From: an uncultured Candidatus Saccharibacteria bacterium
GTDB lineage: Bacteria; Patescibacteriota; Minisyncoccia; Phycocordibacterales; PALSA-1337
Length of the DNA: 50,415 nt
NCBI GenBank assembly: GCA_964394505.1
Contig: CAYMXR010000002.1
Location: 2,494-52,908 of the forward strand
Reading direction: 5' to 3'
The notes below the pieces were generated by a model. It was given only the letters and a program-made list of their open reading frames with translations, made no database searches and was not told where the DNA came from. A program made the translations under genes and the position numbers. Shown here one piece after another: positions 1 to 50,415 of this stretch. Positions within the stretch are counted from its first letter, which is position 1. Each line of letters begins with the position of its first letter.

Positions 1-191
1 TTCTCTATCAAACTAATATCCTCGTGCCATCTAGCTACAACAGCTACGCCGACATTTACTTTTTACCAATACTCTCTATTTAATCCCGATATTATACAAT
101 AATCGAAAAAGGTAAACTGTGCAAATCTGCCATTGCACAAATTCCCCGATTATGGCAGAATAGTGTTTAATAGTTAGATATAGACATATAC

Positions 192-263
192 CGCGGGGTA
201 GAGCAGCGGTAGCTCGTCAGGCTCATAACCTGAAGATCGTCGGTTCGATTCCGACCCCCGCAA
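192..263 (+). tRNA. initiator tRNA-fMet (anticodon CAU)
   Basis: Cloverleaf read by eye. Acceptor CGCGGGG/CCCCGCA has the bacterial-initiator C1:A72 mismatch and matches the E. coli tRNA-fMet acceptor as I recall it. D arm GAGC-AGCGGTA-GCTC, anticodon arm TCAGG-CTCATAA-CCTGA, T arm GTCGG-TTCGATT-CCGAC. CCA is not encoded. Confidence 0.9.
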
Positions 264-266
264 CAA

Positions 267-1021
267 GTAACCCCTCACACCCCCTTCAAGTATGTCACCA
301 GTGTGCCACTTTGTTTTCGGGACAGCAGGACTGATGCCAAGATTGCCAAAGTCTCAGCAGTCTTCTCTTTGAATGATCCAAAGGATATCTTCCTCTTGAG
401 TACAAGGTGTCGAAGTGACCTCTCAGCTGCATTGTTGTCGGAAGCAACATCTTTATGTAAAAGACAGGTCAAATAATTGTCTGTGCGGGCAGACACTTGT
501 TCCTTGATGCGATTGAGCTTTGCAGGATCAGATGGTTGTAGAACAACAAATGATTTCAATCGTGTATGAAGCGAACTGTACTTTGATTTAGGATCTGTTG
601 AAATTCTAGCATCCTCAATATCGGTATAGATTTGTTTGAATACCTTGTAAGCAGAAACGCAATGATCGTGGGTGTTTTCATTTACTTCCGATGATATCGC
701 TCTTTTTACGCTTCCTGCCAAAAACGATAGTGCTAAGTTCCTCAAGTCGGAGTTTTAGGTCGTCGATTGTTTTTTGTTGTTCGCTAACCACGGTCTTCAG
801 TGTAGCAATCTCTTTCTTGAGTTCTCGGTTGGTATCCCCTAGATTCCAAATTTTGAATCTTTGTTGTTCATGTAGATATTCTAAATTTCGAAGACGAATT
901 AGACGTTTTTTGATTTCCTCAACCGGTAAACCTCTTTTAGATGTACTCATTACACCACTTATTTTAACATGGATGAATAGATTGAAAGTGTGTTGTTATA
1001 CACACCCCTGTGAGGGGTTAC
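267..1021 (-). mobile_element. Internally deleted (non-autonomous) IS66-family element bounded by 13-bp perfect terminal inverted repeats
   Basis: GTAACCCCTCACA at 267..279 and its exact reverse complement TGTGAGGGGTTAC at 1009..1021. The GTAA terminus is typical of IS66 ends. The element encloses only the N- and C-terminal pieces of an IS66 transposase. No clear target-site duplication seen. Confidence 0.6.
275..950 (-). pseudogene. IS66-family transposase remnant (leucine-zipper N-terminus plus C-terminal domain; DDE core missing; frameshifted)
   Basis: ORF 678..950 has a coiled-coil ending in LEELSTIVFGRKRKKS, typical of the IS66 N-terminus. ORF 275..745 contains DNNAAERSLRHLVLKRKISFGS, the IS66 C-terminal signature NN-AER-RP-GRKN-F. 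Together they give ~235 aa against ~500 aa for an intact enzyme, and the two pieces are in different frames. Confidence 0.65.
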
Positions 1022-1065
1022 AAAATGTGAATAACTATGTAGAACTTACACACTTAGATGCAGTT

Positions 1066-1662
1066 TTACATGTAATAAAACTCTTCAAAAACCTTCCTGT
1101 ACATCGCTATCACATTTTTGGCTTCGTGATGATTGAGACTAAAGTCCGATCCTTCATGGGCGATCTGATTTCTCACCTTATGTGCTTCCCATGCTTCATC
1201 CAGAGTCTTCATGTCCCCTTTTGCGACTCTCTTTAGCTTTTCGCCAATACTATCCCCCCTATAACCCATTTTGGTCAACAAATCTTCGAGGATAATATCC
1301 GCCTCGATAATTGCTTGCTTCCAATCGTTTGGATTGTCGGACGCTATGTGTTGGATTGCATTTTGCCAGCGATGAGCCATGACAGTATCACCAGATGGTT
1401 CCTTTTCAAATGCGGGTTCGACTTTTTTATCAAAGACCTCTTCTTCTCTTTTCCTTAATCTTTTCAAATTTTCAACGCAGTAAATGATACCAATTAGAAA
1501 GAAAAAAGATAAAGGAAATGAGATACCGACCAAAATGCCAAATAGATTTTTCGCGAGGACAATAATTGACGGGAATAGATCCATTAACCAGCCACTTATA
1601 ACAGAAAACCAAGATGAAATATCTGGGAGAGGCGATGTAGATCGAGCAGTGTCGATGTCCAT
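1066..1662 (-). CDS. Membrane-anchored HEPN/DUF86-like protein (two N-terminal TM helices, C-terminal Rx4H domain)
   Basis: Hydrophobic stretches WFSVISGWLMDLFPSIIVLA and LVGISFPLSFFFLIGIIYCV. The C-terminus KVRNQIAHEG is nearly identical to the KVRNQITHDYG motif of the HepT ORF at 9853..10275. Confidence 0.5.
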   Translation of the reverse strand: MDIDTARSTSPLPDISSWFSVISGWLMDLFPSIIVLAKNLFGILVGISFPLSFFFLIGIIYCVENLKRLRKREEEVFDKKVEPAFEKEPSGDTVMAHRWQNAIQHIASDNPNDWKQAIIEADIILEDLLTKMGYRGDSIGEKLKRVAKGDMKTLDEAWEAHKVRNQIAHEGSDFSLNHHEAKNVIAMYRKVFEEFYYM

Positions 1663-1775
1663 GTTGTTATTATAGCAACTGAAACATTACTTCGAAAGTG
1701 GTGTTGCGAGGGTAAGGGAGAACACTTTGCATTTTGTTTTTGCTGTCGAGGACTGTTTGAGCGACTATAAATTGC

Positions 1776-3236
1776 TTATAAAAAGTGCTGCTCACCTAAA
1801 AATTCTTTTCCCGCATCAAATAAAACCTGCTCCTCGCCATGTCTAGCAGTGAGCTGAAGACCTATAGGTAAATCGACTCCATCTTTCTTTGAAAATCCAC
1901 AAGGAATAGATATGGCGGGCATACCAGTGAGGTTCGCGGTAACAGTAAAAATATCTTCGAGATACATAGCGACAGGATCAGCAGTTTTCTCTCCTATTTT
2001 GAAGGCAGAAGATGGTGTCGTCGGAGTAGCGATAATATCGACAAGAGCAAATGTTTTGACGAAATCATCGGTAATCATTTTTCTTACTGCATTTGCTCGG
2101 TTGTAATAAGCGTCATAATAGCCAGATGAAAGGACATATGTGCCAAGCAAAATTCTTCTTATAACCTCACGACCAAAACCGGCCCTGCGAGATTCAAAAT
2201 AATCATCAATACCGTCTTTGCCATTTACATGAAGACCATATCTCATACCGTCGAAGCGAGCCATGTTGGAAGAAACTTCGGCCGGCATAATGACATAATA
2301 AACCATAAGAGCATAGGAAATATTTGGCAAAGACACCTCTTTTATCTCATAACCTAGACTCTTGTATTTCTCTAATGACTTTTCGAAAGCAGAGATAACA
2401 TCTTTGTCTATCCCGTCACCAGCAAGAAAATGTTTTGGAACCCCTATAATTGGTTTGGTTTTTATCTTTTTTTCTTTATAAGTATCAATATCGATGGTCG
2501 TTCCGTCTTTTTCATCTTTACCTGAGATCACCTTATAAACAATTTCCGCATCCGATACTGTCTTTGTTATCGGTCCAATCTGGTCAAGAGAAGATCCCAT
2601 GGCCATCACTCCATATCTGGAAACTCGACCATAAGTTGGCTTCAATCCGACGACTCCACAAAAACTGGCCGGTTGGCGAATGGATCCCCCAGTATCTGAA
2701 CCAAGAGAGAAAAGTGCCCCATCCATAGCAACAGATGCGACCGAACCACCCGAAGAACCACCGGCAACTCGAGTCTTATCCAATGGATTCTTAGTCACTC
2801 CAAAAGCAGAATTTTCTGTCGAACCGCCCATAGCAAACTCATCCATATTAGTTCTACCCAAAATAACTGCTCCCTCAGCTTTTAATTTTTCAATAACCGT
2901 AGCGTCATAGGTAGCGTGATAATTTTCCAAGATTTTTGAAGATGAACTGGCAATTTTTCCTTTATTTAAAATGTTATCTTTGATCGCGCACGGGATACCT
3001 GTAAGCAAACTTGCCTTACCTTCTTTGATTCGCACATCGGCCTTTTTTGCCATTTCCAAAACATCATCATAGACTTCAAGATAGGCATTTATATCTTTAT
3101 TTTTTTCATTTATAACTTCCAAATAAGCTTTGGTAAGTTCAACCGCAGTAAAATCACCACGAACCATCGCGTCATGAGCTTTATTTATTGTTAATTCTTT
3201 GAGATTGATTTTCATTTGTTTACCCGGATGTGTCAC
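1776..3236 (-). CDS. gatA: Glu-tRNA(Gln)/Asp-tRNA(Asn) amidotransferase subunit A
   Basis: Amidase signature GGSSGGS and full-length GatA-like sequence, located immediately downstream of gatC. The true start may be the internal Met at MKINLKELT. Confidence 0.93.
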   Translation of the reverse strand: MTHPGKQMKINLKELTINKAHDAMVRGDFTAVELTKAYLEVINEKNKDINAYLEVYDDVLEMAKKADVRIKEGKASLLTGIPCAIKDNILNKGKIASSSSKILENYHATYDATVIEKLKAEGAVILGRTNMDEFAMGGSTENSAFGVTKNPLDKTRVAGGSSGGSVASVAMDGALFSLGSDTGGSIRQPASFCGVVGLKPTYGRVSRYGVMAMGSSLDQIGPITKTVSDAEIVYKVISGKDEKDGTTIDIDTYKEKKIKTKPIIGVPKHFLAGDGIDKDVISAFEKSLEKYKSLGYEIKEVSLPNISYALMVYYVIMPAEVSSNMARFDGMRYGLHVNGKDGIDDYFESRRAGFGREVIRRILLGTYVLSSGYYDAYYNRANAVRKMITDDFVKTFALVDIIATPTTPSSAFKIGEKTADPVAMYLEDIFTVTANLTGMPAISIPCGFSKKDGVDLPIGLQLTARHGEEQVLFDAGKEFLGEQHFL

Positions 3237-3248
3237 ACCCCCCCATTT

Positions 3249-3533
3249 TTACTGTTCAATGATCTTTTTTACCGCAATAAAATCACCAACACGGTGTGGT
3301 GCTTCATTGAGTAATGCCTCTCTTTCTTCGCTTTGACGTACCAAGTCCCCCCTAACGACATTCTTTACCGCACCAACCCTGCCCTCAGCATCCATCGAAA
3401 CATCTACCTTTTTGAGCTGGTCGACATAAGAAAGAATCGAATCGAATTCCTTAACCAAGGACTTTTTATCATCATCTGTAAGTTTGATGCGGGCCAACTT
3501 GGCCAAATGCTCCAGATCTGCTTGTTTTATCAT
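3249..3533 (-). CDS. gatC: Glu-tRNA(Gln)/Asp-tRNA(Asn) amidotransferase subunit C
   Basis: 94 aa with typical GatC sequence (LAKLARIKLTDDD...LSYVDQL) directly upstream of gatA. Confidence 0.88.
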   Translation of the reverse strand: MIKQADLEHLAKLARIKLTDDDKKSLVKEFDSILSYVDQLKKVDVSMDAEGRVGAVKNVVRGDLVRQSEEREALLNEAPHRVGDFIAVKKIIEQ

Positions 3534-3634
3534 ATGCGGATTCTAACATAATTATTAGGATCGGCAAAAAGCAGGAAGCCCGAGTTCAACAATCAATTGC
3601 AACACTTGTATTAAGATATAAGTGTTATTTTTGC

Positions 3635-5674
<2,040 letters not shown>

Positions 5675-6202
5675 TTACATATTATATTGCGTCCTTATAC
5701 CTCTTTCTATAGCTCGGGGATTAGTTTTATTTGAATCAGAACATGGTGCATAATCTCCCAAATTATAACCCCGTGAATCTATAACGGTCTTCATATTATC
5801 GGTGGTTTTGTCTATACCCCAAGCGATCGTTATTATGGCGCAAGTATTATTTGGCATAATCCTTTTTATGGTTTTTTCATAAACAGTACCATCCTGGATA
5901 TTCATGCTGGTATCTGACGCTTTTGTCTTTTTATCATATGAAAATGTCTCCGTAGAAGCGGTTGTGAAACAAGGTAAACTATTGACAGGATCAGTGGTTT
6001 CCAATTTTTTATCATAATATGCCATAACCGCACACTGCATACCACCATCCGCCGCATACATAGCAAGGGTCGAATCTTTTGCCATGGAAGACAATATCAA
6101 TTGCCTACGACTAGAAGAGATGATAAAAACCGCCACAGACAAAACTATCGATGAGACGATGATTGCAAATAAGAGAGTATAGCCTTTATTATATTTAAAC
6201 AT
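5675..6202 (-). CDS. PilX-like minor pilus component (degenerate prepilin N-terminus)
   Basis: N-terminus NKGYTLLFAIIVSSIVLSV resembles a class III signal but lacks Glu5. It is last in a run of four minor-pilin genes. Confidence 0.45.
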   Translation of the reverse strand: MFKYNKGYTLLFAIIVSSIVLSVAVFIISSSRRQLILSSMAKDSTLAMYAADGGMQCAVMAYYDKKLETTDPVNSLPCFTTASTETFSYDKKTKASDTSMNIQDGTVYEKTIKRIMPNNTCAIITIAWGIDKTTDNMKTVIDSRGYNLGDYAPCSDSNKTNPRAIERGIRTQYNM

Positions 6203-6204
6203 AT

Positions 6205-6687
6205 TTATCTATGATAATTAGTCAGTACCGTCTTTAATGATGTTTCGTATTCTTCATTTCTAGGACCTTCCCAAATTATCTTCACATGGGCAATAGCTTG
6301 ATTGGTCTTGGTAGTGATCTTATTGGTTGATTTGTTTGTAAAATAATGATAACGAGTGAAACCTTGTGGTGTTCCAGCAATATCACAAGATGGATTTGGT
6401 TCGTCTTTATAACAGATATCAAAGATATGTGGCACAGTAGCGATATCTTGATCTTTCTCCCAACCTTCGAAAATCCCTACGGTTCGATTGTTCTTCCAAT
6501 AATTTATATATTCCATAGTCTCTTGGGCCAAATTTGTAGCGATAACTTGATCACGAGTACCGAGGGCAGTATGGTAAGCTTTGTTTGCAACCGTAAGAGG
6601 TCCGGCTATGGCGATCATAAGGACGGTAATCGCAACCAAAGTCTCGATCAATGTAAAACCTCTGATTTTATTTTTGTATTTATCCAT
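6205..6687 (-). CDS. Type IV minor pilin (prepilin-type N-terminal cleavage/methylation domain)
   Basis: N-terminus IRGFTLIETLVAITVLMIAIAG. Confidence 0.75.
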   Translation of the reverse strand: MDKYKNKIRGFTLIETLVAITVLMIAIAGPLTVANKAYHTALGTRDQVIATNLAQETMEYINYWKNNRTVGIFEGWEKDQDIATVPHIFDICYKDEPNPSCDIAGTPQGFTRYHYFTNKSTNKITTKTNQAIAHVKIIWEGPRNEEYETSLKTVLTNYHR

Positions 6688-6689
6688 AA

Positions 6690-7319
6690 TTAAATATCTG
6701 AAATCCTTTGTGATACCGCAGTCTGCACAGTAAACTTGGTCTGCTCACTCTCTCTTTTGCCAGCATATCCCTCGATCTTAAAACTTGCCAAAGAATATTC
6801 TTTTGTACCAAGAAGTACGGCAAACTCCACATTGGTTAATGTGACATTTTTTTCATCCACTATTGACACAGCAGTTTCAGGTCTAATTTCTCCACGACAA
6901 GTAGTTTGTTCAGATTTTTTGATACTCCACCTATTTTCTCCATTAACATTTTTCTTATCGAACCAATAGGCATGTATAAGGGGACAACCCTCTGGATCGG
7001 TTTTTGTAGATGTGAATAATATACCTTTATTGGAAGCACTGTGAGCACAAACTGTTGCTGTCGTTGAATTTTTACTAAAAGATGAATCTCGAGTACATTG
7101 GAAGCCAATACCATATCTCATATTCCTTGTCATTGACTCCAAAGCAAAACTGACATTGTCCATAGCAGATTGTAGTGATTGGGCTCGCCTATTTAGACCC
7201 GTGATACGAACCAGAGAACCTACAGCGACTACCGCCACTAGAGAGAATATGCCCAAAGAAACTATCATCTCAAGTAATGTAAAACCTCGTTTTTTGTTTT
7301 TCAAAATATTATAGATCAT
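6690..7319 (-). CDS. Type IV minor pilin (PilW/GspJ-like)
   Basis: N-terminus KRGFTLLEMIVSLGIFSLVAV. Start overlaps the upstream gene by 4 nt. Confidence 0.75.
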   Translation of the reverse strand: MIYNILKNKKRGFTLLEMIVSLGIFSLVAVVAVGSLVRITGLNRRAQSLQSAMDNVSFALESMTRNMRYGIGFQCTRDSSFSKNSTTATVCAHSASNKGILFTSTKTDPEGCPLIHAYWFDKKNVNGENRWSIKKSEQTTCRGEIRPETAVSIVDEKNVTLTNVEFAVLLGTKEYSLASFKIEGYAGKRESEQTKFTVQTAVSQRISDI

Positions 7320-7960
7320 TCTATTGAAATTTGACCAGTACTATCGACTACTATGGATTTTTTTGTACTACCATCCGAAGCGATTAGCTCGATTTTAGCA
7401 TATTTATAGGTAGTACAATTTTTTATTCTACTACCACCAGAAGTATAAGTAAGACAAATAATCGGTTCTGGGTTTGGTCTCTGGAAGACTATATCTAATT
7501 CATCACCACTAGAAAGAATAGAGGTACATTTTGCTTGATTTACTCCAACACACAAACTATTGATCTTCGCACCTCTTTTTAGAGTATAAGATTTTTCTTT
7601 AGTAACCTTAGCTGGATCATTCGACTTTGTGTAAGAATAAAGACTAAACTCATTGTTTGGACTACTGTGTAAAAAATTAACACCATAAGATCCAGTAAAA
7701 TCGACACCTGTAGTTGCTTTGACACTAATACCATAAGTCTGAGCTTGTCTCATAGTAAGAGCGACATCATAGGCCATGTTGGTAAATACTGTACCTGAAT
7801 AATAACTATTGTATTTAGCCAAGATAAGCGCAGTCATAAGAACAAAGATGCCGACCGTGACCATAAGTTCAATCAAAGTAAAAGCTTTTGTGCCTGAGAT
7901 ATGCCCAGGCGAGATTTTATTTTTTTTATCGTGCATTTTTTCTAAAAAGTGCGAAATCAT
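7316..7960 (-). CDS. Type IV minor pilin (FimT/GspH-like)
   Basis: Prepilin motif TKAFTLIELMVTVGIFVLM after a ~24-aa leader. Confidence 0.7.
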   Translation of the reverse strand: MISHFLEKMHDKKNKISPGHISGTKAFTLIELMVTVGIFVLMTALILAKYNSYYSGTVFTNMAYDVALTMRQAQTYGISVKATTGVDFTGSYGVNFLHSSPNNEFSLYSYTKSNDPAKVTKEKSYTLKRGAKINSLCVGVNQAKCTSILSSGDELDIVFQRPNPEPIICLTYTSGGSRIKNCTTYKYAKIELIASDGSTKKSIVVDSTGQISIE

Positions 7961-8043
7961 TACCTCTATTATAACCCATAAAACAACTTTATTGCTGTTT
8001 ATAATCCAACAACAAAAGAGCTAATATAATAAATCCTTGTGTT

Positions 8044-8838
8044 TTACCACAAAAATTCTTTTATTATAGATAAGTCTAATACCTCTAAACCAAAAAACAA
8101 AACCAAGTACATACCGAGTATGAGAAATGGACCAAAAGGTATTTCAACCCCTGATTTAAATTTTCCGTATTTGAGATAAAGCCATGACACAGAAACAATT
8201 GCTGCAATCCAAAAGGACAAGACTATAGAATTCACACCTCCACTGATACCCAAAAGCCAACCGATACCGATAACCAATTTTGCATCACCCAGACCCATCC
8301 ATGTTTGCTTCGACAAAAAGCCGATCAAGGCAAAAGGTAGAGCCAATAATGGACCAGCGATTATAAAACTCGTACTTGGAATATGAAACCAAGTTTCTCC
8401 TCCAATGAAAAGACTGATGATTGAAGAAACAATAAATAAATACACCAAAAGATTTGGAATAATCTTGTGTTTTATATCATAGACCGAAATAACGATGAGT
8501 AAACTTGCAACAACGAATTGTAATATCGTAACAAAAGCAAAAGATGCTGTCAGTGGTGGAAAATAGATGAAAATAAACAAGAAAAAGACTCCTGTTATAA
8601 ATTCAACGATTGGATATTGCCATGAAATAGGACTTTTGCATTTACTACACTTTCCTTTTTGAAATGCAAAACTCAGGATAGGAATAAGTTCTGTGTAAGA
8701 CAGTTGCCTGCCACAAGTCATGCACATCGATCTACCGCCAATTGTCTTTCCTGTATTGAAACGCAAAATTACGACATTCAAAAAACTTCCGATAATTGCT
8801 CCAAAAATAAAGACAAAGACTAATAGGACTATATCCAT
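8044..8838 (-). CDS. pilD: Prepilin peptidase / N-methyltransferase (A24 family)
   Basis: Polytopic membrane protein with the CxxC...CxxC cytoplasmic loop (CMTCGRQL...CSKCKSPI) and the GDAKL aspartyl motif. Confidence 0.9.
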   Translation of the reverse strand: MDIVLLVFVFIFGAIIGSFLNVVILRFNTGKTIGGRSMCMTCGRQLSYTELIPILSFAFQKGKCSKCKSPISWQYPIVEFITGVFFLFIFIYFPPLTASFAFVTILQFVVASLLIVISVYDIKHKIIPNLLVYLFIVSSIISLFIGGETWFHIPSTSFIIAGPLLALPFALIGFLSKQTWMGLGDAKLVIGIGWLLGISGGVNSIVLSFWIAAIVSVSWLYLKYGKFKSGVEIPFGPFLILGMYLVLFFGLEVLDLSIIKEFLW

Positions 8839-8839
8839 G

Positions 8840-9313
8840 CTATTTTGGTCCCACGCAGTAGTCTATGGTCGAAGGGGCGCAAGGACCAACACTATATCTA
8901 GTACCTGCTTCAGTAAGCCCTTCAGTCGTAGCACCGTTTCCGGTATTTTCTAACTCTGCTTTCAAGATATAATCAAGTGGCTCATTATTATCATCAACAC
9001 CGTAGATATAATTGACTTTTGTTAGAGGATCTTTCGGTATAACGGATATAAAATCAGTGATTTTTTTAGCGCAAGTAGTACTTGTATCTATTGCGCCAGA
9101 ACTATTTTTAGGATACACCCCACACCATTCGAAGTATTGCTCCAAAGCTAGTTGAATCTGAGCAATATCGGAAATTCGTTTTGCATCACGAGCCTTACTG
9201 CGAGATGAGCTTATATTGACAATGACAACTGCAGACAAAATCCCGATGATAGCGATAACAACTATAAGTTCAATCAATGTAAAGCCTTTTTTGTTTAATA
9301 GATATTTATTCAT
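8840..9313 (-). CDS. Type IV pilin paralogue 1
   Basis: KKGFTLIELIVVIAIIGILSAVV N-terminus and C-terminal cysteines. Confidence 0.85.
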   Translation of the reverse strand: MNKYLLNKKGFTLIELIVVIAIIGILSAVVIVNISSSRSKARDAKRISDIAQIQLALEQYFEWCGVYPKNSSGAIDTSTTCAKKITDFISVIPKDPLTKVNYIYGVDDNNEPLDYILKAELENTGNGATTEGLTEAGTRYSVGPCAPSTIDYCVGPK

Positions 9314-9337
9314 AGATAAATTGTATCACACTAGCAC

Positions 9338-9802
9338 TTATTGTGGGCAGATCGCTTGAGTATTGTCTGTAGTAGCTTGGTTTGTAGTCCCTTTGGAATC
9401 AATACAAAACCATTGAGTTGTTGTGGAGACCAATTGTCCGTAAATGGCATAATCTAATACGGCTTCACCTTCGGTCGCCGGAGAATTGACTATATTTATG
9501 GTACTACCGAGACTGGCTATATCTCCTAGCAAGACATTAAGAGTTGTTGTGCCAGGATTTGCATCTGCAACCAACCCACCAAATATCTTTGTTGCATCGT
9601 TGGTCAAATCTGGATAAGTGACACCTGTATAATTTGACTCGATGATGGTCTTTATCTGTTTTACTCCGGAGATGACTTTGACATCTTGAGCTTTGCCTCT
9701 GGCGGAGTTGAGTGAAACCAAGACTGTACTTGCAAGTATGCCAATAATGGCGATGACTACTAGTAATTCGATAAGGGTGAAACCCTTTATTTTTTTATTC
9801 AT
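9338..9802 (-). CDS. Type IV pilin paralogue 2
   Basis: IKGFTLIELLVVIAIIGILASTV N-terminus and a C-terminal Cys pair (FCIDS...AICPQ). Confidence 0.85.
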   Translation of the reverse strand: MNKKIKGFTLIELLVVIAIIGILASTVLVSLNSARGKAQDVKVISGVKQIKTIIESNYTGVTYPDLTNDATKIFGGLVADANPGTTTLNVLLGDIASLGSTINIVNSPATEGEAVLDYAIYGQLVSTTTQWFCIDSKGTTNQATTDNTQAICPQ

Positions 9803-9852
9803 AAATATTATTAGCTATTAAAATGTTTGCTATTTACTTTTTAAAATTTAAT

Positions 9853-10275
9853 TTACGCAAACTTCTCAATCAATATTTTAGCGTATGTTTTGTACATTTC
9901 AAAATATTTTCTTGTAGAAATCACTAACTCATTCATTGAAAGCTTACCGTAATCATGGGTTATCTGATTACGCACCTTGGCTGATTCAGCAATCCCTTCA
10001 GCAAATTGTTGATCTATAATATTGAGTGGTACAATCTCATAAAATGATGACTTTGAAGAATCTGGGATCGTCCCACCTAATTGATAAATAAGAATTGCAT
10101 TTATATCAATAGCCTCATCAACGACTAACTGAAATGATCTTTCCATTGCAAGTCTTTTATCTTCATTCTGATTAATTTCTTCATCTGACAGAGACAAATA
10201 TGAACCAAGCATCTTGATATACTTCTGCAAAAGAAGAATTTTCTCTTTCAAGACTTTTTGAGCATCAGTATTCAT
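9853..10275 (-). CDS. hepT: HEPN-domain toxin, DUF86/HepT type
   Basis: 140 aa with the Rx4H motif in KVRNQITHDYG. Start overlaps the stop of the upstream nucleotidyltransferase by 1 nt. Confidence 0.8.
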   Translation of the reverse strand: MNTDAQKVLKEKILLLQKYIKMLGSYLSLSDEEINQNEDKRLAMERSFQLVVDEAIDINAILIYQLGGTIPDSSKSSFYEIVPLNIIDQQFAEGIAESAKVRNQITHDYGKLSMNELVISTRKYFEMYKTYAKILIEKFA

Positions 10276-10667
10276 TATATTTGTTTAGCCCACTCTACAA
10301 GTTGTCTGCTTGCTAAATTACGCAACCACGCAGTCTCCATCCAAACCCTGATAGCATAAAATTTCCAGCGCAAATAAATAGTTCTCTCTTTTTCATAGAG
10401 AAGCTTACCATCTTTCACTACTGCTCGCATGAGGGTTGGTGACGCTTTGCTAAGATCAACCGCCTGCACATCATCTCTTCCGAAGACCTTATCCATATCA
10501 GACATCAATTTGATCCTATCAAACTCATTACTGCTTATAACCCCTAGATCAACATCGCTTTTTGGATGAGTCCTGCCCGTTGCCTGAGAACCAAAAAGAA
10601 CGACGAAACTAAGCCCGTATTTCTCAGCCACTTCTGCTATTTTTGGCTTAATTGTTTCGATATTCAT
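10275..10667 (-). CDS. mntA: Minimal nucleotidyltransferase antitoxin (MntA type)
   Basis: LFGSQATGRTHPKSDVDLGV matches the GSx10-DxD pol-beta NT signature. Paired with HepT. Confidence 0.8.
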   Translation of the reverse strand: MNIETIKPKIAEVAEKYGLSFVVLFGSQATGRTHPKSDVDLGVISSNEFDRIKLMSDMDKVFGRDDVQAVDLSKASPTLMRAVVKDGKLLYEKERTIYLRWKFYAIRVWMETAWLRNLASRQLVEWAKQI

Positions 10668-10854
10668 GAAATAACTATAACATATTTTCAGTTCAACAAA
10701 AAATGACGCACCTTAAGATCAAAATTTGTGATCTTGAAGAAAGGACGGAATATCAAGTGCGCACCCAATCATACTATCTCTAATTAGGCTTAATTCAACC
10801 TAGTACACTATAGTGAATTTCACCCCACCCCACCACTTTTTTTACACTCCCTTT

Positions 10855-10884
10855 AACACAAACCACCCGCCGTACGGCGGGTGG
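10855..10884 (-). terminator. Rho-independent terminator after pilin paralogue 3
   Basis: Perfect 9-bp GC-rich stem CCACCCGCC-GTAC-GGCGGGTGG (10863..10884), followed on the minus strand by TTTGTGTT. Lies 27 nt past the stop codon. Confidence 0.7.
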
Positions 10885-10910
10885 AGAGATTAACAGACTA
10901 TAAATTAACG

Positions 10911-11414
10911 CTACTTGCAAGCACCATTAACAAACAAATCACCCTCGACAACAGGACTACTTAATGTCTCTTTCCTTGAATTCCCAAGACTATCAACACA
11001 CCAGGCGCCTCCAGTTGCACTAGAATAAGAACCGGCGACAGCATAAGAAGTTGCTTTTGCTGTAGCTGTACCATTATGAGTAAACCAAATCATTGTACCG
11101 GCAGGTAAATTTCCTGGGGTTAGCCCTAATGTTGCTTCTGCATTACTAAACACACTAGCATCAGTAGATGGTATTGTCATACCACCAACCACAAAAGCTG
11201 CCTTTGCTGCAGTACCTGCAGAATACCCATTGTTATTAGTATAATAAACTTCCGCTGCGGACCTAAAACCAGCCAACTGTGCTTGTACCTTTGCATCAGC
11301 ACCTTTACTTCTAGCTGAATTTAAACTGACCAAAACAACTGAGGCTAAAATACCAATAATAGCGATAACTACGAGCAACTCGATGAGGGTGAAACCTCGT
11401 GTGAACCTTTTCAT
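10911..11414 (-). CDS. Type IV pilin paralogue 3
   Basis: TRGFTLIELLVVIAIIGILASVVLVSLNSARSKG N-terminus, C-terminal Cys pair (WCVDS...GACK), own terminator. Confidence 0.88.
   Translation of the reverse strand: MKRFTRGFTLIELLVVIAIIGILASVVLVSLNSARSKGADAKVQAQLAGFRSAAEVYYTNNNGYSAGTAAKAAFVVGGMTIPSTDASVFSNAEATLGLTPGNLPAGTMIWFTHNGTATAKATSYAVAGSYSSATGGAWCVDSLGNSRKETLSSPVVEGDLFVNGACK
11338..11405 (-). repeat. 68-nt block, 66/68 identical to 12007..12074 (5' ends of adjacent pilin genes)
   Basis: Direct comparison of the two stretches shows only two substitutions. The other two pilin genes encode the same peptide with diverged codons. Confidence 0.9.
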
Positions 11415-11531
11415 ATTTTATTTTCTATTAATAATAACCTGATAATTAATCACCTAAATTTGGTTAATAGGTAACAGATATATTATACTACAATTTTAAG
11501 GTCCCTAAAGGTTAAGATGTGGACAACTTAA

Positions 11532-12086
11532 CTATTTAGCACAATCAATGGCCTTGGCGTCAGTATCGATATCTCCTGCAACAGTAGGAAATTGAGCACC
11601 TTTTTGAACTTTACCAGAAGAATTCATGCAATAGGCATCACCATCAGAAAGCTTGGCGTATATAGCATATCCACTACTAATATTTGTGTTGTCTTTGGTA
11701 ATAATTATGGAGCCGGCTTGTATAACAGGTGGAGCTGCATCTGTTCCTGCATATCCAACAGTACCAGTCACACCTGCCTGTGTTTGCTGTGTTATTGTAT
11801 CAGCAATTAAACTTCTCAATTCTGCAGACATTGTACCATTAGTAACAACCGTACTATATCTAGCAATCCTGGAAACTGGTGTTAGATCTTTGTATTTACC
11901 ATAAAAATCGGTATTATTTTCCAAAGCAGTCTTCATACTCCTTACATTAGAAATAATCCTTGCATCATTCCCCTTCTTCCTAGCTGATTGCAAGGAGACG
12001 AGAACGACTGAGGCTAAGATACCAATAATCGCGATAACTACGAGCAACTCGATGAGGGTGAAACCTCGTGTGAATCTTCGTGACAT
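11532..12086 (-). CDS. Type IV pilin paralogue 4
   Basis: TRGFTLIELLVVIAIIGILASVVLVSLQSARKKG N-terminus and a C-terminal Cys pair (YCMNS...IDCAK). Confidence 0.88.
   Translation of the reverse strand: MSRRFTRGFTLIELLVVIAIIGILASVVLVSLQSARKKGNDARIISNVRSMKTALENNTDFYGKYKDLTPVSRIARYSTVVTNGTMSAELRSLIADTITQQTQAGVTGTVGYAGTDAAPPVIQAGSIIITKDNTNISSGYAIYAKLSDGDAYCMNSSGKVQKGAQFPTVAGDIDTDAKAIDCAK
12007..12074 (-). repeat. Partner copy of the 68-nt pilin 5' block at 11338..11405
   Basis: See partner entry. 66/68 identical. Confidence 0.9.
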
Positions 12087-12153
12087 GTTTTTATATTAAA
12101 TACTAATTAATAATAACTTGTTGATAAATAACCTTATGCAAGGCTTTTGTTGA

Positions 12154-12162
12154 ATTATAACA
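12154..12162 (-). promoter_or_regulatory. Extended -10 promoter (TGTTATAAT) upstream of pilin paralogue 4
   Basis: Minus-strand TGTTATAAT about 68 nt upstream of the ATG at 12086. No good -35, which is acceptable for an extended -10. Confidence 0.4.
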
Positions 12163-12216
12163 CCCATATCTATATTAGGGGTGCTTTTTGAGGACAAACT
12201 GTGGATAGTGTAAAAA

Positions 12217-12531
12217 CTAGGCAATCCTCAATCCCGTCTTCTTGATCTCGTGGACCATGGGGTCCGCATCATCCTGCCAGTCCTCGGGCGCAAAACCGTG
12301 TGGCTCGATGCGTAGATCGATGTCTCTGCGAAATTTCCACAAAAGAAACCTCCCTTCTTGGTATTTTTCTCTCAAATCTGAGGAAACAACCGCAACATCT
12401 ATGTCACTATCCTTTTTTGATAATCCTTTTGCTTGTGAACCAAAAAGGTAAATAGCATCAAAAGACATGCCTTTTTTTATAAGGTTTTCTGCAAATCTCT
12501 TAACTATATTTATTATTTCAACATTTGCCAT
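12217..12531 (-). CDS. Minimal nucleotidyltransferase (pol-beta superfamily), partner of the HEPN ORF
   Basis: LFGSQAKGLSKKDSDIDVAVV signature. Overlaps the upstream HEPN ORF by 19 nt. Confidence 0.78.
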   Translation of the reverse strand: MANVEIINIVKRFAENLIKKGMSFDAIYLFGSQAKGLSKKDSDIDVAVVSSDLREKYQEGRFLLWKFRRDIDLRIEPHGFAPEDWQDDADPMVHEIKKTGLRIA

Positions 12532-12902
12532 AACTTTTTGTATATAATGTTTATTTTATCAATATATAAACTCGAAAAATCTTTGGTACATTGCTTATAA
12601 AATTCCAACTTACGCTCTGGATACCTGGCTCGAATATTAAAATCATTTGCCTTATCCAACAGGTCAATCTCATCACTACTCAATGAAATACCAGACAATT
12701 TGTATAATTGCAAAAGATCGTGAATATAAGGAGCCTGCTCTTTTGTATTTTTAACAACCAACCCCTTCAATATCTTCTCCAAAATAATATGCCCAAAAAA
12801 CAGAGAGTCGGAATACCGGCCACTTATAAATAGAACATCCATCGTTTCTCGATCATGCTCGGCGGTTGCAATCCAATAATTGACTACATCTTCAATAATC
12901 AT
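12513..12902 (-). CDS. HEPN domain protein (classical HEPN type)
   Basis: 129 aa helical protein with IHDLLQLY...NIRARYPE, the H-x-L and RYP motifs I associate with NT-linked HEPN domains. Confidence 0.65.
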   Translation of the reverse strand: MIIEDVVNYWIATAEHDRETMDVLFISGRYSDSLFFGHIILEKILKGLVVKNTKEQAPYIHDLLQLYKLSGISLSSDEIDLLDKANDFNIRARYPERKLEFYKQCTKDFSSLYIDKINIIYKKLWQMLK

Positions 12903-12937
12903 AAGGACCTAATAATAACACAAAACCACACCAAACA

Positions 12938-14149
12938 CTACTGCGCACCGGCGATGTTGTATATAGGAACGAGGACGGAGGCGAGAAGCACTGCGACGCC
13001 ACCGCCAAGCAAGACGATCATCACCGGCTCGATAAGAGAAACCAGAGCATCGACGGCGGTCTTGACTTCACGAGTATAAAAGTTCGCCAAAGTCTTTAGG
13101 ATTGAACCGACTTCTCCGGTCTCCTCTCCAACCTTAGTCATCTGAACCATAATACCTGGAATCTCATGAGGTCTATTGGTTAGAGCTTCGGAAAGAGTCT
13201 TGCCACCTTTTACGGCTTCCGAAGCTTCGATAAGTATTCCTTGATAGACTTTATTATCAATAATGTTACCAGTAAGCTCTATCGCTCTTACAATCGGAAT
13301 ACCAGAAGTTAACATTGTACTCATATTGTCTGCCAAACGAGAAAGATAAAGCTTACGAAATAGTGTGCTTATATAAGGTATATTCAATTTGAAACGGTCG
13401 TAAACTTCTCGGCCGGAAGGAGTGCGAATAAATCTGACAACTAAGAAGGCTACCACTATAAAAATTGCAAGTAGTACAAATCCGTATTCCACAAAGAAAT
13501 TACTGATACCCAAAATCACCGTAGTATAAACAGGTAATTCTGTACCACTTTCTGTCAAAATACCACTAATCTTTGGAATAACCATCGTAAACATGAGGAT
13601 CATCACCGTAAAAAATGTTACAACCACGAAAGCGGGATATATAAGAGCGCCACGGACTTTCGAGGTCAATTCGTAGGTTCTATCTAAATATGAAGCCAGA
13701 TATTCGAAGATCTCATCTAACTTTCCCGACTCTTCACCAGACTTAACCATGCTGACATAAAAATCACTAAAGACTTTTGGATGTTTTGCCAAAGCAACCG
13801 AAATAGAACTTCCGCTTTGGAGGTCATCTGCTATCACTATCAATTTTGAACGCAATAGGCTATTTTCGGTCTCACCGGCCAAAAGACGAAAGACCCGAAG
13901 AGCCGAAACCTGGGCTTGGAACAATGTCGCCAATTGACGGGACAAAATGACGACATCCTTGCTCGAGACTCGATCGAAAAAAGAGATTTTGCCAGAAAGA
14001 AATGAACCTGGTGCTCCAGCTTCCTTTATCGAAGCCAAAACCAGACCTCTTCTTTGCAAAGAAGCAATAGCAACATCGACATTGATCGCGTCAATCGAGC
14101 CATTTTTTTTGGCACCGGTCTCATCTAATACTTCATAGTTAAATAACAT
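12938..14149 (-). CDS. pilC: Type IV pilus platform protein (GspF family)
   Basis: 403 aa with two GspF repeats, three TM segments and typical PilC sequence. Confidence 0.92.
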   Translation of the reverse strand: MLFNYEVLDETGAKKNGSIDAINVDVAIASLQRRGLVLASIKEAGAPGSFLSGKISFFDRVSSKDVVILSRQLATLFQAQVSALRVFRLLAGETENSLLRSKLIVIADDLQSGSSISVALAKHPKVFSDFYVSMVKSGEESGKLDEIFEYLASYLDRTYELTSKVRGALIYPAFVVVTFFTVMILMFTMVIPKISGILTESGTELPVYTTVILGISNFFVEYGFVLLAIFIVVAFLVVRFIRTPSGREVYDRFKLNIPYISTLFRKLYLSRLADNMSTMLTSGIPIVRAIELTGNIIDNKVYQGILIEASEAVKGGKTLSEALTNRPHEIPGIMVQMTKVGEETGEVGSILKTLANFYTREVKTAVDALVSLIEPVMIVLLGGGVAVLLASVLVPIYNIAGAQ

Positions 14150-14158
14150 ATTATTTGA

Positions 14159-15217
14159 TTATATCATTCTACCCAAACTTTTTGGATCCATCGAATTTGC
14201 ATAAGCATTTTCGACTGTAATCTCCCCCGTCCTAACCAACTCTGCCAAAGAACGATTCATGTCTATCATTCCTTCTTGAGAGCTAGTTTCGATGATCGTA
14301 TTCAATTCGTGTATTCTTTTTTCGCGAATCAAGTTTGAGACTGCAGTATTATTGATTAATAATTCATAAGCAGGAACTAGACCACCAGAAATTCTAGGGA
14401 TTAGCCTTTGAGAGAAAATACCATTTAGTGAGCCAGCCAATTGGACTCTGATTTGATCTTGTTGACCAGCAGGAAAAGAATCGATGATACGATCGATAGT
14501 TTGAGATGTATTGTTTGTATGCAAAGTAGAAAATACCAAGTGGCCTGTTTCGGCAGCCGTCACTGCTGTCGAGATCGTATTTATGTCGCGCATCTCACCG
14601 ACCATACACACATCGATATCCTGACGAAACATTGCCGTTAGAGCATTGGCAAAATCAGGTGCATCAATACGGATCTCTCTTTGATCTATGATGGATTTTT
14701 TTGATTCAAATTCGTATTCGATCGGATCTTCGATGGTTAAGATGTGTTCGGCTCTTGTTTGATTGATCATTTCGATCATTGTCGCCAAAGTTGTCGTCTT
14801 ACCCTGACCTATAGGACCGACTACCAAAAAAAATCCTTGGGGCTTACGAGTAAAGACCTCCAAAACAGGCGGAAGCTTGAGTTCCGATAGTGTTCTAATT
14901 GCTTTTGGGATCAAACGCAAAGCCACAGAAGGTTTGCCTTGATGAAAATAGATATTACCTCGAAAACGAGCGTTGGTAAGACTATATGAGAAATCGGCAG
15001 TCTTTTCTACATCCAAGATATCTTTATTCTCTGCTGTCAAGAAAACTCCAAGAAAACCCTTCATATCAGAATCAGTAATAACAGACTGTTTCAAAAGTGG
15101 TATCAAGTTACCAGAAACCCTGATAATTGGGTTTCTCCCAACCGAAAGATGAAGATCCGAGGCTCCCTCGTGCAAAAGCAGTGTCACCAAGTCATCTATA
15201 ATTTTTTTGTATTCCAT
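14159..15217 (-). CDS. pilT: Type IV pilus retraction ATPase
   Basis: 352 aa with Walker A GPIGQGKTTT, Asp box, GHLVFSTLHTNN His box, and PilT size with no N-terminal GspE domain. Confidence 0.88.
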   Translation of the reverse strand: MEYKKIIDDLVTLLLHEGASDLHLSVGRNPIIRVSGNLIPLLKQSVITDSDMKGFLGVFLTAENKDILDVEKTADFSYSLTNARFRGNIYFHQGKPSVALRLIPKAIRTLSELKLPPVLEVFTRKPQGFFLVVGPIGQGKTTTLATMIEMINQTRAEHILTIEDPIEYEFESKKSIIDQREIRIDAPDFANALTAMFRQDIDVCMVGEMRDINTISTAVTAAETGHLVFSTLHTNNTSQTIDRIIDSFPAGQQDQIRVQLAGSLNGIFSQRLIPRISGGLVPAYELLINNTAVSNLIREKRIHELNTIIETSSQEGMIDMNRSLAELVRTGEITVENAYANSMDPKSLGRMI

Positions 15218-15228
15218 TTGTTTTTTTA

Positions 15229-15642
15229 TTATGATTTTTTACTAGAGCAAATCTTCTCTACTTCTACTAGAACCTCTGATGGTATAGATGTTGCTTTGAC
15301 TATATAGCCATCTACATTGGCTTTTTGTGCTCTTGCAACATCATCAGAAGCGCTTTGGTTTGTAAGCATGATGATAGCTGAACCAGTAGCTAGTTTTTCT
15401 CCTCGAATGGTGGAAACAAAATCCAGACCGTCCATACCAGGCATAACAATATCGATCAACATTACATTTGGAACATATCCATCACGAAGAATTTTGAGGG
15501 CTAATTCGGTAGAATTTGCCACTTTTACATCATAACCGGCTTTGGTAAATTTCATTGAATACATGTCCAACAAAAAACTATCGTCATCAACAAACATTAT
15601 TTTCTTTTGAGTATTTTGATCTGCCATAATTATATTATACAA
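15229..15642 (-). CDS. Stand-alone response-regulator receiver domain (CheY/PilH-like)
   Basis: FVDDD acidic pocket, phospho-acceptor context LIDIVMPGMDG, conserved T (LTNQ) and K (GYIVKA). No output domain. Confidence 0.8.
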   Translation of the reverse strand: MYNIIMADQNTQKKIMFVDDDSFLLDMYSMKFTKAGYDVKVANSTELALKILRDGYVPNVMLIDIVMPGMDGLDFVSTIRGEKLATGSAIIMLTNQSASDDVARAQKANVDGYIVKATSIPSEVLVEVEKICSSKKS

Positions 15643-15653
15643 TAAAAAAATTA

Positions 15654-17387
15654 TTAAAGTTTATTTACCTCTTCAAAAGGAATCTTCTTTTCAAAAGCTT
15701 TGACAATGGCACTTTCTCGAATCGACAACATTCCCTTTTTTCTAGCAATCTTTAGGATCTCTGACTCGACAGGATTGGTCAAAATTGCATTTTCTATATC
15801 TCTATCCATCATGAACATCTCGAACACCGCCATGCGACCACGAGTACCCTTTGGACAATCTGGAGTAGGTTTTATCTTGTAGACCGTATCAGAAAATGGT
15901 ATTTCTTTCATATACTCTTCTGGTAAATCGATAAAATTCCTTTCAATAAGAGCTTTGGTATTTCCTTCAACTTTGATCAATTCGCCATTATTTGGGCAAA
16001 GTGTACCAACCAATCGTTGGGCAATAGTAAGGATAAGGGTCGGAGCAATAAGGTAAGGGTCGACTCCCATATCAATAAGACGAGGGATTACTCCGGCAGC
16101 GTTGTTTGTGTGTAGTGTCGAAAAAACCAAGTGACCAGTCAAAGCAGCTTGAACGGCCAGCTGGGCAGTTTCTTTGTCTCGAATCTCTCCTACCATGATC
16201 ACATCAGGGTCTTGTCGCAAAGTAGTACGGAGGCCGGAACTAAAATCATATCCTATTTCTGGACGGACTTGTGACTGACTTACCCCCTCGATCTGATATT
16301 CGACAGGATCTTCCAAAGAAAGCACATTGTAACTTTCTCGATCTACTTCTTCCAAAATCGAATAAAGGGTTGTGGACTTTCCGGAACCGGTAGGACCAGT
16401 AATAAGAATCATTCCGTAAGGAGCATTTATGGCTTTACGGACCATCTCTAGATACCTTGGAGAAAAACCAAGTTTGTCTATAGTGCGAATACCCTTGGCT
16501 TGATCCAAGATACGCATCACCACCTTTTCACCATAATAAGCTGGGAATGTAGAGACACGAAAGTCTATACGCCTTCCATCAATACGAGCAGAGAACCTAC
16601 CGTCTTGTGGTTTGCGTCTTTCGTCCAATTTCATATTAGACAAAACTTTGATACGAGAAACTACAGCCGAATGGATCTGCGGTGGCAAGACCAGACTAGT
16701 ATTCAATATCCCATCGACACGAAACCTAACTCTAACCTTCTCTCGCATATGCTCTATGTGCACATCAGAAGCTTCTCCTTCTACTGCATAACGGACAATT
16801 GTTGCCACGATCTTGACTACCGGTGCATCTTCGACTATCAACGCTTCTGATTTATCTTCTTCTGACTTACCATCTCCTTCTTTCTTATTCCCTTTCTTCT
16901 TTGAATCTACAACCTCTGCCGAAAGCTCCGTCTCGAGTTCTGACAAAGCTTTTGTTACTTCTCCAGTCAAACCTTTGTACATCTCTATGATCTTTTCAAA
17001 ATCGCTGACGGTAATAAGAAAAACATTGTAAGGAATATTCTTTTTAGTCGCCAAGAAATTTAGAGCGTCCCGAGCTTCCATATTGTCTGGATCAACGATT
17101 CCAACCTCCAAGGTATCGTTTACCAACCCTATCGGCGCAAAACGATAATGGCGTGCAGATTCTTCTGGAATATATTCCAAAACATCAAATGGTACTGTTG
17201 AAGCTCCGAGGGAACGAACGGGTACATTCAAAAACTCTCCCCTAGCATTCAAAATATCTTCTTGTTTAACACCGTGCGCAGCCAATGCTTCATCCATCGA
17301 AACACCGGTTGATATTTGTTTACGGATTTCTCCTATATCAACCTTATTAATCAACTTTTTTTGCAAAAGAATATCGAGGACTGACAT
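15654..17387 (-). CDS. pilB: Type IV pilus assembly (extension) ATPase
   Basis: 577 aa with an N-terminal GspE-N domain, Walker A GPTGSGKSTT and GHLVFSTLHTNN. Confidence 0.92.
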   Translation of the reverse strand: MSVLDILLQKKLINKVDIGEIRKQISTGVSMDEALAAHGVKQEDILNARGEFLNVPVRSLGASTVPFDVLEYIPEESARHYRFAPIGLVNDTLEVGIVDPDNMEARDALNFLATKKNIPYNVFLITVSDFEKIIEMYKGLTGEVTKALSELETELSAEVVDSKKKGNKKEGDGKSEEDKSEALIVEDAPVVKIVATIVRYAVEGEASDVHIEHMREKVRVRFRVDGILNTSLVLPPQIHSAVVSRIKVLSNMKLDERRKPQDGRFSARIDGRRIDFRVSTFPAYYGEKVVMRILDQAKGIRTIDKLGFSPRYLEMVRKAINAPYGMILITGPTGSGKSTTLYSILEEVDRESYNVLSLEDPVEYQIEGVSQSQVRPEIGYDFSSGLRTTLRQDPDVIMVGEIRDKETAQLAVQAALTGHLVFSTLHTNNAAGVIPRLIDMGVDPYLIAPTLILTIAQRLVGTLCPNNGELIKVEGNTKALIERNFIDLPEEYMKEIPFSDTVYKIKPTPDCPKGTRGRMAVFEMFMMDRDIENAILTNPVESEILKIARKKGMLSIRESAIVKAFEKKIPFEEVNKL

Positions 17388-17407
17388 GATGTTGATTTGT
17401 TATCGGA

Positions 17408-17734
17408 CTAACGACTAGAAGAAGGATTGGAAACTCCAGGTACTGGCGAAAAAGGATTCGACCTGCCAACTGAAAGAGTAGGAATTACGACCGAATGATC
17501 TATCAGAGTCTCGTAGGATTTATCGGAAAAAAAGCTACTGTCAATCGACAAAGAGTCGATCTCGTTTAGTAATCTCAAAACTCTTGATCCGACTACTTGG
17601 CTATCACCACCAGATTCAAGAGTTAAACTGTCGGTTGGTTTGGTTCCGCTCCAATAGAAATAACCAATTGCAAGAAATATAACTACAATAGTGATTACTA
17701 TATATGGGGTTTTGGATGTTTTGGGAGTATTCAT
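17408..17734 (-). CDS. Small single-pass membrane protein in the pilus assembly operon (PilP-like NPF motif)
   Basis: N-terminal TM helix and C-terminal RSNPFSPVPG, reminiscent of the PilP (R/D)PF motif. Call is from operon position only. Confidence 0.35.
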   Translation of the reverse strand: MNTPKTSKTPYIVITIVVIFLAIGYFYWSGTKPTDSLTLESGGDSQVVGSRVLRLLNEIDSLSIDSSFFSDKSYETLIDHSVVIPTLSVGRSNPFSPVPGVSNPSSSR

Positions 17735-17738
17735 AATA

Positions 17739-18317
17739 TTATGGAACTCTTGACCAGTAAGTTGTTAAACTAACCTTCCAATTGTACACGCCATCTTCAC
17801 TTGTTGTAACAGATAGACTATCAACATCCATAATTCTAAGATTTGACTCTATTGTCTGTAAAAAACTAATGAATTGCTGATATGTTGCATCTACATCAAA
17901 ATTTATCTTAGCTTTATCTAAAACAGGTGAAGCAACTTCACTATTTGCTCCTGGATCTATGGATTGATCTTGCGTAGCGTCTTCGGGAGAAGCGCTGCTA
18001 ATAGATACATTGACATTTTTCAAAGGAAGGCCTTTGCGATATGCAATATCATTCATCTCGATAATCAATCTAATATTATCGACATTTTTGGGGATAATCT
18101 TGTCTAGTTTGGCACGATTTTCTACAGACAACTTGTTGTAATCGAGAATCACCTTATCTCTAACATCGATCAATCTTTTTGCATTATCTATGGCTGTTTT
18201 GTACTCATCATTGGATAGTTTTACAATCTTTGCTTCAGCCAAAATATTGGTCGTAACAGTAAAGTATAGACCAACTGCAAGAATTATTAGGATAATGGCG
18301 TAGATGTTTTTGTTCAT
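17739..18317 (-). CDS. pilO: PilO-like pilus assembly protein
   Basis: N-terminal TM helix plus coiled coil plus C-terminal alpha/beta region, positioned between the pilN-like gene and pilB. Confidence 0.5.
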   Translation of the reverse strand: MNKNIYAIILIILAVGLYFTVTTNILAEAKIVKLSNDEYKTAIDNAKRLIDVRDKVILDYNKLSVENRAKLDKIIPKNVDNIRLIIEMNDIAYRKGLPLKNVNVSISSASPEDATQDQSIDPGANSEVASPVLDKAKINFDVDATYQQFISFLQTIESNLRIMDVDSLSVTTSEDGVYNWKVSLTTYWSRVP

Positions 18318-18322
18318 ATTTG

Positions 18323-18982
18323 TTATGGGCTAGCTATTGGATCATCGTTCACTGATTTCTCATAAGACAAAGCATTTGCATCAATTCTGGCTGATAACTC
18401 AAAAGATACCGTACCATTTGCGTTAGTCGTCGGATTGGACAAAATCGGACTTTTGATGACTTTTCCTAAGCCATAATCGGAAAGCTGACCAAGGATGTCA
18501 GATTGGAAGGCAATCGAAGGTAGGTCCTTACCGTAACCTTTTATGTTAAGTGTTATGTCACCACTATCTACTGAACCTCCTTTGAAATCCATACTAGTAA
18601 AACGAACATTATCGACTGCCAACTTTTGGACTATATCGAAAACTCTGGATACTGCGATGTGACTTTTTAAGATCTTTTTTGCCGAATCAATCTGAAAATT
18701 TATCCCCTTTAGTCTTTCTATTGTCTCAATCTGAAACTGCCCTTCTCTAGTTGCCAATTCTTTTTTGAAAAGTTCGTTTGTCGAGGTTAGGTATGATTTC
18801 CAAAAATAAGCACCTGCTATACCAGCCACCGAGATGACAAAAATTATGACCGCCACAAACATAAATATGCTTTCGGTAGTTGTACTTTTGGCCTTTTTTA
18901 CTGTCCCATTACTAATCACCCCGCTAACTTGGGATAGATTTTGTTTCTTGGGTATAAACGAAGTTTGAAACTTTTGTTCCAT
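18323..18982 (-). CDS. pilN: PilN-like pilus assembly protein
   Basis: Cytoplasmic N-terminus, single TM helix (FMFVAVIIFVISVAGIAGAYF), coiled coil. Immediately downstream of pilM. Confidence 0.5.
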   Translation of the reverse strand: MEQKFQTSFIPKKQNLSQVSGVISNGTVKKAKSTTTESIFMFVAVIIFVISVAGIAGAYFWKSYLTSTNELFKKELATREGQFQIETIERLKGINFQIDSAKKILKSHIAVSRVFDIVQKLAVDNVRFTSMDFKGGSVDSGDITLNIKGYGKDLPSIAFQSDILGQLSDYGLGKVIKSPILSNPTTNANGTVSFELSARIDANALSYEKSVNDDPIASP

Positions 18983-19037
18983 ATATTCATGTCAATTATA
19001 CCAATAATATCCTGATTTGGTATATGTGTATAACAAA

Positions 19038-20135
19038 TTATGAAAGTTCGGAGAGACGGCGTAACGCTATGCCAATGGCAACAGCGAATTCTGGACCTGT
19101 TTTTGTAAATTCTTCTGCCAAAACTGCAGGAGTTTCTAATTTACCGAACGGATCAGCACTTACGACTTCAGTCTGAAAACTAATTTTTGCCAAATCAACG
19201 AAGCCTTTTAATAATACGCCACCGCCTGTTAGATACACTTTACTAATATTTTTTGCATATTTCTTTTGATAAGACAACATTGCGCTATTTGCCTCGTACA
19301 AGATGTAATCTAGGTTTATGGTTATTATCTCGGTCAATTCTTTGTATTCCGGACCACCTTTTAGACCGTAAGTACGCTTCATGCTTTCTGCGGTTGCGAT
19401 AGAGACGGCGAGAGCCTTTGAAAGAGCAAGGGTGATATCCTGACTACCTTTGTTGATAATATGAGAAGAACGAAGAATTCCCCTTTCTGAAATATATAAC
19501 TTGGTTGATCTCGCACCCATATCGAGTATCATCGTAGTTGAGACGCCTTGATCTAAAATTGCTCGAATCGAACTAAATATCTCTATCTCATAAAAACTCG
19601 GTACCAATCCACTACCAGTCATGATTGACTGATATTCATTTATAAAATCATTGTGAATGGCGACAACCAAGACATCTTTACCGGCTTTTTCTTGTTTTTG
19701 TGTTTCATCTTGGGAAATATAATTTTCTTCGCGAGGAATTATGGAATAATCCAGCAAAACTTCACCCAATGGAACAGGGATATACTTTCTGGCTTCAATG
19801 GCAACAACATCCCCAATTTGATTTTCTGGAACAGGCGGTATGGTTATAAAAGCCAAAAGACTTGCCGAAAAAGGCAGAGACACACCACAAGCCGAGGTAG
19901 TAGTTTTTGCTTCACGAAGAATATCCTTTATTGCCTCAATGATCTTTGGAGTTTGTAAAGCGGTAGACTGACCAATCTCCAAACCGGCGTAAGGTCCAAG
20001 TGCTAGTTCACCATAAGTTTGCAAAACGGCTTTGCCATGTTTCTTTTTTATTTGAACTAATTTTATTGCCGAAGAACCTATATCTACACCCAAAACACTT
20101 ACTTCTTTTTTGAAAAATGAAGAGAAGAATGACAT
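19038..20135 (-). CDS. pilM: Type IV pilus assembly ATPase-fold protein PilM (actin-like)
   Basis: VLGVDIGSSAIKLVQI phosphate-1 motif and 365 aa actin/FtsA-like architecture. Confidence 0.85.
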   Translation of the reverse strand: MSFFSSFFKKEVSVLGVDIGSSAIKLVQIKKKHGKAVLQTYGELALGPYAGLEIGQSTALQTPKIIEAIKDILREAKTTTSACGVSLPFSASLLAFITIPPVPENQIGDVVAIEARKYIPVPLGEVLLDYSIIPREENYISQDETQKQEKAGKDVLVVAIHNDFINEYQSIMTGSGLVPSFYEIEIFSSIRAILDQGVSTTMILDMGARSTKLYISERGILRSSHIINKGSQDITLALSKALAVSIATAESMKRTYGLKGGPEYKELTEIITINLDYILYEANSAMLSYQKKYAKNISKVYLTGGGVLLKGFVDLAKISFQTEVVSADPFGKLETPAVLAEEFTKTGPEFAVAIGIALRRLSELS

Positions 20136-20162
20136 GGTTGTATTGTATCATATGGAGATAAA

Positions 20163-20987
20163 ATGTTGAAAGACAAAAATACTAATTCCCCCTATAATCT
20201 TGTTATGATTATTAAGTATTTAAAATCAATAGTTCAAATAATCATCAACTCACTATTCCCTATCTCAAATACAGATAAGTTGTTGTTTTCATACACACCC
20301 AAACAAGCCTTAGATAAATTACCCAAAGCCCTAAATACGCCAATCCAAGGCACCTATTCGGTTTTTGCTTACAAAGATGAAGTAGTTAAGAGACTAATTT
20401 GGAATATTAAATATAAAAAGAATGCGGAAGCGATTGAGATCGGTGGATATGCGTTGTATAGAAAGATAGGTGGAATAATCAATAACCAATTTCCAATAAC
20501 CCCTTCTTCGCCCCTCGATAAAAACTCGGGGCTACGAAGGGCAAGCAATGATCAGATTCTACTGATTCCAATCCCTATAACCCAAAGAAGAAAGAACGAG
20601 CGGGGGTTTAATCAGTGTGAGTTACTAGTAAACGAGATTCTTAGGCTAGATAAAGCCGACAAGAACCTTATCACTTCAAAGGATTTATTGACGAGAACAG
20701 TACACAAAGACAGACAGACCCTGAAAGGTCGCGATGAACGACTAGAGGACGCGAAGAATATTTTCTCGATAGACAATAAAATTCTTGATTTACTAGAGGA
20801 CAACTATTTTAAGTCAAACCAAAATCTGCTCGAAAATAACTTCACTTCAGATAATAAGTCCGCAAAAAATCTACTGGTAATAGTGATCGACGATGTAATC
20901 ACAACTGGTAGCACGATAAAGGAAGCAGTAGAAACTCTTATGTCAGCGGGATTTGATCGGGTAATCGGGATCTCTTTGGCACACTAA
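20163..20987 (+). CDS. comFC: ComF family phosphoribosyltransferase-fold protein
   Basis: C-terminal PRPP-binding motif LLVIVIDDVITTGSTIKEA. Divergent from pilM with a 27-nt spacer. Lacks the N-terminal Cys cluster and carries a low-complexity insertion. Confidence 0.75.
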   Translation: MLKDKNTNSPYNLVMIIKYLKSIVQIIINSLFPISNTDKLLFSYTPKQALDKLPKALNTPIQGTYSVFAYKDEVVKRLIWNIKYKKNAEAIEIGGYALYRKIGGIINNQFPITPSSPLDKNSGLRRASNDQILLIPIPITQRRKNERGFNQCELLVNEILRLDKADKNLITSKDLLTRTVHKDRQTLKGRDERLEDAKNIFSIDNKILDLLEDNYFKSNQNLLENNFTSDNKSAKNLLVIVIDDVITTGSTIKEAVETLMSAGFDRVIGISLAH

Positions 20988-21093
20988 GGTGAGAGGTAAT
21001 AGGTAATAGGTAATAGGTAATAAAAGATAGGAAAGTTATTCTGTTTTAGCTCTTACCTCTAACCTTTTACCTCCTAACTCCTAACTCTTCACT
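20988..21093. repeat. Long imperfect hairpin built from short tandem repeats between convergent comFC and tyrS
   Basis: Purine-rich arm with (AGGTAAT)x4 at 20994..21021, facing a pyrimidine-rich arm CTCTTACCTCTAACCTTTTACCTCCTAACTCCTAACTC. The right arm runs into the last codons of tyrS. Shares the 14-mer TAGCTCTTACCTCT (21047..21060) with the hairpin at 32981..33068. Confidence 0.7.
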
Positions 21094-22280
21094 ACCCTTA
21101 CAAACCTCCTCTTCCCTATCTTCAAAATTGTATCTGCTGTTGGAGTAAAATTTGGATCGGCAATCTTTGTATCGTCTTCTAGGCGCACAGCACCACCGTC
21201 TATGAGCCTTCTCCATTCGGCCTTGGATGGGACAACTTCTGCTTTGATAAGAGCCTCTGGCAAAGACTCACCATTCTTCAAAATTATTTCTTGAATATCC
21301 TCTGGAAGCCCGCCTTTGGAAAATGTTTTCTCGAATGATTCTTGTGCACTATTTGCCATTTCCTCACCATGAAACCTTTTTACTATGTCAAAAGCGATAT
21401 GAGCTTTTGCATCACGGGGACCTTTATTCATCAAACTTTCCTTGTCTGCCAAAGGGATCCTCGTACAATAAACAAAGAGAGGTTCTATCATTGGATCTGG
21501 CAAAGACATGACTGCCCCAAAAAGTTCATTTGGCGGAAGATTGATGAAGACTCCGGTACCGTTTGATTTGGACATGAGCTCACCCGTCTTTGGATTTGCA
21601 ACGAGGTTCAGAGCAACAACAAACTTGTCTTTGTTCTTGAGACGCTTCAGCAAAGTCCTACCTGCAAGAGCGTTGAAAGTCTGATCGGTACCACAAACTT
21701 CTACATCGACATCCATGGCCACGCTGTCAAATCCTTGCATGAGTGGATACATGAACTCATGAAGGTGTATCGGTGTATTTTCTTTCAATCTTTTGGCGAA
21801 CATATCTCTCTCGAGCATTTGTTGGACGGTAAAATTTGAAGCAAGGTTCACAACATCACCAAAAGAAAGTTTTGACAACCACTCGGAATTGTAAGCTATC
21901 TTGGCGGGATTTTCTGGATCATCAAACTTGATAAGTGGCTTCACTTGTTCCAACCAGCCAGCGACATTGGCTTTGACCTGTTCTTGAGTCAACTGTTTTC
22001 TGGTTGCACTTTTGTCTGAAGGATCACCTATCTGTGCTGTAAAATCACCAAACAAAATGACTATCTCGTGACCAAGCTCTCGCAACTCTTCCATGAACAT
22101 GATGTTCTTTGCATGACCGAGGTGAAGTGCGGTAAATGTCGGATCAAAACCGATATACATCTTCATGCGATCACCACTCTCTAACCTCTCCATAAATTCT
22201 TTCTTTGTAGGCAAGACTTCTACCACTTCACCCCGCGCGAAGATTTCTTCTATTCGTGATTTATCGGTAATGATTTTCAT
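21081..22280 (-). CDS. tyrS: Tyrosyl-tRNA synthetase
   Basis: HIGH motif (LHLGH), KMSKS motif (LMSKS), C-terminal S4-like domain, 399 aa. Confidence 0.9.
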   Translation of the reverse strand: MKIITDKSRIEEIFARGEVVEVLPTKKEFMERLESGDRMKMYIGFDPTFTALHLGHAKNIMFMEELRELGHEIVILFGDFTAQIGDPSDKSATRKQLTQEQVKANVAGWLEQVKPLIKFDDPENPAKIAYNSEWLSKLSFGDVVNLASNFTVQQMLERDMFAKRLKENTPIHLHEFMYPLMQGFDSVAMDVDVEVCGTDQTFNALAGRTLLKRLKNKDKFVVALNLVANPKTGELMSKSNGTGVFINLPPNELFGAVMSLPDPMIEPLFVYCTRIPLADKESLMNKGPRDAKAHIAFDIVKRFHGEEMANSAQESFEKTFSKGGLPEDIQEIILKNGESLPEALIKAEVVPSKAEWRRLIDGGAVRLEDDTKIADPNFTPTADTILKIGKRRFVRVVKS

Positions 22281-22285
22281 ATTAA

Positions 22286-22606
22286 TTAGACTGCTGGGGT
22301 CGGATTTGCAGGAGGGTTATTGCTAGAGTTTGTGGAGGTGGTATTGTCTTTGACTTCCACAGGATGAGACTTAGAATGCCACTTTCCGACTACAAAATAC
22401 AAGTAGATAAGTTCCAAAATACCCATCGTGTTTACAACAAGAAGGATGATGAACCACCATTTTTCATCTCTTTTTGCCGCATTCCAAAGAGCATAGCCTT
22501 TGAGAGCGATGAATATCAAAAATAGAGCTACAAATATGATACTTATACCCGCAATTGACATTGGTCCTAATCCAAAAAACGGTCCCCCACTAAAATTATT
22601 CATCAT
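22286..22606 (-). CDS. Small membrane protein (two or three TM helices, low-complexity C-terminus)
   Basis: Hydrophobic profile. The KGYALWNAAKR...WWFI motif resembles a small conserved family common in CPR genomes. Confidence 0.5.
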   Translation of the reverse strand: MMNNFSGGPFFGLGPMSIAGISIIFVALFLIFIALKGYALWNAAKRDEKWWFIILLVVNTMGILELIYLYFVVGKWHSKSHPVEVKDNTTSTNSSNNPPANPTPAV

Positions 22607-22787
22607 AATGATTATATATGTTTATAATAAAGTTATTTTAGCATAAATAATATTAAAATCTCGGATAACATCTTTCTAGACAGAGTTCATATCAACTAGT
22701 ACATTTCCATTGCCGACTTTTTTACCATAATTGTTTAATATACTAGATGTCATTCGCAGACCGTCACGCTTCGTGGCGGTTTGTATT

Positions 22788-23084
22788 TTATACCTCTTTT
22801 CGAATCTTCATTTTCCAACTATCAATATTAATAAGGTCAATCTTTCCTTGTTCGTGTTTCTTGATGATATCTTTTAGTCTTGTTGATTCAAATTCTTTAG
22901 CAGTTTCGTCATCACCTTCGTCTATGCCCGAATAATAGAAGACTTTTTCACATTTCCATTTATCCGTGAGATACGCGTAGAGCTTACGCCAGTCAATAAT
23001 AAATCCGAGCAACTTACGAGTAGTACTTGCAGTATTTTGAACATCAACAAATGCATAACGCTTTTTTGATTTGAAAACTGACAT
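22788..23084 (-). CDS. Truncated NYN/LabA-like domain protein (possible gene fragment)
   Basis: N-terminus YAFVDVQNTAST...IDWRKLYAYL resembles the start of NYN domains, but the ORF stops at 98 aa before the distal acidic residues. Confidence 0.3.
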   Translation of the reverse strand: MSVFKSKKRYAFVDVQNTASTTRKLLGFIIDWRKLYAYLTDKWKCEKVFYYSGIDEGDDETAKEFESTRLKDIIKKHEQGKIDLINIDSWKMKIRKEV

Positions 23085-23301
23085 AGGTGGTATTGTACCA
23101 CTTTTTTATACCCAATTCCGTGTCTACTTATTGGGGTACAGATTAATTGCGGAAATTTTTGCTTAAAGTTCGAACGTTTTTCGCTCGAAATCCACGGGTG
23201 TGATTTTTTCCTTGAATGAAATGCGGGGTCTTTTAGCGACACTGTTTTATTTGAAACCACAAAAAATGGTTGGGCAGCACACGTCCGCTTCTATGAACGA
23301 A

Positions 23302-23886
23302 TCATTCTTCTCTCAAGTCACCTACTATCACATGCCATTTTATTCCTCTTTCAGAATCATAGGTTCCAATATCTGTATAATTACTATGTACTGCCAATGA
23401 TTTTCTGTTTGTGTCGGCGATTTCACCTACAAATATTTCGTAATTTTGTTCTTTTAGTATCTCTTGGGTCGCTGAGTGGAGGCGCACAAATGTCATACCA
23501 CCACGAAACGACTTATCAATACAAATTTGAGCAAAAATCACATAGTTATAATCTGCAATTAGCTTCCCATCAAATTCCATTTTTTCCGCCTGACTCAACA
23601 TTTCTGCAAAAAAAGGATTTCTATGACCTGCCTCTCTACTCATCGTAATTGCATATCCCTTAAGTTTTTCGCCACTAATACTAACAACAATACCAGAATC
23701 ATTAATAATTTCTGCTAATTCATTTTCGGTAGGATTCCACGTTACAAATCCTTCTTTTTCTTTTTCTTTTTCGGACAAATTATCTCCGAGGCTATTTTCG
23801 ATTAGCCGTCTAATAGAGGGGATATCTGGTATTTCCGCTCTTCTAATAACTGTTTTTTCTTTATTGATATTTTCAAAATCATTCAT
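23302..23886 (-). CDS. GNAT-family N-acetyltransferase (putative)
   Basis: 194 aa with QICIDKSFRGGMTF resembling the acetyl-CoA binding Q/RxxGxG/A segment. Confidence 0.5.
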   Translation of the reverse strand: MNDFENINKEKTVIRRAEIPDIPSIRRLIENSLGDNLSEKEKEKEGFVTWNPTENELAEIINDSGIVVSISGEKLKGYAITMSREAGHRNPFFAEMLSQAEKMEFDGKLIADYNYVIFAQICIDKSFRGGMTFVRLHSATQEILKEQNYEIFVGEIADTNRKSLAVHSNYTDIGTYDSERGIKWHVIVGDLREE

Positions 23887-23918
23887 AATATGAATTATAC
23901 TATCTTTTTATCTATTTG

Positions 23919-24006
23919 CGGAGACGGAGGGATTCGAACCCTCGAGGCCTTTAAGGGGCCTACATCTTTAGCAAAGATGCTTATTCGACCGCTCTAACAC
24001 GTCTCC
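23919..24006 (-). tRNA. tRNA-Ser (anticodon GCU)
   Basis: Minus strand GGAGACG...CGTCTCC-G. Anticodon arm CATCT-TTGCTAA-AGATG, long variable arm (GGCC...GGCC), T arm GAGGG-TTCGAAT-CCCTC. 88 nt, CCA not encoded. Confidence 0.9.
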
Positions 24007-24098
24007 TTTGGTACGCTACAACCACGAACTTCATGACCTGAGTCGATCGGAAGCGTCGATGGGTGGCGACCAAACCATTGTGGCATACAATAATTAAA

Positions 24099-24128
24099 TT
24101 GACAAAACACTTATTGATTTGTTACAAT
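24099..24128 (+). promoter_or_regulatory. Near-consensus sigma70-type promoter (TTGACA-N18-TACAAT) pointing at the 3' end of the MazF-fusion gene
   Basis: TTGACA at 24099..24104 and TACAAT at 24123..24128. No plus-strand ORF follows. Confidence 0.5.
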
Positions 24129-24134
24129 ACTTGC

Positions 24135-24176
24135 ATAAGTGGCTTCGGCCTCGCGCTCATCCGTAAGGGTGAGCGC
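24135..24176 (+). ncRNA. Candidate small structured RNA (two tetraloop hairpins) downstream of the promoter
   Basis: GGC-UUCG-GCC at 24141..24150, and a perfect 10-bp stem with a GUAA loop at 24153..24176. Both loops are stable tetraloops only on the plus strand. The 3' end is undefined, and it may instead be the terminator of the convergent gene. Confidence 0.3.
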
Positions 24177-24194
24177 AAACAGTTATACCCGAAA

Positions 24195-25055
24195 TTATCC
24201 AAAATTAGTCTTTTTTATAAAATCAACTAATCTGGTAAAAGTCTCCGTATCCAATACACCAATCTTCTTTCTTAACCTTTTTGCATCAATCAATCTTATT
24301 TGCTCAACCATAGCATAAGATTCCTCAACATTATTAAACTGATGACCTAATGAAAATAAGTTCTTACGTTTTTTTGAAGTGGTAAGTGGTACTATTAGAC
24401 ACGTATCCAAACTCAATCTTTTAATTACAGCAACCGGTCTTGTAAATTCCTCCCCTTTGCCATTCTGCTCAAATCCAACATTCTTACCTATTGAAGACCA
24501 CCAAATCTCTCTTTCGTGAAAAAAGACCTTACTATTATCTTTAATCAAATCATCTTTTACCTTATGCCATCTTTTCAATTTATCATCCATCAAATCAATT
24601 TCAATTCGATCAATACCAAATTCTTCAAACTCTTTTTCCCAAAGGATCTGGCAATCAGTAAGCTTCATAAGACGTTCTTCCTTGGTCATATCTCTTATCT
24701 CTTCAATTGTGTATTTATTCTGAAAATCCCTTTCACCAAGCCATTCGGAAATTTCATCCCAAGTTGTATGTTCGTCGTACCTTTCGATTAGACTCCTAAC
24801 AGAGGATTCATCATCTAGATCAAAATTTGCATAATATTTCCCAAATTCTTTATCATAATCAACGTATTTTTCATAACCCATCTCTTTAGCAAATGAAAAT
24901 ACATAATCTCTAATTGCTTTAATATCTTTATTCTGCTCCATATCCCCTTCACAAATAGCATTAGCAATCCAATCTGCCATGTAAACAGAGCGCATAAGAT
25001 CCCAATATTGTTTCTTAGTTATATTTATCTGCATAATAATTAGAGACCAGTCCAT
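24195..25055 (-). CDS. PemK/MazF-family toxin domain fused to a ~165-aa acidic N-terminal domain of unknown function
   Basis: C-terminal 120 aa (EIWWSSIGKNVGFEQNGKGEEFTRPVAVI...IVPLTTSKK...VEQIRLIDAKRLRKKIG) follows the PemK pattern GxExxG..RPxxV..PxTS..QxRxxDxxRL. The N-terminal part is rich in D/E/W with no recognisable family. Confidence 0.7.
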   Translation of the reverse strand: MDWSLIIMQINITKKQYWDLMRSVYMADWIANAICEGDMEQNKDIKAIRDYVFSFAKEMGYEKYVDYDKEFGKYYANFDLDDESSVRSLIERYDEHTTWDEISEWLGERDFQNKYTIEEIRDMTKEERLMKLTDCQILWEKEFEEFGIDRIEIDLMDDKLKRWHKVKDDLIKDNSKVFFHEREIWWSSIGKNVGFEQNGKGEEFTRPVAVIKRLSLDTCLIVPLTTSKKRKNLFSLGHQFNNVEESYAMVEQIRLIDAKRLRKKIGVLDTETFTRLVDFIKKTNFG

Positions 25056-25128
25056 TCTGGCACACTATAAATTAATTATCAAAAAACTAACCTATTGCAC
25101 CCCCTTTCCCAATAGCTATAATTACCCC

Positions 25129-27534
25129 ATGTCCCTCACCCTAGAGACCAAGGTCTCCGAGCACTTCCGAATCACGCCAGCCCAAAAGATGGCTTTGAAG
25201 AAACTTGGTATAGAAAATATCGAAGACCTCCTTTACCATTTCCCTGTTCGCTACGGCGATACCGCAGTGGCAAAAAGTATCGATTCCTTGCAAGCCGGCG
25301 ACAGTGCAGTCATTTTTGGTAAAATTAGTGGACTAAAAGCTAGCAAAGGGTTCAAAACCAAGGTCACTATGGCAGATGGATATGTAGAAGATGAAACTGG
25401 TCGTATTCACTGCGTCTGGTTCAATCAACCATATCTTGCAAAGATGATCCAGGACGAATCTCTAGTGCGGATAGAAGGCAAGGTTAGTGCAAGAAGAAAA
25501 AAGACAACTGTTATCAATCAAAATGACCAATCGCCAGAGATCTATTTTTCCAATCCAAAAGTTGAAGTAGTAAACAGTGTACCCATAGGTGTCGGTGATT
25601 CACTTTTTGGTGACGGTAATGAAGCTCATACCCTCTACCCAGTTTACCCAGAATCTAGAGGTATAAGTTCGAGCTGGATATATCATGCTCTCCAAAAATT
25701 ATTCAAAAATAACATTTTGGAAATGATGAATGACCCTATACCAGAATCTATCCTTACAAAATATCATTTACCAAATATAAAAACCGCTCTCGTCTGGATC
25801 CATACGCCACTTAGGCGCGACGACGCCGTTTCTGCCCGCAAGAGATTTTCTTTTGAAGAAATATTTGTAATCCAGCTCGGTAAAAAACAAGCTCGAAAAA
25901 AATATGAGTCGCACCCCTCATTCCTCATCGAAACACCGATAGAAGAAGTGCAGGAATTCGTAAGACGATTCCCATTCCAAGCCACCGAAGCACAAACAAG
26001 AGCAATAGAGACGATAGTTAGCGAGATGAAAGGTGGACAAGCAATGTCTAGACTACTCGAAGGTGATGTGGGATCTGGCAAGACCGCTGTTGCAGCCGCC
26101 ACCGCCTATGCTGTTATGGTTTCCAAACCAAATAAAAATATGGTGTCGACAAATCCTAAAAATTCCGCCCAAAGCTTAAACCAAAAAAAACTTACAGAAA
26201 ATGAAAGCTTTATTCAAGTTGATCGAACCAATGCAAAACCAATACCAAAACCCAGTGAAAAAACTGTTCGCTCTTCAAATCTACAAATTGCCTATATGTG
26301 CCCAACCGAGATCTTGGCTACTCAACACTTCGAATCTTTCATCCAATATTTTTCATATATGCCTATCCAGATCGGCCTCATCACTGGTTCGGGTTGCAGA
26401 AAATTCCCTTCCAAAGTCAATCCAAAAGGTTGGACCGATATATCCCGAACACAACTTCTAGAATGGGTTTTAAATGGTGAGATAGCCGTTCTTATCGGCA
26501 CTCACGCTCTCATTCAAAAGAGCGTGGTCTTCAAAAATCTCGCTTATGTGATAATAGACGAGCAGCACCGATTTGGGACAGCGCAAAGAGCAAAATTGGT
26601 AAAAAAAAATTTTCCAAATGTTGAAAAGATCGCTCTAGAAAAAAGTCCTAAAATAAAAAATGTAAACAACGATTCAATTATCGAGACACATTCGGCGCCT
26701 CATCTCCTCTCCATGACCGCAACCCCTATTCCCCGCACACTTGCTCTCACAATGTACGGGGACTTGGATCTTACTTTACTCGACCAATCTCCAGCAGGCA
26801 GAAAGCCTATAATTACCGAGCTTGTCTTGCCAGAAAAAAGACAGGAGATATATGAGACGATTCGAGTTGAACTCCGAGCCGGAAGACAGATGTATGTCAT
26901 CTGCCCGAGGATAGATGAACCTGATCCAGACAAAGAAGCGGCGATCATTGCCAAATCGGTAAAAGAAGAGGCTGTAAGACTAAAACGATCGGTCTTCCCT
27001 GAATATGAAATCGGAATTTTGCATAGCAAGATGAAACCAGACGAAAAAGATCGAGTGATGAATGATTTTAAAATTGGAAAAATTAAAATCCTGTGTGCTA
27101 CATCAGTGGTCGAAGTTGGTGTTAATGTGCCGAATGCTACAGTCATCATTATTGAAGGTGCAGAGAGGTTCGGTCTTGCTCAATTGCATCAACTGCGAGG
27201 TCGCGTCATGCGAAGCACATTCCAAGCCTTCTGCTACGCCTTTACCGAAACTACATCTCAAAAATCTATCGAAAGATTGCGAGCTCTCCAAAGTGCCAAG
27301 AACGGTTTTGAACTAGCTGAGCTTGATCTTTCCCAAAGAGGTGCTGGCCAATTGTCCGGTAGTCAACAATGGGGTGTCTCAGACATTGCTATGGAAGCAT
27401 TACAAAACCTGAAGATGGTAGAAGCGGCGCGAGCGGAGGCGAGCATGCTTGTCGAACAAGATATCACTCTATCGGCCTTCCCTATTCTAAAGAAAAAGGT
27501 AGATGAGCACAGTGCGGGATCGCATTTTGAGTGA
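25129..27534 (+). CDS. recG: ATP-dependent DNA helicase RecG (with low-complexity insertions)
   Basis: Wedge/OB N-terminus, GDVGSGKT, PTEILATQH, IIDEQHRFG, MTATPIPRT, QLHQLRGRV. About 100 aa longer than typical RecG. Confidence 0.92.
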   Translation: MSLTLETKVSEHFRITPAQKMALKKLGIENIEDLLYHFPVRYGDTAVAKSIDSLQAGDSAVIFGKISGLKASKGFKTKVTMADGYVEDETGRIHCVWFNQPYLAKMIQDESLVRIEGKVSARRKKTTVINQNDQSPEIYFSNPKVEVVNSVPIGVGDSLFGDGNEAHTLYPVYPESRGISSSWIYHALQKLFKNNILEMMNDPIPESILTKYHLPNIKTALVWIHTPLRRDDAVSARKRFSFEEIFVIQLGKKQARKKYESHPSFLIETPIEEVQEFVRRFPFQATEAQTRAIETIVSEMKGGQAMSRLLEGDVGSGKTAVAAATAYAVMVSKPNKNMVSTNPKNSAQSLNQKKLTENESFIQVDRTNAKPIPKPSEKTVRSSNLQIAYMCPTEILATQHFESFIQYFSYMPIQIGLITGSGCRKFPSKVNPKGWTDISRTQLLEWVLNGEIAVLIGTHALIQKSVVFKNLAYVIIDEQHRFGTAQRAKLVKKNFPNVEKIALEKSPKIKNVNNDSIIETHSAPHLLSMTATPIPRTLALTMYGDLDLTLLDQSPAGRKPIITELVLPEKRQEIYETIRVELRAGRQMYVICPRIDEPDPDKEAAIIAKSVKEEAVRLKRSVFPEYEIGILHSKMKPDEKDRVMNDFKIGKIKILCATSVVEVGVNVPNATVIIIEGAERFGLAQLHQLRGRVMRSTFQAFCYAFTETTSQKSIERLRALQSAKNGFELAELDLSQRGAGQLSGSQQWGVSDIAMEALQNLKMVEAARAEASMLVEQDITLSAFPILKKKVDEHSAGSHFE

Positions 27535-27554
27535 TCAAAGACTACCAAGAATTT

Positions 27555-27767
27555 TCAGATACTTCTCTGCTCCGTAAGTACTTGGTCAGCAACATTCCTC
27601 TCGAAAATATCTTTTAAGAAAATATGGACCAACTCTTGAAAGCGTTTTTTTGCATGCTCCTCGGAACGACCAACTGTAGAAATATCCAATGCTGGAGAAT
27701 AAGCAATGACCTGTTTGTGATCCTTAATAAAATTAACAGTAAGTTTAATTTTCGGAAGTGAAATCAT
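27555..27767 (-). CDS. Small HicB/UPF0150-like protein (putative orphan antitoxin fold)
   Basis: 70 aa. The VIAYSPALDISTVGRSEEHAKKRFQE pattern resembles HicB-like N-terminal domains. No HicA nearby. Confidence 0.3.
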   Translation of the reverse strand: MISLPKIKLTVNFIKDHKQVIAYSPALDISTVGRSEEHAKKRFQELVHIFLKDIFERNVADQVLTEQRSI

Positions 27768-27815
27768 ATTATTATCCTAGCATAGGAATATGGTCGAATC
27801 TAGCAATATTTTTTG

Positions 27816-27887
27816 TCCGCCCTCCTGGACTTGAACCAGGAACCGATCGAGTATAAGTCGATTGCTCTACCATTGAGCTAAGGGCGG
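27816..27887 (-). tRNA. tRNA-Ile (anticodon UAU)
   Basis: Minus strand CCGCCCT-TA-GCTC-AATGGTA-GAGC-A-ATCGA-CTTATAC-TCGAT-CGGTT-CCTGG-TTCAAGT-CCAGG-AGGGCGG-A. The 7-nt anticodon loop has UAU at 34-36. CCA not encoded. Confidence 0.8.
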
Positions 27888-27907
27888 GCGCACATTTTCA
27901 AAATTAC

Positions 27908-27955
27908 TCACTCCAATTTATAAGTCGATTGCTCTACCATTGAGCTAGGAGTGGG
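27908..27955 (-). pseudogene. Internally deleted tRNA copy (acceptor 5' strand, D arm and anticodon 5' half joined directly to an acceptor 3' strand)
   Basis: A 29-nt block (27919..27947) is identical to 27852..27880 of the intact tRNA. It has a different acceptor (CCACTCC) that still finds its complement GGAGTG right after the anticodon loop. The anticodon 3' strand, variable loop and T arm are missing. Confidence 0.6.
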
Positions 27956-27973
27956 TGATGAATTTTCACAGCA

Positions 27974-28633
27974 CTACACATAACCTCGCAAGTACTTTAA
28001 ACCGGACATTACAAACAGGTAAAGTTCCTTGTTTAAATATAGTACACTGCATGTTCCATGTCCAAACCCAGACTTATAAGTTATATCACATAATCTGGTC
28101 TTTTTGATATATGGCTTTCTAAACTGGGTAATTGGTATTTTAAGATAAGATGACCAAAATTGCATCTCTTTTCCTATATTCATATCGCTATATAAATGTA
28201 AAACTACTTTTAACTTAGAACTTTTTACATTCATAACATGTAACCACTTAATAAAAAGTCTCAAGATATCTGGATCTGTATTCGTCATAGCTACAGTACT
28301 GGGTGCAGCTTTTGTTCCCTCTCCCCAATACAAGAATAACCCCGCTAAGATTATTTCTCTCTCAGAAAGCTTTCCAATTTTATCTGTTACATTATCAAAT
28401 GACTTCTTCTCTTCAATCTCCTTCTTCGTCCTCATCGTATTTCTAAATCTTTCAATTCGAGCAGGATTTTTTCCTCGCAATGAATCAATCCGTTCTTTTG
28501 ACAGAGGAAAGTCTTTCAACCAAAGACTCAATGTTGATTTGCTTACATTGACCTTATTCCTTATTTGACTGTAACTTAGGCCCTTGTTCCTTAAGCCGAG
28601 TACAACTTGCTTATCTTTTTCTTTTGCAATCAT
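27974..28633 (-). CDS. HTH plus LAGLIDADG-like homing-endonuclease-type protein (free-standing)
   Basis: N-terminal HTH-like segment GLSYSQIRNKVNVSKSTLSLWL. Central ILAGLFLYWGEGTK...DPDILRLFIKWL resembles a single LAGLIDADG motif with GEG in place of GDG. Confidence 0.45.
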   Translation of the reverse strand: MIAKEKDKQVVLGLRNKGLSYSQIRNKVNVSKSTLSLWLKDFPLSKERIDSLRGKNPARIERFRNTMRTKKEIEEKKSFDNVTDKIGKLSEREIILAGLFLYWGEGTKAAPSTVAMTNTDPDILRLFIKWLHVMNVKSSKLKVVLHLYSDMNIGKEMQFWSSYLKIPITQFRKPYIKKTRLCDITYKSGFGHGTCSVLYLNKELYLFVMSGLKYLRGYV

Positions 28634-28680
28634 GTACCAATGATATCACATCACCAGATTACAAATCCATAGTCCAACAA

Positions 28681-30600
28681 CTAAGCTAACTTACCATTTG
28701 AATTACTCTTTATTGCAATACCCTGCGCGACCAAAATGGTCTCGTATTCTTCCCTCTCGATCGTCTCGGTCTCAATAAGACGCTTGGCGATCGCTTCGAA
28801 TGCCTTTTTATTTTCTAGCAAACATTTCTTGGCAACCTCGCGAGCCTCGCTCATTATTCTAGAGACTTCGCTATCTATGAGTGAAGCGACCTCCTCTGAA
28901 TATTCGCGATCCGAAACACCCATTCCAAACAAGACTTTGCCTTGAGCACTTTCGAGAGCGACTGGTCCAATCTTATCCGACATTCCATATCTTGTCACCA
29001 TGTCACGGGCAAGAGCGGTTGAAACCTGAAGATCGTTTGAGGCTCCTGTCGTGAGATCGCCAAAAACTGTCGTCTCAGCCACATAACCACCGAGTGATAC
29101 AGCGATATCATCGAGAAACTCTTTGCGTGATTGCAACTTTCTCTCTTCAAAAGGAAGTTTGAGTGTATAGCCAGCGGCGCGACCGCGAGAAATGATCGAG
29201 ATCTTGTGGACAGGATCGGCATAAGGCAAGACCGAAGCGATGATCGCATGACCAGCCTCGTGATATGCAGTAATCTCTTTTTCCTTCATCGAAAGAATAT
29301 GACTCCTTCTTTCTGGACCCAACATAACTTTTTCTATCGATCTGATAAGGTCAAATTGACCGATCTTGTTTCGATTTTCTCTGGCAGCCAAGATCGCCGC
29401 TTCATTCATAAGAGAAGCAAGATCGGCCCCAGAAAAACCAGGAGTTCTCTCTGCTACAACCTTTATATTGACATCTTCAGCCAACTGCTTTCTCGCCGAG
29501 TGAATCCCAAGTATTGCCTCACGATCTTCACGATCAGGAAGATCGATGACTACTCGACGATCGAACCTACCGGGACGAAGCAAGGCAGGATCGAGAACAT
29601 CTGGACGATTGGTTGCCGCCATTACAATAACTTTTTCATTTGGTTCAAAACCGTCCATCTCGACAAGTATCTGGTTTAGAGTCTGTTCGCGCTCATCATT
29701 TCCACCACCCATGCCAGAACCTCGAGCACGACCGACTGCGTCTATCTCATCGACAAAGACTATTGCCGGAGCACTGTTCTTTGCCATTTTGAACAAATCT
29801 CTAACACGCGACGCTCCGACACCGACGAACATTTCGACAAATTCTGAACCGGAAATAGAGAAGAAAGCTACACCTGCTTCCCCAGCGACAGCTCGAGCAA
29901 GCAAAGTCTTACCTGTACCAGGTGCTCCCATAAGGATCACCCCTTTTGGTATCTCAGCCCCAATCTCAATAAACTTTTTTGGATTCTTGAGAAAATCTAC
30001 AATTTCCATAAGTTCTTGTTTTGCTTCTTTTGCTCCGGCCACATCCTTGAAAGTGACTTTTTGTTTTATATCATCAGGCATTGTGATACGAGCTTTTGAT
30101 TGACCAAAAGATAAGGCTTGCATACCAGCACCACGAACCTGTCTAGAAATTAACCAAACAAAGAATACCAAAAACAAAATTGGTGCCAAGAATGGAGCCA
30201 AAGCAGAAAACCAAAAGGAAAAACCTCCAGGTTCATTGATCATGATCGTAGTCGAAGCAAGTTTGCTTTGAGTTACACCGAGCCTAACCAATGACTCTGT
30301 AAGAGAAGAATCTGATTCTTTTTTGATGGTCTTTTTGGTTTGATCTCTATAGGTGGCGATGATATTGTCTCCAGAAATATCCAAAGAAGAAACGATGCCT
30401 TTTTGAATATCATTTGCAAGTACAGATATGGCAACCTCTACAGTATCTACCTTTTGCTTGGAGTATTCGGAATATATGCCGGTTATAAACAAAAAGATAA
30501 TTACGACGATAGCAAGAATGCTAAAAAAGCTCATATTGGATGGCGTAAATTTGCCACCCTTCGCACCTCTTTCTGGTTGATTATTGACTACATTATTCAT
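28681..30600 (-). CDS. ftsH: ATP-dependent zinc metalloprotease FtsH
   Basis: Two TM helices, AAA module GPPGTGKT-like ([11 protein letters not shown]), SRH, HEAGHA zinc motif. Confidence 0.95.
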
Positions 30601-30658
30601 GTAAAACTACTTTAGCTTCTTTTTTAATTTGAGGCAAGGAAATGTTACAATTGACATC

Positions 30659-32260
30659 ATGTTGGCACTTCTACCTTTGATTCCCATAATTTTTCTTGGA
30701 GTACTTATGATCAAGCACAAGAAGCCTGCTTACACATCTGCAATGGTAATGTTAACTGTGATGTTGGGAATGAGTATTCTTGTATGGCAAATAAAAGAGG
30801 TATTCCTGATAGGTTCTTTACTGAAGTCTTTACTAATATCCTTAGAGATTGCACTTATAGTATGGGGCGCCTCTATCTTCATAAACCTTATTCAAAAGGA
30901 ACATTTTTCTCTAATTTTTAGAAGAATTATCGGTTCAATTACCCATGACAGAAGAATACAAGCGATATTGATTGGTTGGATATTCGTCGGTTTCGTAGAA
31001 GGTATTGCCGGTTTTGGTACTCCATCAATAATAGCGGTGCCACTACTAATTCTTTTTGGCTTTAGCCCAATATCTGCAATTGTAGTATCTTTGTTGGGAG
31101 ATGGAATGGCGGTTAGTTTTGGCGCCGTAGGAACACCTATATTATATGGAATTGTTCAAGGTGCAAATCTTACAGGAATAGAAAATATTGGAACGATAAT
31201 GGATATTACCAAGACCACAGCTTTGATACATTCATTGGTAAGTTGGATAATACCATTATCAATAAGTTGTATTGTTGTCACCTTATACGGAAGATCAATA
31301 AGAGAGGGTTTTTCGATATATCCGTATATTATTGTATCCTGGTTGTGTTTTGTAATACCGTATCTTATTACCGCCTTGTTTATCGGACCAGAGTTCCCCA
31401 CGATCATTGGATCGCTAATCGGAGGAACAGTTCTTTTATATATTACAAAAAAGAAAATTTTTGTTCCCAAAATTCCATGGAGGTTTCCCAATGAAGAATC
31501 GAATCCGGAGACAATGAGAACAAGACAAGCGCTAAAAGGTTCTTTTCGAATCATCACCCCTTTGATCTTGGTAATACTAATTCTTGCTGGTCTAAAATTA
31601 CTATCTTTCACAGAACTTGGAAATTATATTTTCAATATTTTTACAATAAAACTAAGAGACATCTTTGGTACTGGAATCGCCCACAGTTTCTCTATATTAA
31701 AATCACCTTTCATTGCTTTTGCCTTAGCGATTCTACTCTCATGGCCAATAATGAAATTGAGAAAAAAAGATTTTATCGAAGCGATCAAAGAATCCAAAAA
31801 CAAAATCTTTAAGATTATATTGGCATTGTTTTCTGTTATAAGTGTTGTGCAACTCTTCATATATTCAGGCAACAATATTAGCGGACTACCGGAAATGTCC
31901 GAGATTATCATTTCTCAATTCTCATGGCTTGGTGAAATCTGGGGTCTAATAGCGTTGCCTTTTGGATCACTGGGAGCTTTCCTGACTGGAAGTGCCACGG
32001 TCTCAAATCTATTATTTAGTCCGATTCATACAAAGTTTGTTTCTATGTTTGATCTAAGCCTAGTTACAATCCTATCATTCCAAGCGATCGGAGCCGCCAT
32101 TGGTAATATAATATCTATTCACAACATTGTCGTCGCCTGTTCGGTCGGCAAACTCGAAGAAAGTAACGAGGGTAGGATTATTGTTTACAATATAATACCC
32201 CTTATACTTTATTCAGTTATGGCAATAATAGTCGGACTTATCTTGGCGAAGTATGTGTAA
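30659..32260 (+). CDS. lctP: L-lactate/glycolate permease family transporter (LctP)
   Basis: Polytopic protein with LctP-like segments GFGTPSIIAVPLL and GDGMAVSFGAVGTPI. Start set at the first ATG (MLALLPLIP). The track ORF starts 30 nt earlier at a non-ATG codon. Confidence 0.75.
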   Translation: MLALLPLIPIIFLGVLMIKHKKPAYTSAMVMLTVMLGMSILVWQIKEVFLIGSLLKSLLISLEIALIVWGASIFINLIQKEHFSLIFRRIIGSITHDRRIQAILIGWIFVGFVEGIAGFGTPSIIAVPLLILFGFSPISAIVVSLLGDGMAVSFGAVGTPILYGIVQGANLTGIENIGTIMDITKTTALIHSLVSWIIPLSISCIVVTLYGRSIREGFSIYPYIIVSWLCFVIPYLITALFIGPEFPTIIGSLIGGTVLLYITKKKIFVPKIPWRFPNEESNPETMRTRQALKGSFRIITPLILVILILAGLKLLSFTELGNYIFNIFTIKLRDIFGTGIAHSFSILKSPFIAFALAILLSWPIMKLRKKDFIEAIKESKNKIFKIILALFSVISVVQLFIYSGNNISGLPEMSEIIISQFSWLGEIWGLIALPFGSLGAFLTGSATVSNLLFSPIHTKFVSMFDLSLVTILSFQAIGAAIGNIISIHNIVVACSVGKLEESNEGRIIVYNIIPLILYSVMAIIVGLILAKYV

Positions 32261-32340
32261 CTGTTTGAATGGGAAAAGACACTTTTTGAGATTATGGGGC
32301 AAATTGTTATTTTAATATCTCCGTTATACAGAGATAGCGA

Positions 32341-32359
32341 GTGGAGATGGGCGGAATCG
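32341..32359 (-). repeat. 19-nt direct duplicate of the tmRNA 3' end (att-like scar)
   Basis: GTGGAGATGGGCGGAATCG at 32341..32359 is identical to 32517..32535, which covers the tmRNA acceptor 3' strand and part of the T arm. Confidence 0.85.
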
Positions 32360-32475
32360 GTCACGGATAATTTCTTCGCCAGCTCAGAAATTTCCGCGAC
32401 CCCGGCTCACGGCCTCGCCTGCTGGCTCGGCATTCGCTCCGCCTTTCTCATCCTTTCATCTCTCACAACACAGAC

Positions 32476-32514
32476 ACCAAAAATGACCTGCAGCAGTGCA
32501 GGTCATTTTTGGTG
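32476..32514 (-). terminator. Bidirectional intrinsic terminator just after tmRNA
   Basis: Perfect 18-bp palindrome CACCAAAAATGACCTGCA-GCAG-TGCAGGTCATTTTTGGTG. This gives a GC-rich core stem flanked by A5/T5, so a U-tract follows on either strand. Confidence 0.75.
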
Positions 32515-32517
32515 TTG

Positions 32518-32933
32518 TGGAGATGGGCGGAATCGAACCGCCGTGCAACTGATATGTGAAGAACGATTCTACAGTGTTAGCTAACCTTGTACCACCTTGC
32601 GATGGATTTAATGAATGTATCCGAGAAAGTTAGCAAAATGTACATTCACGATCTCTAAGCTTCGAGAATAAAAGTGAGAAGCTCTTATTCCCTACATCCA
32701 AGTTATTACACCAGCTCTATTGTTAGGATCCCAATAGAGTGATGGCCCTTATACAAGAGCAAATGCAAGTTCCTTTGCTCCGAAATACGGAGTAACGGTT
32801 GATTTAGCATTTAGAGTTTCCGTCAGATTTCCGTCCCACTACGCTCTGCAAAGCAGAGCTTCGCGGGACTCCGAGTTAACGGTGCTCGCACTGCACGAAC
32901 TTACATGACCGGTTGTCTATGCCGATCATCCCC
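32518..32933 (-). ncRNA. ssrA: tmRNA (ssrA)
   Basis: 5' GGGGATG pairs with 3' CATCTCC-A, including the G3:U70 alanine identity pair. T arm GGCGG-TTCGATT-CCGCC. Internal tag frame GCT AAA TCA ... GTA TAA at 32749..32808. Lies next to smpB. Confidence 0.85.
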
Positions 32934-32980
32934 ATTTATCACGCCGTAGCTCTGCAAGAGCGAAGGCGGATCTTTATAAT

Positions 32981-33068
32981 AGAGGTAGGAGGTAAGAGAT
33001 AAGAAATAAGAGAATGTGCATCACAGTTTATGCCCCTCTTAACTCCTAGCTCTTACCTCTTAACTCTC
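32981..33068. repeat. Long repeat-built hairpin between the smpB stop and the tmRNA 5' region
   Basis: Purine-rich arm AGAGGTAGGAGGTAAGAGATAAGAAATAAGAG faces pyrimidine-rich arm CTCTTAACTCCTAGCTCTTACCTCTTAACTCTC. Shares TAGCTCTTACCTCT (33047..33060) with the hairpin at 20988..21093. Confidence 0.7.
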
Positions 33069-33522
33069 ACCTGTCAACGAACTCCCTTCTCACAATCCTA
33101 TCAGTCTCTCTTTTCTTGGTTGTTTCGCGTTTATCGAACTTCTTTTTACCGCGAACAACCGCCAAAGTGACCTTGATAAGATTGGACTTATTATATAGTG
33201 AAATTGGTATAATTGTCAAACCCCCTCGTCCAGCTGACATCTCTACTTCTGCCAACTTTTTTATCTCTTTTTTGGTCAAGAGAACTCTTCGATTACGACG
33301 AGGTTCGTAATCTTTCGGTGTATTCTTTTCCTGATACGGTGGTATGAAAAGGTTCATGATATATGCTTCTCCACCTCTCACTACCACATATGATCCTTCC
33401 AAAGACCCCTGATTATTTTTTATAGATTTTACTTCAAAACCAAGTAGCTCAATACCTGCCTCAAATTTCTCGAGGATTTCGTAGTTAAAATGGGCTTTTT
33501 TATTATCTACAAAAGTAGTCAT
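33067..33522 (-). CDS. smpB: SsrA-binding protein
   Basis: NKKAHFNYEILEKFEAGIEL.G.EVKS and a C-terminal basic tail, typical of SmpB. Confidence 0.93.
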   Translation of the reverse strand: MTTFVDNKKAHFNYEILEKFEAGIELLGFEVKSIKNNQGSLEGSYVVVRGGEAYIMNLFIPPYQEKNTPKDYEPRRNRRVLLTKKEIKKLAEVEMSAGRGGLTIIPISLYNKSNLIKVTLAVVRGKKKFDKRETTKKRETDRIVRREFVDR

Positions 33523-33547
33523 GATAATATCGTAACATAATAGGGGG

Positions 33548-34663
33548 ATGTGTCACATCCTGGAAAAGGATATACTATTATCTATGAACAAAACGACCTC
33601 TTGGAAAATATATCCACTTAACGAAGACGCTTGGCAAGCAATGCTAGACGATTGTGCCAATGCCAAAGAAAGTATCGTCTTGGAACAATTCATCTTTGTA
33701 AATGATATTTTCGGTCAAAAATTGCTCGAAATCTGCAAAGCAAGAGCTCGAGCCGGCGTAAAAGTCAGATTTCTTTGGGACGCCGCAGGTAGCTTCACCT
33801 TTTGGGGATCAAATCTAGCTCGAGAGCTCAAAGATAGTGGCATCGACCTTATTTTCTGGAAGACTCTCATTCCAAGCTATTTCAAATTGACCAATCTTCG
33901 ATCTTGGTATTTTCGTAACCATCGTCGTACTTTGGTTATAGACAACAAGATCGGCTATACCGGTAGCATGTGCATTGATGACGATTTCAAAAATTGGAGA
34001 GAGACCAATGTTCGAATAGAGGGTCCGATAGTGGATGAAATGGTTAACGCTTTTGGACAAATGTGGGCTAGGGCAACCGGGAATCGAGTTTTGAGATACA
34101 AAAAACTCCCACCAAATTCCGAATTTCGTTATGTTACAAATTACCCTGCCCCAGGACGCCGTCATATCTATTCCGAGCTTATAAAGGCAATTCGCAAGGC
34201 AAAAAAGAATATCTGCATCACGACACCATATTTTGTACCGACTCACCGACTACTGCGAACGATGAAAGCAAGTGCTAAGCGAGGTGTAGATGTTCTGCTT
34301 ATCTTGCCAGAATATTCGGATCATCGCGCTGTTGATCTCGGTGCTAGGGCTTTTTTCACTACACTTCTAAAATCAGATATCAAAATCTTTCTCTACAAAG
34401 GCAACATGATTCACAGCAAAGCTATCACTATTGACGATACATGGTCGACTGTTGGGTCAATGAATTTGGATAATATTAGTCTTCTGTACAACTTTGAGGC
34501 CAATATTGTTACGACGAACGATAGTTTTTCCAGAGAATTAAAAGCGCACTTTATCGAAGATCTAGGCGAATCACAACAAGTTTTTCTCAAAGATTGGCAA
34601 AAACGCTCATTCTTCCAAAAGGTCTTGGAGAAGCTGGCGCATTTGGTCAAGAAGTTGTTGTGA
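33548..34663 (+). CDS. cls: Phospholipase D family protein / cardiolipin synthase (ClsB-like, no N-terminal TM)
   Basis: Two HKD motifs: NHRRTLVIDNKIGYTGSMCID and IHSKAITIDDTWSTVGSMNLD. The start may be the internal Met at 33584. Confidence 0.8.
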   Translation: MCHILEKDILLSMNKTTSWKIYPLNEDAWQAMLDDCANAKESIVLEQFIFVNDIFGQKLLEICKARARAGVKVRFLWDAAGSFTFWGSNLARELKDSGIDLIFWKTLIPSYFKLTNLRSWYFRNHRRTLVIDNKIGYTGSMCIDDDFKNWRETNVRIEGPIVDEMVNAFGQMWARATGNRVLRYKKLPPNSEFRYVTNYPAPGRRHIYSELIKAIRKAKKNICITTPYFVPTHRLLRTMKASAKRGVDVLLILPEYSDHRAVDLGARAFFTTLLKSDIKIFLYKGNMIHSKAITIDDTWSTVGSMNLDNISLLYNFEANIVTTNDSFSRELKAHFIEDLGESQQVFLKDWQKRSFFQKVLEKLAHLVKKLL

Positions 34664-34761
34664 ACCATAGATTTTGATGCATTTTCATATCACTCTATGG
34701 CCTCTTGCATATATTGCCCATAATATGCTATAAATACAGCTCTAACATAATCTTTGAAACA

Positions 34762-35271
34762 TTGGCAATACGAGTCAAAATCAATCATCAAATCAAGGCG
34801 CCTGAACTACGCGTCATAACAGCCGAAGGCGAAAATCTCGGCGTTATAACATTTGGACAAGCCATAAAGAAGGCTCAAGAGTTAGGGCTAGATCTCATAG
34901 AGATCTCCCCCACTGCAGTTCCACCGGTTGCCAAAATAATGGATTATGGAAAGTATAGTTACGAAGAAAAGAAGAAAGCCAAAGCAAGTCGTGAGAATAC
35001 ACAAGTTAGTGAACTCAAAATAGTACAAGTCAAAATCGGTACAGGAGACCATGATCTCGAGCTAAAAGCCAAAAAAGTATCAGAATGGCTAGCCGAGAAA
35101 AACAGAGTCAAGATTGACCTCTTCCTCATCGGACGCTCCAAGTATATGGATATGAAATTTCTCAAAGAGAGGCTAGAACGAATCATGAAATTGATTACTG
35201 TAGAGTTCAAAGTTACTCAGGACATAACCAAAGGACCAAAGGGACTTTCCCTAGTAATAGAAAAGAAATAA
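34762..35271 (+). CDS. infC: Translation initiation factor IF-3
   Basis: INHQIKAPELRVI...LDLIEISPTAVPPVAKIMDYGKY is classic IF-3. The start is uncertain. The track ORF begins at 34705 (TTG), but a promoter-like TTGCAT-N18-TATAAA lies inside that extension, so I place the start at the TTG at 34762. infC classically uses non-ATG starts. Confidence 0.85.
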   Translation: MAIRVKINHQIKAPELRVITAEGENLGVITFGQAIKKAQELGLDLIEISPTAVPPVAKIMDYGKYSYEEKKKAKASRENTQVSELKIVQVKIGTGDHDLELKAKKVSEWLAEKNRVKIDLFLIGRSKYMDMKFLKERLERIMKLITVEFKVTQDITKGPKGLSLVIEKK

Positions 35272-35281
35272 ATTTATTATC

Positions 35282-35473
35282 ATGTCAATCAAAACCAACA
35301 AATCATATATGAAGCGTTTCAAGGTAACCCGCAATGGGAAGATTACCTCTCGCCGACCAGGTCAAAACCATTTTAATGCAAAAGAACGCACCAGTACAAG
35401 TGGTAGCAAGCGTCGTACCGTCCAAGTATTCATGGACAACAAATCCAAGAGTCGTTTTCTAGCAAATATTTAA
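35282..35473 (+). CDS. rpmI: 50S ribosomal protein L35
   Basis: 63 aa basic protein between infC and rplT. Confidence 0.9.
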   Translation: MSIKTNKSYMKRFKVTRNGKITSRRPGQNHFNAKERTSTSGSKRRTVQVFMDNKSKSRFLANI

Positions 35474-35493
35474 TAAAAAACTAATTCACTAAC

Positions 35494-35838
35494 ATGACAA
35501 GAGTCAAAGGAGCAGTAAATGCACTAAAGAATCGCCGAAGTATCCTCAAAGCAGCAAAAGGTTTTCGTTTCCGCCGTTCAAATACCGAACGAGCAGCAAA
35601 TGATGCTCTCATGCATGCTGGTGCTTATGCCTTCGCACATCGCCGAGACAAAAAAGGTGAATTCCGCCGTTTGTGGAATGTAAAGCTCAACGCTTCCCTT
35701 CGCCCACTAGGTATCACATATTCCAGATTTATTGATGCTTTGAAAAAGAAAAGTATCGTCCTCGACCGCAAAGTTCTAGCTGGTCTTGCAGAAAACAAAC
35801 CAGAAGCATTCAAGAGAGTTGTTGAGTCGGTGAAGTAA
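35494..35838 (+). CDS. rplT: 50S ribosomal protein L20
   Basis: Typical L20 sequence (RVKGAVNALKNRRSILKAAKGFR...). Confidence 0.93.
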   Translation: MTRVKGAVNALKNRRSILKAAKGFRFRRSNTERAANDALMHAGAYAFAHRRDKKGEFRRLWNVKLNASLRPLGITYSRFIDALKKKSIVLDRKVLAGLAENKPEAFKRVVESVK

Positions 35839-35886
35839 TTGGTAACTACTAGTTAGTGAGGACAAGCAGATTGAAGAATATCAAAG

Positions 35887-35951
35887 TCCAAAATCCAAAT
35901 GACAAATGTGTTTGGTCTTTGGATTTTGATTTTGATATTGATTTGTCATTT
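35887..35951 (+). terminator. Low-complexity hairpin / probable terminator of the infC-rpmI-rplT operon
   Basis: TCCAAAATCCAAATGACAAA-TGTG-TTTGGTCTTTGGATTTTGA (imperfect ~19 bp) followed by TTTTGATATTGATTTG. An alternative pairing AAATGACAAAT/ATTTGTCATTT is possible. Confidence 0.55.
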
Positions 35952-36015
35952 GAGCTTTTAACTTTGTCATTCAACTCTTGTAGATATTGGTTACGAAAAT
36001 TAGACTGATTGCCCT

Positions 36016-37389
36016 CTAGCCAATCTCCACCACATCCCCCGCCTCGGGCGCGACCGCTTTTACTCCTATTTCATCATTGATCCTCTGCGCTAAATACATA
36101 GACGATCTCGGTTCACCCATTACAACAAAAACTTTTTTGAGTTTTGTACCAGTAGCGACAAAGTCTAACAACCTATCACTATCTTTGTGCGCAGAATAGC
36201 CATACAAGGTCTCGATCTTTGCTTTAACTTTCACCATCTCATGATTGATATGAACTTTTTTTGCACCATCCGCGAGCTCGCGTCCCAGTGAACCTGTAGA
36301 CTGATAGCCAACTAGCAAAATAGTATTATTGGCATGAGGTAAGTATTTCTTTTCATGACCGATCACTCGCCCACCAATAGACATGCCCGAACCAGCCAAG
36401 ATGATCTTCGGTCCCTCCACATGATCTATCTCCCTAGATTCATTTGAACCCATTGTGTATTTGAGATGTGGAAATTTGAAAATATCGTCACCAGAACGGA
36501 TCTGATTGCGAACTTTTTCATTGAACAAGTCTGTGTTATCAGCATATATAGAAGTAGCATTTATAGCCATAGGCGAATCAACAAAGACCGGAACACTCGG
36601 AATCTTATTTTTCTCAACCATATTGTTCAATTCATACAAAAGAACTTGTGTTCGATCTACAGAAAAGGCAGGTATAACCAAAGTGCCTCCGCGCGTCAAA
36701 GCTTCATTTACCACTTTGACCAATTTATTTTCTCTACCTTCCTTGCCTTCATGATTGCGATCACCATAGACACTTTCCATCACTAGATAATCTGCATCGC
36801 CTATTTCTTCTGTGTCACGCAGTAGAGGTGCGGGACTATTACCGAGATCGCCCGTAAACAATATTTTGTATTTGTTTCCATCATTTTCTCTTACCACAAA
36901 CTCCAACATAGCTGAACCCAAGATATGACCAGCATCTTTGGCTGTCACCGTAATGTTTGGGGTCAACGCAAAACCATCGTGATAGCCGATCGTTTCCCAC
37001 ATAGGAAAAATCTTACCTACATCCTCTACTTCATATAACGGTTCAACATTATTTTGTTTGGCCTCCATATTTAGGATACCAACCGCATCATTTAGAACTA
37101 CCTCCGCCAAAGCTTTTGTTTGTGGTGTCGAATATATTTTGCCTTTGAATCCATCCTTTACTAATTTTGGTATTCGTCCAACATGATCCAGGTGTGCATG
37201 AGTGATAAAAAGTGAGTGGATAGAATTTGGCTCATAACTCCAAGGTTTTCGATTGTCTTCACTTGCTACCCTATCGCCCTGTATCAATCCACAGTCGACT
37301 AGAAATCTGCCATCGTTTGTCTCCAATAAAAAATTTGCTCCTGTCACTGTGCCAACGCCACTGCAAAATGTGATCTTAGTATTGTTCAT
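36016..37389 (-). CDS. MBL-fold beta-CASP family RNA-metabolising hydrolase
   Basis: HAHLDHVG motif, later DAGH and beta-CASP/C-terminal motifs, 457 aa. Confidence 0.8.
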   Translation of the reverse strand: MNNTKITFCSGVGTVTGANFLLETNDGRFLVDCGLIQGDRVASEDNRKPWSYEPNSIHSLFITHAHLDHVGRIPKLVKDGFKGKIYSTPQTKALAEVVLNDAVGILNMEAKQNNVEPLYEVEDVGKIFPMWETIGYHDGFALTPNITVTAKDAGHILGSAMLEFVVRENDGNKYKILFTGDLGNSPAPLLRDTEEIGDADYLVMESVYGDRNHEGKEGRENKLVKVVNEALTRGGTLVIPAFSVDRTQVLLYELNNMVEKNKIPSVPVFVDSPMAINATSIYADNTDLFNEKVRNQIRSGDDIFKFPHLKYTMGSNESREIDHVEGPKIILAGSGMSIGGRVIGHEKKYLPHANNTILLVGYQSTGSLGRELADGAKKVHINHEMVKVKAKIETLYGYSAHKDSDRLLDFVATGTKLKKVFVVMGEPRSSMYLAQRINDEIGVKAVAPEAGDVVEIG

Positions 37390-37438
37390 TAAGGTTAATT
37401 ATATTCTGTAATTGGTACGAACACCACCATACTCTATT

Positions 37439-37470
37439 TGTGTCATCCCCGCGAAAGCGGGGATGACACA
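37439..37470. repeat. Perfect 14-bp palindromic hairpin with GAAA loop
   Basis: TGTGTCATCCCCGC-GAAA-GCGGGGATGACACA. Located 50 nt upstream of the beta-CASP gene start and just upstream of its TATAAT box (37398..37403). Confidence 0.8.
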
Positions 37471-37842
37471 AAACCACAAAGATAAATCTTAAAATAATTG
37501 AAAATTTACAAAATTATTTCCAAAACTTTTCTTAAATGAAAAAAGCCTGCCGATCCCCAGTGCATAGAGACAGAGCAGACATTCTTCATAGACTGCAAGA
37601 GTAAATTACCTGCTTTCACAGGTGGGTGACCTAGCTCCAAACGCCACAAGGGTCGTAGAAGAAATTGAAAAGTTTAACCTGTTCTTCGGTCTCCCAAATA
37701 TATTTATTTTGTAGGATTTTACTCTCGCAATCTATATACATTTTAAACCCCCACAAAAGTAATGCAAGGAAAAATATTGTTCGAACACAAATTTGACAAG
37801 TAAGACAATGTTGACAATTTTATTTTGTTTAAAGTCTGGAGC

Positions 37843-38014
37843 GTCCGACAACAGGGCACAATATGTGGTTTAGAAACCCCTTCGGAGCGCCTCTGGATTA
37901 GAGGTATGAAAAAGATATCCAGAGGCGCGAGAAGAGACGGCTCTGCGAGGTCCCCGTTATTCGAGCAGAGCCGATCGTGGTGGAGAAACTACATATTGTG
38001 CCCCGTTGTCGGAC
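37843..38014. other. 172-nt nested-palindrome element (structured ncRNA or MITE-like unit), class unknown
   Basis: The 29-nt ends pair with 27 Watson-Crick pairs, 1 G:T and 1 mismatch (37843..37871 with 37986..38014). They enclose a perfect 12-bp hairpin (37887..37898 / 37917..37928) and a perfect 9-bp hairpin (37938..37946 / 37965..37973). The element is GC-rich in an AT-rich gap. Confidence 0.6.
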
Positions 38015-38030
38015 TTAGAGAAAAATACTC

Positions 38031-46100: not shown

Positions 46101-47390
46101 CTAATAGTCCCTCATCGCAACCTGAGCATCGATCTTTTTTAGCAAATCCAAGACAACTGATACCACGATGAGAAGAGCGGTACCACCGACAGCAACCGAA
46201 CTGTCATTGCCAGGAGAAAATGCTTGAATAATAAGCGGAAGAATAGCGACTGCGCCCAAGAATAATGCACCGACTAGAGTAATACGAGTAACAATATTAC
46301 CGATGTAACTTTGAGTATGCTCCCCTGGTCTAACACCGGGAATGAAGGCGCCCGATCGTTGTAGATTTTCGGAGATCTGTTTTGGATCGAAAGTCACAGC
46401 AGTATAGAAATATGTAAACAATACAACAAGGACAAAATAGACCGAACCATAGAGCCATTGATTTGTAAGTAATGTAGAGATATATGAACCAATATCGGCA
46501 AGCCATGGATAGGCTGTAACTTTTGCAAGAGCAGTAGCTATGATCTGAGGGAAAAGAAGAATAGAAAGAGCAAAAATGATTGGAATAACACCAGATTGAT
46601 TGAGTCTCAAAGGAAGATAGGTTGTGGAACCACCGTAGACTTTGTTGCCCCTAACCTGTTTTGCATAAGTCACAGGAACCGATCTCTCTGCCTCGGTCAC
46701 ATAGACCACGCCGGCCACAGCGGCAATCGCTATAACCAAAACCCCGATATAAAAAGGAATATCCGATGCTCCGGTTGTAGATATCTTTTGGATATTTTGG
46801 ATTATTGATGTTGGAAGACTAGCGACTATACCAGCAAAGATAATGAGAGATACGCCATTGCCGATACCATATTCGGAGATAAGTTCACCGATCCACATAA
46901 GCAAAACCGATCCCGCTGTTATAACCAAAACATTTACTACAAAAGCAAACATGTCTAGATTTGGTAAAACATTTTGAGATTGCAAGAGTATTATAAAACC
47001 AATAGCTTGGATAACTGCCAAAGGAGCACCGAGTAAACGAGAATATTGTGATAGCTTCATTCTACCCGCCTCCCCATCATCATGAAGCATGGCCTTCCAC
47101 TTTGGAAACATCATGGTTAGAAGTTGAATGATGATAGAACCTGTAATGAATGGTCCAACACCAAGCATCACGATAGAAAGATTGGCCAGACCTCCTCCTG
47201 AAAAGATGTTGAGTAAACCGAGAAGCTGACTTGATGATAAAAGATTTGCAAGATTAACAGGATCAACGCCTGGTATTGGTATAGAAGCCAAAACACGGAA
47301 TAAAACCAAAGCACCAACAGTAAAACCAACTCTTTTCCTTAGTGTTTGATCTTTGAATATTACTATTATTTTTTGCCAGAATTTTTCCAT
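46101..47390 (-). CDS. secY: Preprotein translocase subunit SecY
   Basis: 429 aa, 10-TM SecY sequence, positioned after rplO. Confidence 0.95.
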   Translation of the reverse strand: MEKFWQKIIVIFKDQTLRKRVGFTVGALVLFRVLASIPIPGVDPVNLANLLSSSQLLGLLNIFSGGGLANLSIVMLGVGPFITGSIIIQLLTMMFPKWKAMLHDDGEAGRMKLSQYSRLLGAPLAVIQAIGFIILLQSQNVLPNLDMFAFVVNVLVITAGSVLLMWIGELISEYGIGNGVSLIIFAGIVASLPTSIIQNIQKISTTGASDIPFYIGVLVIAIAAVAGVVYVTEAERSVPVTYAKQVRGNKVYGGSTTYLPLRLNQSGVIPIIFALSILLFPQIIATALAKVTAYPWLADIGSYISTLLTNQWLYGSVYFVLVVLFTYFYTAVTFDPKQISENLQRSGAFIPGVRPGEHTQSYIGNIVTRITLVGALFLGAVAILPLIIQAFSPGNDSSVAVGGTALLIVVSVVLDLLKKIDAQVAMRDY

Positions 47391-47419
47391 GTTATTTTAT
47401 CTGAGCTCCTTGGGGCAAA

Positions 47420-48007
47420 TTATTTCTTCTCTACTTTCTTTGCTTTGTCTTCTGTCTTCTTGGTTTTTGGCTTTTCTACCTTTTCAATTGTCTTCGATTC
47501 TGCTTTTACTTTATTTGATTGATCAATCTTATGCGCTTTGATTTTGGATTCGACTACTATTTTTGGATCTTCAATAGAACCATGAGCTTTCACTACCTTT
47601 TCTCTTGCCGAACCAGAAATACTGCATCCAGAAATCTTTAAAACTTTTGTAATATCTCCATTTCCAAGAATTTTTACCTTTGGAACCTTGCCAGAAATCT
47701 TTGAGATAAGGCCTTTTTCTATAAGAATAGTAGGTGTAACAGAGTCATTGTTCACAAAAGTTGTTTCCAAAACTTCTAGATTTATTACAGATGCAAAATC
47801 TTGAAATGATTTGTTGGAATTTTTGCCTCGACCACGAAGTTTAGGAACGCGCTTGATAATATCACGCCATTCTGGACGGCGCTTGTTACCGGCACGAGCA
47901 GATTGACCCTTCCCTCCTCTACCAGCAGTCTTTCCACGCTTACCGCCACGAGCAACGGTCATTCGCTTTTTATTTGGATGTATTCTTTTTAATTGATTTG
48001 CTTGCAT
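47420..48007 (-). CDS. rplO: 50S ribosomal protein L15 (with Lys-rich C-terminal extension)
   Basis: GGKRGKTAGRGGKGQ N-terminal motif. About 50 extra Lys/Glu-rich residues at the C-terminus. Confidence 0.9.
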   Translation of the reverse strand: MQANQLKRIHPNKKRMTVARGGKRGKTAGRGGKGQSARAGNKRRPEWRDIIKRVPKLRGRGKNSNKSFQDFASVINLEVLETTFVNNDSVTPTILIEKGLISKISGKVPKVKILGNGDITKVLKISGCSISGSAREKVVKAHGSIEDPKIVVESKIKAHKIDQSNKVKAESKTIEKVEKPKTKKTEDKAKKVEKK

Positions 48008-48022
48008 ATATTTTCTGTTTTA

Positions 48023-48760
48023 TTACTTTTTTGAAATACCTCCACGCAATACTGATCTCGACAGTTTATTTAAATTCTTCAAAGCTTCGATAGTTGCCTT
48101 GGCATTGTTTAATTTGTTTTTGGTTCCAGAGATGAATTTTGCACAGACATCTTTGATTCCAGCAAGTTCGATAACTGCTCTAGCGGAACTTCCGGCGATA
48201 ACACCACGACCTCGGGCTGGAAAGATCTTAACTACAGCACTTGAATATTTGCCTTCTACAGCATGTGGAATAACCATCTTTGGATTTAAGACGACTCTTA
48301 TGAGATTCTTTTTTGCATCACGAGTAGCCTTTTCTACAGAGAGGGCTGTATCACCACCTTTGCCAAGACCTACACCTACTCGACCCTTGTGATCGCCAGC
48401 AACGACAGATACACTGAAAGAGTACCTGCGACCACCGGTAGCCACACGAGTCACCCTTCTAATATCGATAATCTTTGAATCAAATTCTGGCTTAACCCTC
48501 TCCCTTGATTCACCACGCTTAGCGCCACGATTTTGACTATTGTGACCACCGTGTCTAGCACTATCTCCACGCATCTTTCGTCCAGGAGTAAATTTGTTTG
48601 GAGTTGCAACAGATGCGGGCACGACCGCTTCTCTCGTGTCTACCAGAGCATCAGCAATCACGAGATCTGCATCAATTCCACTTGGTGGAACCTTCAAATC
48701 AGCAATCTCATCGTTTGCTACTATCTTCTCATCTAATTTTGTTTCCTTGTTTGTTGACAT
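48023..48760 (-). CDS. rpsE: 30S ribosomal protein S5 (with ~85-aa N-terminal extension)
   Basis: Core IIDIRRVTRVATGGRRYSFSVSVVAGD...GVGLGKG is classic S5. It is preceded by an acidic/low-complexity extension. Confidence 0.9.
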   Translation of the reverse strand: MSTNKETKLDEKIVANDEIADLKVPPSGIDADLVIADALVDTREAVVPASVATPNKFTPGRKMRGDSARHGGHNSQNRGAKRGESRERVKPEFDSKIIDIRRVTRVATGGRRYSFSVSVVAGDHKGRVGVGLGKGGDTALSVEKATRDAKKNLIRVVLNPKMVIPHAVEGKYSSAVVKIFPARGRGVIAGSSARAVIELAGIKDVCAKFISGTKNKLNNAKATIEALKNLNKLSRSVLRGGISKK

Positions 48761-48767
48761 ATTATTA

Positions 48768-49118
48768 TTAGAATTCTAATCCGCCTTTTCTGGCAGATTC
48801 TGCTACCATTTTTATCTTGCCTGTATAAAGATAGCCACTTCTATCAAAGACTACTTTTGTAATTTTCCTTGCCTTTGCTAATTTTGCAATCTCTACACCA
48901 ACCTCTTCTGCTCTTTCGACCGGCTTCTTGGCTTTTGACTGTTTTGAGTCGAAAGCTACAAGAGTGTGCCCCTTATCATCATTGATGATCTGAGCGTATA
49001 TGTACTTGTGTGATTTGAAAATCGACAATCTAGGCCTTTCTTCTGTACCATGAATCTTGGCACGAATACGAGCTTTTCTTCGAGCAAATATTTTATCTTG
49101 TTTCTGTAGTGTTTTCAT
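48768..49118 (-). CDS. rplR: 50S ribosomal protein L18
   Basis: ARRKARIRAKI...RLSIFKS.KYIYAQIIDD signature. Confidence 0.93.
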   Translation of the reverse strand: MKTLQKQDKIFARRKARIRAKIHGTEERPRLSIFKSHKYIYAQIINDDKGHTLVAFDSKQSKAKKPVERAEEVGVEIAKLAKARKITKVVFDRSGYLYTGKIKMVAESARKGGLEF

Positions 49119-49126
49119 ATTGTTGA

Positions 49127-49660
49127 TTATGCAGCTTTCTTACCTTGTTTGCGTCTTACGACCTCGTCAGAATAATGAATACCCTTACCTAGATAAGGTT
49201 CTGGTTTCTTCAAAGAGCGTACTTCTGCGGCAAATTGTCCGACTCTTTCGCAATCAATACCGGAAACTGTAATGGTGTTTTTTTCTGATGTAATCTTGAG
49301 GTCTGCGGGAATAGGAACTGTAATTGTATGAGAAAATCCTAAAGCTAAAACAAGATCTTTGCCTTTGATATCTGCTTTGTAACCGATACCTTCGACTACA
49401 AGTTTCTTTTCGTAAACTTTGTGAACTCCGGCGATCATGTTTTTTATGTGAGATGCATATGTCCCCCAAAGAGCTTTTGATTGGAGGGTTTCATTGTTTA
49501 AGGTCAAAACTATCTCATCTTTACCGACAACTACATTTACAACTGGCTTTATAGTCTTGGTCAAAGCACCGAGAGGACCCTTTATGGTTATAACACCAGC
49601 CGAAAAAGACGCTTCGGTTTTTGCTGGTAGTACAATAGGTTTTTTTGCAATTCTTGACAT
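49127..49660 (-). CDS. rplF: 50S ribosomal protein L6
   Basis: MSRIAKKPIVLP start typical of L6. The track ORF extends 5 codons further upstream. Confidence 0.92.
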   Translation of the reverse strand: MSRIAKKPIVLPAKTEASFSAGVITIKGPLGALTKTIKPVVNVVVGKDEIVLTLNNETLQSKALWGTYASHIKNMIAGVHKVYEKKLVVEGIGYKADIKGKDLVLALGFSHTITVPIPADLKITSEKNTITVSGIDCERVGQFAAEVRSLKKPEPYLGKGIHYSDEVVRRKQGKKAA

Positions 49661-49668
49661 TTTATTTA

Positions 49669-50061
49669 TTACCAAATCTTAAACAAGACCTCGCCTCCGA
49701 CTTTATTTTTCTTTGCTTCGACATCAATCATAATACCCTTTGATGTAGAAATGAAAGTATTTCCAAAACCACTTCGATACATTCTTATATCTTCAGCCTT
49801 GAGATATATCCTTCTTGATGATTTGGATACTCTCTCTACTCCGTGAATTCTTGGTTCTTTGTCGAAATAGATAAGCCCGACTTCTAATTCTCTGGAAAAA
49901 TCCTTTCCTTTTTTCTCAATTGTACTCACGTAACCGGCCTTCTTCAAAGCATGGACTACATTTTCGACAAATTTTGATCGAGAAACAACGACCGATGATT
50001 TCCTAGCATCACTGCCATTTTTTAGGCGAATTATGAGATCTGAAATTGGGTCTGTTACCAT
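49669..50061 (-). CDS. rpsH: 30S ribosomal protein S8
   Basis: DPISDLIIRLKNG signature, 130 aa. Confidence 0.93.
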   Translation of the reverse strand: MVTDPISDLIIRLKNGSDARKSSVVVSRSKFVENVVHALKKAGYVSTIEKKGKDFSRELEVGLIYFDKEPRIHGVERVSKSSRRIYLKAEDIRMYRSGFGNTFISTSKGIMIDVEAKKNKVGGEVLFKIW

Positions 50062-50240
50062 GATGATTTTTTAATTCCTGGAATAACTCCTTCATTGGCA
50101 AATTCTCGGAAACAAATACGGCAGATATCAAAATCTCTCATATAACCATGCTTGCGACCACAGCGGAAACAGCGTCTTACAACCCTAGATTTGAACTTGG
50201 GTTTCTTTTGAGATCTTGCTACTACTGATGTTTTTGCCAT
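50055..50240 (-). CDS. rpsZ: 30S ribosomal protein S14 type Z (zinc-binding)
   Basis: 61-aa form starting MAKTSVVARSQKK with CxxC...CxxC (CFRCGRK...CRICF). The track ORF adds 10 implausible residues. Confidence 0.9.
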   Translation of the reverse strand: MAKTSVVARSQKKPKFKSRVVRRCFRCGRKHGYMRDFDICRICFREFANEGVIPGIKKSSW

Positions 50241-50326
50241 TTTTGTAAAAAAATGATGACTGGTTAGCAAATCTACTTGCTTCCAATCAATATTTTATTG
50301 AATACCCTATTTGTTAAGGTTTGATC

Positions 50327-50355
50327 ATACTAGCAGAATGATTGCTACGAGTCAA
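50327..50355 (-). promoter_or_regulatory. Candidate promoter TTGACT-N17-TAGTAT upstream of rpsZ
   Basis: Minus strand TTGACT (50350..50355) and TAGTAT (50327..50332). The sequence upstream of rpsZ has stops in all frames, so no rplE abuts it within the window. Confidence 0.35.
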
Positions 50356-50415
50356 CAGTCAGTCTTCTCTAATACAAAAGGATACCCAAATCGTTCACGA
50401 TTCTAACGTAAATGA

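Follow-up and report, generated by a model that had tools for sequence, protein, structure and literature searches.

Gene content of the pilC-pilD interval

The window, a stretch of 50,415 nucleotides, includes a type IV pilus operon from a Patescibacterium of the Taylorbacteria/Paceibacteria-like kind. Patescibacteria have tiny genomes and are believed to rely on type IV pili to attach to their hosts and to take up DNA. The interval considered here is bounded by two conserved minus-strand genes, pilC on the left (12938..14149; T2SSF platform protein, PF00482, E 5e-54) and pilD on the right (8044..8838; prepilin peptidase of the A24 type, PF06750, E 2.8e-29, and PF01478), and the eight genes in between are all encoded on the same strand. 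Module 1 begins 35 nt 3' of the pilC stop and consists of HEPN1 (12513..12902; classical HEPN-T domain protein, PF05168, E 1.5e-15) and, overlapping it by 19 nt, NT1 (12217..12531; minimal nucleotidyltransferase, PF01909, E 1.5e-9, and PF18765). It is followed by the variable prepilin genes pilin 4 (11532..12086; E 6e-9) and pilin 3 (10911..11414; E 4.7e-9). Module 2 comprises mntA (10275..10667; adenylyltransferase antitoxin, NF047752, 80 bits against a cut-off of 60) and hepT (9853..10275; by homology a HEPN RNase toxin, NF047751, 68.7 bits against 60; PF01934, 59.9 bits against 23.5, E 2.5e-16), which overlap by 1 nt. The prepilin pilin 2 (9338..9802; E 1.1e-9) and the GspG-like prepilin pilin 1 (8840..9313; weak T2SSG match) complete the interval, and the N_methyl motif, to which the E values of pilins 2-4 refer, is present in all four pilins. 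The four module ORFs had been placed at these positions by the first-pass annotation, as the sequence confirms, and the profile searches matched them to HEPN (PF05168), NTP_transf_2, MntA (NF047752) and HepT (NF047751). These two pairs are the only HEPN/NT genes in the window.

The terminator that had been proposed after pilin 3 is real: a hairpin of the intrinsic type (10884..10863, minus strand), whose 9-bp stem contains 8 G-C pairs, is followed by the T-rich tail TTTGTGTT. Rfam returned no RNA family in the 243-nt spacer between pilin 3 and mntA or in the rest of the interval; the tmRNA and both tRNAs of the window lie outside it, and no tRNA gene is located between pilC and pilD. A scan for sigma-70-like promoters found fewer sites than in shuffled sequences and is thus uninformative. 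Around either module, no direct or inverted repeats exceeded the shuffled controls, and the modules carry no insertion footprint in the form of a target duplication or an inverted repeat.

Pilins 3 and 4 had been described as the two most similar pilins, which holds for their N-terminal 40 residues (87.5% identity) but not for the full length (37.0%, vs 36.9% for pilins 1 and 2). Their genes share a 119-nt N-terminal repeat (84% identity) as well as a 29-nt upstream repeat, while their C-terminal domains are 22% identical. Pilin 3 is probably a major pilin. The best relative of pilin 4 (50% identical) and a 67% identical pilin 2 are both found in the related locus L009.

Independent assemblies cover the interval on both sides of the pilin 4-pilin 3 junction. 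The segment from PilC through HEPN1-NT1 to the start of pilin 4 is matched by L081 at 100% identity, and that from pilin 3 through the terminator, MntA-HepT and pilin 2 to LigA by L085 at 100% and L086 at 98.6% (L081 and L085 are from the same sample); both modules occur in contigs from several independent samples at 98.6-100% nucleotide identity. The junction itself lacks independent support: other short-read assemblies come to an end at window positions 12045 and 11391, exactly within the N-terminal repeats of the pilin genes, and the full-length pilin 4 and pilin 3 proteins are not on record elsewhere. Both observations would fit a chimera in which strain variants were joined across these repeats. 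However, the contigs named above support the order on either side, and assembly collapse is unlikely because the repeats are only 84% identical, which leaves a chimera extremely improbable.

The two HEPN/NT modules

According to their profile matches and motifs, both pairs are predicted to be genuine toxin-antitoxin (TA)-type modules, and the first-pass annotation was right in assigning them to different HEPN subtypes with opposite internal gene orders. It had also described a mirror arrangement. The domain orders are indeed opposed, but all eight genes are co-directional and no inverted repeat flanks them. Since the order is fixed within each family (HEPN lies 5' of NT in the window and in 78 of 80 HEPN1-family loci), the mirror is a coincidence of two family-specific gene orders, and symmetry as a structural feature is ruled out. 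With all signature motifs present and with their persistence in contigs from several independent samples, both modules look functional.

Judged from its sequence, module 2 is a textbook type VII HepT/MntA pair. As in that type, the antitoxin is encoded upstream of the toxin in an overlapping reading frame, both proteins exceed the NCBIfam equivalog cut-offs, and both have direct sequence matches to solved structures. The DUF86/HepT-like toxin carries the Rx4HxY motif as RNQITHDY, with R102, H107 and Y109 invariant in 17 homologues, which aligns with RNRLVHEY of the HEPN toxin 7AE9 (E 8e-16); as defined in PMC7641770, this motif combines the RNase site with the acceptor tyrosine. MntA, encoded immediately upstream of hepT, is an MNT protein with the GSx10DxD motif (GSQATGRTHPKSDVD) and matches 5YEP_A and 7AE2_B. 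By homology, the GSx10DxD site of MntA would oligo-AMPylate Tyr109 of HepT beside the Rx4H RNase site, and the RNase would be kept silent until MntA activity drops. Module 2 differs from the described systems in its location inside the pilus operon of a reduced-genome Patescibacterium, and in comparisons with the solved chains its proteins reach no more than 33-62 bits (HepT) and 27-33 bits (MntA). The first-pass annotation had linked the TA genes to pilins; for close MntA-HepT homologues, four of five contexts are unrelated to pili, an observation that it had itself named as speaking against the link.

Module 1 is, by its profile and motifs, a member of a large HEPN-T/minimal-NT family specific to Patescibacteria, to whose groups all named HEPN1 homologues belong. 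The family profile found no PDB chain at E<=0.01, and a fold search was therefore needed. The predicted structure of HEPN1 (AF2, pLDDT 95) gave 1UFB (TM 0.79), 1WOL, 2HSB (TM 0.75) and 1O3U as the top Foldseek matches and superposes at TM 0.60-0.80 on these structures of the classical HEPN-T/minimal-NT proteins TT1696, ST0689, AF0298 and TM0613, respectively, with which HEPN1 also shares PF05168 and an adjoining minimal NT. Residues H16, D17, H38, H61, R91, R93, Y94, P95 and E96 are invariant. The canonical Rx4-6H RNase motif is absent, with no His within 4-6 residues of R91-A-R93-Y94-P95-E96, and the non-canonical RxRYPE site is a trait of the whole family, so that an RNase activity of HEPN1 is only putative. 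Proteins of the AF0298 group likewise lack the His of Rx4-6H and conserve other histidines. Unlike the classical proteins, the family has HEPN first and an invariant FNIRxRYPE signature, which was not found in the literature searched. NT1 retains an intact GSx10DxD motif (GSQAKGLSKKDSDID). It reaches 39 bits against the MntA equivalog NF047752, below the cut-off of 60 and over profile positions 5-45 only, and matches the PADLOC defence candidate PDC-S09 (E 3e-12), as does MntA.

Module 1 probably works in a similar manner to module 2, with the NT controlling the HEPN protein. Alternatively, it might not be a HEPN-toxin system at all; NT1 could be the toxin (AbiEii/MenT-like) with HEPN1 as antitoxin or regulator, or both could form a non-toxic regulatory or nucleotide-binding complex. 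Several features point in this direction, namely R91-x4-E96 in place of Rx4-6H with the other invariant residues elsewhere, the intact GSx10DxD motif of NT1, and its score below the MntA cut-off. The gene order could be read in the same way, although toxins are also encoded ahead of their antitoxins in TA families such as higBA and mqsRA. In classical dyads, the MNT gene is almost always 5' of the HEPN gene (PMC3710099). According to the same study, however, HEPN-T proteins often carry an acidic residue for the His and keep an alternative conserved His that possibly forms the active site, a description with which HEPN1, lacking the motif His and conserving H16, H38 and H61, agrees. We therefore regard the absence of a HEPN toxin as a possibility to be taken seriously, though an unlikely one.

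The interval in related genomes

The interval was compared across 80 related genome loci, of which 48 were closed (complete interval). The gene order is PilC, a variable stretch, pilin 1-PilD, four minor pilins and LigA, with pilin 1 directly preceding PilD in all closed loci. PilC is 67-83% identical across the loci, and in comparison with the window, PilM, PilB, PilT and PilC have median identities of 73-76%, PilD of 59% and the pilins of 38-43%. In the closed loci, the interval measures 1.1-9.5 kb and holds 1-4 divergent pilins, i.e. divergent pilin alleles in variable copy number between conserved biogenesis genes, as in a variable island. Its cargo in relatives includes glycosylation-type genes (14 GT1/GT4 ORFs, 10 GT2, 5 Wzy_C, 5 Bac_transf and methyltransferases), which are absent from the window and whose products may act on pilin, and transposase genes of the IS200-like (6 Y1_Tnp) and IS1595 types. 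Further cargo comprises 3 DUF4143 ATPase genes, MazF/PemK (L013, L097), DUF559, ORF6N, AbiEii, PIN and DUF3800, and ten small ORFs had no NCBIfam or Pfam match. One syntenic slot thus holds different TA, defence or mobile genes in different genomes (HEPN/NT, MntA/HepT, MazF, AbiEii, PIN, DUF4143, DUF559, Y1_Tnp, IS1595), as in a hotspot. The comparison bears out the earlier view that the modules lie in a region exchanged and rearranged between genomes. A Wzy_C ligase remnant between pilin 3 and mntA, expected from the layouts of L009 and L005, was not detected by tblastn. IMG/VR contigs yielded no relatives of either HEPN family, and a phage origin was rejected.

TA-type genes recur in the same interval in L005, L013, L040, L089/L090, L094 and L097. 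HEPN/NT modules are present in the interval of five other lineages at differing positions: HEPN1-NT1 lies directly 3' of pilC in L094 (the same PilC-HEPN1-NT1-pilin junction as in the window), after two pilins in L040, after a GT2 and a methyltransferase gene in L097, and inverted beside a second MntA/HepT-like pair in L089/L090, while MntA-HepT lies 3' of a Wzy_C gene in L005. A frameshift in the L040 HEPN1 gene was set aside as evidence of a pseudogene because several further genes of that locus are likewise interrupted, possibly through errors in sequencing. The TA-pilin-pilin-TA arrangement, proposed as a unit, was found in none of the 80 genome loci and none of 80 metagenome loci. A fixed block is also contradicted by the four different positions of HEPN1-NT1 in other lineages, including the inversion in L089, and by L009, the closest locus with a complete interval (PilC 82%), in which a pilin 4-like/pilin 3-like pair directly follows pilC without any TA gene.

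Pilin or type IV pilus genes are located nearby in about 5-7 of 80 HEPN1-family loci. The HEPN1-NT1 copies from pilC-pilD intervals form one clade of the family tree, in which at least five of about nine lineages are in the interval, indicating that purely random insertion is not the whole story; these modules may have been inherited vertically within the island or may have a true preference for it. HEPN/NT genes are enriched in the interval relative to the flanks (2 inside, 1 outside in about 1.4 Mb), although these are small numbers. Nucleotide similarity between cassettes ends at the ORF boundaries. In L094, a duplicated pilC 3' end of 86-94 nt flanks the cassette, and the same footprint, with a length of 32 nt, accompanies AbiE in L089 and, with 18 nt, DUF4143 in L059.

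Probable accessory cargo in a pilin island

In our reading, the two pairs are probably ordinary HEPN/NT TA modules carried as accessory cargo rather than a dedicated pilus-linked system. The stretch from pilC to pilin 1-pilD in this clade would be a hypervariable pilin island and insertion hotspot with 1-4 fast-evolving pilins and a changing cargo of pilin-glycosylation-type genes, transposases and TA or abortive-infection-type genes, in which the two pairs would be lodged as self-contained two-gene cassettes. Both are probably co-transcribed with the pilus genes or lie on transcripts that run on into them, because they share the operon strand, HEPN1-NT1 follows pilC without a terminator, and MntA-HepT lies between the pilin 3 terminator and pilin 2-pilin 1-pilD. 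Their linkage to pilins would be positional, a consequence of the hotspot and perhaps also of hitch-hiking during recombination of parts of the island, and would not amount to a fixed functional block.

The strand, the tight terminator-free spacing to pilC, the recurrence of the PilC-HEPN1-NT1-pilin junction in L094 and the enrichment of the closest HEPN1-NT1 clade in the interval could also be taken as signs of functional coupling, as suggested by the first-pass annotation. Modules co-regulated with the pilus would then act as an abortive-infection or stress switch in response to DNA entry or to phage that depend on the pilus, and the island would unite variation of the receptor with defence inside the cell. 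The AbiEii, PIN, MazF and pilin-glycosylation-type genes in the same interval and the PDC-S09 matches of both NTs are compatible with such a role. However, the interval lacks a HEPN/NT module in most of the related loci, pilus genes are rare around the HEPN1 family, the majority of close MntA-HepT homologues are encoded in unrelated contexts, and obligatory co-transcription is ruled out by the variable position and the inversion in L089, so that we consider this explanation unlikely. Stabilisation of dispensable DNA is a known effect of TA genes, and the modules might flank and stabilise a horizontally acquired pilin 4-pilin 3 cassette, the four parts being gained or lost as one. The pilins between them share a duplicated 5' region and resemble a tandem cassette, and the interval is clearly exchanged between lineages. 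Nevertheless, L009 has the homologous pilin pair without either module, the block occurs in no locus, and each module occurs alone elsewhere (L005, L040, L094, L097); the two are unrelated cassettes with independent distributions, which makes stabilisation very unlikely.

Beyond the cargo interpretation, we put forward a speculative and rather improbable scenario, in which the pilC 3' end is a dedicated attachment-like site in Taylorbacteria-type Patescibacteria, where circular or transformed cassettes integrate and build an anti-phage pilus island of pilin alleles, glycosylation and abortive-infection modules; one reverse-order HEPN-T/NT lineage would have specialised there, read through from pilC and monitoring pilus-dependent phage or DNA entry.

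To our knowledge, descriptions of accessory or defence loci in Patescibacteria are few. Pilin diversification, glycosylation genes, transposases and TA/Abi-type genes seem to gather in one slot within the pilus operon, which makes this slot a tangible target for work on genome plasticity and phage pressure in these bacteria. A further outcome is a large and so far uncharacterised HEPN-T/NT family, in which the gene order is reversed and the site reads RxRYPE. Both modules of the window are further members of known TA kinds and otherwise ordinary, and any action on the pilus is conjectural.

The Pseudomonas aeruginosa pilA locus with tfpO/tfpW-Z is a pilin island with allele-specific accessory genes. 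Both loci place divergent major pilin alleles between conserved pilus-biogenesis genes and hold variable accessory genes, including Wzy_C/O-antigen-ligase-like and glycosyltransferase genes, here in the relatives. The present island differs in lying inside an operon, between pilC and pilD, with up to four pilins, and in also gathering transposases and TA/Abi genes; in the window, it has neither a tRNA gene nor a glycosylation gene. A second known kind of locus is the defence island or integration hotspot bordered by core genes. In contrast to such loci, most cargo here is glycosylation-related rather than defence-related, no integrase was seen, and the indication of an anti-phage role comes down to the PADLOC candidate matches of the two NTs. 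The likeness lies in a single slot that holds AbiE, PIN, MazF, HEPN/NT, DUF4143 or IS200-like genes in different genomes, and in the target-end duplication at pilC in three loci.

Two HEPN/nucleotidyltransferase modules in the pilus operon

A complete type IV pilus (T4P) operon is located on the minus strand of the window (3.6-20.1 kb). In transcription order it begins with pilM and pilN/O-like genes, followed by pilB (15654-17387), a receiver-only response regulator gene (15229-15642), pilT, pilC (12938-14149), HEPN1 (12513-12902; PF05168, E 1.5e-15), and the nucleotidyltransferase (NT) gene NT1 (12217-12531; PF01909, E 1.5e-9); then come pilin4 and pilin3, a strong hairpin terminator (10884-10863), mntA (10275-10667; NF047752, 80 bits, cut-off 60), hepT (9853-10275; NF047751, 68.7 bits, cut-off 60), pilin2, pilin1, and pilD (8044-8838), and the operon ends with four minor pilin-like genes and ligA. 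HEPN1-NT1 (module 1) and MntA-HepT (module 2) are the only HEPN/NT genes in the window, and the families proposed for all four genes in the first-pass annotation were borne out by HMMs. Judging by the PilC relatives, the organism belongs among Taylorbacteria/Paceibacteria-like Patescibacteria. Of 80 related loci, 77 keep the response regulator between pilB and pilT. Elsewhere in the window, a tRNA-Ile gene (27815-27887, minus strand) carries the anticodon TAT (UAU), a little-used option for decoding AUA, and a tmRNA gene is present at 32515-32933.

Contigs from independent samples confirm, at 98.6-100% nucleotide identity, both the pilT-pilC-HEPN1-NT1 stretch up to the start of pilin4 and the pilin3-terminator-MntA-HepT-pilin2 stretch through ligA; therefore, every recovered close variant of this population carries both modules. 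The four pilin genes have in common a 119-nt N-terminal DNA repeat (9181-9299, 9679-9797, 11291-11409, and 11960-12078; 62-84% identity), with a further 29-nt element upstream of both pilin3 and pilin4. Because the independent assemblies break inside these repeated N-termini (window position 12045 in pilin4, 11391 in pilin3), the pilin4-pilin3 junction is known from the window assembly alone. The gap between pilC and HEPN1 is 35 nt, in which no terminator was found, while MntA-HepT follows the pilin3 terminator and precedes pilin2-pilin1-pilD at a distance of 50 nt. Both modules are embedded in the transcription path of the operon, and this arrangement makes their co-transcription with the pilus genes likely.

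Affiliation of the modules

Module 2 shows every sequence-level feature of a HepT/MntA toxin-antitoxin (TA) pair of type VII, as described by Yao et al. 2020 (PMC7641770). The antitoxin gene mntA precedes hepT, the toxin gene, with an overlap of 1 nt, the GSx10DxD motif is present in MntA (GSQATGRTHPKSDVD), and the Rx4HxY motif of HepT reads RNQITHDY, with R102, H107, and Y109 invariant among 17 homologues. HepT can be aligned to 7AE9, an AMPylated HEPN toxin, and MntA to 5YEP_A. Given these features and alignments, the most likely mode of action by homology is oligo-AMPylation of HepT Tyr109 by MntA, which would mask the RNase site.

HEPN1 is a classical HEPN-T protein, based on the PF05168 match and on an AF2 model (pLDDT 95) whose best Foldseek matches are TT1696 (1UFB), ST0689 (1WOL), AF0298 (2HSB), and TM0613 (1O3U). 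The Rx4-6H motif is absent from HEPN1; the family-invariant signature is FNIRxRYPE (R91, R93, Y94, P95, E96), and H16, D17, H38, and H61 are also invariant. This pattern fits the HEPN-T group of Anantharaman et al. 2013, whose members have an acidic residue in place of the His and another conserved His that may complete an alternative site (PMC3710099). NT1 keeps GSx10DxD, yet scores under the MntA equivalog cut-off. The minimal nucleotidyltransferase (MNT) gene is almost always 5' in HEPN/MNT pairs (PMC3710099), whereas 78 of the 80 metagenomic members of the module 1 family have the HEPN gene in the upstream position. Module 1 is a HEPN-T/NT pair of reversed order, in which either partner could be the toxin. 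The first-pass annotation described the modules as a mirror around the pilin pair; their internal gene order is indeed opposite, but since this order is a trait of each family, it is not a local mirror. All genes of both modules and the pilins are co-directional, and no flanking inverted repeats were found around the modules in the window.

The pilC-pilD interval in related loci

We compared 80 loci encoding PilC relatives (67-83% identical). The backbone is conserved, with PilC before a variable stretch and pilin1, PilD, four minor pilins, and LigA after it. Among the 48 closed loci, the shortest pilC-pilD interval is 1.1 kb (a single variable pilin and pilin1) and the longest 9.5 kb; that of the window is 4.1 kb. 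Compared with the window, PilM, PilB, PilT, and PilC have a median identity of 73-76%, versus 38-43% for the pilins. The cargo is heterogeneous, including glycosyltransferases (GT1/GT4, 14 ORFs; GT2 proteins of ~800 aa, 10), Bac_transf (5), Wzy_C/TPR ligase-like proteins (5), methyltransferases, PAP2, VirD4-like ATPases, IS200/Y1 transposase-like genes (6-7 loci), one IS1595 transposase, DUF4143 AAA ATPases immediately 3' of pilC (3 loci), MazF/PemK-like toxins (L013, L097), DUF559, ORF6N, AbiEii, PIN, and DUF3800. In six relatives (L046, L052, L056, L058, L069, L072), a VirD4/TrwB-like coupling ATPase and a GT1/GT4 run follow the first pilin and pilD is not within 10 kb, which is a distinct operon architecture of that sub-clade.

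HEPN/NT modules recur in this interval, but the TA-pilin-pilin-TA configuration of the window was never found among the 80 loci. HEPN1-NT1 lies between PilC and a pilin in L094, behind two pilins in L040, and behind GT2 and methyltransferase genes immediately before pilin1 in L097; L089/L090 carry HEPN1-NT1 and a MntA/HepT-like pair, both inverted relative to the pilus genes, and L005 has MntA-HepT (65-68% identical) behind a Wzy_C gene. L009 (PilC 82%), the nearest relative whose interval is complete, has pilin4-like and pilin3-like genes immediately after pilC, then Wzy_C, and no TA genes. The block is therefore not a unit. In L002 and L004 (PilC ~80% identical), a pilin likewise follows pilC immediately. 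The L089 interval (4647-13826) has a single variable pilin and is packed with conflict genes (AbiEi-like/AbiEii pair, DUF3800, PIN, HEPN1-NT1, MntA/HepT-like pair, IS200-like transposase). The HEPN-T/NT module adjoins a second MntA/HepT-type pair in L108, L089, and L139, so the two HEPN/NT subtypes tend to co-occur, as in the window.

Insertion traces and origin of the modules

In three relatives, cargo directly follows pilC and is bounded on its far side by a diverged duplicate of the pilC 3' end: around HEPN1-NT1 in L094 (473-566 and 1343-1440; 86-94 nt, ~84% identity), after an AbiE-like pair in L089 (~10978-11009 versus 12615-12646; 32 nt, 94% identity), and after a DUF4143 ATPase in L059 (~7897-7914 and 9083-9100; 18 nt, exact). 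Such duplications are the expected trace of single-crossover (Campbell-type) or site-specific, attachment-site-like integration, and suggest that it may have occurred at the pilC terminus; they support a recurrent insertion point at the position that HEPN1-NT1 has in the window. The window itself lacks the pilC 3'-end duplication and repeats flanking its modules, and nucleotide similarity between cassette copies ends at ORF boundaries. In L006, L027, and L048, many 17-22 nt copies of post-pilC sequence, direct and inverted, surround an IS200/Y1_Tnp-like gene ~0-5 kb downstream of pilC, a pattern reminiscent of REP elements accompanied by a REP-associated tyrosine transposase.

When HEPN1 and NT1 are concatenated, a neighbour-joining tree places all interval copies (window, L094, L040, L097, L089/90) in a single clade. 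The clade also takes in L092, which adjoins the GT2/methyltransferase pair and is probably an interval copy, as well as L088, L093, and L095, which lie in non-pilus or unknown contexts. This clustering points to one HEPN1-NT1 lineage that may have stayed in, and changed position within, the island of this host clade, or it could be a plain outcome of host phylogeny. Over ~1.4 Mb of PilC-anchored loci, family-specific HMMs recovered two modules within the interval and a single NT beyond it. Among metagenomic HEPN1-family loci, 5 of 80 have a pilin gene and 7 of 80 a T4P core gene within 5 kb. Four further contexts of close HepT homologues (53-68% identity) were inspected, beside RNase R, GreA (downstream of a ribosomal protein operon), AbiEii and a SEC-C protein, and PfkB kinase. 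Neither HEPN family was present in IMG/VR viral contigs.

The first-pass proposals that the modules stabilise a pilin cassette or couple defence to the pilus are both weakened, as the comparative evidence counts against them. The evidence best supports both modules as intact accessory TA cassettes that reside in a pilin island which also serves as an insertion hotspot. Both modules represent known kinds, and the comparison yielded two mildly novel side results, the hotspot inside the Patescibacteria pilus operon, with its pilC-end duplications, and the large reverse-order HEPN-T/NT family with its RxRYPE signature.

Follow-up and report, generated by a model that had tools for sequence, protein, structure and literature searches.

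The MazF/PemK-type toxin gene in the window (the whole 50,415-nt stretch of DNA analysed here) is faced, tail to tail, by a small structured RNA gene, and our comparative sequence analyses showed this RNA gene to be conserved, covarying, and inherited together with a MazF subfamily in Patescibacteria as well as a few other phyla. The RNA, a conserved gene of about 50 nt, accompanies the MazF-like family in well over 100 genomes. This conserved RNA-toxin gene pair is absent from Rfam 15 and was not found described in the literature searched, which covered solo MazF, MazF RNA antitoxins, the pemK motif, and Candidate Phyla Radiation RNAs. We infer that the pair acts as a toxin-antitoxin (TA)-like module in which a toxin family of type II would have an RNA as its partner.

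A small RNA gene convergent on a MazF-like gene

The RNA of the window consists, in order, of the leader AUAAGU, hairpin 1, UC, hairpin 2, and AAACAG (Table 1). Hairpin 1 (24141-24150) is C(UUCG)G; hairpin 2 (24153-24176) has 10 bp and a GUAA loop, and one of its G-U pairs becomes a C-A mismatch on the gene strand. The stem of hairpin 2 ends 18 nt before the stop codon of the protein gene. Both hairpins, with their UUCG and GUAA loops, were present on the plus strand where the preliminary description had placed them and were strand-specific. Its near-consensus plus-strand promoter facing the gene was likewise confirmed: 11 of 12 positions matched, making it the best site in 3 kb, and its position was conserved among related elements. 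Weaker promoter-like matches in the same 3-kb region were near shuffle level (12 versus 9.1 expected). The RNA had a predicted fold energy of -24.7 kcal/mol (z -2.85), with 1 of 200 shuffles equally stable. Rfam 15 gave no match in 24007-24260, even at E<=10, and neither at the element of the window nor in 20 related loci did any Rfam 15 family (pemK motif included) reach gathering score. The GC-rich segment at 24007-24098 had been guessed by eye to be an SRP RNA, for which Rfam gave nothing at E<=10. Taken alone, the fold and promoter in the window are modest evidence; the comparative evidence given below puts the RNA far beyond chance.

Table 1. Features of the RNA-toxin locus, in coordinates of the window
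Feature	Position	Strand	Basis
Predicted small-RNA promoter: -35 TTGACA (24099-24104), 18-nt spacer, TG, -10 TACAAT (24123-24128)	24099..24128	+	Consensus scan; position conserved
Small RNA gene, variant A; predicted start ~A24135	24135..24184	+	Fold, covariance-model match, compensatory changes
Stop codon TAA of the protein gene	24195-24197	-	
Two-domain protein CDS, 279 aa	24198..25034	-	ORF list, starts of homologues and gene call
MazF/PemK-type endoribonuclease unit, residues 149-279	24198..24590	-	PF02452, PDB sequence match, Foldseek, motifs
Internal ATG, Met149	24588..24590	-	Aligns with start of nearest standalone MazF-like protein
N-domain, residues 1-148	24591..25034	-	Uncharacterised family; acidic, mostly helical with one beta-hairpin
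Candidate toxin-gene promoter: TTGATA, 17 nt, CAGAAT, with TG	25054..25082	-	Consensus scan, 9/12 positions

A fusion protein 68% identical to that of the window was found at locus L006 in another neighbourhood (mreB downstream, no tRNA). There, on the opposite strand past the stop codon, TTGACT, a 16-nt spacer, and TATACT were followed by GGCUUCGGCC and then by a 10-bp stem that differed from the stem in the window by compensatory changes and had a GCAA instead of a GUAA loop. The other fused loci (L086-L092) had the same arrangement with further compensatory variants, and the RNA of the window showed compensatory changes relative to L006, L086, L088, and L092. Every fused homologue examined carried the RNA element, although the surrounding genes differed. 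The element was also found 3' of almost every standalone MazF-like gene (encoding ~130 aa), again tail to tail against the stop codon.

A covariance model built from five sequences, which replaced a loose and too permissive regular-expression scan, detected a convergently oriented element at 78 of the 83 genome loci with the gene, and 4 more were recognised by eye. The model also found it at most metagenome loci, in all cases convergent, and loci with the N-domain only gave no hit; in the window it identified a single copy (24134-24184; E 0.0013, filters off). The preliminary description had suggested looking for covariation in homologous loci, and both stems were found to covary, with changes on both sides in 11 of 12 pairs (165 cells) of the model-fitted alignment. 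In this alignment, which leans toward the structure by construction, 98.9% of cells were paired, a level reached by 0 of 500 shuffles. An independent MAFFT alignment gave 99.3% pairing for hairpin 1 with 8 double-change cells, and again 0 of 500 shuffles reached that value.

The consensus of the element was well defined. Its promoter had a -35 box TTGAC(T/A), a spacer of 16-17 nt, and a -10 box that was often TG-extended. Both hexamers matched at 4 or more of 6 positions in 72 of 88 elements, and TTGACT or TTGACA was present in 64 of the 88. The -10 box ended 12-13 nt before hairpin 1 in 78 of 88 elements, a spacing from which a leader of 5-6 nt is predicted, with its first nucleotide at the A of ACAAAU (in the window, AUAAGU from ~24135). 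The RNA promoters were nearer to consensus than the toxin promoters (9.5 versus 8.0 of 12 positions, from search windows of unequal size). Hairpin 1 followed GGC(C)-loop-(G)GCC with UUCG, AUUA, ACUA, or GUAA as the loop. The linker was an invariant CGAG in variant B and CUCG in variant A, the type found in the window. Hairpin 2 was GC-rich with a GNRA loop in about two-thirds of cases, and it was followed by a U-run in variant B versus AAACAG in variant A. With no U-run after hairpin 2, the variant-A RNA of the window may extend antisense into the last codons of the toxin gene. Across loci, the 3' end of the RNA model abutted or overlapped the toxin stop codon (median gap, -3 nt), and in about 15 loci the ORF reached at least 20 nt into the RNA gene.

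In 31 of 39 elements, the convergent strand gave the more stable fold of the two strands, and the GNRA/UUCG loops, the G-U pairs, and the variant-B U-runs occurred on the convergent strand only. This strand preference bears on whether the hairpins are a mere terminator of the minus-strand gene, faced by a promoter through chance. The position of the hairpins just past the stop codon would suit this reading, as would the lack of enrichment of promoter-like matches in this AT-rich region. However, besides the strand-specific features just named, the gene strand has no U-run, the -35 and -10 boxes lie at a fixed distance in 72-78 of the 88 elements, and the sequences of hairpin 1 and the linker are conserved across phyla. 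The comparative data already contradict a role as terminator only, which we regard as highly improbable.

The association also held when approached from the RNA. A scan of one genome per species with the pattern TACAAATGGCC-N4-5-GGCC-N2-3-CGAG yielded 30 loci, five of which lay within GC-rich ORFs, lacked a promoter and a second hairpin, and were chance matches. Among the 25 true elements, 23 had a convergent MazF-like ORF 20-47 nt away (in one case 113 nt); the remaining two were an element at a contig edge and an orphan beside an NYN gene. The link between RNA and protein is thus close to obligate in both directions.

The genomes carrying the module were mostly uncultured MAGs. Its hosts were mainly Saccharibacteria, Parcubacteria/Paceibacteria, Peregrinibacteria, and relatives; it was also found in one Chloroflexota MAG and in the cultured Methylocystis suflitae NLS-7 (locus L048). 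The whole gene-plus-RNA unit was duplicated in tandem at two loci (L016 and L185). A viral origin was considered, and the 5 motif matches on viral contigs proved to be chance matches in GC-rich ORFs.

A MazF/PemK-type domain joined to an acidic N-terminal domain

The assignment of the C-terminal part to PemK/MazF, made in the preliminary description from its sequence pattern, was upheld by a match to PF02452 (PemK_toxin) at residues 183-278 in the numbering of the 286-aa ORF (E 7.3e-11; 42.7 bits against a curated cut-off of 23.1). The PDB sequence match of this unit was EndoA/YdcE. Its AlphaFold model matched MazF structures from B. subtilis, S. aureus, and M. tuberculosis (1ne8, 4mdx, 4mzm, and 5hjz; target TM 0.70-0.75, Foldseek E ~1e-6) and had the SH3-like barrel fold of MazF/Kid, to which a family-specific N-terminal helix is added. 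Arg199 (in TRPV) and Thr218/219 (in PLTTS) were kept in the window, as were RPV and PLT(T/S) in the family consensus. By motif, we take these residues to be the equivalents of Arg25 and Thr48 of B. subtilis MazF, the catalytic pair of that enzyme. Sequence and structural model together suggest an active-looking MazF/PemK-family endoribonuclease with its catalytic residues kept. The ORF had no match in NCBIfam or PADLOC, and no plasmid homologue of the protein was found at E<=1e-8. One relative of the MazF domain was fused to HEPN_AbiU2, an abortive-infection domain.

The 286-aa minus-strand ORF of the preliminary description, which starts at an in-frame upstream ATG at 25055 and ends at 24195, was correct in its coordinates, but a protein of 279 aa is likelier. 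The true start is probably the eighth codon (MQINIT.., 25034), as it is in every homologue and in the database gene call. Weak evidence points to the TTGATA/CAGAAT site as a candidate promoter of the toxin gene, which would give a leader of ~13 nt.

Among 5.8 billion proteins searched, 13 were full-length relatives (~280 aa, 47-71% identical) from Patescibacteria, Paceibacterota, and Taylorbacteria, and about 18 of ~160 aa matched the N-terminal half alone. A genome scan added one more full-length homologue, one locus with the N-domain alone, and more than 70 loci with the C-terminal part alone, as a standalone protein of ~130 aa. The protein is composed of two parts with separate evolutionary histories. 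The nearest standalone protein (L208, 72% identical) starts with MDENLKKWHMV.., which aligns with the internal ..IDL-MDDKLKRWHKV.. of the window and thereby places the fusion junction at Met149. The N-domain was accordingly joined in frame at the ancestral start codon of a standalone gene, and Met149 could double as an internal start codon. At another locus (L209), the N-domain had been trimmed again, with a remnant of its last helix left.

The gene of the window has recG on one side and tRNA-Ser(GCU) on the other, and beyond the tRNA come a 194-aa ORF, an NYN-like fragment, DUF5652, and tyrS. Related fused genes were also found upstream of DUF5652-tyrS in several genomes, and this shared neighbourhood indicates that the fusion is a partly syntenic, chromosomal gene of one Paceibacteria clade.

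The N-domain was, as first described, both acidic and unrecognisable: it had a pI of 4.46, a net charge of -15, and 5 Trp in 143 aa, and Pfam, NCBIfam, PADLOC, and PHROGs all gave no match. AlphaFold modelled it with a pLDDT of 84.5, and nothing in PDB or BFVD matched its fold with an E better than ~1. The DNA mimics ArdA and Ocr, considered in view of its acidity, gave no fold match either. The family is nonetheless large, with 1540 representative clusters at E<=1e-3 and 914 at E<=1e-10, mostly as standalone proteins of 145-165 aa that are occasionally fused to TPR, winged-helix, or SEC-C modules. Five independent contexts (L001, L003, L005, L210, and L213) had a standalone N-domain gene within a type I restriction-modification operon, and L217 had one within a type III operon. 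The gene usually came directly after an NYN, DUF3800, Bro-N, or hsdM gene; in another lineage, it came directly after a Fic gene and adjoined an HTH-Panacea antitoxin. An unfused N-domain gene beside a MazF-like gene was seen in 0 of the ~200 loci fetched (~150 of them with standalone genes). Positions with W, Y, N, C, D, and R were conserved in the domain. A large family without annotation that sits in restriction-modification operons is a lead for defence biology.

The preliminary description had raised the possibility that the acidic domain is a fused cis-antitoxin, which would lie in the basic RNA-binding groove of the MazF domain and leave the RNA some other role, an arrangement compatible with our main reading. 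The charges of the two parts fit this proposal (pI 4.46 and -15 for the N-domain against pI 9.7 for the C-domain), as do the standalone N-domain genes that directly follow toxin-like or nuclease genes (Fic, NYN, DUF3800) and an internal Met149 that could give free toxin. Yet the fusion keeps the RNA of the family, the N-domain gene adjoins none of the ~200 MazF-like loci, and the standalone MazF-like relatives do without the domain. The single-chain AlphaFold model of the full-length protein had good domains and no confident docking of the N-domain (pTM 0.45, linker pLDDT ~55), and the conserved W, Y, N, C, D, and R positions resemble a specific site, not a generic acidic mimic. With standalone N-domains residing in restriction-modification operons, a cis-antitoxin role is possible but unlikely. 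Since every fusion keeps the RNA, the N-domain did not replace it. The domain is a lineage-specific add-on, which most likely serves regulation or sensing and was taken over from accessory cassettes tied to restriction-modification operons.

The RNA as a candidate antitoxin

Solo toxins, which lack a partner, turn up often in genome surveys without explanation, and it has been proposed that they might be under small-RNA control (PMC2701414). In the window, recG (RecG_wedge, DEAD, Helicase_C) starts at 25129 on the other strand and diverges from the toxin gene, so that nothing is co-transcribed upstream of the latter. The preliminary description had attributed the lack of an upstream antitoxin ORF to this divergence; the lack itself held, but the divergence is incidental, since the whole subfamily is without such an ORF (86 loci). 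A search for a hidden protein antitoxin found no conserved upstream small ORF across the 86 loci, and the small-ORF clusters that did appear came from near-duplicate loci only and lay inside the N-domain coding region.

Given this family-wide absence of a protein antitoxin and the tail-to-tail arrangement, the RNA is probably an antitoxin or negative regulator of the MazF-family RNase. An antisense RNA or RNA antitoxin had been among the first suggestions for this locus. A real RNA gene is borne out by the 78 of 83 loci, the 23 of 25 RNA-first elements, and the 11 of 12 covarying pairs, and the antitoxin role is what we infer from the arrangement. The locus would then be a two-gene module, with a minus-strand RNase gene and a convergent plus-strand small RNA gene. 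The first would encode a MazF/PemK-family endoribonuclease that gained an acidic 148-aa domain by in-frame fusion. The second would produce, from its own near-consensus promoter, an RNA of ~50 nt in which a 5-6-nt leader precedes a short GC hairpin and, past a short linker, a long GC hairpin ending beside the toxin stop codon, and this RNA would restrain the RNase.

Two routes for such restraint might be envisaged. The RNA might bind the protein directly, as type III antitoxins do. In favour of this route, the ACAAAU leader, hairpin 1, and CGAG are kept across phyla and among proteins only ~35% identical, and pure cis-antisense action would not require such conservation. Alternatively, the RNA might base-pair with the 3' end of the toxin mRNA, to which it is fully complementary, as do the type I antitoxins that overlap the 3' end. 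This second route is favoured by the tail-to-tail overlap and by the recurrence of the layout elsewhere, as unrelated RNAs adjoin NYN and DUF3800 genes in the same tail-to-tail fashion. Trans-antisense pairing with the toxin 5' region was rejected, as cognate pairs did no better than non-cognate ones (p 0.30). A broader proposal, possible although tentative, is that of an undescribed and widespread TA/defence class in which a MazF-family RNase would be neutralised by a directly binding, convergent, single-unit structured RNA of ~50 nt made from a strong promoter, with the design common to NYN/DUF3800 nucleases of restriction-modification operons and the N-domain a shared sensor or adaptor.

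Alternatively, the RNase might be non-toxic and the RNA, in place of an antitoxin, its cofactor, substrate, decoy, or positive regulator. The strict protein-RNA linkage and the conserved single-stranded motifs would suit any stable RNA-protein partnership. Several genomes have the fused gene in a chromosomal, syntenic position beside DUF5652-tyrS, the module is absent from plasmid and viral collections, and a precedent exists in aMEF, a poorly conserved antisense RNA of E. coli that stimulates mazEF expression (PMC8749433). Given the many chromosomal and partly syntenic copies, the protein could, instead of a toxin, be a housekeeping RNase that has an RNA as its cofactor or substrate. Against this, the catalytic residues of the toxin family are kept, a relative is fused to AbiU2, and both the tandem duplications (L016 and L185) and the patchy distribution over phyla, Methylocystis and Chloroflexota included, are typical of mobile TA/defence modules. 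On balance, a non-toxic role of this kind is improbable.

For one large group of solo toxins, the RNA pairing offers a testable answer. The MazF subfamily that travels with the small structured RNA is abundant in the reduced genomes of Patescibacteria, and its presence in a cultured methanotroph, Methylocystis suflitae NLS-7, makes it experimentally testable. If the RNA is an antitoxin, a classical type II toxin would cross the boundary between types I, II, and III; the RNA would constitute a new family, and hundreds of annotations as "type II PemK/MazF toxin" would need an added partner.

The module shares features with each of several known systems. As in the type II systems MazEF and PemIK (Kid-Kis), its toxin domain is PemK/MazF by sequence and fold, with the catalytic Arg/Thr kept. 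In contrast to these, no adjacent, co-transcribed protein antitoxin gene of the MazE/PemI type was found, either in the window, where recG diverges, or across the 86 loci of the subfamily; the partner is a convergent small RNA, and the protein in the window carries an extra N-terminal helix and the 148-aa N-domain. In the type I systems txpA/RatA and bsrG/SR4 of Bacillus subtilis, convergent antisense RNAs overlap the toxin transcript at its 3' end. Most type I toxins are small membrane peptides, although SymE/SymR and RalR/RalA have enzyme toxins, and type I RNAs are 100-220 nt long and poorly conserved in sequence. The module resembles txpA/RatA and bsrG/SR4 in having a convergent RNA at the 3' end of the toxin gene with a promoter predicted to be stronger than that of the toxin. 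It differs from type I systems in that its toxin is an RNase of 130-280 aa, with a soluble RNase domain in place of a small hydrophobic peptide, and its RNA is ~50 nt long with motifs conserved across phyla.

The antitoxins of type III systems (ToxIN, CptIN, and TenpIN) are tandem repeats located upstream on the same strand, with a terminator in between, and are processed by the toxin (PMC5086642). The module shares with them an endoribonuclease of the MazF/Kid-like class, a dedicated structured noncoding RNA, co-evolution of toxin and RNA, and possibly direct RNA-protein contact. In contrast, the RNA in the window is a single unit that is downstream, convergent, and under its own promoter, and the toxin is PemK, not ToxN, CptN, or TenpN; the region 23900-25400 contained no tandem repeats except two 7-nt duplications inside the ORF. 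In AbiF/RCd22 of Clostridioides difficile, an RNA-targeting toxin is neutralised by an adjacent structured noncoding RNA through direct binding (PMC12373285). Here too, the gene of a putative RNA-targeting toxin adjoins a structured noncoding RNA outside the three classical type III families, whereas AbiF/RCd22 pairs a HEPN (Abi_2) toxin with the abiF motif RNA in another gene arrangement.

Start codon and possible tRNA leader at the toxin locus

Within the fused toxin gene of the window, the internal codon Met149 (24588-24590, minus strand) marks where the ancestral standalone MazF-like gene began, and from this codon a short toxin lacking the acidic N-domain could be made from one and the same mRNA. 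A minus-strand promoter (TTGTCA-17 nt-CACAAT, with TG) lies within 24007-24105; its −35 region stands back-to-back with that of the MazF-linked small-RNA promoter and is shared with it. Transcription from this candidate promoter would add some 64 nt of GC-rich, strongly folded 5′ leader to tRNA-Ser(GCU) (23918-24006); the stretch 24007-24105 (minus strand) had no match in Rfam. Other RNA genes of the window are listed in the table, together with features of related loci fetched from other genomes and metagenomes (L-numbers), among them MazF-type RNAs that are extra or orphan copies and have no neighboring MazF-like ORF.

RNA genes and convergent units in the window and in related loci
Feature	Locus	Position	Strand	Remark
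tmRNA	window	32515-32933	-	79 bits
tRNA-Ile (anticodon UAU)	window	27815-27887	-	
tRNA-Met	window	192-264	+	
Extra/orphan MazF-type RNA	L083	4528-4582		
Extra/orphan MazF-type RNA	L034	5711-5771		
Extra/orphan MazF-type RNA	L104	5373-5430		upstream of NYN gene
Unit behind NYN/DUF3800 gene	L003	about 2892-3025		
Unit behind NYN/DUF3800 gene	L210	4890-5000		
Unit behind NYN/DUF3800 gene	L213	4777-5000		
Unit behind NYN/DUF3800 gene	L090	2803-2870		near fused gene
Unit behind NYN/DUF3800 gene	L092	about 633-700		near fused gene

Convergent units behind NYN and DUF3800 genes

Opposite-strand units comprising a strong promoter, a hairpin, and a U-run terminator were also found tail-to-tail behind genes for NYN and DUF3800 proteins, both within restriction-modification operons and, in L090 and L092, where such a gene adjoins the fused one. 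Their promoters include TTGACT/A-17 nt-TATACT, TATATT, TATAGT, and TAGTAT, and the hairpin CCCGAGGU(U)AUUCGGG is common to L003 and L210. These units look like further convergent small-RNA genes, with no sequence kinship to the MazF-linked RNA. In the window, a 98-aa ORF (22788-23084, minus strand) near the toxin locus had no match in a Pfam search and is similar to the N-terminal half of the L092 NYN protein (pairwise E, 4e-5); it may be a remnant of an NYN gene.

Standalone relatives and a cultured host

Because the best −10 box lies just 4 to 12 nt 5′ of the start codon in 22 of the 85 standalone toxin genes, about a quarter (e.g., L053, L047, L046, L049, L030, L022, L033, and L072), leaderless mRNAs are suggested for these genes. 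At the other end, eight toxin ORFs (L018, L028, L034, L055, L056, L061, L064, and L084) lack a stop codon at its usual position and continue for tens of codons along the strand opposite the RNA gene. The MazF-like domain is fused to HEPN_AbiU2 in a 334-aa protein (L058 2296-3297) and shares a 468-aa ORF with PheS domains in a single MAG (L042 2987-4390); this latter ORF may be an artifact of assembly or of read-through.

The N-domain family, comprising at least 900 clusters at E ≤ 1e-10, was without annotation in every library searched. Its standalone genes occur inside type I (L001, L003, L005, L210, and L213) and type III (L217) restriction-modification operons and after a Fic gene (L007 and L130-L133). 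The whole MazF module, a 130-aa gene plus a convergent RNA with a TTGCAC/TATAAT promoter, is carried by the cultured Methylocystis suflitae NLS-7 (L048 4002-4470), so that an experimental host is on hand.
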